Shown: in pieces, positions 1 to 7,370 of the stretch | Position numbering within the stretch: position 1 is the stretch's first letter | Layout of the letters: each line of letters begins with the position of its first letter | IMG/VR virus record: IMGVR_UViG_2681813313_000015 | Span: 1 to 7,370 of that record | Direction: 5' to 3' (one strand) | Source of the DNA: a virus | Taxonomy: Duplodnaviria; Heunggongvirae; Uroviricota; Caudoviricetes | DNA: 7,370 bases | Made by a program: the position numbers and the translations under genes | The notes under the pieces: model-generated | Database searches by the model: none | What the model was told of the DNA's origin: nothing | The model's input: only the letters and a program-made list of their open reading frames with translations

Positions 1-1020
1 CTACTTGCTAACCACGAGCGGCAGATCCAGTGTTGGTGTGATTTTTGTTTTACGATCGTAAATCAACACCTGATTTTCTGTTTTATGCCCGCTGAAAATT
101 TGTTTGTCGCGACTGCTGCCTTCGTAATCTGAGATCCCCTTAGCTTTTATGTCGTGAAAATTGCACCCGAACGGAACGCCAACTTTTTGCTCGGCTGAGC
201 GTTTAGCCTGATTCCACCAGTTGTTCAGCGTTTTAGCTATGACTTTCCCGCCTTTGGTTGTATTGATCACATATTCGCATGTACAGGAAGATACATTTCG
301 GGCTAACTGGATCGCTGTACGTAATCGCGGTGACCATTCCTTGATTTGTTTGGTGCCGGTTTTGTTTTGCTCAATGTAGATCCCTTTATCCATAATATCC
401 TGCCATTTCAACTCAAGCACATCACCGAGCCTTGCCGCACAGAGATAGGAAATCTCCATTGCAATGCGTAACTGTGGAATTGCTTCCGCATATATCGCTG
501 CATACTGTTCATCGGTGATGTAAACAGTGCGGGCTTTAAGAGAGAATTTTCTGACTCCTTTACATGGGTTATTCTTCACGTATCCACGCTCATATCCCCA
601 CCCGTATACTCGACTCAGGCTTGCCAGTTCATGATTTGCCTGGGTCTTGCTCTCAAGCCCTCGTTTATCCATGAAAATTCTTACCTGCTCAGTTTTGACA
701 TTATCAGCAAGCACTTTTCCGAATACCATCAGCAACGCCTTCTGATGTTGTCGATAATCTTTTTGGGTTCGGGGGGCCAGTTCTGTAAATGCAGGGGAGT
801 CTATAAACATGTGCCATAATTTAGCTACGGTCATTATGTTGTGGAGTTTTGCTTTTTCCAGTTCATAATTTTGCCAGACTTTAGCTACGCTGGTTTTCCG
901 CACTCTTCCTAGCCCTATAGTTCTTGTACTTCCTTCTGGTTTCCACACGTAACTGTAACCATTCGATCTAACCCGCGGTGGCAGTACATTATCTTTTTTA
1001 TTTTTTCTTGGTCTTCCCAT
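1..1020 (-). CDS. int: Phage integrase, tyrosine recombinase (lambda Int family)
   Basis: 339-aa ORF. N-terminus MGRPRK..LPPRVRSNGYSYVW..GLGR resembles the lambda Int arm-binding region. Catalytic region aligns by eye to lambda Int: AARLGD (R212), EQNKTG (K235), FHDIK (H308-x-x-R311 position), SGHK (H333), LIYDRK (Y342). Stop codon at 1-3. Confidence 0.9.
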   Translation of the reverse strand: MGRPRKNKKDNVLPPRVRSNGYSYVWKPEGSTRTIGLGRVRKTSVAKVWQNYELEKAKLHNIMTVAKLWHMFIDSPAFTELAPRTQKDYRQHQKALLMVFGKVLADNVKTEQVRIFMDKRGLESKTQANHELASLSRVYGWGYERGYVKNNPCKGVRKFSLKARTVYITDEQYAAIYAEAIPQLRIAMEISYLCAARLGDVLELKWQDIMDKGIYIEQNKTGTKQIKEWSPRLRTAIQLARNVSSCTCEYVINTTKGGKVIAKTLNNWWNQAKRSAEQKVGVPFGCNFHDIKAKGISDYEGSSRDKQIFSGHKTENQVLIYDRKTKITPTLDLPLVVSK

Positions 1021-1240
1021 TATTCAGCGCCTCAAAATCGGGTTCAGCAGAAACCAGTTCAGATGTTTTTGGCATCGTTGTCAGTCCGTGTGGAATATCC
1101 CTGCGTAGAACTATTGGTTCGTTTTTAGGACCGATTACAAATGGGATGCCGTGCAGTCTTAACTGGTGTTGCTGTTTTGTGTATCGCTCGTATTTCGTGA
1201 TCTCTTTAATCTCTGCTGGAGATAGAGTTAATTCGTACAT
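998..1240 (-). CDS. xis: Excisionase-like protein (Xis)
   Basis: 80-aa ORF immediately upstream of int and overlapping its start by 23 nt, the classic xis-int arrangement. The N-terminus MYELTL and basic C-terminus NGKTKKK resemble lambda Xis (MYLTLQEW...NGKKAKS). Only a weak AAGG is present upstream. Confidence 0.6.
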   Translation of the reverse strand: MYELTLSPAEIKEITKYERYTKQQHQLRLHGIPFVIGPKNEPIVLRRDIPHGLTTMPKTSELVSAEPDFEALNNGKTKKK

Positions 1241-1307
1241 GTGGTCACGTGCCTTTACAGCATGACCGCCGCCACTGTAGCTGGTGGGCGGCGATATGGG
1301 TTGAACA

Positions 1308-3782
1308 TTAAAAATCAGCCTGACTCGGGATCAGTTTTTGCCAGATAGCTGAAACGTATTTTGCCTGATAACGGGCGTCATCAAGTGCATTATGGCGCTC
1401 ACCTTCGAATGGGATAGCAGTTCTGGCATCGAAGTCTATGGCTTTCCCCAGCTCAACGATTGTGCGTACATCGCGATCGTTGTAGTAACGCCACGGGCAG
1501 GGGATCCCCTGCCGTTCGTATGAACGGCGCAAAATCGTGTTGTCGAAGTTGGCTCCATTTCCCCAGACCTGAACAAAAAATTCACCGGAGTTTTCGTCGA
1601 TAAATTCCCGCAATTGTAACAGTGCATCATCTAACGGGATTTCATCGGTCATAATGGCAGACTGCGCTTCACGTGATTGCTTCAGCCACCTTTTAATGAC
1701 GTCACGATCAATGACTCCGCCAGCAGTTTCCAGATCGATAGTCTTACTAAATTCCGGTCCCATATCTCCGGTTTGCGGATCGAAAAATATTGCACCTATT
1801 GAGATAATCGGGGCATCCGGATTTTTTCCCATGGTTTTAAGGTCGATCATTAGATGGTCACACGTCCTGCTGGTGGATGTGATAACGTGATGACCGTTCA
1901 CCGTAATTAAGGGATCTGCCGTCTCGCCAGTTTCACTATCGCTGGCGTGGTCCTGAGCGCTGCCAGCATTCTCCTTGTGTGGATGTTCAGCGCCTTCCAT
2001 TTTCTCCGAATCGTCTTCCTGAACTTCAACCTGGTTCTTGTCATCGAATGTTTCCTGGTATGTTGCGTCGCCCATCACCGCGCCACAATCAGGGCAGTTG
2101 CCGCCGCCGGTCTGACCGCAGGCGGTGCAGATTTTTTCCGGTTCCTGTTGCGCTACTGGTTCAGGTTGTTTCGTTTCTGGCTCGTTTTGTAACGCATTTG
2201 GGCTGTTTTGTTCCGCTTTCTGGCCGTTCTGTTCCGTTTCTTGCTGGTTCTGATTCACTGAATCGCGGGTTTCAATCCCCTTCACCCATTTCGGATCATT
2301 CGGGTCGCTAATCCCTGCAACAAATTCACCACGTGATACAGCAAGCAACTTATTGGCGTCAGGCTGGCTGATATTGGCTGCCTGCATAATTTTGTTTACT
2401 TCGTCAGCGGTAACTTTTACCGGCTCTGGTTGTGCGATCGTGTCAGATGCACCAGTATTTTGTTGTGAACCTGAGTACGTGCCGTTTTTACGTGCGAAGT
2501 ATTCCTCTTTTGTGATTTCCGTAGCTCCCAGGGCCAGTGCTTTTTCCAGACCAGAAAGTTTGTTTGCGCGACCGTATTTTTCGCCGTCCTTATCAGTGAA
2601 AAGGAAGTAGAACGGTCCCTCACGCTCTACAGATGGTTCGTCTTCCACTTCGCATTCGGTTTTTTCGTTGTCCGGCATTGCCGTTTCCACTGCATCAGTT
2701 TCTGGTACTGGTGACGGGAGAGTACCAGCTGTGCCCTGATTTGTTCCTTCGTCATCTTCAAACACGCCCTTGGTAGTCAGGTATTCAGTGATGTATTTGT
2801 TCAGTGCTACGGGATCTTTGTGAATGTCGATCGGACGCTCACGGACAAGGCCAAAAATAGTCTGACGGTCGTAGCGAACGGCATCGGGTTGTTTGCGCAT
2901 TGATGCGGAAATGTGCTTCCAGTCTTCGCGATCTTTGTCGATAACTTCATTTTTTGCCCAGCGATGGATGCTGCCGTCAATGTTTCCGGTATCAATATCG
3001 CCAGGCCAGAGAGCGTAGGCCAGTTCTTCATCCAGCGTTTTCCATGTCTGCTTGTATTCGCGACAAATGGCGGCAGTGACTGGGTTGATTTTTCCTGCTG
3101 AGTTTTCAGTGTTCTGTTGATTGACTCTGGCGCTGGCGAGATCAACAACAGACGTGTATTTTCCAGTCTCTTTGCGCTCTGCGTCCTGCCGTTTTTTCCA
3201 GTTACGTAATTCAGCCTGAATTTCGGGCCATTTGGCACCCGGATTACATTTGTGTTTAACCCATCCGATAGCGAACAGTTTGCGTTCCGGATACATAGCG
3301 TTAATTTCAGGCGTTTTCATCAGTGCTTCAACGATATGCCCGTCAAAGGTAGCAACGTCTTCCTGCAGTAATTCCTGCGCGTCAATCGCCATATCAACGG
3401 TGATGTTTTCACATGTACCGAACTTAACCAGGACCGCGTTCTGTACTTCAAGGGACAGCTTGTCAAAATTGACGTTCATCGGATCGGATTCTGGTTCGAC
3501 CGGAATAAAGGAAGCGGATTCCTCATCCCAGCGGTTTTCCTGCATATATTCAGCATCCCAGGAATCGAGGGCAGGGCGGGGTATACCGGGTTTATCCTCG
3601 CAAACAAGAAATTTATAAGCGCAGTCCTGAGCAGCCGGATAATGTTCCAGGAATTGCCAGTGAAATTTTGCGCGGGCGCGACGTTCATCACCGGCTTCAA
3701 TGGCAGTGGCTACAGCGACGGCACCTTCTTCCTTTATTGCCTGTTCATCAGGAATAGCAGCGCAAATAAAGACCTTACTCAT
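1308..3782 (-). CDS. Large multidomain prophage exonuclease (exodeoxyribonuclease VIII/RecE-like annotation family) with C-terminal DEDDh-type 3'-5' exonuclease domain and an internal zinc ribbon
   Basis: 824-aa uninterrupted ORF with ATG at 3780-3782 and GAGG about 10 nt upstream. C-terminal ~190 aa (nt ~1311-1892) carries DnaQ-like motifs: MIDLKTMG...IISIGAI, TIDLETAGG, GNGANFD, HNALDDA. Zinc ribbon C552-x2-C555-x6-C562-x2-C565 at nt 2088-2129. Central region LLAVSRGEFVAGISDPNDPKWVKGI is recalled as typical of ExoVIII-annotated prophage proteins; that recollection is unverified. Confidence 0.8.
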   Translation of the reverse strand: MSKVFICAAIPDEQAIKEEGAVAVATAIEAGDERRARAKFHWQFLEHYPAAQDCAYKFLVCEDKPGIPRPALDSWDAEYMQENRWDEESASFIPVEPESDPMNVNFDKLSLEVQNAVLVKFGTCENITVDMAIDAQELLQEDVATFDGHIVEALMKTPEINAMYPERKLFAIGWVKHKCNPGAKWPEIQAELRNWKKRQDAERKETGKYTSVVDLASARVNQQNTENSAGKINPVTAAICREYKQTWKTLDEELAYALWPGDIDTGNIDGSIHRWAKNEVIDKDREDWKHISASMRKQPDAVRYDRQTIFGLVRERPIDIHKDPVALNKYITEYLTTKGVFEDDEGTNQGTAGTLPSPVPETDAVETAMPDNEKTECEVEDEPSVEREGPFYFLFTDKDGEKYGRANKLSGLEKALALGATEITKEEYFARKNGTYSGSQQNTGASDTIAQPEPVKVTADEVNKIMQAANISQPDANKLLAVSRGEFVAGISDPNDPKWVKGIETRDSVNQNQQETEQNGQKAEQNSPNALQNEPETKQPEPVAQQEPEKICTACGQTGGGNCPDCGAVMGDATYQETFDDKNQVEVQEDDSEKMEGAEHPHKENAGSAQDHASDSETGETADPLITVNGHHVITSTSRTCDHLMIDLKTMGKNPDAPIISIGAIFFDPQTGDMGPEFSKTIDLETAGGVIDRDVIKRWLKQSREAQSAIMTDEIPLDDALLQLREFIDENSGEFFVQVWGNGANFDNTILRRSYERQGIPCPWRYYNDRDVRTIVELGKAIDFDARTAIPFEGERHNALDDARYQAKYVSAIWQKLIPSQADF

Positions 3783-3868
3783 TTTGTTTTAACCTCATTA
3801 CAGATTTCAGGGTGAACGAATCCCTGCCATTGCTGGCATTTTTAATCCGTTGGTATGGTGTTAATATG

Positions 3869-3888
3869 GCTGGAGGGTTATCCAGCCG
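3869..3888. other. Perfect 7-bp stem hairpin GGCTGGA-gggtta-TCCAGCC overlapping the stop codon of the 62-aa gene, upstream of the exonuclease gene
   Basis: Direct reading. A T-rich run (GGTGTTTCGTTATT) follows on the plus strand only. Role unknown. Confidence 0.4.
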
Positions 3889-4066
3889 GTGTTTCGTTAT
3901 TCAGGTACAGCGATACTTTTTTTACCGGGAGGCATTCACCAGAAATTTTTTGCTCGTCTCTTGCCTGGAGGCAGGATTCTTTACTGGCATAAATTCTGGT
4001 AATCACATTCTGTGATTCACCCGTTATAAGAAAAACCGTCATCATCAGTGCAAATGCTGAAGTCAT
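3878..4066 (-). CDS. Hypothetical small protein with hydrophobic N-terminal segment (possible membrane or secreted peptide)
   Basis: 62-aa ORF. Its ATG overlaps the stop of the upstream gene (ATGA on the minus strand at 4063-4066). SD-like GGAG lies 7 nt upstream. N-terminus MTSAFALMMTVFLITG is hydrophobic; two Cys residues. Function unknown. Confidence 0.5.
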   Translation of the reverse strand: MTSAFALMMTVFLITGESQNVITRIYASKESCLQARDEQKISGECLPVKKVSLYLNNETPAG

Positions 4067-4251
4067 TGACGTTCTCCGAAAATACCAAGTTCAAGAAGAG
4101 CAATTCGGGAAAGTATGGAATTATCATTGAGCAGATAAGGCTCATATTTCCTCATATTAATGGCATCTTCAGTAAACTCCCGGTTACTGAGCAGAACACC
4201 AATATCAAAACAACCTTCAGACGTATTAACGTTTGGTAATAACGTTTCCAT
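4063..4251 (-). CDS. Hypothetical protein (62 aa from ATG at 4251; a GTG-initiated 97-aa form would extend to 4356)
   Basis: The ATG at 4249-4251 is preceded by GAGGA with 7-nt spacing. The stop overlaps the start of the next gene (ATGA), indicating translational coupling. No recognisable motif. Confidence 0.5.
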   Translation of the reverse strand: METLLPNVNTSEGCFDIGVLLSNREFTEDAINMRKYEPYLLNDNSILSRIALLELGIFGERQ

Positions 4252-4283
4252 TATCGCGTCCTCAACAATGAATTTTGTGATGC

Positions 4284-4327
4284 GGTGCCTGGTGCCTCCA
4301 GGTGACGTTAACCAGTTAACAATTAAC
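4284..4327. repeat. Short tandem repeats: GGTGCCT x2 (4284-4297) and three TTAAC units (4308-4312, 4316-4320, 4323-4327)
   Basis: Direct reading. Lies upstream of the ATG at 4251, inside the GTG-extended form of that ORF. Confidence 0.5.
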
Positions 4328-4503
4328 GCCGGATACAGAGAATCCACCCATAACACTGTTTTTGGTTTTAACTGTTCCGCGTGCGCTCAGCCGCATTCAC
4401 CGCATCACAAAATTCACTTTAAAAACGGCGGCAGAGCAGTCACGGAGTAAAACTGATACCGCCAAACGTCACCAGAAAATTGATAACAGAGGGCGTTGCA
4501 GCG

Positions 4504-4540
4504 GGGTTGTCACTTAAGCGTATGGTCAACCTGACAACCC
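4504..4540. repeat. Perfect 9-bp inverted repeat GGGTTGTCA-N19-TGACAACCC in noncoding DNA
   Basis: Direct reading of the sequence. Not followed by a T-tract on either strand, so it is not a canonical terminator. Confidence 0.6.
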
Positions 4541-4754
4541 GGTGTCCTCAACGGGGGAAGGAATAACCCCGCCATACTTACCGCCGCGCCATTTCGCGGG
4601 TTGCCACAACCGGAAGCGCACGGTCGAATTAAATTTAACGACACCGTACAGTGAGACGAACTTCGCCGTGCGCTTTCGTGTTGTGTGCCTGCTTTTAACC
4701 ACGTCAGGCGAGGTGGTATCCTTCTTATCCCGAATAACCAAGAAGGAAATCTAT

Positions 4755-4955
4755 ATGACTAAAGAAGAATTTGTCTCTTATATTTTTGATAAAACGGTTG
4801 AAATGTATGCCGCTACTTACGGGTCCTGTAATCCTCTGAATAAACCAGAGGGGAAAGATGATTTCGACAAAATTTACCGCTTCTTGGAGGACCGCTATAT
4901 CAAAAGGTTAGAGGACGCAGGGATCAAATCCCCAGTGAAGTCACCATTGTCCTGA
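4755..4955 (+). CDS. Hypothetical 66-aa protein, moron-like gene convergent to the early-left operon
   Basis: ATG at 4755 preceded by AAGGA (4743-4747) with 7-nt spacing. AT-rich composition. The in-frame upstream extension (from GTG at 4542) has no RBS. Its 3' end overlaps the convergent minus-strand gene by 32 nt. Confidence 0.5.
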   Translation: MTKEEFVSYIFDKTVEMYAATYGSCNPLNKPEGKDDFDKIYRFLEDRYIKRLEDAGIKSPVKSPLS

Positions 4956-5289
4956 GAACTTGCAGGACGTCATGATCGTAACTTCCATCCAAACCGCGAC
5001 GGCAAATTGCTTCTCGTATTACCGGAAGCAGTTCGCTGGAAATCTCGGTGCATATTTCACCTGATAATACGCTTGGCTCAAGTGAGAATATTGGTGAACT
5101 TACGGTCTTGGTCTCGACAGTTTCAGAGTCAGTGCCAACATTATAAAGCTCAACGAAAGCGGTCTTGATTTTCCGGGCCAGATCTTTTGCTGGCTCGCTT
5201 GCAATATCTTTCCCGATTTCTCGCAGCACAGAATGCAATGTATGAGCTGCTGTTTTCTGTACATCAGACGGTAAATCTTTAAATTCCAT
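4924..5289 (-). CDS. Hypothetical mildly acidic protein (121 aa from ATG at 5289; alternative ATG at 5301 gives 125 aa)
   Basis: The ATG at 5287-5289 is preceded by GAGG with 6-nt spacing. The alternative ATG at 5299-5301 overlaps the upstream stop (TGATG). Second gene of a coupled pair downstream of the putative PL/OL. No recognisable motif. Confidence 0.55.
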   Translation of the reverse strand: MEFKDLPSDVQKTAAHTLHSVLREIGKDIASEPAKDLARKIKTAFVELYNVGTDSETVETKTVSSPIFSLEPSVLSGEICTEISSELLPVIREAICRRGLDGSYDHDVLQVLRTMVTSLGI

Positions 5290-5300
5290 CGTCAGCCTCA

Positions 5301-5453
5301 TCAGTCAGTGTTTCTGGCTAACCAGCAACGCGCGCCAGATCCGGTTTTAAACGTTTTGCTTTTGGTATATGTCATCGCGGTGAACGTACCGCCCTGGTTG
5401 GGGAACACGCCGTACACCAGAGATTCGTTGTTGCCAAGATCGATAGTATCCAT
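5301..5453 (-). CDS. Hypothetical small protein (50 aa from ATG at 5453; the track's 81-aa form starting at 5546 is probably not translated)
   Basis: The ATG at 5451-5453 is preceded by GAGGT with 4-5-nt spacing. The upstream ATG at 5546 lies inside the operator and promoter spacer and has no SD. Confidence 0.4.
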   Translation of the reverse strand: MDTIDLGNNESLVYGVFPNQGGTFTAMTYTKSKTFKTGSGARCWLARNTD

Positions 5454-5530
5454 GTTGACCTCATTTCCCCTTAACGCCGGGGTAGCGGAACTGTTTGCTG
5501 AGAACACCGTGCGGTGTCTTGATGGATCGT

Positions 5531-5582
5531 AATTTAGTTTTCTCATGAATATTGGTCAAGTACTTTTAATGAGAAAACTCAA
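5531..5582 (-). promoter_or_regulatory. OL/PL-like operator pair and leftward early promoter
   Basis: Two inverted copies of the operator motif (5534-5546 as the complement of ATGAGAAAACTAA; 5569-5582 ATGAGAAAACTCAA) flank a 22-bp spacer. On the minus strand: -35 TTGACC (5559-5554), 17-bp spacer, -10 TAAATT (5536-5531). Confidence 0.55.
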
Positions 5583-5587
5583 TATTT

Positions 5588-5627
5588 AATGCAAAATAAA
5601 GCCAATACATTGAAATGTAAGGCTTTA
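5588..5627 (-). terminator. Putative intrinsic terminator downstream of the repressor gene
   Basis: Interrupted hairpin (outer stem TAAAGCC/GGCTTTA at 5597-5603 and 5621-5627; inner stem TACAT/ATGTA) followed on the minus strand by UUUUGCAUU. The stem is AT-rich, so it is weak. Confidence 0.35.
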
Positions 5628-5644
5628 AAATTTGTGAAGGGGGG

Positions 5645-6052
5645 TTATTGATGTTTGTTACGTTTGCGAGCTTCTAGTAGCTCGGTGAATAGGCGATTAA
5701 AATTCTCAACGCGGGCACGGAGTTCGCTGATTTGTGCTTGCTGCTCTGATTTTGGAAGTGCGCGATACAATCGCAACATCTCCAACTCATCTTCCGATAA
5801 GTCTAAGGCGCTGTTGAGTGCAACTGGTGGATCTGGTGTTTTATCCTCGTCACCAAACAGTATCCAAGTTGGTGAACATTGCAATACCTCAGCCAGGCGA
5901 TGCAAATTTTGCCCGCGCGGGGCTGTATGGTCGCTTTCCCATAGTGAAATTGATGAGCCAGATACGCCAGCAGCTTTGCTTAAATCGTTTTGACTTAAAC
6001 CAACCTGTTTGCGTCTTTCTCTAATTCGTTGACCTAAAGTTTTCTCGTTCAT
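5645..6052 (-). CDS. Prophage immunity repressor, XRE/cI-type HTH, without an S24 peptidase domain (RacR-like)
   Basis: 135-aa ORF. N-terminal HTH_3-type motif (GQRIRERRKQVGLSQNDLSKAAGVSGSSISLWE). Divergent from a Cro-like gene across a 77-bp region carrying palindromic operators. No Ala-Gly/Ser-Lys autocleavage module was seen. Confidence 0.85.
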   Translation of the reverse strand: MNEKTLGQRIRERRKQVGLSQNDLSKAAGVSGSSISLWESDHTAPRGQNLHRLAEVLQCSPTWILFGDEDKTPDPPVALNSALDLSEDELEMLRLYRALPKSEQQAQISELRARVENFNRLFTELLEARKRNKHQ

Positions 6053-6073
6053 ATTTAGATATCTTAATAACCC

Positions 6074-6116
6074 TTGACTTGAGATTCCTTGAGTGATTAC
6101 TATTGAGAAAACTCAA
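6074..6116. promoter_or_regulatory. OR-like divergent promoter/operator region between repressor and cro-like gene
   Basis: Palindrome TTGAGAAAACTCAA at 6103-6116, extra TTGAG half-sites at 6079-6083 and 6089-6093, and -35-like TTGACT at 6074-6079. No clean -10 could be placed. Confidence 0.6.
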
Positions 6117-6129
6117 CTTTGGAGGGGTG

Positions 6130-6357
6130 ATGTTTAAATCAGACGTAATTAATTTTTATGGGACGAAAGCCAAAGTAGCGAAAGCTGCTGGTGTTGATCC
6201 ATCTGCTGTTTCTCAATGGGGGGAACTGGTTCCTGAAGGTCGCGCGATGCGCCTGCAAGAGGCATCCGGCGGGGAACTTCAGTACGACCCCAAAGTTTAT
6301 GACGAATATCGTAAGGCAAAGCGGGCGGGGCGGTTGAACAATGAAAATCACCCCTGA
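6130..6357 (+). CDS. Cro/YdaS-like small HTH regulator
   Basis: 75 aa from ATG at 6130 with GGAGG 4 nt upstream. Contains the motif FYGTKAKVAKAAGVDPSAVSQW typical of Cro/YdaS-like proteins. The track's TTG start at 6103 would place the first codons inside the operator palindrome. Confidence 0.8.
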   Translation: MFKSDVINFYGTKAKVAKAAGVDPSAVSQWGELVPEGRAMRLQEASGGELQYDPKVYDEYRKAKRAGRLNNENHP

Positions 6358-6892
6358 ACAGGTTTGTGAGGCTCTGGATGCCTGGGTATGCCGACCAGGA
6401 ATGACACAGGAGCAGGCGACGATATTAATCACGGAAGCATTCTGGGCTCTGAAAGAACGCCCGAACATCGATGTTCAACGCGTCACGTTTAATGATGGCG
6501 AGGTTGATCAACGGGCGCTGGGCGTTAACCGGGTGAAGATATTCGAACGCTGGAAAGCTATCGACACCAGGGATAAGCGGAAAAAATTCACGGCGCTGAT
6601 TCCGGCAATTATGGAGGCTATCCGAATTAGTGATTTCAGGCTGTATCGTGAGATCAGTGATGGAAAAAGCATTACGTACATGATCGCCGGATTAAACAAA
6701 GAATATGGCGATGTGGTGGAGTCCGGGCTGCTTTTTGCGGATCCAGCTGTTGTGGAACGTGAGACTGACGAGCTTATAGAAAAAGCTATTGCTTTCAAGC
6801 ATGCGTATCGTCAGCAATATCAATATTACTTTGCAGATAAACAAATGTCTGCCAGGGGTTCGTATGAGTATCGATGCACTACGATGGGCTAA
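6341..6892 (+). CDS. cII-like/YdaT-family protein
   Basis: 183-aa ORF overlapping the cro-like stop by 17 nt. The position (third gene of a repressor-Cro-cII-like trio) and the segment IFERWKAIDTRDKRKKFTALIPAIMEAI resemble Rac YdaT as recalled; the family assignment is unverified. Confidence 0.65.
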   Translation: MKITPEQVCEALDAWVCRPGMTQEQATILITEAFWALKERPNIDVQRVTFNDGEVDQRALGVNRVKIFERWKAIDTRDKRKKFTALIPAIMEAIRISDFRLYREISDGKSITYMIAGLNKEYGDVVESGLLFADPAVVERETDELIEKAIAFKHAYRQQYQYYFADKQMSARGSYEYRCTTMG

Positions 6893-7370
6893 AAAGGTGA
6901 AAACCGGCAGTTCATCCAGTAAGTCAGTATTGACCTGGCTTGCTGATATGTGCGGTGCCGATTTGTGTGCATACCCGTCTGTATCTGCCCTGGCAGAAGT
7001 AACGGAACTGAACAAAAAGACAGTGCAGGACAGCTTACGACACCTGATGGAGATTGGGTTAATTGTTGATACCGGTGAGAGAAAAGGCAGAACAAAGCAA
7101 ATTGTGGTGTACCGACTTATCGGTGTAGAAGAAAGTGTTGCCGAACCTGAATACACCCAAAAACGGGAGTCTTTAAAGGTGGGTAAAATTGGTGCTGTTA
7201 ATAAAAACAGTACCGAAAATGGTTATGTTTCAGCACAAAACAGACCCAAAAACGGAACTCTTAGCTGCATGAACCGCCCCGGGTTTCCTGGAGAGTGTTT
7301 TATCTGTGAACTCAGGCTGCCAGATCATCGTTTCCGATGGAAGCATAATAAGCTTTTTCTGCTTCTGCCG
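6864..7370 (+). CDS. Phage replication initiation protein, N-terminal HTH domain (lambda O-like role); 3'-truncated by the window end
   Basis: Read by hand: ATG at 6864 preceded by AGGGG (5-nt spacing), 169 codons with no stop to position 7370. N-terminus MSIDALRWAKKVK...LADMCGADLCAYPSVSALAEVTELNKKTVQDSLRHLMEIGLIV is typical of HTH replication initiators. Absent from the ORF track, presumably because it has no stop in the window. Confidence 0.75.
   Translation, partial: MSIDALRWAKKVKTGSSSSKSVLTWLADMCGADLCAYPSVSALAEVTELNKKTVQDSLRHLMEIGLIVDTGERKGRTKQIVVYRLIGVEESVAEPEYTQKRESLKVGKIGAVNKNSTENGYVSAQNRPKNGTLSCMNRPGFPGECFICELRLPDHRFRWKHNKLFLLLP
7155..7258. repeat. Iteron-like direct repeats CCCAAAAACGG inside the replication gene
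   Basis: Exact 11-mer at 7156-7166 and 7245-7255, with a degenerate copy CCGAAAATGG at 7213-7222. The copies fall in different codon phases of the ORF. Confidence 0.35.

Follow-up and report, generated by a model that had tools for sequence, protein, structure and literature searches.

The early-left-operon locus

The window, by which we mean the whole 7,370-nt stretch of DNA analysed here, carries on its minus strand an 824-aa ORF with the extent given in the initial annotation, followed as stated there by an excisionase gene, xis (Table 1). The ORF is 100% identical to an annotated CDS in NZ_CP148579, and the annotation places ydfD and dicB upstream and xis downstream. Against the PHROG 2082 "exonuclease" profile, residues 1-824 matched positions 1-823 of 823 (1803.7 bits, E = 0). 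The gene was matched in 4,788 of 5,426 complete E. coli genomes, in 3,511 of them with ≥80% coverage, and the family is carried by about 69% (about two thirds) of complete E. coli genomes, in the constant gene order int-xis-exonuclease-ydfD/kil-dicB. Truncated or frameshifted family copies are common. The window contains a complete copy of an early-left-operon gene that is very common among Rac/Qin-type lambdoid E. coli prophages, and the layout initially described as unusual fits PHROG 2082 from end to end and recurs across E. coli genomes by the thousand.

The pseudogene ydfE of K-12 is a shortened member of this family, for which the 824-aa ORF represents the intact form. YdfE (b1577, Qin prophage) shares 87.5% identity with residues 1-256, and both loci have the gene order dicF-dicB-ydfD-ydfE-(xis)-int. 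IS2 truncates the K-12 gene after about 256 codons, so that neither linker nor nuclease domain is present, in contrast to the complete window copy. The dicBF operon of Qin is repressed by DicA and ends with ydfE, a gene treated as uncharacterised (PMC10448788). Our literature search returned ydfE in gene lists only, and nothing for Rv2179c together with prophage. Searches with the N-terminal part gave near-identical E. coli fragments as the best 120 matches, and the diverse set of homologues was taken from 50% representatives. Separately, the idea that the K-12 exoD pseudogene (DLP12) is a C-terminal fragment of this family was rejected, as BLAST detected no similarity.

Table 1. Features at the locus (window coordinates; aa, residues of the 824-aa protein; AF2, AlphaFold2 model).
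Feature	Coordinates	Strand	Basis
Tyrosine integrase; prophage end adjoining yccA	1..1020	-	ORF list and annotation
Excisionase (DUF4224), xis	998..1240	-	PHROG 1266 excisionase and annotation; downstream neighbour, 67-nt gap
Prophage "exonuclease" CDS, 824 aa	1308..3782	-	ORF; WP_053881677.1; full-length PHROG 2082 member
DEDDh 3´-5´ exonuclease domain, Rv2179c/DexA family, aa 643-814	1341..1856	-	PF16473; AF2
H797-x4-D802, Exo III (DEDDh) motif, retained	1377..1394	-	Both residues invariant among homologues; align to DexA H186 and D191
D747, Exo II aspartate, retained	1542..1544	-	97% conserved in family; aligns to DexA D119
R698 (AGG), family Trp in 93% of sequences	1689..1691	-	Common polymorphism
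IDLET look-alike, aa 682-686	1725..1739	-	Family variation; end of β3 in model
Codon AAA, K649, at Exo I metal-binding Glu position	1836..1838	-	Family codon GAA
D647, Exo I aspartate, retained	1842..1844	-	Aligns to DexA D7
RecE-like E/Q-rich linker, mostly disordered, aa 478-627	1902..2351	-	Mosaic segment common to Rac RecE
CxxC-x7-CxxC zinc-ribbon-like motif (C552, C555, C563, C566)	2085..2129	-	pLDDT about 75
Small β/α domain, aa about 385-440	2463..2630	-	AF2 pLDDT about 95; disordered flanks
Helical domain, aa about 240-345	2748..3065	-	AF2 pLDDT >90; distant kin of RecE 278-391
N-terminal α/β domain, YdfE type, aa 1 to about 210	3153..3782	-	AF2 pLDDT about 95

A DEDDh domain on a RecE-like carrier

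The C-terminal domain has a DnaQ-like DEDDh fold, in agreement with the layout first proposed for it. Pfam PF16473 matched residues 643-814 over profile positions 2-177 of 177 (E = 8.5e-62; 208.4 bits, cutoff 27), and the AlphaFold2 model of the domain (pLDDT 86.3) retrieved T4 DexA as its best Foldseek match (TM 0.73, E = 1.8e-11), with RNase T, Orn and REXO2 ranking next. DexA (8kel) was also the only PDB sequence match of the family profile (E = 2.5e-15).

Upstream, three domains are confidently predicted to fold, for none of which we detected a match to a solved structure; for the N-terminal domain, comparison with PDB folds gave nothing informative. The helical domain is about 23% identical to RecE. 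The Q/E-rich linker seen initially is indeed rich in E, Q, A and T and predicted to be disordered, with pLDDT <50 except at the ribbon, and it shares 66% amino acid and 76% nucleotide identity with RecE 457-592. The mid-protein zinc ribbon stands as to its four cysteines, but their central spacing is seven residues rather than six and the motif begins three nucleotides earlier, at 2085 rather than 2088. Since Rac RecE also contains CxxCGQTGGxNCPDCG, the four-cysteine motif is not a chance match, and it occurs in one of 61 long family representatives. Three folded domains, a linker and ribbon shared with RecE, and a terminal DEDDh domain together make a modular protein, in which the DEDDh domain occupies the place where RecE has its PD-(D/E)XK 5´-3´ nuclease. 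YdfE-type or RecE-type N-termini joined to DEDDh or PD-(D/E)XK C-termini exist in all four combinations, the YdfE-type domain is joined to differing C-terminal nucleases in other proteins, and at least one C-terminal type on this carrier has no Pfam match; the family thus exchanges its nuclease domains upon a carrier that resembles RecE.

Such proteins are called exodeoxyribonuclease VIII in many records, and the similarity of residues 478-627 to RecE, zinc ribbon included, could be read as the mark of a RecE-type recombination exonuclease in a prophage that no longer has the partner RecT. The DEDDh assignment refutes this identity, which we regard as extremely improbable: the nuclease fold is different and its polarity opposite, the PD-(D/E)XK domain is absent, with no similarity to RecE 600-866, and the NCBIfam RecE model NF007259 covers residues 448-627 only, at 279.6 bits against an equivalog cutoff of 1269. 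The initial annotation was right that no annealing gene adjoins the exonuclease gene; we found none in the window or the 26-kb annotated context, and no window ORF matched an annealing-protein PHROG. However, a RecT or Bet gene was absent from 12 of 12 related loci examined (the window locus and 11 more), so there is no specific loss of RecT here and its absence is not the peculiarity it was taken for. A 3´-5´ DEDDh nuclease is not the type paired with annealing proteins, and since it degrades from the 3´ end, it is not expected to serve one.

A lysine in place of the Exo I glutamate

In DEDD nucleases, the two catalytic metal ions are bound in part by the Exo I glutamate. Residues 645-650 of the window protein read MIDLKT, and alignment of DexA IIDFETMG with MIDLKTMG sets K649 opposite this glutamate, at the end of strand β1 in the AlphaFold2 model. 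The D-x-E expected on β1 is thus D647-L-K649, with the aspartate kept and the glutamate replaced. K649 sits exactly at the canonical position: the DexA alignment, the family profile and the β1 location agree on the D-x-K that had been noticed from the sequence. Among 120 cluster representatives, 92 of the 103 residues aligned with position 649 are Glu, the other entries being mostly misaligned deletion or fusion variants. The catalytic sets of the complete-domain representatives are DEDHD (86), DKDHD (3, one of them the window protein) and DENHD (1). The lysine is therefore neither away from the catalytic position nor a residue that the homologues share.

Two explanations had been offered for the D-x-K, a motif assignment that differs from standard DnaQ or a first metal site that is altered or dead. 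The first rested on the IDLET, which is present as described, with D683 36 residues past D647. Across the family, position 683 is D in 69 and S in 33 sequences, and position 685 is E in 66, K in 15 and D in 13; the family consensus reads ISLxSA, and DexA has FDLKS there. Judged by this variation, IDLET is not a catalytic motif. The motif was correctly assigned, leaving the altered metal site as the option we adopt.

An enzyme that is still active, with another acidic residue such as D683 or E685 completing the site or with Lys electrostatically replacing one metal, is in our estimation very unlikely. It would fit with the four intact residues D647, D747, H797 and D802 and with the acidic IDLET nearby, but positions 683 and 685 vary in the family (S, K, D, V) and DexA has K opposite 685. 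Since copies with Glu649 have this IDLET too, it is not a compensatory change, and a Klebsiella sequence that also has Lys reads VSLKSS there. In the predicted structure, moreover, IDLET lies at the end of β3 and not on β1.

Lys649 is a rare allele

Position 649 is Lys at 32 places and Glu at 5,773 places in the 5,426 complete E. coli genomes. With 0.55% of copies, Lys649 is a rare allele and not a family trait. A sequencing or assembly error, conceivable for a codon one base away from the common allele, is refuted by the same codon in 32 independent complete genomes and by the exact window protein on 88 contigs from several sources; we consider its probability negligible.

The Lys copies share a local haplotype over codons 633-659, which has recombined onto different downstream backgrounds. 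They are found at three integration sites (yccA, rspB/Qin and potC) and in several serogroups, though O103/O45/O121 STEC strains of related clones make up many of the 32 genomes. In 29 of the 32 the gene has the annotation of an ordinary exonuclease; the remaining three have a name that, in the one inspected, went with a frameshifted pseudogene. Such recurrence, in 32 complete genomes, at three sites and mostly under an ordinary annotation, counts against reading the allele as dead. The ratio pN/pS is 0.19 among Lys alleles, similar to the 0.24 among Glu alleles, a figure that comes from five Lys alleles and is confounded by recombination with Glu alleles. With that qualification, the DEDDh domain of the Lys alleles does not look like one in free decay.

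The Arg at residue 698 was considered as a second sign of decay. As a general claim this was rejected: the AGG-Arg allele occurs at 549 places in 542 genomes, mostly with Glu649. A second Arg codon at this position, CGG, occurs only together with K649 (17 of 17 genomes).

The K649 allele as a probable natural catalytic mutant

A single GAA to AAA transition has put Lys in place of the Exo I Glu, with the other four catalytic residues intact. The protein would still fold, while its nuclease activity would be lost or strongly reduced, as we infer from the two-metal catalysis established for DEDD exonucleases. We therefore favour, with a probability of roughly 0.75, a natural inactivated or strongly impaired exonuclease allele of a common family gene that prophages tolerate. 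On this analysis K649 most likely represents a rare tolerated variant rather than a novel type of active site.

The population data also bear on a selected pseudo-nuclease, in which the Lys protein would bind 3´ ends or nucleotides without cutting, and would be kept since the N-terminal modules do the main job or since a dead nuclease harms the lysogen less. The shared yet recombined haplotype, its spread over three attachment sites and several serogroups in mostly intact ORFs, the low pN/pS, the 88 contigs with the exact protein and the confinement of CGG-Arg 698 to K649 copies would all be in line with such selection. Taken as a whole, we nevertheless find this unlikely. The Lys allele is rare, many of its carriers are clonal kin, and synonymous diversity imported from Glu alleles by recombination can mimic constraint. 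Sporadic active-site transitions also occur elsewhere in the family, for example D747N in P0035 or the isolated E-to-K of the one Klebsiella sequence, whose three cluster mates have Glu, and broken family copies are frequent.

A broader proposal is that the YdfE/RecE-type carrier is a delivery or targeting scaffold on which lambdoid prophages exchange nuclease effectors (DEDDh, PD-(D/E)XK and at least one type with no Pfam match). K649 with the 698-Arg changes would then be a maintained non-cutting variant rather than decay, a pseudo-nuclease or substrate trap that has its own role, for instance where phages compete with one another or face host defences. We think this proposal rather improbable.

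By itself, the tolerated, probably inactivating allele of an annotated and very common exonuclease gene carries little weight. It does offer a ready natural catalytic mutant for studying an uncharacterised family in the DicB/DicF operon. The RecE N-terminal and linker region is moreover a carrier common to two or more nuclease domains that are unrelated and of opposite polarity, which bears on the function of this poorly understood part of RecE. Family, fold, residue equivalence, rarity and synteny come directly from the comparisons, whereas the role of the YdfE-type family in biology is one that we infer.

Comparison with known nucleases

Rv2179c of Mycobacterium tuberculosis, the founding member of PF16473, is reportedly a 3´ exoribonuclease that stands alone and has all the DEDDh residues. 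The Pfam model bearing its name covers the window domain almost end to end; Rv2179c itself gave no direct match in sequence or structure searches of this domain.

T4 DexA (exonuclease A; 8KEL/8KEN) and E. coli EcD share PF16473 and the DEDDh fold with the 824-aa protein, but both stand alone, at about 190-230 aa, and keep the D-x-E, whereas here the domain is the C-terminal part of an 824-aa protein and has D-x-K. DexA and the window domain are about 20% identical. EcD, which by its cloning primers starts MIDTET and ends TIPETYD, is the E. coli DexA homologue of the "HREX" defence and selectively degrades 5hmC DNA (PMC12153337). Membership of the HREX/EcD type was rejected for the window protein, which is not stand-alone, has an incomplete catalytic set and gave no match in a PADLOC defence-family search. 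Because EcD belongs to a different, stand-alone subfamily, its phenotype is not transferable to the 824-aa protein.

Rac RecE (NP_415866.1, exonuclease VIII) is encoded at the same early-left operon position as the 824-aa protein and shares central homology with it (residues 262-627 against RecE 278-592), and other family members have the RecE N-terminal domain PF06630 fused to a DEDDh domain. The N-terminal 260 residues of the window protein, in contrast, are of the YdfE type and unlike RecE. The two proteins also differ at their other end, RecE finishing in a PD-(D/E)XK 5´-3´ dsDNA exonuclease that works with RecT, and the 824-aa protein in a 3´-5´ DEDDh domain with no RecT.

Gene order of the prophage arm

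The window covers the left arm of an E. coli lambdoid prophage of the Rac/Qin type that is integrated beside yccA; its sequence matches NZ_CP148579 and NZ_CP148374 at 100% identity. Based on the gene order on the minus strand, the 824-aa ORF is the last large gene of a repressor-controlled early-left operon. The equivalent operon in K-12 Qin is dicBF (ydfABC-dicF-dicB-ydfD-ydfE), for which products other than DicF, DicB and YdfD are uncharacterised according to a 2023 study (PMC10448788). Since full-length DicF lies upstream of dicB and the YdfD/DUF1482 gene, the window has an intact Qin-like dicBF-type operon.

Features of the prophage arm, in window coordinates
Feature	Position	Strand	Remark
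Integrase	1-1020	-	
Excisionase	998-1240	-	
824-aa ORF	1308-3782	-	
YdfD/DUF1482 lysis-protein gene	3878-4066	-	
dicB	4063-4251	-	
Full-length DicF RNA	4426-4477	-	Rfam RF00039, 72.5 bits vs gathering score 48
Small genes of unassigned function	between DicF RNA and HTH repressor	-	
HTH repressor	5645-6052	-	
Cro-like gene and YdaT-family gene		+	divergent from HTH repressor

On the minus strand, the first 23 nt of the integrase gene also form the 3´ end of the excisionase gene (998-1020), a typical coupled xis-int arrangement. We also noted a 66-aa gene (4755-4955, plus strand; phrog_34441; hypothetical in the NZ_CP148579 annotation) that lies within the leftward early operon but runs against it. 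It overlaps a minus-strand ORF (4924-5301) with its 3´ end and may be a moron-like insertion. Outside the window, 3´ of the replication genes of the same prophage (locus L001, 19075-23664), two frameshifted features (one hypothetical gene and one integrase fragment) lie together with a DUF5677 gene and a pair of AAA-ATPase and HNH-endonuclease genes. This stretch looks like an inserted, possibly defence-related island, and the frameshifts show that some genes of the prophage have decayed.

The ORF belongs to a common exonuclease family

The 824-aa protein, annotated by NCBI as "exonuclease" (WP_053881677.1), matches PHROG 2082 ("exonuclease") end to end (residues 1-824 to profile 1-823 of 823, 1,804 bits), and its whole architecture is thus that of an already existing phage protein family. 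By megablast, among complete E. coli genomes (n = 5,426), 4,788 contained the gene, 3,511 of these at a coverage of at least 80%, with up to 10 places per genome; among deposited phage records, 17 contain the full-length gene and 677 the nuclease domain. The K-12 pseudogene ydfE is an IS2-truncated copy with 87.5% identity to the 824-aa protein over residues 1-256.

The sole Pfam domain is PF16473 (Rv2179c-like 3´-5´ exoribonuclease, residues 643-814, E 8.5e-62). For an AlphaFold2 model of residues 628-824 generated from 49 homologues (pLDDT 86.3), the top PDB match was T4 DexA (8KEN/8KEL, TM 0.72-0.73), followed by RNase T, oligoribonuclease and REXO2, all of which, like DexA, are DEDDh enzymes. 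Judging by its context, the family probably represents a 3´-5´ exonuclease that would be produced from the early-left operon once this is derepressed, on a RecE-like scaffold.

K649 is a rare allele at the Exo I glutamate

The initial annotation pointed to a Lys (K649, codon AAA at 1836-1838) in the motif MIDLKT (residues 645-650), where the Exo I Glu is expected, and raised the alternative that the motif assignment differs from the standard one, with a second canonical-looking IDLET (residues 682-686) downstream. Both motifs are present as described, and three independent alignments confirmed Lys at the canonical Glu position, a departure from the family. In a phmmer alignment, DexA IIDFETMG lies opposite MIDLKTMG, the family profile hlmiDletmg aligns to DexA DFIIDFETMG, and the K649 column of an alignment of 120 cluster representatives has Glu in 92 of 103 occupied rows; position 649 is thus the Exo I Glu in both DexA and the family. 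The model places K649 where strand beta-1 (residues 642-650) ends, which is the usual location of Exo I. IDLET proved to be a look-alike, as positions 683 (D or S) and 685 (E, K or D) vary in the family alignment, and the wider family consensus here is ISLxSA and the DexA sequence FDLKS.

The catalytic set documented for DexA is D7, E12, D119, H186 and D191 (PMC12153337), where E12 follows the printed legend; the deposited sequence has this Glu two residues past D7, as E9. The counterparts in the 824-aa protein are D647, K649, D747, H797 and D802. Among complete-domain representatives, the pattern is DEDHD in 86, DENHD in 1 and DKDHD in 3 (the 824-aa protein itself, one E. coli fragment and one Klebsiella oxytoca protein); other odd patterns are internal-deletion fusions. 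In Klebsiella, the Lys variant arose independently and recently, given that Glu is found in all three of its cluster mates. It takes only a simple transition from GAA to AAA to produce Lys, so recurrence is unsurprising.

Alleles were counted in complete E. coli genomes by megablast using 55-nt queries centred on the variant base, which each 28-nt seed had to include. The AAA (Lys) query was found at 32 places in 32 genomes and the GAA (Glu) query at 5,773 places in 3,737 genomes, corresponding to Lys in ~0.55% of copies. The Lys alleles are in prophages at yccA, the Qin site (rspB) and potC in more than one strain, including O103:H2 12009, O45:H2, O121 and ECOR29. Twenty-nine of the 32 copies carry the ordinary exonuclease annotation, and the other three a name that, in the one copy inspected, denotes a frameshifted pseudogene; a large collection has the identical 824-aa protein on 88 contigs. 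Within the 594 nt of the domain, Lys alleles are up to 23 nt apart, and they share a local haplotype around codons 633-659, which fits a single origin followed by recombination. pN/pS was 0.19 among Lys and 0.24 among Glu alleles, values from a small sample confounded by recombination.

Apart from K649, this copy deviates from family positions conserved at ≥75% only by T695V and W698R. Position 698 (1689-1691) is Trp in 93% of the family. As a polymorphism, Arg698 with the codon AGG is common: it occurs at 549 places, for the most part together with Glu649, ST131 strains among them. Arg698 encoded by CGG, as in O103:H2 12009, is on a different local haplotype in 17 genomes, all 17 of which also have K649, a co-occurrence that may mark one clonal prophage lineage. 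Two Arg codons on two backgrounds suggest the W to R change happened twice.

Fold, family, residue equivalence, allele rarity and synteny are established. K649 truly deviates from the family and is a rare point allele of an annotated prophage gene that is known and very common. The two-metal mechanism of DEDD exonucleases is established, and Klenow, the epsilon subunit and RNase T all lose their activity when the acidic pair of Exo I is mutated. The Glu to Lys change would remove one metal ligand and put a positive charge into the metal site. By analogy with this mechanism and these mutants, the K649 copy should be catalytically dead or severely impaired, yet folded.

The nuclease domain is exchanged on a carrier shared with RecE

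The lack of an annealing-protein gene after the exonuclease, previously considered an oddity, is real but is the family norm: no such gene was found in any of 12 loci examined at five integration sites, all with the order int-xis-exonuclease-(ydfD or kil)-dicB. As had been noted, xis is next, though after 67 rather than 68 nt. Rac, in contrast to these loci, has recE-recT. Annealing proteins of the Red/RecET type use 3´ tails, which a 3´-5´ nuclease would destroy, so the lack of a partner is expected.

RecE residues 278-592 align with residues 262-627 of the 824-aa protein, with similarity uneven along the length: ~23% identity over residues 262-447, and 66% amino acid and 76% nucleotide identity over residues 478-627 (1902-2351, minus strand). 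The 478-627 segment, common to recE (5787-8387 of the Rac locus, L002), includes the ribbon, and similarity ends exactly at the nuclease-domain starts; the segment edge resembles a recombination joint at which domains are swapped. The flanks in the two genes are ~23% identical or unrelated. The four cysteines of the reported zinc ribbon are present (C552, C555, C563, C566), but with CxxC-x7-CxxC rather than x6 spacing (2085-2129). Given that the motif occurs in only one of 61 long representatives of the N-terminal region, the closest one, the ribbon linker is a mosaic segment common to E. coli RecE and the E. coli exonuclease rather than a conserved family hallmark.

A search with residues 1-447 against 1.84 billion representative proteins gave only 191 relatives. 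The long relatives (P handles) include every pairing of N-terminus and nuclease type: YdfE-type with DEDDh (the 824-aa protein, P0241, P0243), RecE-type (PF06630) with DEDDh (P0259, P0353, P0370, P0383), YdfE-type with PD-(D/E)XK (DUF3799; P0250, P0293, P0324) and RecE-type with PD-(D/E)XK (RecE itself, P0262). The architecture initially described as unusual thus represents one of the states of a modular family in which nuclease domains are swapped on a common carrier. Eight further proteins (P0246, P0248, P0251, P0252, P0260, P0268, P0290, P0309) have a YdfE-type N-terminal region and a C-terminal region of ~300 aa without a Pfam match, which corresponds to neither the DEDDh nor the RecE nuclease domain; these proteins may have a third type of effector domain on the common carrier.

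The exonuclease gene family was already known; what is new here is a rare natural active-site allele. The main remaining value lies in the exonuclease family and the carrier region it shares with RecE, both functionally uncharacterised. The only characterised relatives are T4 DexA, associated with the scavenging of host DNA and with intron homing, and E. coli EcD, for which anti-T4 defence has been claimed (PMC12153337); each is a stand-alone protein from a subfamily other than that of the 824-aa exonuclease.

Follow-up and report, generated by a model that had tools for sequence, protein, structure and literature searches.

The closest described system is the dicBF operon of the Qin prophage in Escherichia coli K-12. 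DicA acts at dicBp to repress this operon; its polycistronic RNA gives rise to DicF by processing, and a ydfABC-dicFB-ydfD transcript is detectable (PMC10448788). In the K-12 MG1655 record the genes follow each other in the order dicF, dicB, ydfD (labelled 'lysis protein') and ydfE, a pseudogene. K-12 DicB forms a complex with MinC that ZipA directs to the septal ring, where it depolymerises FtsZ; the same interaction with MinC blocks the ManYZ-dependent entry of lambda DNA (PMC6832061). K-12 DicB is read from an internal start of a longer frame, which fits the title of Cam et al. (1988) as it is cited in PMC8835842.

The second gene of the pair, ydfD, encodes a lysis protein. Over-expression of K-12 YdfD leads to rapid, division-dependent lysis, which is prevented by co-expression of either DicB or SulA (PMC8835842). 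Lu et al. (2022) attributed this lysis to the binding and inhibition of IspG, on the basis of pull-down, ITC, FRET and rescue experiments, rescue being obtained by over-expression of ispG or by HMBPP in the medium (PMC8835842). The negative charge of the YdfD C-terminal domain was invoked for the inhibition. Two conserved cysteine residues were also noted, and Cys mutants still bind IspG (PMC8835842).

Identity of the gene pair and of its operon

The window, that is the whole stretch of 7,370 nucleotides of viral DNA analysed here, includes two 62-codon ORFs on the minus strand (4251..4063 and 4066..3878; Table 1), identified from the ORF listing and from a reading of the reverse complement. 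The upstream ORF belongs to the DicB family, Pfam PF05358 (E 6.4e-37, 125.5 bits against a cut-off of 27, positions 1-62 of 62), and matches the NCBIfam model NF049927, 'cell division inhibition protein DicB' (114.2 bits against a cut-off of 100). It is 63% identical to K-12 DicB (BLASTP, E 4e-24). The downstream ORF belongs to DUF1482, Pfam PF07358 (E 1.7e-14, 53.9 bits against a cut-off of 25, positions 1-57 of 57), and matches phrog_1092 (E 7e-33); its alignment with K-12 YdfD is ungapped and full-length (45% identity over 62 aa, BLASTP, E 3e-20). The complete downstream product, including Cys32 and Cys45, is MTSAFALMMTVFLITGESQNVITRIYASKESCLQARDEQKISGECLPVKKVSLYLNNETPAG. DNA 100% identical to the locus occurs in E. 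coli chromosomes (megablast), where RefSeq annotates dicB (WP_000449175.1), a 'DUF1482 family protein' (WP_000199477.1) and an 'exonuclease'. The identification of the two genes as dicB and ydfD appears nearly certain from these matches. The pair is already known: both are characterised prophage genes, and the exact sequence is annotated in RefSeq.

The architecture agrees with the preliminary description of this DNA, which had placed a pair of small coupled genes upstream of the exonuclease at 3878-4251; the two genes lie in a lambdoid early-left operon, directly ahead of the exonuclease gene. These coordinates delimit the pair exactly, 4251 being the first base of the upstream ATG and 3878 the last base of the downstream stop codon. 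The two Shine-Dalgarno sequences and the ATGA overlap that it reported are all present on the minus strand, and the downstream product is indeed a protein of 62 aa that begins with MTSAFALMMTVFLITG and has two cysteines (Cys32 and Cys45). The same description held that no sequence similarity could be asserted. This is incorrect, as both ORFs match curated families over their full length (PF05358 and NF049927 for the upstream ORF, PF07358 for the downstream ORF, by the kind of homology search that it had itself suggested) and identical sequences carry RefSeq annotation.

Table 1. Coordinates of the dicB-ydfD pair, its expression signals and the surrounding operon (window positions)
Feature	Position	Strand	Basis or detail
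Exonuclease gene, 824 aa, YdfE-type, Rv2179c-like 3'-5' exonuclease C-terminal domain	1308..3782	-	Pfam PF16473, E 8.5e-62; RefSeq 'exonuclease'
Mosaic cassette relative to K-12 Qin: dicB from codon 19 or so onwards, the whole of ydfD and some 33 nt on its 3' side	3845..4195	-	Segment identities
ydfD-family CDS (DUF1482), 62 aa, small lysis-protein homologue	3878..4066	-	ATG 4066..4064, TAA 3880..3878
Stretch with invariant Cys32 (3973..3971), Cys45 (3934..3932) and EQ motif	3932..3973	-	Alignment: C32, E38, Q39, C45 and P47 invariant
Hydrophobic run AFALMMTVFLITG, ydfD codons 4-16, followed by Glu17	4019..4057	-	Hydropathy calculation
dicB CDS, 62 aa (METLLPNVNTSEGCF...GERQ), window-type allele	4063..4251	-	ATG 4251..4249, TGA 4065..4063
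ATGA stop/start overlap (dicB TGA, ydfD ATG)	4063..4066	-	Direct sequence read
Shine-Dalgarno GGAG within the dicB 3' end, 7-nt spacer to ydfD ATG	4074..4077	-	Direct sequence read
In-frame upstream extension of the dicB frame from GTG at 4356 (97-aa ORF, 4356..4063)	4252..4356	-	ORF listing
Shine-Dalgarno GAGG, 8-nt spacer to dicB ATG	4260..4263	-	Direct sequence read
DicF sRNA gene with terminator hairpin, directly upstream in the same operon	4426..4477	-	Rfam RF00039, 72.5 bits against gathering 48, E 5.6e-15, full length
Promoter-like site TTGACC-17-TAAATT at the dicBp position, between dicA and the ydfA homologue	5531..5559	-	Consensus scan
dicA-type repressor gene, 135 aa, operon regulator	5645..6052	-	NCBIfam NF007257 'transcriptional repressor DicA', 238 bits against cut-off 101
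dicC-type gene for a Cro-like regulator, 75 aa, divergent from dicA	6130..6357	+	NCBIfam NF007282 DicC, 167.6 bits against cut-off 130; Pfam P22_Cro

The expression signals of the two genes are conserved. An ATGA or GTGA overlap was found in all E. coli alleles examined and also in other genera, and both Shine-Dalgarno sequences are conserved along with it. The overlap and the internal Shine-Dalgarno sequence imply that translation of ydfD is coupled to that of dicB. The dicB frame is open further upstream, giving a 97-aa ORF of which residues 36-97 align with the Pfam DicB model; DicB itself corresponds to the internal ATG start. This longer frame is also found at other Escherichia loci. Three plus-strand ORFs in the region (3812-4015, 4048-4239 and 4160-4450) were rejected as shadows: they have no RefSeq annotation and the substitutions fit the minus-strand frames. 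A terminator scan detected no terminator-like site on the minus strand between ydfD and the exonuclease; its five terminator-like matches all lie on the plus strand, against 2.5 expected from shuffles, and carry no information.

The gene order in the window is that of K-12 Qin: dicC / dicA - ydfA - ... - dicF - dicB - ydfD - ydfE-type exonuclease - int. DicF differs from the K-12 sequence by a single base, the dicA-type product is 56% identical to K-12 DicA, and a DUF1391/YdfA homologue is present (Pfam). The exonuclease is full-length, occupies the place of the K-12 pseudogene ydfE and is the last gene of the operon before xis/int. The -35 element (TTGACC) of the promoter-like site aligns with the dicA-ydfA intergenic region of K-12, the place of dicBp there, and the site would act as dicBp in the window. 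Taken as a whole, the pair very probably represents dicB-ydfD in the distal part of a DicA-repressed dicBF operon, carried by a Qin/PPompW-like lambdoid E. coli prophage, with activities predicted to be of the K-12 type.

By analogy with K-12, transcription would start at dicBp, upstream of the ydfA homologue, and would have to read through the DicF terminator in order to reach dicB and ydfD. The ATGA overlap and the Shine-Dalgarno sequence of ydfD itself would then allow its translation by coupling to dicB. By homology, the 62-aa DicB is expected to be a cytoplasmic protein that binds MinC and is brought to the septal ring via ZipA, with depolymerisation of FtsZ and a block of division. The interaction with MinC may also exclude lambda-like phages by blocking ManYZ-dependent DNA entry. 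The downstream protein, as a YdfD-type lysis protein, would inhibit IspG, an enzyme of the MEP/isoprenoid pathway, and hence envelope synthesis. Through coupling, the lysis protein would be produced alongside the block of division that keeps it in check.

A divergent allele class under purifying selection

The biochemical activities considered above are all deduced for the window proteins from K-12 homologues to which they are 63% (DicB) and 45% (YdfD) identical, and the divergence is unevenly distributed. DNA identity to K-12 is 98% from 4501 to 4196 (DicF to about codon 18 of dicB), drops to 54% from 4195 to 3845 and is 87% from 3844 to 3783. Like its K-12 Qin counterpart (b1575), the window DicB has 62 aa, starts at an internal ATG of a longer frame, lies about 175 nt downstream of dicF under DicA/DicC control and has a stop codon that overlaps the ydfD start; the N-terminal 35 residues of the two proteins are nearly identical. 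In contrast, the two have almost nothing in common over the C-terminal 27 residues (YEPYLLNDNSILSRIALLELGIFGERQ against QERELLNKICIVSMLARLRLMPKGCAQ). The net charge of DicB is -5 in the window and +3 in K-12, and the K-12 residues Cys45 and Cys60 are absent from the window protein. In view of this divergent C-terminus and the reversal of charge, the MinC, ZipA and ManYZ activities of the window allele are not guaranteed. K-12-like activities nevertheless seem likely for the pair on grounds of homology.

YdfD shows a similar combination of likeness and difference. The window protein and K-12 YdfD (b1576) are of nearly the same length (62 against 63 aa), align without gaps and occupy the same position with the same ATGA coupling to dicB. 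They share hydrophobic residues 4-15 followed by Gly-Glu, as well as Cys32, Cys45, an EQK motif and a C-terminal PAG. However, only 45% of their residues are identical, and the C-terminal domain, which has a net charge of -4 in K-12, is neutral in the window.

The 374-bp pair is covered over at least 80% of its length in 1,020 of 5,426 complete E. coli genomes, about a fifth, and 604 records are at least 99% identical to it. Carriers of this allele class include EHEC strains of serogroups O26, O103, O111 and O157. Homologues of YdfD were also detected by tblastn in 26 phage records, among them the PPompW/Stx2a phages of EHEC (80.6% aa identity), mEp460 and Klebsiella prophages (about 39%); in some of these records a 'putative YdfD family protein' adjoins a 'cell division inhibition protein'. 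In strain AR_0015 a window-type DicB is paired with a K-12-like YdfD, and therefore the two halves of the cassette recombine independently.

Both genes are under purifying selection. Codon alignments of alleles from genomes and phages, analysed by the Nei-Gojobori method, give a dN/dS of 0.07-0.13 for DicB within the window allele class; the comparison with the AR_0015 allele, for example, involves 20.5 synonymous and 7.5 non-synonymous differences. For YdfD the ratio is about 0.2-0.4 in pairs with unsaturated dS. Twelve positions of YdfD (M1, F5, L7, V11, G16, C32, E38, Q39, C45, P47, P60 and A61) are invariant in an alignment of nine sequences.

The YdfD-type protein, its partners and alternative readings

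The preliminary description saw a signal peptide or a single-pass membrane segment at the start of the downstream protein. The N-terminus is hydrophobic as described, and residues 4-16 are hydrophobic in all nine aligned homologues, but the uninterrupted run extends over only about 13-15 residues, which is short for a canonical transmembrane helix. The best 19-mer has a summed Hessa energy of +6.2 kcal/mol. Measured against a hydrophobic helix of about 19-21 residues, the protein appears to lack a membrane-spanning helix of the kind found in holins and canonical single-pass proteins, and Pfam returned no holin family match. An I-T-G|E site after the run obeys the -3/-1 rule. The N-terminus thus resembles the h-region of a signal peptide, or a short anchor, more closely than it does a canonical transmembrane helix.

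No basic residue occurs in the first 16 positions of any YdfD homologue, and such a missing basic n-region is atypical for a signal peptide. The short signal-like N-terminus and the two invariant cysteines fit awkwardly with a purely cytoplasmic mechanism of IspG inhibition. A PDB sequence search found no solved relative of either protein, and single-sequence AlphaFold2 gave low-confidence models (pLDDT 58 for YdfD and 53 for DicB).

In a scan of GTDB species genomes, YdfD homologues were found only in Enterobacteriaceae; two MAGs labelled Veillonella and Pseudomonas that contain such homologues are probably mis-binned. At every intact locus the start of ydfD overlaps the stop of an upstream small ORF, although the identity of this partner varies. 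Escherichia has DicB in this place; Klebsiella, Leclercia and some Enterobacter have a protein of 37-64 aa (phrog_22279/31129), and Enterobacter hormaechei, Buttiauxella and Kluyvera one of 66-89 aa (phrog_3722). No Pfam family was found for these alternative partners. The 37-64-aa type, to which the profile comparison was confined, shows no similarity to the DicB alignment (hhalign probability 0.1%), and the idea that these Klebsiella-type proteins are distant relatives of DicB was rejected on this basis.

Several other readings of the pair can be weighed against these data. The location in a prophage, together with a frameshift in one Shigella flexneri copy of ydfD, might suggest chance open frames or decayed cryptic-prophage pseudogenes with no coding function. 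However, some 1,020 genomes, as well as phage genomes, carry both frames intact, dN/dS values are well under 1, conservation extends to both Shine-Dalgarno sequences and the overlap, and the K-12 homologues have demonstrated activities. Conservation and dN/dS refute this reading, whose probability is negligible; lack of conservation among related prophages, or of purifying selection, was what the preliminary description would have counted against its coding pair. That description also proposed that the hydrophobic protein could inhibit division in the manner of Kil or KilR, or else serve as an exclusion factor in the membrane, its family being left unassigned. Such a role would suit a small protein with a hydrophobic N-terminus whose gene lies close to the exonuclease in a lambdoid early-left operon. 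A division inhibitor that also excludes phages is indeed encoded at the locus, but it is the neighbouring, non-hydrophobic DicB, and the hydrophobic protein belongs to the YdfD/DUF1482 family, of which the K-12 lysis protein is a member. Neither ORF has a Kil/KilR match (Pfam, E at most 0.1; NCBIfam, E at most 0.01), DicB and DUF1482 being the only families returned. There is no match to a PADLOC defence model for either ORF, exclusion by DicB having no model in that collection. Moreover, deletion of ydfD in K-12 has a minimal effect on lambda exclusion (PMC6832061). A Kil/KilR-type identity of the hydrophobic protein is contradicted by the family assignments and is highly improbable.

The remaining readings accept the gene identities. 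In one, the YdfD-type protein would have its site of action in the membrane or periplasm, and its target would not be cytoplasmic IspG: the N-terminal segment, serving as a short anchor or as a signal peptide for Sec, would deliver an exported domain of about 45 aa, held by a Cys disulfide, that disturbs envelope or septal synthesis. The hydrophobic run has the length of an h-region and is too short for a transmembrane helix, the conserved motifs I-T-G|E, V-S-G|E and L-T-G|E fit the -3/-1 rule, and neither Cys32 nor Cys45 varies between Escherichia, Klebsiella and other genera. The binding of IspG by Cys mutants (PMC8835842) points in the same direction, since it leaves the conservation of the cysteines unexplained by the IspG model. 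However, the n-region of every homologue is devoid of the basic residues typical of Sec signal peptides, the structural model of YdfD is unreliable and the pull-down, ITC, FRET and rescue data favour IspG (PMC8835842), so that export of the protein is unlikely, if worth bearing in mind. Less probable still is a dedicated toxin-antidote pair, in which DicB would neutralise YdfD directly and the divergent cassette would have arisen as the C-terminus of DicB co-evolved with the YdfD it neutralises. Such a pair would account for the overlapping, co-transcribed small genes, for the prevention of YdfD lysis by co-expressed DicB (PMC8835842), for a mosaic breakpoint that puts the C-terminal two-thirds of DicB and ydfD into one divergent block, and for the constant coupling of ydfD to some upstream small ORF in other genera. 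Against it, the unrelated SulA also prevents lysis (PMC8835842), and protection therefore operates via the division block and not by direct binding. The allele combination of AR_0015 shows that co-inheritance is not strict, and the partners in other genera, as far as the 37-64-aa type was compared, are unrelated to DicB (hhalign probability 0.1%).

It has a small chance of being true, comparable to that of an exported YdfD, that YdfD-family lysis proteins stand obligately behind an interchangeable coupled small 'brake', represented by DicB in Escherichia and by the phrog_22279/31129 or phrog_3722 proteins in Klebsiella, Enterobacter, Leclercia, Kluyvera and Buttiauxella, and that the window cassette is a distinct specificity variant. 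If so, the alternative partners would be new division inhibitors, and the cassette, with its acidic DicB C-terminus and neutral YdfD, would differ in function and not be just a neutral allele. The preferred reading is nevertheless a dicB-ydfD pair of the K-12 type.

Comparison with related phages and lysis systems

As a discovery the pair carries little weight. Its value lies in setting the roles straight: of the two products, the hydrophobic one is the lysis protein and its neighbour the division inhibitor and exclusion factor. Moreover, about a fifth of complete E. coli genomes carry a class of DicB/YdfD alleles that is strongly unlike the K-12 proteins, the only ones that have been tested. 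The signal-peptide-like N-terminus and the invariant cysteine pair of YdfD are features that the published model of cytoplasmic IspG inhibition does not explain.

The same module and flanking genes are found in mEp460 and in the PPompW / Stx2a-phage hybrids of EHEC. The window is 95.5% identical to PPompW phages over 62% of its length and 92.8% identical to mEp460 over 71%. The PPompW YdfD is the closer of the two to the window protein (80.6% identity), that of mEp460 being more distant (46.8%). Unlike the window, PPompW has a GTGA overlap, with a GTG start for ydfD, and a frameshifted exonuclease.

An analogy of YdfD with single-gene lysis proteins has been drawn (PMC8835842). YdfD itself is unlikely to be the main lysis gene of the phage, because its operon, the early-left one, belongs to a temperate phage whose lysis cassette lies elsewhere. 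The likeness to phiX174 E, Q-beta A2, M Lys, lambda Kil and Rac KilR is one of functional analogy only: the single-gene lysis proteins and Kil/KilR have no sequence relationship to the window proteins, and the common ground is that of small phage proteins which inhibit one host enzyme or the divisome, with death or arrest of the host as the outcome.

Mosaic structure of the dicB-ydfD pair

DNA alignment of the window with Qin, the cryptic prophage of E. coli K-12 that carries the reference dicBF operon (L002), reveals a mosaic with abrupt breakpoints at dicB-ydfD. The two sequences are 98% identical between DicF and roughly codon 18 of dicB, whereas identity falls to 54% over the remainder of dicB, the whole of ydfD and approximately 33 nt of 3' flank, and returns to 87% beyond this point. 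The switch from 98% to 54% therefore places one recombination boundary within the dicB coding sequence. Compared with K-12 DicB, the window protein has a different C-terminal 27 aa (net charge -5 in the window and +3 in K-12).

Features of the window and of two comparison loci
Feature	Position	Strand	Matches
824-aa exonuclease	1308-3782	-	
Hairpin TGCCA-GCAA-TGGCA	3825-3838		
Mosaic versus Qin	3845-4195	-	
8-bp inverted repeat, core GGCTGG...CCAGCC	3867-3888		
66-aa ORF	4755-4955	+	phrog_34441; RefSeq hypothetical
121-aa ORF	4924-5289	-	phrog_33007; no Pfam; RefSeq hypothetical
dicBp-like promoter region	5440-5660	-	
DicA homologue	5645-6052	-	
dicB-ydfD, E. coli AR_0015	550-938		
Broken ydfD, Shigella flexneri	~1465-1660		

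Reassortment, decay and alternative ydfD partners

In E. coli AR_0015 (L005), a window-type DicB is joined to a K-12-like YdfD; the dicB and ydfD alleles therefore reassort independently. This YdfD is 67 aa long, with a C-terminal extension, and the gene directly 5' of dicB encodes a Rha family regulator in place of dicF. In the Shigella flexneri locus (L031), dicB is intact and the ydfD frame is broken: translation leaves the frame after a GTG, and the tblastn match covers residues 11-62 only. The lysis gene may thus be decaying there, with the division inhibitor kept.

In Klebsiella, Enterobacter, Leclercia, Kluyvera and Buttiauxella (L010, L018-L026, L029 and L030; near position 1501 in each locus), translation of the ydfD homologue is always coupled to that of a small upstream ORF other than dicB, through an ATGA or TGATG/TAATG overlap. 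The partner is of a phrog_22279/31129 type (37-64 aa), of a phrog_3722 type (66-89 aa) or a fourth ORF; no Pfam family was found for any of them.

Comparison of the flanking operon with K-12

Two inverted repeats lie near the ydfD 3' end, the 8-bp repeat spanning the stop codon and the hairpin, also present in K-12, in the ydfD-exonuclease spacer. On the minus strand, no T-run follows either of them. Could they be candidate processing or stability sites?

The exonuclease gene is intact, unlike its K-12 counterpart, the pseudogene ydfE. At its C-terminus the encoded protein carries an Rv2179c-like 3'-5' exonuclease domain (E = 8.5e-62). The label common in phage records, exodeoxyribonuclease VIII, looks inaccurate, since the match to the corresponding RecE model is partial and below threshold (280 bits, cut-off 1269).

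Between the ydfA homologue and dicF, the ydfB and ydfC genes of K-12 are replaced by the 121-aa ORF, towards which the 66-aa ORF converges, their 3' ends overlapping. An opposite-strand gene within a dicBF operon is unusual.

The dicBp-like region shares with K-12 the -35 element TTGACC, the 5' leader and the ydfA start, whereas the operator and -10 region differ and the DicA homologue shares only 56% identity with K-12 DicA. The arrangement fits the same operon scaffold with a different immunity specificity.

Follow-up and report, generated by a model that had tools for sequence, protein, structure and literature searches.

What several hundred noncoding base pairs are doing in the DNA of a phage is the question raised by the stretch studied here, a window of 7,370 nt covering positions 1 to 7,370 of the virus record IMGVR_UViG_2681813313_000015. 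A sequence-only reading had noted about 400 bp of noncoding DNA at 4357-4754, had called a gap of that size unusual for a phage, and had proposed that it might hold the promoter and leader of a 66-aa gene, a small RNA or a protein-binding site. With high confidence, we explain the gap as an untranslated segment, carrying the DicF gene, in the early-left (dicBF) operon of a lambdoid E. coli prophage of the Qin/mEp460 type. This analysis establishes which locus this is, that DicF is present, and that the folds are conserved and covary. The locus is a textbook one, and this prophage copy adds nothing new on DicF; in sum, it is a known locus with one modestly interesting, conserved RNA domain.

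The locus, its small RNA and the flanking duplexes

The stretch had been read correctly as noncoding, but its extent was underestimated: dicB starts at an internal ATG at 4251 and not at the GTG of a 97-aa ORF, so that the gap runs from 4252 to 4754. On the minus strand, dicB (4063-4251) encodes a 62-aa cell-division inhibitor, identified by a full-length match to Pfam PF05358 (125.5 bits, residues 1-62) and by the RefSeq annotation of an identical record. That record is an E. coli chromosome; phage mEp460 has a 99.2% identical sequence, and related sequence is present in 4719 of 5426 complete E. coli genomes. Pfam matches identify the neighbours as DicB, DUF1482/YdfD-like, DUF1391/YdfA-like, a DicA-like HTH repressor, a P22-type Cro and YdaT, and the gene order, dicA, ydfA-like, dicF, dicB, ydfD-like, exonuclease, xis and int, matches that of K-12 Qin. 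The operon promoter, the equivalent of dicBp, should lie between the DicA-like repressor gene (5645-6052, minus strand; Pfam HTH_3), placed as in K-12 Qin, and the YdfA-like gene (5301-5546; DUF1391).

The window and K-12 Qin are nearly identical from dicB to a long stem described below, with a handful of differences between window positions 4252-~4650 and the K-12 ydfC-dicF-dicB spacer; the DicF body, its terminator, the long stem and a 19-bp duplex are shared. Upstream of ~4650, in contrast, the two diverge, with a 121/125-aa gene (phrog_33007) and a 66-aa cassette in antisense orientation standing in the window where K-12 has ydfB and ydfC. Hairpin B of the window, discussed below, has one extra C, and the last DicF base is G where K-12 has C. 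This end of the prophage also seems complete: its integrase and exonuclease genes are full-length, whereas the K-12 counterparts are truncated by IS2. The long gap itself is not unusual, since K-12 has the same, equally long ydfC-dicB spacer of ~570 bp.

DicF is among the first bacterial regulatory RNAs described. In the window the 53-nt DicF sequence lies at 4426-4478 on the minus strand, in a DicA-controlled prophage operon upstream of dicB (Pfam DicB, HTH_3, DUF1391 and DUF1482), and matches all 52 positions of the Rfam model RF00039 (72.5 bits, gathering score 48, E = 5.6e-15). It differs from K-12 DicF by a single base, the last. As judged from its letters, the 5' seed, predicted to be single-stranded, is identical to the K-12 seed shown to pair with ftsZ and manX. 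The GC-rich terminator hairpin (4427-4463, minus strand), which is part of the Rfam alignment, is completed to an intrinsic terminator by a U5 run at the DicF 3' end (4421-4425, minus strand); a generic terminator scan misses it, its loop and internal bulges lying outside the scan's simple stem-loop rule. In K-12, termination at the DicF 3' end gives the 53-nt form (PMC5069750; PMC9438474), and the 5' end of this species is RNase E-dependent (PMC10448788). Upstream of the DicF 5' end is an AU-rich single-stranded spacer (4479-4503, minus strand, ending in CUGCAACGCCCUCUGUUAUCAAU), and an RNase E cut at or beside its 3' border presumably creates that end. The earlier suggestion of a small RNA thus holds for the region, which encodes DicF, but not for the hairpins that had been flagged, which belong to the precursor upstream of DicF and are not the sRNA. 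The minus strand of 4426-4478 had not been flagged in that reading.

Two long duplexes bracket this unit. The minimum-free-energy fold and inverted repeats identify an imperfect stem-loop of ~24 bp, with arms at 4663-4686 and 4605-4628 on the minus strand and a 13-nt core at 4611-4623/4666-4678; the AT palindrome TTAAATTTAA, noted earlier and found at 4629-4638, sits in the apical part of this long stem (4605-4686). An inverted-repeat search gave a perfect 19-bp long-range duplex (4398-4416/4269-4287, minus strand), which encloses a structured dicB leader of ~110 nt. The fold of this region (4269-4416) has z = -6.66, and the dicB Shine-Dalgarno (SD) sequence GAGGA (4259-4263, minus strand) lies 5 nt past the duplex. 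In K-12 the 190-nt DicF species is missing in an rnc mutant and no internal promoter was found (PMC10448788), and a 72-nt form with an RNase III 3' end has been reported (PMC5069750). Counting 137 nt upstream from the DicF 5' end leads to the 3' arm of the long stem. We presume that RNase III cuts the long stem and so sets where the 190-nt precursor begins (predicted 5' end ~4611-4617), and that a second RNase III cut, in the 19-bp duplex, sets where the 72-nt DicF form stops (predicted 3' end 4407); both predicted ends fall inside the two long duplexes. We infer these nuclease sites from the K-12 experiments by sequence identity; two genome-wide RNase III studies do no more than cite DicF. 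The long stem is retained with a different sequence in cdtI-type phages. Absent from the sequence-only reading were the strongest features of the region, namely DicF, the 13-nt core of the ~24-bp stem and the 19-bp long-range repeat.

STnc100 (RF02076) is a candidate sRNA or leader of gammaproteobacterial prophages. The dicB leader (4219-4428, minus strand) aligns over the full length of the STnc100 model, including the long closing stem, with 39.8 bits (E = 3.4e-7); because this score is below the gathering threshold of 47, the leader is related to STnc100 and is not filed as a member. Two further leaders, those of P7 terB and P1 tciA, fit the same model. In the window the matching segment is the 5' UTR of dicB, unlike a stand-alone sRNA.

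A conserved three-hairpin block upstream of DicF

Read along the RNA, the order of elements is the long stem, a three-hairpin block of ~100 nt, the AU-rich spacer, DicF with its terminator, the 19-bp duplex and dicB. The block (4490-4609, core 4502-4599, minus strand) scores 150.5 bits with R1, a covariance model built here, and has no Rfam family match at E up to 10. With its three hairpins, A to C, it forms the 5' portion of the 190-nt DicF precursor. The hairpins are the repeats picked out earlier, GGGTTGTCA-N19-TGACAACCC (4504-4512/4532-4540), CGGGG/CCCCG (4552-4556/4567-4571) and CCGCG/CGCGG (4584-4588/4595-4599), and all the features listed at that time sit within 1-2 nt of where they had been placed. 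The perfect 9-bp inverted repeat is present as claimed but is not significant alone, perfect inverted repeats of ≥9 bp with a gap of 3-60 nt occurring in 8.65% of 2000 dinucleotide-preserving shuffles of 4357-4754. We hold the hairpins to be real because they are conserved with compensatory changes in 67 distinct homologues, which is the outcome of the conservation and covariance check that the earlier reading had proposed.

Hairpin C (4504-4540, minus strand), the perfect inverted repeat, has a 9-bp stem, GGGUUGUCA/UGACAACCC, and a 19-nt loop. Its compensatory changes are U-A to C-G at pair 7 in four sequences and G-C to A-U at pair 2 in two. Of the 19 loop positions, 11 were fixed by the pattern used for retrieval; in the copies found by BLAST alone (P1, P7 and cdtI) the loop is nearly unchanged. 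Hairpin B (4552-4571, minus strand), with a pyrimidine-rich loop, occurs with at least six different stem sequences and keeps its pairing in all of them, with both-side changes in three of five pairs; the 1-nt length difference between the window and K-12 falls here. Hairpin A (4584-4599, minus strand), recognised from its sequence, has 97% of cells paired and is nearly invariant, so that covariation is uninformative for it.

The block probably also contains a pseudoknot, in which GUAUGG of the linker (4572-4577) would pair with CCAUAC (4520-4525) in the hairpin C loop, on the minus strand, through six contiguous complementary bases. The one variable pair of this candidate is U:A in 62 sequences, C:G in three (P1), U:G in two and C:A in none, and P1 and P7 changed at both positions together. 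A second candidate would pair UCCU of the hairpin B loop with AGGA of linker 2; it could form in several variants and not in P1.

For the block as a whole, 96.3% of cells are paired among the 67 distinct homologues. Both-side changes are seen at six pairs against 2.3 +/- 1.1 in shuffles, of which 4 in 500 reach six, and at just 0-2 pairs when the partners are slid. Most of the 67 sequences were retrieved by a pattern fixing two conserved segments, and conservation in those segments is therefore overstated; the covariation goes back to a small number of independent changes, most of them in the P1/P7 clade and among the hairpin B variants. RNAalifold run on a plain MAFFT alignment, in which the length-variable hairpin B was misaligned, gave no compensatory pairs and an uninformative consensus, and covariation was read from anchored counting and a model-based alignment instead. 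The fold energy of the minus strand across 4415-4700 has z = -3.4, but the plus strand folds well too (z = -3.0), and the wobble counts, 25 G.U against 28 A.C, do not discriminate between strands. Because neither measure is decisive, the strand assignment rests on DicF, the U-run, the direction of the operon and the K-12 experiments.

Recurrence of the block and readings of its role

In all, 67 distinct versions of the block were found, with compensatory changes among them, and it is not confined to this prophage type: R1 matches P1 (95 bits), P7 (91 bits), cdtI (139 bits) and at least 60 prophage contigs. It is present in the ban leaders of P1 and P7 and in the pL leaders of the cdtI and Stx2c phages, and 122 of 124 copies have a hairpin with a T-run 45-82 nt beyond hairpin C; what comes after the block is nearly always an sRNA-like unit that includes a terminator. 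In P1 and P7 the block begins ~40 nt past the C1-controlled ban promoters or operator, which leaves no RNase III stem ahead of it. In the cdtI and Stx2c phages a pL-like promoter (11/12 consensus) precedes it, and in L138 it lies ~320 nt beyond dicA. Its position is thus promoter-proximal in an early operon and upstream of terminators in P1, P7, cdtI, Stx2c and L138, whereas in the window the block is ~1 kb from the expected promoter. Compared with the 'dicF-like region' of P1 ban and its P7 counterpart, the three-hairpin block shows ~77% identity, with the linkers and the hairpin C loop near-identical, and an intrinsic terminator again follows. The DicF seed, in contrast, is lacking in P1 and P7, the terminator hairpin differs, and the downstream genes are tRNAs, tciABC and ban. 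A more diverged block was not found in D6 or in a Klebsiella phage, both of which share the dicB-leader module. The cdtI-type unit was considered as the EHEC anti-sRNA AgvB on account of a CACAACA-like stretch, and this was rejected, AgvB being located at the late-region moron site 3' of PR' with another architecture.

Drawing on the K-12 work, we envisage minus-strand, right-to-left transcription from the DicA-repressed promoter across 4252-4754, giving a polycistronic RNA that would fold as a series of modules. RNase III would cut the long stem (4605-4686) and the 19-bp duplex (4269-4416), RNase E would cut in or beside the AU-rich stretch just upstream of DicF, and the intrinsic terminator (4421-4463) would end a share of the transcripts, so that cleavage and termination together would yield the 190-, 72- and 53-nt DicF species. 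Mature DicF with Hfq would then pair with the ftsZ, manX, xylR and pykA mRNAs, blocking cell division and altering metabolism, while read-through transcripts would bear dicB and the recombination genes. Our leading guess, a tentative one, is that the block, folded at the 5' side, makes the precursor more stable and exposes the neighbouring single-stranded stretch to RNase E and Hfq. This processing role is weakened by a Salmonella prophage in which the long stem is followed directly by a DicF-like RNA and the block is absent; since that prophage does without it, the block is unnecessary for making such an sRNA.

A broader reading, possible and still doubtful, is that the block core (4502-4599), with its probable pseudoknot, represents an undescribed class of phage regulatory RNA domain, common to lambdoid prophages and the P1 family, that heads repressor-controlled early operons and is joined to exchangeable sRNA bodies, of which DicF is one and at least five further seed-plus-terminator units are others. 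Such a domain may act through a factor of the host, for example RNA polymerase, RNase E or Hfq; it could tune read-through of the next terminator, or be a common carrier that launches different sRNAs.

Our second guess, which we think rather unlikely, makes the block a cis-acting transcription-elongation element, HK022 put-like or a leader attenuator. By modifying RNA polymerase or responding to a host factor, it would determine how much transcription continues beyond the DicF terminator to dicB, the exonuclease gene, xis and int; DicF-type sRNAs would then be partly a by-product, like lambda 6S RNA and StxS at PR'-tR'. In four of the five contexts the block comes first after an early promoter under repressor control, although in the window it is ~1 kb from the promoter. 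An intrinsic terminator follows 122 of the 124 copies, but the terminated ydfABC-dicF transcript is readily seen in K-12, and therefore termination is not efficiently suppressed there. In the cdtI and Stx2c phages the interval from cI to the block contains, on its transcribed strand, no ORF of ≥55 aa and hence no N gene, and the window proteins that were scanned gave no Pfam match to an N-type antiterminator. The loops and linkers, near-invariant between P1 and the lambdoid phages, suggest a shared host partner. Against an elongation role, similarity to the HK022 immunity region is lacking and the architecture differs from put; further, no complementarity between any segment of the block and the terminator's 5' arm was found and the spacer to the terminator is variable, so that a classical riboswitch-type expression platform is not evident. 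An antiterminator pairing of linker 1 (GGCGGUA) with the 3' arm of the terminator, taken from the minimum-free-energy fold, was rejected as kinetically implausible and is missing in P1 and several variants.

The remaining readings assign the gap to other functions. It is improbable that the gap serves mainly as promoter and 5' leader for the 66-aa gene on the plus strand, although the idea fits its rightmost ~60 bp. The 66-aa ORF (4755-4955, plus strand; RefSeq WP_000159335.1), antisense to the dicBF operon, has a strong SD, AAGAAGGA (4740-4747, plus strand), 7 nt ahead of its ATG. It belongs to the phage protein family phrog_34441 (170 bits), Pfam, NCBIfam and PADLOC gave no matches for it or the cassette proteins, and its variation is low, too little for a selection test. 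Ahead of it, at 4694-4722 on the plus strand, is a promoter-like sequence with -35 TTAACC (4695-4700), a 16-nt spacer and the extended -10 TGgTATCCT (4714-4722), the last being the TGGTATCCT of the earlier reading, which had called it a weak promoter candidate. The match to the sigma-70 consensus is indeed weak, 8/12, and falls below the scan threshold of 9/12, so that the scan did not report it; comparison lends the candidate some support, the motif TTTAACC-N16-TGgTATCCT being conserved 32-37 nt ahead of three unrelated plus-strand ORFs in different prophages, with homology between the loci stopping right past it. A reasonable reading is that this putative promoter serves the plus-strand cassette gene. 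For the gap as a whole the proposal fails because 4252-~4690 belongs to the minus-strand dicBF transcript: the promoter and leader account for 4690-4754 only, and the remaining ~440 bp are taken up, on the opposite strand, by DicF and the dicB leader. The K-12-type locus, moreover, has an equally long spacer and neither the motif nor a plus-strand gene.

A dimeric regulatory protein binding the inverted repeats as operator-like DNA sites, for which the perfect 9-bp arms and 19-bp spacer of hairpin C would speak, is very improbable. The arms vary yet stay complementary, in hairpin B and at pairs 2 and 7 of hairpin C, as expected for RNA, and the loop and linkers, not the arms, are best conserved; operators of this immunity type, moreover, flank the repressor gene (PMC10448788). 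The earlier idea of a protein-binding site thus gives way to RNA structure, the repeats changing in sequence while keeping their pairing. Least credible is a small protein gene hidden in the gap. Three ORFs exist mechanically, of 71 aa (4526-4741, minus strand), 51 aa (4362-4517, plus strand) and 44 aa (4510-4644, minus strand), but length changes of 1, 3 and 4 nt inside 4552-4571 among close homologues, with K-12 differing by 1 nt, would shift the frames of the 71- and 44-aa ORFs. The 71-aa ORF has no Pfam match, and RefSeq annotates no gene in the gap.

Significance and comparison with known systems

The 5' extension of the 190-nt precursor, so far treated as spacer, is a conserved, covarying and probably pseudoknotted domain, although Faubladier and Bouche (1994) may have noted the conserved flank. 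The block gives a concrete point from which to test how prophages package toxic sRNAs and keep them under control, and it may bear on how N-less phages get past their first early terminator; if it is a domain class, DicF is one cargo of a wider modular system. On the other strand, the antisense slot behind the conserved promoter-like sequence holds different small genes in different prophages, and could be occupied by lysogen-expressed genes, for example for exclusion or defence.

The put elements of HK022, cis-acting processive antiterminators of two stems and ~70 nt (PMC9378689), are one point of comparison. As with put, the block of the relatives lies in early operons, downstream of a repressor-controlled promoter and upstream of terminators, and the phages concerned are without an obvious N gene. 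Unlike put, the block has three hairpins and a candidate pseudoknot in ~100 nt, and the likeness is one of functional analogy only: homology was rejected after BLAST of 4252-4760 against the whole HK022 genome gave just chance 11-12-mers, and R1 found no match in HK022 at E up to 1. The other comparison is with sRNAs excised from, or terminated within, a longer mRNA: SroC, MicL and CpxQ, which are operon-internal or 3'-UTR-derived and released by RNase E, and lambda 6S RNA and StxS, which are promoter-proximal terminated RNAs of lambdoid late operons. DicF resembles these in having stem-loops on either side of the cleavage site and a terminator that also forms the sRNA 3' end (PMC9438474; PMC7547250). 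A large conserved folded domain lies 5' of the DicF seed, and the cited sections of these reviews describe none for those sRNAs (PMC9438474; PMC7547250); the DicF unit is further set apart from them in being bracketed by two RNase III duplexes.

Extent and RNA content of the noncoding gap

A sequence-only reading had flagged 4357–4754 as about 400 bp of noncoding DNA. The region is noncoding, but the gap is longer and extends from 4252 to 4754, because dicB begins at 4251 and the 97-aa ORF at 4063–4356(-) over-extends it; Pfam and the RefSeq annotation of an identical record both give dicB as 62 codons from 4251. The sequence features claimed for the gap were all located: the inverted repeat GGGTTGTCA/TGACAACCC (4504–4512/4532–4540), the CGGGG/CCCCG hairpin (4552–4556/4567–4571), the CCGCG/CGCGG hairpin (4584–4588/4595–4599), the AT palindrome TTAAATTTAA (4629–4638) and the -10-like TGGTATCCT (4714–4722). 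A perfect 9-bp inverted repeat is unremarkable alone: with a gap of 3–60 nt, one was present in 8.65% of 2000 dinucleotide-preserving shuffles of 4357–4754. The region folded better than its shuffles on both strands (z = -3.4 minus, -3.0 plus).

DicF (RF00039) was the sole above-threshold Rfam match in the whole window, full length at 4426–4477(-), scoring 72.5 bits where the gathering threshold is 48. The suggested small RNA is present and a promoter is possible at the right edge, but the strand, the DicF gene and the strongest repeats had been missed. Read 5' to 3', the minus strand holds a long imperfect stem-loop (arms 4663–4686 and 4605–4628) with the AT palindrome in its apical part; a block of about 100 nt (4502–4599) containing exactly the three hairpins noticed earlier, A (4584–4599), B (4552–4571) and C (4504–4540); an AU-rich single strand (4479–4503); DicF (4426–4478), with its terminator hairpin at 4427–4463 and then U5 at 4421–4425; a perfect 19-bp long-range duplex (4398–4416 with 4269–4287) enclosing a structured leader of about 110 nt, the duplex region folding with z = -6.66; and the dicB SD (4259–4263) and AUG (4251). 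A sub-threshold STnc100 match (39.8 vs 47 bits) spans the whole of 4219–4428(-).

The dicB-leader module also lies 5' of terB/tciA in P7, P1 and D6 (retrieved loci L012:2501–2616 and L011:3842–3961), genes to which homology-based annotation assigns resistance to tellurite or colicin, or the inhibition of cell division, and it may be a 5' UTR common to terB/tciA-type genes. Two copies of the 9-mer GUUGAGGAC are present on the minus strand, one in linker 2 between hairpins B and C (4544–4552) and the other in the dicB Shine-Dalgarno region (4258–4266). Either could pair with the pyrimidine-rich hairpin B loop (UUCCUU), but chance alone could well produce a 9-nt repeat within 500 nt.

Conservation and pairing of the three-hairpin block

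In a BLAST search of phage genomes the hairpin block also turned up separately from DicF, with 88.7% identity in phage cdtI and the Stx2c phages. The P1 copy, about 77% identical, overlaps an annotated 'dicF-like region' some 40 nt downstream of the ban promoters, which C1 controls, and in P7 a further variant lies directly past the ban operator. A pattern scan of viral contigs, in which linker 1 (between hairpins A and B) and part of the hairpin C loop were fixed, gave 120 loci and 64 distinct block versions. Alignment with R1, a covariance model of the block, gave 67 distinct sequences for pair counts, and in these the conservation that had been proposed as a check on the hairpins was found, pairing being kept with changes on both sides. 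Paired cells made up 96.3%, and six of 25 pairs were changed on both sides, against 2.3 ± 1.1 in shuffles (4 of 500 reached six) and 0–2 with slid partners. The covariation score was 0.062 vs 0.041 in shuffles, and the covariation rests on few independent events.

Hairpin B is the clearest case of a covarying stem, appearing at one site as CGGGG/CCCCG, CUGGGG/CUCCAG, CAGGUG/CACCUG, GGGU/ACCC, CAGGGG/CUCCUG and CUGGG/CCCAG. In hairpin C of the P1 clade, pair 7 changes from U-A to C-G and pair 2 from G-C to A-U. Linker 1, GUAUGG (4572–4577), is complementary to the hairpin C loop, CCAUAC (4520–4525); their sole variable pair is U:A in 62 sequences, C:G in three, U:G in two and C:A in none, and P1 and its relative P7 differ jointly at both positions. 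This complementarity, and the joint change of the variable pair, suggest that linker 1 and the hairpin C loop form a pseudoknot. Wobble counts cannot assign the RNA strand of the block, and no Rfam family matched it at E up to 10. A coding reading was ruled out by changes of 1, 3 and 4 nt in the length of hairpin B, in which the window and K-12 differ by 1 nt.

Surroundings, processing and possible role of the block

A stable hairpin and T-run lie 45–82 nt past hairpin C in 122 of 124 copies, with 38 distinct downstream units. The canonical DicF seed was present in 85 of 123 classifiable copies; in the remaining 38 the single-stranded segment and the terminator hairpin are of other kinds, e.g., the cdtI type, P1 type, short DicF and UUGAUUACCUUUUGGCGGGUAU type. 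Because at least six different seed-plus-terminator units come after the block (loci L013, L015, L029, L034, L040, L054, L060, L090 and L110), DicF appears to be one of several sRNA bodies that share a scaffold. CCACAACA, a sequence resembling the consensus of GcvB targets, is present in several of the non-DicF units.

Upstream of lambdoid copies a 20–25-bp stem is kept, with a different stem sequence in the cdtI type; a loose automatic count, in which the P1 type was not cleanly separated, found it in 126 of 131 copies. A promoter occupies its place in P1 and P7. With stem or promoter, the predicted RNA begins a short way 5' of hairpin A and runs to the terminator, a length of roughly 190 nt. 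In cdtI the series is cI terminator, pL-like promoter (11 of 12 consensus matches), long stem, block, terminator, second long-range duplex and first gene. The series is the same in Stx2c phages, where the transcribed strand from cI to the block has no ORF of at least 55 aa and therefore no N gene. In a Salmonella enterica prophage (L005:3644–3800, -) an RNase III-type long stem immediately precedes a DicF-like RNA (60.6 bits) whose 5' segment differs, and both the three-hairpin block and the second duplex are absent; D6 and a Klebsiella phage have only the dicB-leader module in common with the locus. Since these loci have neighbouring modules without the block, the comparison indicates that the block is separable.

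K-12 DicF is excised from a polycistronic transcript starting at dicBp; RNase III is required for a 190-nt species and RNase E for the 53-nt species, and an internal promoter was looked for and none found (PMC10448788). RNase III makes the 3' end of a 72-nt form, and the intrinsic terminator sets that of the 53-nt form (PMC5069750, PMC9438474). According to the cited K-12 papers, DicF pairs Hfq-dependently with ftsZ, manX, xylR and pykA mRNAs. In the window, 190 nt counted back from the DicF 3' end falls at ~4611–4617, within the 3' arm of the long stem, and 72 nt counted from its 5' end falls at 4407, within the 19-bp duplex; stem and duplex are the type of substrate that RNase III needs. From the near-identity with K-12, whose spacer shows only a handful of differences from 4252–~4650, we infer that RNase III would cut the stem at ~4611–4617, producing the 5' end of the 190-nt species, and the duplex at 4407, producing the 3' end of the 72-nt form.

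A DNA-level protein site, one of the options raised for the gap, was rejected as the block's function. Our tentative preference is for a folded 5' domain that would stabilise the ~190-nt RNA and present the adjoining single strand to RNase E and Hfq. That the block might instead control, in cis, read-through at the following terminator, like an attenuator or like put, the antiterminator RNA of HK022, we consider somewhat less likely: the block stands first in early operons, is constantly partnered with a terminator, has invariant loops and occurs where an N gene is lacking, all in keeping with such control, but it has no similarity to put, terminated transcripts are visible in K-12, and no switching sequence is evident. 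An independent trans-acting role is less likely still.

A possible antisense slot and the K-12 counterpart of the locus

The -10-like element had been offered as a promoter candidate for the downstream gene, and comparative data help that proposal. Many loci are identical to the window up to ~4723 and diverge beyond, and the common stretch TTTAACC-N16-TGgTATCCT (from 4694, +) is followed 32–37 nt on by three plus-strand ORFs that are unrelated to one another and each have an SD of their own: a 66-aa ORF (4694–4955 including the motif; phrog_34441), a 106-aa membrane-like ORF (L016:1895–2215) and a 92-aa Salmonella ORF with a faint Zn-ribbon match (L005:3852–4130). The candidate is thus conserved ahead of three ORFs, but it accounts for no more of the gap than its rightmost ~60 bp, and a promoter scan of plus-strand 4600–4754 gave no consensus promoter. 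The three proteins had no meaningful Pfam, NCBIfam or PADLOC match. We put at about even the chance that this is a cassette ('moron') slot that runs antisense to the dicBF operon and is served by a common promoter. A perfect 8-bp inverted repeat, TCCTTCTT/AAGAAGGA (4719–4726/4740–4747, +), could sequester the SD of the 66-aa ORF; the left arm TCCTTCTT would be only partly transcribed if the start follows the TGgTATCCT -10 element.

The minus-strand neighbours are Qin-type early-left operon genes, identified by Pfam as a DicA-like HTH repressor (5645–6052), a DUF1391/YdfA-like protein (5301–5546), DicB (4063–4251; 125.5 bits, residues 1–62), a DUF1482/YdfD-like protein (3878–4066) and an exonuclease (1308–3782), past which lie excisionase and then integrase; on the plus strand past the repressor are P22-type Cro and YdaT. 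The sole Pfam domain of the 824-aa 'exonuclease' is a C-terminal Rv2179c-like 3'-5' exoribonuclease-type domain (residues 643–814); its N-terminal ~640 residues lack a domain match and contain acidic, Q/E-rich low-complexity stretches. Two DicF-bearing contigs (L007 and L009), recorded under metagenome-assembled genomes of Veillonella parvula and Collinsella sp., are near-identical to E. coli prophage and are probably mis-binned. An entry deposited as an Actinobacillus pleuropneumoniae phage (L138, PP818812.1) has an E. coli-type region of dicA, block, kil and exodeoxyribonuclease VIII with ~81% identity to the window, and its host assignment may be worth checking.

Residual interest lies in the conserved, probably pseudoknotted block, which P1-family phages share and to which interchangeable sRNA bodies are coupled, and in the possible antisense cassette slot. 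The locus is already known and common: one E. coli chromosome has an identical copy, phage mEp460 a copy 99.2% identical, and of 5426 complete E. coli genomes, 4719 contain related sequence, the median number of places in a genome being two and the maximum eleven. Its gene order matches that of E. coli K-12, dicA-ydfA-ydfB-ydfC-[dicF]-dicB-ydfD.

Follow-up and report, generated by a model that had tools for sequence, protein, structure and literature searches.

A variable second cistron and a convergent small gene in the predicted dicBF-type early operon of a Qin-like Escherichia coli prophage

The ydfABC-dicF-dicB-ydfD (dicBF) type of operon has been described for E. coli; the K-12 transcript has its start upstream of ydfA, and DicA represses it (PMC10448788, PMC5069750). 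The head of this operon is known, and work on the operon, aimed at DicF and DicB, goes back to the 1980s. Since ydfA already has a name in E. coli, though it is uncharacterised, the operon head is no discovery in itself. PL operons usually begin with an antiterminator gene such as lambda N or P22 gp24. In the Rac early-left region (racR - ydaG - ydaF / sieB - kilR) a gene of the DUF1391 family, ydaF, lies near a repressor-controlled promoter, and the antisense gene sieB converges on the 3' end of ydaF with an overlap of 4 bp. For the SieB-Esc system of P22 and lambda, Ranade and Poteete reportedly showed in 1993 that Esc is an internal translation product. SieB-Esc and the BstA-aba system of BTP1 are located, like the genes described here, beside the prophage repressor and the early-left promoter (PMC8585504, PMC10883804), and the place of bstA is downstream of the repressor, with cognate self-immunity (PMC8585504).

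We analyzed a stretch of 7,370 nt of prophage DNA, called the window, to which all positions refer. A first-pass annotation had described two adjacent ORFs on the minus strand, ORF1 (50 aa, 5301-5453) and ORF2 (121 aa, 4924-5289, hereafter p121), as a two-gene operon. Sequence comparison rather shows them as the predicted cistrons 1 and 2 of a longer, DicA-repressed early-left operon in a Qin-like lambdoid prophage of E. coli, whose integration site adjoins yccA. Downstream of ORF2 on the same strand follow the DicF sRNA (4426-4477; Rfam RF00039, full-length, 72.5 bits with a gathering score of 48, E 5.6e-15), dicB (62 aa, 4063-4251; Pfam DicB 2.8e-36 and RefSeq annotation) and a DUF1482 gene (3878-4066; Pfam PF07358 1.7e-14) in the position of K-12 ydfD. 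The complete order is PL with operators, leader, ydfA, p121, a long leader, DicF, dicB, the ydfD-like gene, exonuclease, xis and int. Repression is assigned to a 135-aa DicA-family protein with a C2/cI-type HTH (5645-6052, minus strand; Pfam HTH_3 1.2e-16), 56% identical to K-12 DicA over its full length (128 aa aligned). Besides this repressor gene, a divergent Cro/DicC-type gene (Pfam P22_Cro 1.4e-17) belongs to the region immediately upstream of the operon. As in the K-12 Qin operon, the DicA-type repressor and the Cro/DicC-type gene diverge from the operon, and the downstream order is the same as far as the exonuclease. DNA homology to Qin spans 3016-4696 and 5310-5524 with collinear gene order. 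In contrast to K-12, ydfB and ydfC are absent and replaced by a cassette with p121 and an antisense 66-aa gene, p66, and intact exonuclease, xis and int genes are kept in the present prophage. Judged from gene content and order, ydfA together with a swappable accessory gene is the head of the well-known dicBF operon type.

The pair had been placed directly behind a putative PL/OL, and a sequence scan did reveal a PL-like (dicBp-type) promoter with flanking operator-like inverted repeats upstream of ORF1 (5531-5583, minus strand). The putative promoter has a -35 element TTGACC at 5559, a 17-nt spacer and a -10 element TAAATT ending at 5531. The inverted repeats are found at 5532-5549 and 5566-5583, and their core TGAGAAAACT was found again at 6038-6049 and 6104-6116 in the cI/cro divergent region. 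The segment 5310-5524, comprising ydfA and the region upstream of it, has 91% DNA identity with the K-12 dicBp-ydfA segment. Between promoter and first cistron lies a conserved leader motif, GTTCCGC-N-CNGCGTTAANGGG (5467-5491, minus strand), which is present in one copy in 85 of the 95 loci that were fetched, among them Qin, Rac and Serratia prophages without ydfA. An Rfam search with the PL leader and its motif gave no match, and the leader RNA did not fold better than shuffled sequence (z = -0.35). The leader motif could be the cis site of an antiterminator. The operon has no N homologue, and its first cistron occupies the place that N has in lambda; YdfA or p121 might therefore be the missing N-like antiterminator or another early regulator, required for transcription past the DicF terminator and on to dicB, exo, xis and int. 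We consider this highly improbable. As already noted in the first-pass annotation, neither sequence contains an arginine-rich N-like motif. AlphaFold2 models YdfA as a compact fold (pLDDT 90.8), whereas N proteins are disordered, and p121 is acidic (pI 4.99). The leader motif is single in the window, with no second copy on the PR side, and K-12 read-through transcripts arise without any known factor (PMC10448788). The first cistron thus resembles lambda N and P22 gp24 only in its position behind PL, and no homology was found.

ORF1 starts with the ATG at 5453-5451, preceded at a distance of 4 nt by the GAGGT reported as its Shine-Dalgarno sequence, and stops with the TGA at 5303-5301. It is a ydfA homologue, 88% identical to K-12 YdfA. 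The Pfam family DUF1391 (PF07151) matched with an E-value of 8e-25 and 86.7 bits (cut-off 27.3), covering profile positions 1-47 of 48, and all 196 homologues found were PF07151 members. RefSeq has the gene as WP_000379582.1, with precisely the same boundaries, in an E. coli chromosome of 100% identity, and dN/dS values of 0.09-0.16 indicate strong purifying selection. The modelled fold consists of three strands and a C-terminal helix, and a fold search revealed no known relative. A ydfA-like sequence is present in 3874 of 5426 complete E. coli genomes (about 71%), the whole segment in only 371. A PDB sequence-profile search also returned a 19-residue similarity between YdfA and phage 21 SHP/gpD (E 0.04), which is too weak for use.

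ORF2 extends from the ATG at 5289-5287 to the stop at 4926-4924 and is, as first described, mildly acidic. It matches PHROG 33007 end to end (E 1e-81), and RefSeq lists it as WP_024165664.1 at exactly these coordinates in the same 100%-identical chromosome. Comparison with an 82%-identical Enterobacter copy gave a dN/dS of 0.41. Together with the data for ORF1, this confirms that both ORFs are real genes and not chance ORFs. The spacer between them is 11 nt. The GAGG serving ORF2, which had been assigned to the 3' end of the upstream gene, lies just past the ORF1 stop within this spacer (5299-5296). As had been observed, the ORF1 stop shares bases with an upstream in-frame ATG (5301) in the sequence TGATG; a start there would give a protein of 125 aa.

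We then considered the architecture of p121. Profile comparisons show it as a fusion of a widespread helical-hairpin N-domain (residues 1-50, 5140-5289) and a 47-aa C-domain (residues 75-121, 4924-5067), joined by an acidic linker. Residues 1-55 are common to PHROGs 9419, 1363, 2151 and 6937, and the N-domain profile finds 95 clusters and no Pfam family. The C-domain is conserved in P0035, P0104, L089, L093 and L090. AlphaFold2 modelled p121 with low overall confidence (pLDDT 60.6), the N-terminal hairpin reaching about 80 and the remainder being low. The 129-aa protein of L089/L093 has the C-domain behind another N-terminus, and the idea that this N-terminus is a diverged N-domain was rejected (hhalign probability 0.2).

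ORF2 fills a mosaic slot that is held by ydfB and ydfC in K-12, and p121 showed no similarity to K-12 YdfB or YdfC. Homology to K-12 Qin ends at 4696 and restarts at 5310, which delimits a cassette of 613 bp (4697-5309). The mobile unit comprising p121, p66 and the p66 upstream region, which replaces ydfB-ydfC, was assigned to 4668-5309, and its part 4668-5289 shares 88% identity with a prophage of Enterobacter whose repressor and downstream genes differ from the present ones. The slot after ydfA is occupied by gene 2 in at least five C-terminal classes and by ydfB-type genes, in agreement with the earlier view of this site as a hotspot for accessory genes. The variable gene-2 C-terminus might be read-through sequence without meaning, left by cassette insertion. 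For p121 we rejected this possibility, because its C-domain is kept at 36-59% identity, occurs stand-alone and has an omega of 0.11-0.35.

The two genes might form a dedicated, translationally coupled two-component module acting together in exclusion, anti-defense or regulation. Judging from the 11-nt spacer and the conserved junction TGATGAGGCTGACGATG within it, translation of the two is probably coupled, and an N-domain gene lies directly 3' of ydfA in 59 of 80 E. coli-type loci, a frequency that is biased because these IMG/VR loci were picked as the closest YdfA matches. A dedicated module is nevertheless very unlikely and was largely refuted by the separability of the genes, since in several lineages either one is found without the other. 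The order in K-12 Qin is ydfA-ydfB-ydfC, and in Rac, which has no N-domain gene, ydaG stands ahead of the DUF1391 gene. In Enterobacter (with an ORF2 homologue) and Serratia, the N-domain gene directly follows the repressor and promoter without ydfA, in Salmonella p121 follows ydfB, with the same TGATGAGGCTGACGATG junction, and in Stx phage P13374 an N-domain homologue is located far downstream. Furthermore, the co-varying part of gene 2 tracks p66 and not ydfA. The pair is therefore not a conserved unit, which by the terms of the first-pass annotation itself counts against its reading; ydfA and ORF2 are separable, though often neighbors in E. coli, and thus do not form a dedicated two-component system. 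For YdfA and the N-domain, the most likely role is that of small early accessory factors that bind proteins, independently of the C-domain and p66.

The actual co-traveler of ORF2 is p66 (4755-4955, plus strand), a convergent gene passed over in the first-pass annotation. It shares 32 bp with the 3' end of ORF2, corresponds to RefSeq WP_000159335.1 and matches PHROG 34441 over its full length. Its product is soluble and mildly acidic, without transmembrane segments, in which it differs from SieB. All 25 loci with a p121-type gene carry p66, and none of 29 loci with other classes does. Homologues of p66, down to 54% identity, are always convergent on the C-domain gene, and dN/dS is 0.11-0.26. 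Upstream of p66, the conserved TGGTATCCT (4714-4722, plus strand), an extended -10-like element, is located 32 nt before the start codon, and GGTG(G/A)TA(T/C)CCTT is invariant across five otherwise diverged p66 upstream regions. A consensus promoter scan made no call at this element; from its conservation we infer that it may be a promoter.

The C-domain and p66 were found together in five phage backgrounds. These are the E. coli Qin-like prophage, a Salmonella Rac-like prophage, an Enterobacter phage with an S24-type repressor, L089/L093 with the C-domain fused to an unrelated N-terminus, and Cedecea with a stand-alone 53-aa C-domain between cro and cII. In the Salmonella prophage the p121/p66 cassette occupies, upstream of kilR, precisely the slot in which sieB converges on the DUF1391 gene in Rac. 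In contrast to Rac, the antisense gene here encodes the soluble 66-aa p66, which has no similarity to SieB and no family match. The two genes always converge with overlaps of 29-56 bp, the C-domain gene always sense and p66 always antisense to the early promoter. Purifying selection acts on both, with an omega of 0.11-0.35 at saturating dS. Comparison of these loci thus shows the C-domain of ORF2 and the convergent, 3'-overlapping p66 as the evolutionarily stable unit. A Hafnia locus (P0005) that appeared to be a natural case of p121 without p66 was rejected, as a Mu-like element is inserted there. Other gene-2 classes carry other antisense ORFs, which are full-length PHROG families.

Overlapping genes are often co-inherited for purely physical reasons, and linkage alone is therefore no proof of a functional or physical interaction between the C-domain and p66. 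The genes ydfA, p121 and p66 might be three independent, non-essential accessory genes (morons, anti-defense or host-modulating) in a recombination hotspot, the C-domain and p66 being linked only by their 3' overlap. The extreme mosaicism of the slot is in line with such a view, N-domain proteins are found alone and at other positions, and all families lack an assigned function in PHROGs. However, the overlap is merely 29-56 bp, yet both full ORFs are under purifying selection with dS above 1 and with three different 5' fusions of the C-domain. Also, the sense and antisense orientation to the early promoter is kept even upon relocation into the PR operon. We therefore regard independence of the three genes as unlikely, while still giving it some weight.

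Searches with ORF1, ORF2 and p66 against Pfam, NCBIfam and PADLOC profiles gave DUF1391 as the sole match and no PADLOC defense family. Weak profile matches to archaeal histone, AbiEi and Zn-ribbon families were far below cut-off and were dismissed. PDB sequence profiles searched with YdfA, the N-domain, p121 and p66 returned designed repeat proteins and chance matches, apart from the SHP/gpD similarity, and homology and fold searches with the three proteins indicated no biochemical activity. The earlier remark that neither ORF has a recognizable motif hence holds in so far as these searches found no characterized homologue; it fails for ORF1, which is YdfA/DUF1391. Exclusion proteins of the RexAB or SieB type were rejected as candidates, with no match of the three proteins to such families in Pfam, NCBIfam or PADLOC and GRAVY values of -0.47 (ORF1), -0.04 (ORF2) and -0.68 (p66). 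Type II toxin-antitoxin pairs are classically co-directional. This assignment was rejected as well, there being no TA domain match, ydfA/p121 lying in a longer operon and p121/p66 being convergent. A type I system was discarded with p66 being hydrophilic and both partners protein-coding and under purifying selection. Pfam searches found nothing for ten other antisense ORFs from the slot or for the larger C-terminal domains to which the N-domain is joined; PHROGs recognizes most of them, only as families of unknown function.

Our best guess, drawn from analogy, is that a lysogen-expressed accessory protein and an immediate-early partner act here in a manner comparable to sieB/esc or BstA/aba. 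In the lysogen, PL would be shut and p66 would be made from its own weak promoter, as suggested by the conserved -10-like element and the antisense orientation. We infer that p66 may serve the prophage as an accessory protein in exclusion or defense. Upon induction or infection, PL (PR in one lineage) would fire through the cassette, and convergent transcription and antisense RNA would silence p66. The promoter-proximal C-domain protein, made concurrently, would bind or neutralize p66. As a net effect the phage could escape its own lysogenic function. Like SieB-Esc and BstA-aba, the proposed logic would combine a lysogen-expressed function with a closely linked element by which the resident phage is exempted in its lytic growth. 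The strict co-inheritance of the C-domain and p66 in the five backgrounds would be compatible with such an element. The present genes have no sequence or domain relationship to these systems, and immunity would be conferred by a separate convergent protein, where SieB has the internal translation product Esc and BstA has the aba DNA element. Taken as a whole, the explanation that joins a dicBF-type operon head, the C-domain/p66 unit and this lysogen and escape mechanism has about an even chance of being correct.

The polarity might also be reversed. The C-domain protein or whole p121 would then be the active, possibly toxic or host-takeover effector, and p66 made in the lysogen would neutralize leaky product from PL or PR until induction shuts p66 off by convergent transcription and frees the effector. 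In this p66 would resemble a protein antitoxin whose toxin belongs to the lytic phase. The convergent architecture is identical in all five backgrounds, and the C-domain gene is always near an early promoter. DicF, DicB and YdfD are known toxic early neighbors (PMC5069750, PMC10448788), so that protection against leakiness is plausible. Searches of toxin and antitoxin families in Pfam and PADLOC gave no match, and the convergent arrangement departs from that of classical type II pairs. The evidence presented here fits both polarities alike; all considered, we judge the reversed one to be improbable, though worth keeping in mind.

A more far-reaching version of the escape mechanism would make the C-domain and p66 an undescribed two-protein module. 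Here p66 would be a lysogen-expressed anti-phage or exclusion factor with its cognate antidote under the immediate-early promoter, switched by a convergent-transcription toggle. The N-domain would serve as a general carrier of different antidote domains, each with its own antisense gene, and the ydfA-dicF region would be a hotspot of matched pairs. This broad reading we regard as doubtful.

In summary, the cargo behind ydfA is highly mosaic, and small, unrelated antisense genes lie there opposite C-terminal extensions that vary within a single early-gene family. The C-domain and p66 are one pair of this kind, which has remained joined in at least five phage backgrounds. The analysis also flags three abundant families without assigned function, namely DUF1391, the N-domain family and p66. 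The C-domain/p66 unit offers a handle on how prophages combine lysogen-expressed functions with escape in the lytic phase. If the two-protein module were true, the ydfA-dicF region would be a large unexplored hotspot of matched pairs.

Two reading frames had been proposed by the first-pass annotation, and both were found on the minus strand. ORF1 runs from an ATG at 5453 to a TGA at 5303-5301 (50 aa, GAGGT 5' of the ATG), and ORF2, which encodes p121, from an ATG at 5289 to a stop codon at 4926-4924 (121 aa). An in-frame alternative ATG of ORF2 at 5301 shares TGATG with the ORF1 stop. Since the ORFs, the GAGGT and the TGATG were as described, the description was correct apart from the GAGG (5299-5296), which lies within the 11-nt spacer between ORF1 stop and ORF2 start, just past ORF1 and not inside it.

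The pair had been regarded as a two-gene operon. This was not upheld; the ORFs are the head of a dicBF-type operon, because gene order and DNA homology match the K-12 Qin prophage and the K-12 literature describes a single DicA-repressed transcript. A helix-turn-helix repressor (5645-6052, minus strand) is 56% identical to K-12 DicA. Between it and ORF1 lies a promoter-like site (minus strand, -35 at 5559, -10 ending at 5531) flanked by 18-nt inverted repeats, the core of which is seen two more times at the cI/cro divergent region. Transcribed divergently from the repressor are a P22-Cro-type gene and a cII/YdaT-like gene. On the minus strand the order is repressor, ORF1, ORF2, DicF, dicB, a ydfD-like DUF1482 gene (3878-4066), an exonuclease gene, an excisionase-like gene and integrase. 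The DicF sRNA is full-length (4426-4477, minus; Rfam 72.5 bits, gathering score 48), and dicB (4063-4251, minus; Pfam 2.8e-36) encodes 62 aa. A mechanical 97-aa dicB ORF from a GTG (4063-4356, minus) was rejected, as the Pfam match and RefSeq set the start at 4251. A sub-threshold Rfam match to the STnc100 sRNA family (4219-4428, minus; 39.8 bits against a gathering score of 47) covers the DicF-dicB spacer and the dicB start. The 824-aa early protein (1308-3782, minus), annotated in RefSeq as exonuclease, has a long, acidic, low-complexity N-terminal part and ends in an Rv2179c-like 3'-5' exoribonuclease domain (Pfam 8.5e-62). K-12 Qin keeps just a fragment of its homologue.

The matching Qin order is dicA, ydfA, ydfB, ydfC, dicF, dicB, ydfD and exonuclease remnant, and DNA homology to Qin covers 3016-4696 and 5310-5524. 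In K-12, one DicA-repressed promoter 5' of ydfA has ydfABC-dicF-dicB-ydfD(E) transcribed as a polycistronic RNA, DicF being processed out of it, and the K-12 literature assigns no function to ydfA, ydfB or ydfC (PMC5069750, PMC10448788, PMC9438474). Every tested feature agreed with this operon type, except that ydfB and ydfC are missing. The leader that separates the early-left promoter from the first cistron holds a conserved 25-nt motif, GTTCCGC-N(2-6)-CNGCGTTAANGGG (5467-5491, minus). It is present in single copy in 85 of the 95 fetched loci (for example L002 3146-3170, K-12 Rac, L094, 8750-8773, and L084 3894-3918), Rac, Qin and Serratia prophages lacking ydfA among them, and the surrounding promoters and operators vary. 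No Rfam family matched the motif, and its predicted folding was ordinary.

Neither protein had been credited with a recognizable motif. For ORF1 this did not stand: it belongs to the YdfA/YdaF (DUF1391) family (Pfam E 8e-25; 88% identity with K-12 YdfA), which is already known and named, though uncharacterised. The query, mainly its ydfA portion, matched 3874 of 5426 complete E. coli genomes, frequently in multiple copies, and dN/dS was 0.09-0.16 against the Qin and Rac copies. The AlphaFold2 model is confident (pLDDT 90.8), with three antiparallel strands and a C-terminal helix. ORF1 is the first cistron behind the early promoter, and an antiterminator role was weighed for it. It does not resemble an N-type antiterminator: ORF1 is not disordered and, as the first reading had it, carries no arginine-rich motif. 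In a PDB profile search the one similarity of YdfA spanned 19 residues and was to SHP/gpD, the head-decoration protein of phage 21 (E 0.04). Some deposited phage genomes (records H3, H4, H7) carry a "head-DNA stabilization protein D" feature under the ydfA match (5301-5453); this label looks like an annotation artefact, probably owing to that similarity.

For ORF2 the claim held in so far as p121 had no match in Pfam, NCBIfam or PADLOC. Its full length matches PHROG 33007, and the first ~55 residues also match four other PHROGs, differing in length. Among 1.84 billion representatives a profile search gave 95 clusters, nearly all sharing residues 1-50 only. Many members consist of this N-domain alone (50-65 aa), and in others it is followed by unrelated C-terminal extensions that reach ~160 aa. 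The N-domain, with the motif M-x-F-x-[DE]-L-P-x-x-[VI]-Q-x-[IT]-A-A-x-x-L ... E-P-A-K-x-L-A-x-x-[VI]-[KR]-x-A-F-x-x-L-Y, is predicted to form a helical hairpin (AlphaFold2, pLDDT ~80); model confidence was low for the acidic linker (residues 51-74) and the C-terminal helices. Residues 75-121 are a second real module, the C-domain. It occurs in other proteins at 36-59% identity, is joined in two loci (L089, L093) to an unrelated N-terminus (hhalign probability 0.2 for kinship with the N-domain), and is a stand-alone 53-aa ORF in Cedecea.

That ydfA and p121 form a module, as first read, agrees with 59 of 80 IMG/VR loci, sampled as the closest in YdfA, where an N-domain gene directly follows ydfA across a common junction, TGATGAGGCTGACGATG. 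A YdfB-like gene follows in 18 and nothing in 3. By their C-termini, the N-domain genes divide into five or more unrelated classes. Enterobacter and Serratia prophages that have other types of repressor carry the N-domain gene directly behind the early promoter, without ydfA. A Salmonella Rac-like prophage has a ydfB homologue and then p121, and Stx phage P13374 carries an N-domain homologue far down the PL operon, adjoining ead/Ea22 genes. In Rac, ydaG precedes the DUF1391 gene ydaF and there is no N-domain gene. Each gene is found without the other; the two are therefore no obligate unit, and the lack of joint conservation that the first reading had named as refuting it is largely borne out.

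The K-12 homology is interrupted exactly at a 613-bp cassette (4697-5309). Positions 4668-5289, which hold p121, p66 and 87 bp 5' of p66, share 88% identity with part of an Enterobacter prophage whose repressor (S24 type) and downstream genes differ. The p66 gene (4755-4955, plus strand; 66 aa; PHROG 34441; WP_000159335.1) is convergent on p121, the two sharing 32 bp at the 3' end of p121. Its family is narrow (19 clusters, identity down to 54%), and both p121 and p66 are catalogued solely as PHROGs without assigned function. Every p66 homologue examined converges on a C-domain gene with an overlap of 29-56 bp. In the IMG/VR set, all 25 p121-type genes had p66 beside them, as against 0 of 29 genes of other C-terminal classes. 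The p66 gene is the co-inherited partner of the C-domain across five phage backgrounds: E. coli Qin-like, Salmonella Rac-like, Enterobacter, two metagenomic prophages with a different N-terminal fusion, and Cedecea, where the stand-alone pair lies between cro and a cII-like gene. In all cases the C-domain gene is sense to an early promoter and near it, and p66 is antisense. Omega was 0.11-0.35 for the C-domain and 0.11-0.26 for p66. That the pair is strictly linked, keeps its orientation and is under purifying selection is established. The element GGTG(G/A)TA(T/C)CCTT 5' of p66 is invariant in the five backgrounds and includes the extended -10-like TGGTATCCT at 4714-4722. The single apparent exception to the linkage, in Hafnia paralvei, was rejected, a Mu-like insertion truncating both genes. 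The insert (L096 3586-6417), a Mu-like transposable phage with HTH_35 and Mu transposase, lies inside the 3' end of the p121 homologue, and p66 is destroyed.

Small antisense ORFs (for example 73, 92, 68, 61, ~160 and 77 aa) abut or overlap the 3' ends of other gene-2 classes as well: L076 4329-4550, L072 4526-4843, L055 4492-4758, L040 4308-4595 and 4608-5225, L037 2740-3342, L081 4942-5175, L084 4269-4514 and L058 4395-4715. The ORFs are unrelated, and several have a common MEDKM start and upstream sequence; most are full-length members of PHROG families without assigned function. The L058 product looks like a multi-pass membrane protein, and two others are coiled-coil plus zinc-ribbon proteins (PHROG 1244). 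In K-12 Rac, sieB (L094 7955-8595; annotated as superinfection exclusion B family protein) is antisense to ydaF with a 4-bp 3' overlap, in the position and orientation of p66 here, and in the Salmonella Rac-like prophage p121/p66 takes the exact sieB position, 5' of kilR. The earlier idea of an accessory hotspot gains positional support from this; it is the antisense genes that are likely its lysogen-expressed cargo. Past the window, the right arm of the same prophage (L003 13397-17272) carries a DUF5677 gene, a degraded integrase, an AAA ATPase and HNH endonuclease pair resembling a defence-type module, then hokD and rem.

For the pair itself we propose, tentatively and as less likely than not, that during repression of PL a promoter of its own would keep p66 expressed, and that p66 would serve as a prophage accessory factor of exclusion or defence type. 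Firing of the early promoter would turn p66 off through convergent transcription and antisense RNA, and the promoter-proximal C-domain protein may then bind or neutralise it, so that the resident phage would evade p66. This would be the logic of SieB/Esc and BstA/aba. The SieB properties compared are from PMC10883804, and BstA/aba is encoded 3' of the cI repressor (PMC8585504). Rival readings are a reversed polarity, in which an early effector would have a lysogenic antidote, a lack of functional coupling among ydfA, p121 and p66, the ydfA-p121 module as first read, and an antiterminator role. Operon identity, ORF1 family, ORF2 modularity and ORF1/ORF2 separability are established here, and we hold the structural and operon conclusions near certain. 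The explanation as a whole is evenly poised, because it mixes that part with the tentative mechanism. There is nothing unusual about the operon or ydfA; the lead worth following, and cheap to test, is the convergent pair with its conservation, together with the antisense-cargo hotspot.

Follow-up and report, generated by a model that had tools for sequence, protein, structure and literature searches.

A small protein gene antisense to a dicBF early-left operon and its possible place in a variable cargo slot of lambdoid phages

Temperate phages contain several switches built on convergent promoters or cis-antisense RNA, including lambda PRE versus PR and OOP versus cII, P22 Psar versus Pant, and 186 pR versus pL. 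Lambda also has sieB (34482-35036, plus strand), which is convergent with and abuts the early gene N (35037-35438, minus strand). In the lysogen, sieB is reportedly transcribed from a promoter of its own. In P22, an early antisense RNA (sas) and Esc give escape from the phage's own SieB (cited in PMC7067206). Loci that oppose lytic operons as antisense genes are typically accessory and expressed in lysogens, and prophage antisense RNAs can exclude phage, as does STnc6030 of BTP1 (PMC7067206). In the Qin prophage, the dicBF operon has the order ydfABC-dicF-dicB-ydfDE (PMC10448788; Faubladier 1990). In K-12 it is transcribed as a polycistron from dicBp, a promoter that fires spontaneously in subpopulations and whose products are toxic (PMC10448788). 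Earlier studies of the K-12 operon sought promoters on the sense strand only, inside the operon.

The DNA analysed here (the window) is a stretch of 7,370 nucleotides from IMG/VR virus record IMGVR_UViG_2681813313_000015. It contains a 66-codon gene on the plus strand, gene A (4755-4955), which is convergent with a 121-aa early-left gene on the minus strand, gene B (4924-5289). Judged by position alone, gene A would be the equivalent of lambda sieB. As with sieB in lambda and P22, its strand is opposite to that of the surrounding PL operon, it touches the 3' end of an early gene and it should be covered by antisense early RNA. The SieB protein has ~190 aa and is membrane-bound, whereas gene A encodes 66 aa that are predicted to form a soluble helical hairpin, and Pfam, NCBIfam, PADLOC and Foldseek gave no sequence or fold similarity between the two. 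Gene A also differs from sieB in overlapping its neighbour by 32 nt and in travelling together with the C-terminal domain of that neighbour. We know of no exclusion phenotype for gene A.

The antisense morons STMMW_20121 of ST64B and STnc6030 of BTP1 (Owen et al. 2020, PMC7067206) also oppose a lytic operon. Gene A resembles them in its apparent promoter of its own, its patchy distribution and its possible antisense effect on the lytic transcript. Their expression in the lysogen has been proven by transcriptomics, whereas that of gene A is a prediction from sequence. The slot of gene A combines a conserved promoter-like block and leader with a variable cargo, which has not been described for STMMW_20121 or STnc6030. 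Gene A is an uncharacterised member of this known class of antisense prophage accessory genes. With the convergent switches it shares facing promoters, here the candidate promoter of gene A and dicBp, from which interference and complementary RNAs should follow by analogy. However, the known switches involve non-coding RNA or lysis-lysogeny regulators with promoters tens to a few hundred bp apart, whereas gene A encodes a conserved protein that does not look regulatory and lies ~800 nt from dicBp.

The early-left operon of the window

By gene content, the operon in the window is the K-12 dicBF early-left operon in a live-phage version, since a DicA-like repressor, a Cro homologue, ydfA, DicF, dicB and ydfD are all present. 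An RNase III-type stem is a further point of likeness. The two operons differ in that K-12 carries ydfB and ydfC, whereas the window carries gene B and the convergent gene A. The minus strand encodes the repressor (5645-6052), the ydfA/DUF1391 protein (true start probably 5453) and the DicF sRNA (4426-4477; Rfam RF00039, 72.5 bits with a gathering score of 48, E 5.6e-15), as well as dicB, ydfD, an 824-aa exonuclease, a DUF4224 gene and int. The Cro-like (DicC/Cro homologue) and YdaT-like genes run rightward. Pfam matches in the window are DicB, DUF1391, DUF1482 and HTH_3.

A promoter scan identified the early-left, dicBp-like promoter on the minus strand (TTGACC-17-TAAATT, 5531-5559). It is flanked by operator-like repeats (5532-5549 and 5566-5583) of a kind common to the repressor-cro intergenic region (6038-6055 and 6101-6116). 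The promoter/terminator scan found no intrinsic terminator on either strand between 4300 and 5700. The minus strand carries dicF, dicB, exo, xis and int further downstream, and with no terminator detected the early polycistronic transcript should run antisense to the entire gene A, and not to its last 32 nt alone. Mutual antisense between gene A and the early operon, as originally proposed, follows directly from this geometry. The overlap of 32 nt given at the time is correct for the coding sequences but understates the antisense region that is expected.

The early-left RNA also contains a covarying stem (4605-4685, minus strand; arms 4685-4665 and 4624-4605). RNAalifold on seven phages gave 19 pairs, four of them with compensatory changes, and the inverted repeat was detected as well. 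RNase III produces a DicF precursor of 190 nt (PMC10448788), and the expected 5' end of this species (~4614) falls within the 3' arm of the stem. Therefore, the stem is probably the known RNase III processing site for the DicF precursor. The ~400 bp upstream of gene A (4357-4754), which had been taken as noncoding DNA and as support for a moron, is in fact occupied by DicF, the covarying stem and a promoter-like block. A 71-aa minus-strand ORF in this interval (4526-4741, phrog_8854) was considered as ydfC and rejected. In Tritos ydfC sits elsewhere, and the corresponding stretch is the untranslated DicF-precursor region with the RNase III stem.

The interval 4300-5400 is 99.4% identical to the functional temperate phage mEp460_ev081. 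E. coli B and BL21 derivatives also have the module, within a Qin-like cryptic prophage, and gene A is present in 408 of the 5,426 complete genomes of E. coli (~7.5%). REL606, as an E. coli B strain, would be a further carrier.

A small protein gene and its candidate promoter

Gene A starts with an ATG at 4755-4757, ends with a TGA at 4953-4955 and encodes a protein (MTKEEFVSYIFDKTVE...PVKSPLS) identical to WP_000159335.1. The Shine-Dalgarno sequence AAGGA (4743-4747, plus strand) is 7 nt before the ATG. The RefSeq annotation of E. coli B lists gene A under that accession and gene B as WP_001320327.1, and gene A is the sole plus-strand CDS between the repressor and int. The ORF coordinates and this annotation bear out the original prediction of a 66-aa gene at this position with an AAGGA ribosome binding site at 7-nt spacing, a 3' overlap of 32 nt with the 121-aa gene (4924-4955) and no other plus-strand gene between the immunity region and int. 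The gene had also been called AT-rich. The direction is right but the bias is mild, with a GC content of 40.8% vs 46.6% for the window.

The protein matches phrog_34441 over residues 1-66 of 66 (E 1.5e-50). Its relatives P0018, P0011 and P0044 match this PHROG too. A search of 5.8 billion proteins returned 19 clusters. An exhaustive profile search of 1.84 billion representatives returned 13 of them in total and added a 73-aa relative with ~41% identity (L011). The full-length homologues at 89, 88, 73, 57 and 54% identity are all 65-66 aa, and lengths remain 65-73 aa over the range of 41-98% identity, which contradicts the possibility, raised with the original prediction, that the ORF is not conserved. 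On these searches the family is real yet rare. A species-level genome scan gave only four loci, three of which are in MAGs labelled Veillonella, Geobacteraceae and 'Proteobacteria'; these three oddly assigned loci are probably binning artefacts.

Outside the overlap the pairwise dN/dS of gene A is 0.08-0.24 and the changes cluster at third codon positions. These substitutions indicate clear purifying selection on the encoded protein. The ATG and Shine-Dalgarno sequence are kept in 16 of 16 distinct upstream variants. Length is maintained in homologues as distant as 41% identity and the dN/dS is 0.08-0.24, so that gene A is almost certainly a real small protein gene.

The AF2 model of the protein is a two-helix hairpin (H3-22 and H31-54) with a floppy tail (pLDDT 82.8). 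The pI is 5.3 and the maximum 19-residue KD hydropathy is 0.31. The protein is thus predicted to be a soluble two-helix hairpin. Pfam, NCBIfam, PADLOC and PDB-sequence searches of gene A, gene B and their relatives resulted in no family match, and Foldseek of the gene A model against PDB and BFVD gave nothing with E < 1. The homology and structure check suggested with the original prediction has thus yielded conserved homologues and a predicted hairpin, but no functional family or fold match. Literature searches, including for BL21 transcription-start data, gave no transcript or protein evidence for gene A.

A motif scan and conservation across phages point to a candidate promoter block for gene A at 4695-4722 on the plus strand. 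It consists of a -35 element TTAACC (4695-4700), a 16-nt spacer that includes a TG (4714-4715) and a -10 element TATCCT (4717-4722), which would place the transcription start near 4729. Each hexamer has 4/6 matches, and the block, which scores 8/12 without the TG, was omitted by a simple promoter scan. The TTAACC-N16 (TG)-TATCCT pattern occurs once in the window and in 0 of 200 shuffles. Every locus with at least 54% identity retains the ~60 nt upstream of gene A, with weaker conservation in the Cedecea locus L005. The leader with its Shine-Dalgarno sequence (AACCAAGAAGGAAAT) is kept even ahead of unrelated cargo genes: block and leader also precede unrelated convergent genes of 79 aa (L080), 76 aa (L083) and 72 aa (L018). 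The -10 element ends 32 nt before the ATG of gene A, and the distance is 31-32 nt in the full-block loci, these three included. Another locus with a 76-aa cargo (L017) has a more divergent block 37 nt before the ATG, and in HannyBb the block precedes another ORF with unchanged spacing. The heptamer GTGGTAT is invariant in 8 of 8 aligned loci, which have at least five different downstream genes.

Repressor operators of the TGAGAAAACTCAA-type occur at 5532-5583 and 6038-6116, and none was found near 4695-4722. Since the block is conserved and no operators are nearby, it is probably a constitutive promoter of the extended -10 type, and gene A is likely to have a promoter of its own. This promoter would face the dicBp-like promoter ~800 nt away. 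Downstream of the stop codon only hairpins of non-terminator type were seen, and a terminator belonging to gene A was not found.

A PRE-like role, in which the gene A promoter would drive synthesis of the repressor, was considered and rejected, as read-through would be antisense to the repressor gene in the window and most loci. In Cedecea, gene A and the repressor are co-oriented. The candidate promoter block abuts the RNase III stem, and its conservation could partly serve the minus-strand RNA.

Gene B and the variable slot

Gene B starts with MEFKD behind a GAGG Shine-Dalgarno sequence; a 125-aa form starting at 5301 is also possible. The protein has an N-domain (aa 1-55, MEFKDLP...), a low-confidence linker and a C-terminal core of ~47 aa. 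It matches phrog_33007, and the N-domain also matches phrog_9419, 1363, 2151 and 6937. The PHROGs that have this N-domain in common differ at their C-termini. The AF2 model of gene B is poor (pLDDT 52). The C-terminal domain, referred to as B-core (4924-5070, minus strand), has the consensus LSGE..LPVIREAI.RRGLDG.YDH.VL.VLRTM.TSLG.

B-core accompanies every gene A homologue of at least 54% identity, and it does so in three settings. It is fused to the MEFKDLP domain in the window, L008 and L009, with a 32-nt overlap with gene A. In L004 and L007 it is attached to a different N-terminal half and the overlap is 56 nt. In a Cedecea prophage (L005, L006) it is a stand-alone ORF with its own Shine-Dalgarno sequence and ATG between cro and a cII-like gene. 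Gene A points against early transcription in all three. Between the window and Cedecea the B-core differences by codon position are [13, 5, 24], a coding-type pattern, and among close relatives its dN/dS is ~0.6-1 with few substitutions. All 61 B-core loci in IMG/VR (61/61) are on contigs with the A-type cassette that had been recovered via the N-domain. The tail-to-tail overlap of A and B (4924-4955, both strands) codes in both directions over its 32 nt, and the mean nucleotide identity among divergent loci is 78% in the overlap vs 62% in the middle of gene A. The distant homologue L011 (41%) has a 35-nt overlap with an unrelated 63-aa first early gene. This partner was considered as a B-core homologue and rejected, as relatedness was not detectable.

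Several Shigella and E. coli prophages have a disrupted gene A and an intact gene B, and one prophage class has a frameshifted B-core and an intact gene A. Since variants exist with either gene disrupted, neither gene strictly needs the other in the repressed prophage. The L011 partner, the B-core dN/dS and these variants weigh against the pairing of gene A with B-core. A functional coupling of gene A to B-core is a tentative suggestion, to which we give somewhat less than an even chance. Some of the disrupted gene A variants end at contig ends, and insertion elements would fit this pattern.

The association of a convergent gene with this kind of early gene extends beyond gene A. When IMG/VR was scanned with the N-domain, each of the nine MEFKDLP early-gene classes (9/9) had a convergent ORF of 65-81 aa, which overlaps the 3' end of the early gene by 23-131 nt; the background rate for such ORFs is ~12-19%. 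At least five unrelated families are represented among these slot ORFs, two of them being phrog_10348 and phrog_21180. One class has a gene B equivalent that is the 52-aa N-domain alone. The boundaries of the cassette swaps are at the cargo ATG and within gene B. Gene A is present in mEp460_ev081 and in E. coli B's Qin prophage, and is missing in Tritos, HannyBb and the PPompW/Stx phages despite common flanks. The K-12-type dicBF operons, such as that of Tritos, have a variant promoter block only and no cargo. These alignments suggest that a conserved promoter drives a variable cargo in the slot. This is the more interesting aspect of the locus, and it is still an unproven proposal.

Interpretation of the locus

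The explanation we prefer is that gene A is a small protein gene in a dedicated antisense cargo slot that DicA/YdaS-type lambdoid phages have in their dicBF operon, at the position equivalent to lambda sieB, with reciprocal expression of A and B-core and a protein that acts by binding. We give this explanation, taken as a whole, an even chance of being correct. In the lysogen, gene A would be transcribed from its own constitutive promoter while the repressor silences dicBp. Upon derepression, gene A would be shut off by transcription that converges on it from dicBp, ~800 nt away, and by sense-antisense RNA pairing, while gene B is made. Gene A and B-core would thus be expressed reciprocally. 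Within this scheme, we lean slightly towards lysogenic expression of gene A with shut-off by the converging early transcription. The predicted two-helix hairpin would act by binding and not by catalysis. Its target may be a host or phage component, as in exclusion, or the two-helix B-core as a partner or antidote, and these appear about equally likely. If B-core were the antidote of gene A, this would parallel the neutralisation by P22 of its own SieB via Esc and sas RNA.

The gene was originally proposed to be an independently transcribed moron. Gene A is the lone plus-strand CDS amid the minus-strand early-left genes, and its distribution is patchy and its composition atypical (GC 40.8% vs 46.6%). 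Its orientation, the conserved block, the patchy presence and the sieB-like position agree with the proposal. The argument from noncoding DNA does not, and the scan of 4300-5700 on both strands gave no terminator of its own. A moron opposed to early transcription fits the locus, since the gene is real, the block is conserved, the presence is patchy and the position is that of sieB.

Gene A might also be a moron that stands alone, that is, a lysogen-expressed exclusion, defence or host-modulating protein whose link to B-core is only physical. Swaps between the promoter block and the N-domain of gene B would then carry the intervening DNA together, as may be suggested by swap boundaries at the cargo ATG and inside gene B. 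The slot holds at least five unrelated cargo families with differing gene B C-termini, one class has the 52-aa N-domain alone as its gene B, the L011 homologue has an unrelated partner, and gene A and B-core have each been lost independently. The precedent of sieB and the antisense moron loci already described (PMC7067206) also favour this explanation. However, the Cedecea cassette in the PR operon kept exactly B-core, with a new Shine-Dalgarno sequence and ATG, well beyond the 32 overlapping nt. B-core also has a coding-type substitution pattern ([13, 5, 24]) and is retained on a different N-terminal half in L004 and L007, and gene A matched none of the known defence families. Taken as a whole, this explanation is somewhat unlikely.

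A broader proposal is that DicA/YdaS-type lambdoid phages have in this slot a diversity locus not described before, with an exchange of cassettes that each consist of a small antisense gene and a matching early-protein tail. One flank would be the constitutive promoter and the Shine-Dalgarno leader, abutting the DicF RNase III stem, and the other would be the N-domain that is conserved in the early-left gene in first or second place. Gene A and B-core would be a cognate effector-antidote pair, acting either in a SieB/Esc-like self-immunity or as a lysis-side effector that is held in check in the lysogen. Their mutually exclusive expression would be enforced by convergent transcription. This proposal is speculative, and in its full form we consider it rather unlikely.

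It is also conceivable, but improbable, that the main product is the RNA or the act of transcription itself, and that the peptide is secondary. The transcript could be a brake on the leaky expression of early-left products, namely the toxic DicF and DicB and also exo, xis and int, through collision with dicBp transcription or cleavage of the duplex by RNase III, or it could be an antisense exclusion RNA against related superinfecting phages. The promoter block is conserved whatever the cargo, and in every context it faces the early promoter and lies within ~800 nt downstream of it. The spontaneous firing of dicBp and the toxicity of its products (PMC10448788) would give such a brake a use, and the phage-excluding antisense RNA STnc6030 and the sas RNA of P22 are precedents (PMC7067206). 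However, this leaves the purifying selection on the protein and the conserved Shine-Dalgarno sequence and ATG of gene A unexplained, and operons of the Tritos type are well regulated with a variant block and no cargo.

A classic toxin-antitoxin addiction module formed by genes A and B, of type II or similar to type I, is very improbable. The two small genes do co-occur, their 3' overlap would give mutual antisense, and B-core is predicted with low confidence when modelled alone, as is often seen in partner-dependent proteins. However, the genes are convergent and not co-transcribed as in a type II operon, and Pfam, NCBIfam and PADLOC gave no toxin-antitoxin family match for A, B or their relatives. 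A type I system pairs a hydrophobic toxin peptide with a non-coding antisense RNA, whereas both A and B are conserved protein genes with hydrophilic products (maximum KD of gene A 0.31). Gene B is also under repressor control, and prophages with a disrupted A and an intact B are common in Shigella. Since natural variants have A disrupted with B intact, and one class shows the reverse, simple addiction is disfavoured.

A spurious ORF opposite an untranslated stretch of the operon is hardly credible, because although gene A is short, has no known domain and carries only phrog_34441 or 'hypothetical' labels, its dN/dS is 0.08-0.24, its length is kept at 54-57% identity, its Shine-Dalgarno sequence and ATG are conserved and the ORF recurs in a different operon context in Cedecea.

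Gene A sits in the E. coli B strains that are most widely used in laboratory and evolution work. If lysogens express it, as the preferred explanation proposes, phage exclusion or modulation of the host would be candidate roles. It could instead serve as an inbuilt brake on DicF and DicB, the toxic inhibitors of cell division. The slot would offer a natural system for the study of convergent transcription inside a read-through operon, and the pattern of promoter block and variable tail would mark an easily recognisable site for the mining of small prophage accessory proteins.

DicF and neighboring reading frames

The 66-aa gene (4755-4955, plus strand) lies opposite the dicBF early-left operon. 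The segment at 4426-4477, which the original prediction took as noncoding spacer, holds the DicF sRNA on the minus strand (full-length Rfam match, 72.5 bits). In K-12, a 190-nt DicF precursor is generated by RNase III (PMC10448788). The minus-strand RNA at window 4605-4685 forms a stem of 19 bp with 4 compensatory pairs among the seven phages compared, and the 3' arm of this stem includes ~4614, the expected 5' end of the 190-nt precursor. Two ORFs overlie the precursor region and the RNase III stem. One (4526-4741, minus strand; phrog_8854) is called in some phage records; the other, a 51-aa ORF antisense to DicF (4362-4517, plus strand), is called in the functional temperate phage mEp460_ev081. 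PGAP calls neither ORF, and both are probably not genes.

Related records label the 824-aa protein (1308-3782, minus strand) exonuclease VIII. Its only domain match is to an Rv2179c-like 3'-5' exoribonuclease in the C-terminal 170 aa; the first ~640 aa are low-complexity and acidic, with no family match.

Early-left promoter and operator-like repeats

Operator-like repeats AGTTTTCTCA / TGAGAAAACTCAA at window 5531-5583 lie on either side of a dicBp-like minus-strand promoter (TTGACC-17-TAAATT). The repeats occur again at 6038-6116, between the repressor and cro, and within the window none is close to the promoter proposed for the 66-aa gene. The 81-aa ORF at 5301-5546 (minus strand) is probably over-extended: its DUF1391 match spans residues 33-79, RefSeq places the start at 5453 for a protein of 50 aa, and the N-terminal extension would overlie the operators and promoter.

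Natural variants of the gene pair

Within the 66-aa coding sequence is a 15-nt inverted repeat (4784-4798 / 4891-4905, plus strand; 87% complementary). Across divergent loci, nucleotide identity is 90% in the first 16 codons versus 62% mid-gene. Natural knock-out loci include L031, L034, L062, L063 and relatives, L059, L041 and L029. In some of them the 66-aa gene is cut off at codons 13-16, several times at the end of a contig, as insertion elements would produce; the matching protein clusters are from Shigella sonnei. In other knock-out loci a deletion leaves only the last 18 codons, and the partner is intact. The reverse is seen in one class, with the 66-aa gene intact and the partner's core frameshifted. 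A Cedecea prophage (L005) has a stand-alone ORF of the partner's C-terminal core (3568-3897, minus strand; 109 aa in total) in which loss of the usual stop codon adds 56 codons antisense across the entire 66-aa gene; homology is restricted to the first ~53 aa. Near-identical copies of the 66-aa gene also occur in MAGs labeled Veillonella parvula, 'Proteobacteria bacterium' (soil) and Geobacteraceae (L101, L102 and L103); mis-binning of contigs from enterobacterial prophages is the most likely explanation.

Convergent ORFs of related early genes

Among early genes that carry the MEFKDLP N-domain, each class has its own convergent ORF of 65-81 aa, which overlaps the 3' end of the early gene by 23-131 nt. 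Such loci are L014 (2013-2631), L015 (2501-3014), L017 (2537-2969), L018 (2501-3134), L080 (2501-3104), L083 (2501-3203) and L087 (2501-2828). The convergent partners in L015, L017 and L083 share a ...TLSPE/TLTPEQ... motif and look mutually related. The promoter-like block and leader that precede the window gene also stand ahead of several of these convergent ORFs.

Follow-up and report, generated by a model that had tools for sequence, protein, structure and literature searches.

Which protein reads the 14-bp word TTGAG-AAAA-CTCAA, which lies between the divergent genes for a 135-aa repressor and a Cro-like protein and recurs as an inverted pair beyond the repressor stop codon, and what would its binding control? 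The window, by which we mean the whole 7,370-nucleotide stretch of viral DNA that was analysed, is very probably, judging from sequence comparison, the immunity region of a Qin/mEp460-type lambdoid E. coli prophage, with the motif (core TGAGAAAACTCA) serving as the cognate operator of a DicA-family repressor. The switch is a variant of the known DicA/DicC and P22 switches and constitutes a new allele of them. The features on which this reading is built are collected in Table 1.

Table 1. Genes, promoters, predicted or candidate operators and a terminator-like hairpin of the immunity region (positions in the window).
Feature	Position	Strand	Details
Leftward operon, predicted control from 5531-5559	4063..5453	-	ydfA...DicF...DicB
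DicB	4063-4356 as long ORF	-	E 2.8e-36
DicF sRNA	4426-4477	-	Rfam 72.5 bits
125-aa gene of leftward operon	4924-5301	-	
ydfA-like gene	5301-5453	-	DUF1391 E 2e-25
Leftward early promoter (dicBp / PL equivalent)	5531..5559	-	-35 TTGACC 5559-5554, 17-bp spacer, -10 TAAATT 5536-5531
Promoter-proximal left operator (P22 OL1 position)	5533..5546	-	ATGAGAAAACTAAA; predicted operator
Promoter-distal left operator (P22 OL2 position)	5569..5582	+	ATGAGAAAACTCAA; predicted operator
Terminator-like hairpin after repressor stop codon	5596..5628	-	fold -12.3 kcal/mol, z -3.8, then AUUUUG
Immunity repressor, 135 aa, DicA family	5645..6052	-	N-terminal HTH like P22 c2; no peptidase domain
Candidate repressor-proximal operator (K-12 Oa / P22 OR3 equivalent)	6054..6067	.	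TTTAGATATCTTAA, 10/14 match
Rightward early promoter (dicCp / PR equivalent)	6074..6103	+	-35 TTGACT 6074-6079, 18-bp spacer, -10 TACTAT 6098-6103
Candidate weak middle operator (K-12 Om / P22 OR2 equivalent)	6079..6093	.	TTGAGATTCCTTGAG
Main right operator (K-12 Oc / P22 OR1 equivalent)	6103..6116	.	TTGAGAAAACTCAA, exact match; predicted operator
Cro-like regulator, 75 aa, DicC/P22 Cro family	6130..6357	+	start = ATG 6130, not TTG 6103

The initial annotation had described one 14-bp palindrome marking both operator regions. Copies are indeed present in both, an exact one at 6103-6116, within the 77-bp repressor-cro intergenic region (6053-6129), and two on the left with one mismatch (5569-5582) and two mismatches (5533-5546), but the palindrome is imperfect: its 5-bp arms flank a centre, AAAA, that is asymmetric. 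On the left, the two copies form an inverted pair around a 22-bp spacer (5547-5568), as had been stated, although the proximal copy had been given one base short, as 5534-5546; a repeat search extends the pair to 18-nt arms with 89% complementarity. When up to two mismatches are allowed, these three sites are found in the window where 0.14 would be expected, a number matched in none of 300 Markov simulations, and in 24.7 kb comprising an identical prophage and its host flank the same three sites are again the only ones (0.28 expected). Likewise, the 9-mer core GAGAAAACT is present in four copies against 0.09 expected. With up to four mismatches there is no enrichment across the whole window (12 sites observed, 9 expected), and because of this the weak OR2- and OR3-like sites considered below rest on position, alignment with P22 and invariance. 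We found no paper in the published literature that contains the 14-mer.

The 135-aa repressor matches NF007257 along its entire length (238.3 bits against a cutoff of 101, residues 1-135 of 135) and HTH_3 with an E value of 1.2e-16. Its residues 1-72 match the N-terminal domain of P22 c2 (1ADR, E 2e-15; 2R1J, E 8e-15), a match that is confined to this domain, the one portion of c2 that the PDB contains. The profile search returned no S24 or Peptidase_S24 match, and the score against Phage_CI_repr, 20.4 bits, is under the cutoff of 22. It shares 55% identity with K-12 DicA and differs from it chiefly in the helix-turn-helix; its C-terminal domain is conserved among DicA alleles. The divergently encoded Cro-like protein scores 167.6 bits against NF007282 (cutoff 130) and matches P22_Cro (E 1.1e-17) and PDB entry 1RZS (E 1.9e-12). 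As the initial annotation had recognised, the MRKLN N-termini of the predicted open reading frames are the motif in translation: the two long frames at 5301..5546 (minus strand) and 6103..6357 (plus strand) both begin with MRKLN, and 5569-5589 reads MRKLNI followed by a stop codon. The actual gene starts are further in than those of the MRKLN frames: DUF1391 matches a 50-aa product that begins at 5453, and the 75-aa product beginning at 6130 is the one matched by P22_Cro and DicC. The gene order of the leftward operon is that of K-12 Qin. A near-identical module is present in mEp460_ev081, which has been described as a functional temperate phage and reported to carry a rem-like gene (PMC10448788). 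In a genome that is 100% identical to 5440-6140, a rem gene split by IS3 lies about 8 kb to the right, outside the window.

A scan of 5400-6200 for sigma-70-like promoters gave only two hits, both of which are overlapped by the motif. At the rightward promoter, whose -35 element is conserved across all family members, the motif overlaps the last base of the -10 element and the predicted start, and it lines up with K-12 Oc and the apparent P22 OR1 position; the start of the homologous K-12 dicC promoter has been mapped by 5'RACE (PMC3441716). At the leftward promoter, whose TTGACC and spacing are identical in K-12, P22 and Buttiauxella, the distal copy of the motif lies directly upstream of the -35 element and aligns with the OL sites of K-12 and the presumed ones of P22. 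The spacer between the two left-hand copies had been said to hold both promoter elements; TTGACC lies inside it, but TAAATT overlaps the proximal copy at its outer end, so that the outer half-site reads CTAAA rather than CTCAA and doubles as part of the -10 element. The P22 site at the equivalent position overlaps the same TAAATT. For the repressor gene the simple scan detected no promoter, which matches what has been reported for K-12 dicA, and auto-activation of the repressor is therefore argued from analogy. No Shine-Dalgarno sequence precedes 6052, and the repressor mRNA may be leaderless. The terminator-like hairpin at 5596-5628 would set the left operator region apart from the repressor transcript; 3 of its 33 sites are variable among 52 haplotypes, and it falls under the threshold of a simple terminator scan.

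Two weaker candidate sites lie between the repressor gene and the main right operator. On the minus strand, 6079-6093 is TCAAGGAATCTCAA, which matches at 10/14 positions and includes one perfect half-site; the site aligns base for base with the presumed P22 OR2 (CTAAAGGAATCTTTAG). Five of its 15 positions vary among the 52 haplotypes, and in Buttiauxella it reads CTGAG...TTGCG. Extra TTGAG half-sites at spacings of about 10 bp had been noted here; they are present at 6079, 6089 and 6103, with spacings of 10 and 14 bp, and represent a candidate OR2 equivalent. Operator function of 6079-6093 is uncertain, since K-12 Om did not bind DicA alone; nor did K-12 Oa, the equivalent of the second site (PMC3441716). 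This second site, 6054-6067, has the minus-strand sequence TTAAGATATCTAAA and stops 2 bp short of the repressor ATG. It aligns with the presumed P22 OR3 and is the only site to retain a TTAAG half-site. None of its 14 positions varies among the 52 haplotypes, and it is invariant in Buttiauxella and C. braakii. The proximal OL position of a relative reads CTGAGATATCTAAA, a sequence that ties the ATAT-centred form to this family of operators. The initial annotation had omitted this OR3-like site, and also the fourth exact copy of the 9-mer core, which lies at 6038-6046 on the minus strand within repressor codons 2-5. As an extra operator in the first repressor codons this copy was rejected, since it is not conserved in Buttiauxella, and it is left unexplained.

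The motif hardly varies among natural copies, and the bases between its copies vary freely. Among 52 distinct haplotypes, the number of minor-allele haplotypes per site is 0.0-0.9 in the operators, 8.6-13.4 in the OL spacers and 2.7-4.2 in the flanks. The distal left operator has a mean of 0.86 against 8.6 and 13.4 in the spacers adjoining it, the proximal one has a mean of 0.21, and 2 of the 14 sites of the main right operator are variable. Some natural copies carry operator substitutions. In Buttiauxella ferragutiae and B. gaviniae, whose repressors are 75-76% identical to that of the window, all three positions retain the motif although the flanks have diverged, the right-hand copy being invariant or differing by one outer base; a more diverged IMG/VR relative likewise has the motif at all three positions despite flank divergence. 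Absence of the motif from the equivalent positions in prophages with the same repressor had been named as an observation that would speak against an operator; in prophages that share the repressor helix, including those of the two Buttiauxella species and the diverged relative, it is retained there.

The motif also co-varies with the recognition helix of the repressor. Helix SGSSIS or SDSSIS is paired with TTGAG-AAAA-CTCAA, AHVTIS (PPompW) with CTTAGGAAAATCTAAG, and SHVSVS (K-12) with TTGTTAGTCATAACTAACAA, such that heteroimmune alleles have a different palindrome at the same positions. In a 12-mer matrix in which the OR of each of 13 loci was compared with every OL, clean separation was observed only for the window and the L016/L017 groups, and we take this as minor support because AT-rich sequence yields matches with one or two mismatches by chance. 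Together with the DicA family match and the position of the operators, co-variation supports the proposal of the initial annotation that the 135-aa protein is probably the immunity repressor acting on both cro and the leftward operon.

The 14-mer could instead be the site of the Cro-like protein only, with the 135-aa repressor acting through other sequences. Cro binds the same operators in lambdoid switches, and the N-terminal region of Cro also varies between immunity types, so that most comparisons cannot separate the two proteins. One can: C. braakii L009 shares the Cro helix of the window, SAVSQW, yet its repressor helix and its Oc and OL sites differ, a pattern which indicates that the motif tracks the repressor rather than Cro. 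Moreover, the motif occupies the K-12 Oc position, where in vivo evidence supports DicA binding (PMC3441716), and it is 6054-6067, not the 14-mer, that remains unchanged where the Cro helix is kept. We therefore consider a Cro-only site very improbable. The same constancy, which holds wherever SAVSQW (close to AAVSQW of P22 Cro) is kept, including C. braakii, raises the idea that repressor and Cro may read partly different DNA codes, the repressor operators having shifted to TTGAG-AAAA-CTCAA and Cro silencing the repressor mainly through 6054-6067, with its P22-like half-site, as a private site. This idea, based on a single natural hybrid, represented by L009 and a near-identical IMG/VR locus, and on the invariance of 6054-6067, seems unlikely to us; if true, the specificities of the two proteins could evolve semi-independently. 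When the OR3-like site was used in a pattern scan for more hybrids in which this Cro is combined with another repressor, only the C. braakii type was recovered.

There is even less reason to credit a host-factor site (for example, that of a nucleoid protein), a shared promoter element or a duplication remnant without a specific regulator, even though the region is AT-rich, similar words are common in the window at relaxed thresholds, and H-NS/Cnu and Fis/Hfq influence the K-12 dic locus (PMC3441716, PMC10448788). The motif switches with the immunity allele, whereas the leader next to it, the -35 elements and the C-terminal portions of the two regulators remain constant between alleles, and the operators are conserved across genera and far less variable than the spacers between them. 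Least credible of all is a nucleic-acid hairpin formed by the inverted pair at 5533-5582, for example as a cruciform or, in transcripts reading through from the repressor gene, as a signal for processing or termination. The long complementary arms would suit such a structure, and the minus-strand RNA folds into an 11-bp stem (-10.5 kcal/mol, z -2.2). This fold is modest, however, and no U-tract follows the stem, a stronger terminator-like hairpin is present further upstream, at 5596-5628, and the single motif at 6103-6116 has no partner. Natural variants alter one arm without compensation, such as TTGAGTTTTATCAT with an unchanged ATGAGAAAACTAAA, and heteroimmune alleles keep two sites here but not their complementarity. 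The hairpin reading of the left pair was rejected on the grounds of its modest fold and its lack of a U-tract and of compensatory changes. An operator read by the DicA-family repressor remains the preferred explanation.

The closest relatives of the switch are DicA/DicC and P22 immC, with lambda as a looser analogue. K-12 Qin and the window share the order dicC-like, dicA-like, ydfA...dicF...dicB, both regulator families above curated cutoffs, a main palindrome on the -10 element of the dicC-type promoter exactly as Oc, two operator-like sites bracketing the TTGACC -35 element of the dicB-type promoter, and a short repressor (135 aa here) without a cleavage domain. A rem gene also occurs in this type of prophage, although the copy in the matching genome is split by IS3. 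For the K-12 allele, DicA binding at Oc is supported by in vivo assays, single-base operator mutations there abolish the effect, and DicA represses dicC and activates dicA (PMC3441716); it also represses dicBp, and Rem relieves this repression (PMC10448788). The two differ in the repressor helix (SGSSIS here, SHVSVS in K-12) and in the operator, TTGAG-AAAA-CTCAA with a 14-bp core here and TTGTTAGTCATAACTAACAA of 20 bp in K-12, differences from which the two types should be heteroimmune. They also differ in that K-12 Qin is a cryptic prophage, while the module of the window resides in a prophage with integrase, excisionase and exonuclease. With PPompW and P22, these alleles make up a small natural series relating recognition-helix residues to operator bases, which could help to predict superinfection immunity groups among Qin/mEp460-like prophages.

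P22 immC resembles the window in its homologous repressor N-terminal domain and Cro, in a collinear alignment of OR and OL that includes the TTGACC -35 and TAAATT -10 elements of PL, and in the GGAATCT core of the presumed OR2. The half-sites contacted in the P22 operator consensus, which we compared with the P22 sequence, are TTAAG/CTTAA. The strong sites of the window read TTGAG/CTCAA, one symmetric base apart, and so fall outside the P22 operator sequence; outer operator positions 1-2 and 17-18 are also not conserved here. Further differences lie in the downstream operon, in the C-terminal half of the repressor, which is unrelated to the cleavable c2 domain, and in the centre-readout residues, which are E44 and N46 in P22 and A44 and R46 here. 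P22 has OL1-3, whereas no OL3-like site was found in the window. The 4-bp centre fits the non-contacted centre of P22: the P22 repressor makes no contact with the central 4 bp and binds best to A-tract centres (PMC4267663), a preference with which the invariant AAAA agrees. A symmetric dimer gives no obvious reason for the centre to be always AAAA and never another A/T tetramer.

Lambda has the same logic: repressor and cro genes that diverge, a right operator in three parts, and a left operator at the leftward early promoter. The lambda OR/OL logic invoked by the initial annotation is supported by the positions of the motif on both predicted promoters and by the K-12 Oc and P22 alignments. 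Unlike CI, the repressor of the window has no full-length homology to CI, no S24 domain and no known CI-type C-terminal domain for cooperativity or looping, and OL and OR are merely about 530 bp apart. By description, the short repressors without a cleavage site GfoR, GfhR and GtgR of the Gifsy type, with which DicA has been grouped (PMC3121763), are also similar; there, induction occurs when a small antirepressor removes the repressor from DNA.

From these comparisons, we infer how the repressor would bind, its dimer geometry, its auto-activation and its route of induction. A repressor dimer would bind through the P22-c2-like helix-turn-helix and contact the outer half-sites TTGAG and CTCAA, with the A-tract centre read indirectly, as by the P22 repressor. 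On 6103-6116 it would cover the -10/+1 region of the cro-like promoter and shut it off, and it would probably also stimulate its own weak promoter, by analogy with K-12 DicA at Oc. Dimers at 5533-5546 and 5569-5582 would bracket the -35 element and cover the -10 element of the leftward promoter, thereby silencing ydfA...DicF...DicB, and the weaker sites 6079-6093 and 6054-6067 would take the OR2 and OR3 positions. The Cro-like protein would be expected on the same operator set, acting in the opposite direction. Given the lack of an S24 cleavage domain, derepression would probably proceed by way of a Rem/Gifsy-type antirepressor rather than by RecA-driven self-cleavage.

No concept is changed by this reading, since the logic of the switch has already been described for DicA/DicC, P22 and lambda. 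What it adds is a predicted operator sequence, with a clearer view of how the operators are arranged, for an immunity type that is very common among E. coli prophages. DicB and DicF, which would be controlled from this region, act on the division of the host cell and on its susceptibility to phages. Most of the 700-bp region is carried by about 800 of 5,426 complete E. coli genomes.

The window represents the left arm of an E. coli lambdoid prophage; its features are collected in the table. Positions 5440-6140 are a 100% match to strain Z1323HEC0108, most of this segment is present in approximately 800 of 5,426 complete genomes, and the nearest phage records, mEp460_ev081 and HannyBb, have about 91% DNA identity. 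Along its entire length the 135-aa repressor matches the NCBI DicA model (238 bits; cutoff, 101), and it has an HTH_3 domain; a domain search found no peptidase domain in it. The Cro-like protein scores 167.6 bits against the DicC model (cutoff, 130). In K-12 Qin, as in the window, DicF separates DicB from the early genes. Only residues 36-97 of the 97-aa long ORF are matched by the DicB family, and the RefSeq annotation is 62 aa; this fits an internal in-phase start, reportedly mentioned in the title of Cam et al. 1988, one of the works cited by PMC10448788. In a 100%-match genome (NZ_CP148374.1), an IS3-family element interrupts the rem antirepressor gene (20218-21782 of locus L098) of the matching prophage, and yccA adjoins the prophage. 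We also observed a 66-aa gene of unknown function at 4755-4955 (+), antisense within the leftward operon (phrog_34441, E 1.5e-50); its end overlaps the 3' end of the 125-aa gene, and it is annotated in mEp460_ev081 and RefSeq too.

Features of the window; variability is the mean number of haplotypes with the minor allele, per site
Feature	Coordinates	Strand	Remarks	Variability
Integrase	1-1020	-		
Small DUF4224 protein, probably excisionase	998-1240	-		
Exonuclease	1308-3782	-	824 aa	
ydfD-like	3878-4066	-		
DicB	4063-4356	-	long ORF 97 aa	
DicF sRNA	4426-4477	-	Rfam RF00039, 72.5 bits	
125-aa gene	4924-5301	-		
ydfA-like	5301-5453	-	DUF1391	
Leftward promoter	5559-5554, 5536-5531	-	-35 TTGACC, 17 bp, -10 TAAATT	
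Proximal OL copy	5533-5546	-	ATGAGAAAACTAAA	0.21
OL spacer	5547-5553			13.4
OL spacer	5560-5568			8.6
Distal OL copy	5569-5582	+	ATGAGAAAACTCAA	0.86
Repressor	5645-6052	-	135 aa, NCBI DicA model	0.66 (coding sequence)
OR3/Oa-position site	6054-6067		TTAAGATATCTAAA	0.0
Rightward promoter	6074-6079, 6098-6103	+	-35 TTGACT, 18 bp, -10 TACTAT	
Main OR copy	6103-6116		TTGAGAAAACTCAA	0.21
OR flanks				2.7-4.2
Cro-like gene	6130-6357	+	75 aa, DicC model	
YdaT/CII-like gene	6341-6892	+		

The 14-mer is an imperfect palindrome, with an asymmetric AAAA between 5-bp arms. We found it at 6103-6116 and as an inverted pair with a 22-bp spacer at OL, as the initial annotation had described; its plus-strand OL copy was correctly placed, and the start of 5534 given for the minus-strand copy is one base short (5533). 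Chance does not explain these copies: sites with two or fewer mismatches number three against 0.14 expected, a count reached in 0 of 300 simulations, and the 9-mer core GAGAAAACT occurs four times against 0.09 expected. With up to three mismatches the comparison with shuffled sequence is less sharp (three against 1.2 expected). The identical prophage with its host flank (24.7 kb) has the 14-mer at the same three sites only. The fourth exact core, at 6038-6046 (-) in repressor codons 2-5 (N-E-K-T), is unexpected by chance and is not conserved in Buttiauxella, where the homologues read GAAATGACT. ORF translation bears out that the MRKLN N-termini given to three ORFs are the 14-mer translated, and according to the family models, the genes truly start at 5453 and 6130.

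A consensus scan of 5400-6200 gave exactly two sigma-70-like sites, one leftward and one rightward, and detected no promoter for the repressor; the K-12 dicA promoter was likewise not detected (PMC3441716). The 6103-6116 copy begins on the final base of the rightward -10 and spans the expected start site. At OL, the distal copy lies directly upstream of the leftward -35, and the proximal copy occupies the -35/-10 spacer and extends into the -10. Thus, the 22-bp spacer, which had been said to hold both hexamers, does not hold the -10. It is at the bases shared with TAAATT that the proximal copy is off the palindrome (CTAAA, not CTCAA), from which we infer a dual constraint, as operator and as -10. 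A TTTT at 5564-5567 is invariant in 52 haplotypes despite being outside the 14-mer; on the minus strand it is AAAA, some 41-44 bases upstream of the leftward start, and could be UP-element-like.

Conservation of the motif in prophages with the same repressor had been proposed as a check on the operator reading, and the motif is indeed kept at the equivalent positions. In mEp460_ev081 and HannyBb all three copies are identical to those of the window; the OL spacer and flanks differ. For a population sample we took 80 IMG/VR loci with near-identical repressors, the window, 2 phage records and 2 MAG contigs, giving 52 distinct haplotypes, from which the variability values in the table derive. Repressors of Buttiauxella ferragutiae and B. 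gaviniae have 75-76% identity to that of the window (helix SDSSIS versus SGSSIS), and both species carry TTGAGAAAACTCAA or a one-outer-base variant at OR and both OL positions within diverged surroundings. Two further IMG/VR variants also keep the motif at OR and OL, one of them with CTGAGATATCTAAA as its proximal OL copy. Among 79 loci (of L018-L097), the exact distal OL copy is absent in 14, the proximal in 5 and the OR copy in 3; such variants, of which TTGAGTTTTATCAT and ATGATAAAACTAAA are examples, may reflect mutation of operators in prophages undergoing decay.

The alleles share the -35 hexamers, the flanking leader and the C-terminal portions of the two regulators; the HTH regions and palindromes vary together. 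The window allele pairs repressor helix SGSSIS with TTGAG-AAAA-CTCAA, the PPompW allele AHVTIS with CTTAGGAAAATCTAAG and the K-12 Qin allele SHVSVS with TTGTTAGTCATAACTAACAA, the latter two having related OL sites as well; other genera have further palindrome variants at equivalent places. A matrix of OR against OL 12-mers, noisy from AT-rich background, supports co-variation in only two groups, one of them that of the window. This co-variation with the immunity allele contradicts a site for a host factor. A site for Cro only is contradicted by K-12 Oc and by the C. braakii allele L009, which has the Cro helix of the window and differs in repressor helix (SHATIS) and main operators, so that the 14-mer tracks the repressor and not Cro. 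The OL pair, whose arms extend to 18 nt with 89% complementarity (repeat finder), is unlikely to act as a hairpin, given that the fold is modest and without a U-tract, that compensatory changes are absent among natural variants, and that the motif is also single at OR.

The initial annotation was correct in substance: the 14-mer copies are almost certainly the operators of a P22-related immunity module of the DicA/DicC kind, in a heteroimmune allele. Repressor binding, auto-activation and antirepressor induction are what we infer for it. In K-12 Qin, a 20-bp inverted repeat, Oc, overlaps the dicC promoter -10; evidence from in vivo assays supports binding of DicA to Oc, the effect being lost on single-base change, and DicA at this site both represses dicC and is required for transcription of dicA, with no DicA binding by Om or Oa on their own (PMC3441716). 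DicA also represses dicBp, Rem relieves this repression, and the dic locus with DicC acts like a bistable switch (PMC10448788). The window 14-mer occupies the Oc position, and its OL pair flanks the same TTGACC as two Oc-like sites at dicBp. Switch logic of this kind is known from earlier work; a literature search found no paper with the 14-mer of this allele.

The N-terminal 72 residues of the repressor are homologous to the DNA-binding domain of P22 c2 (E 2e-15), solved on operator DNA, and the window Cro is homologous to P22 Cro. By sequence alignment, OR and OL are collinear between the two, with the TTGACC and TAAATT hexamers in common. The P22 operator consensus is ATTTAAG-N4-CTTAAAT, and the sites that we take on this basis to be OR1, OR2 and OR3 correspond to 6103-6116, 6079-6093 and 6054-6067, and those that we take to be OL1 and OL2 to 5533-5546 and 5569-5582. 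On this frame the half-sites are one symmetric base apart (TTGAG in the window, TTAAG in P22). P22 has six 18-bp symmetric operator sites contacted at positions 2-7 and 12-17; the central 4 bp are uncontacted, an A-tract centre binds best, and residues E44 and N46 are tied to readout of this centre (PMC4267663). The preference for an A-tract fits the invariant AAAA of the 14-mer. We note simply that the alignment places A44/R46 in the window repressor against E44/N46 in c2; Buttiauxella has A44/R46, K-12 E44/T46, PPompW Q44/A46 and C. braakii E44/S46.

The extra TTGAG half-sites described earlier lie at 6079 and 6089 and together make up a candidate OR2/Om-equivalent, which has one perfect half-site, is moderately conserved and aligns base for base with the presumed P22 OR2. 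Missed earlier was 6054-6067, which matches at 10 of 14 positions and stops 2 bp short of the repressor ATG. It is invariant in the 52 haplotypes, in Buttiauxella and upstream of the repressor ATG of L009; given the shared Cro helix of that allele and its other repressor helix and operators, this P22-OR3-like site may be tied to Cro instead of the repressor.

Directly after the repressor stop lies a conserved, terminator-like hairpin at 5596-5628 (-) (-12.3 kcal/mol, z -3.8; 3 of 33 sites vary in 52 haplotypes), followed by AUUUUG. The leftward operon leader, 5454-5524 (-), is nearly unchanged across the heteroimmune K-12 and PPompW alleles, which places the mosaic joint at the leftward promoter -10/+1. 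The leader contains two small hairpins, at 5504-5517 and 5467-5482, and as a whole folds no better than shuffled sequence.
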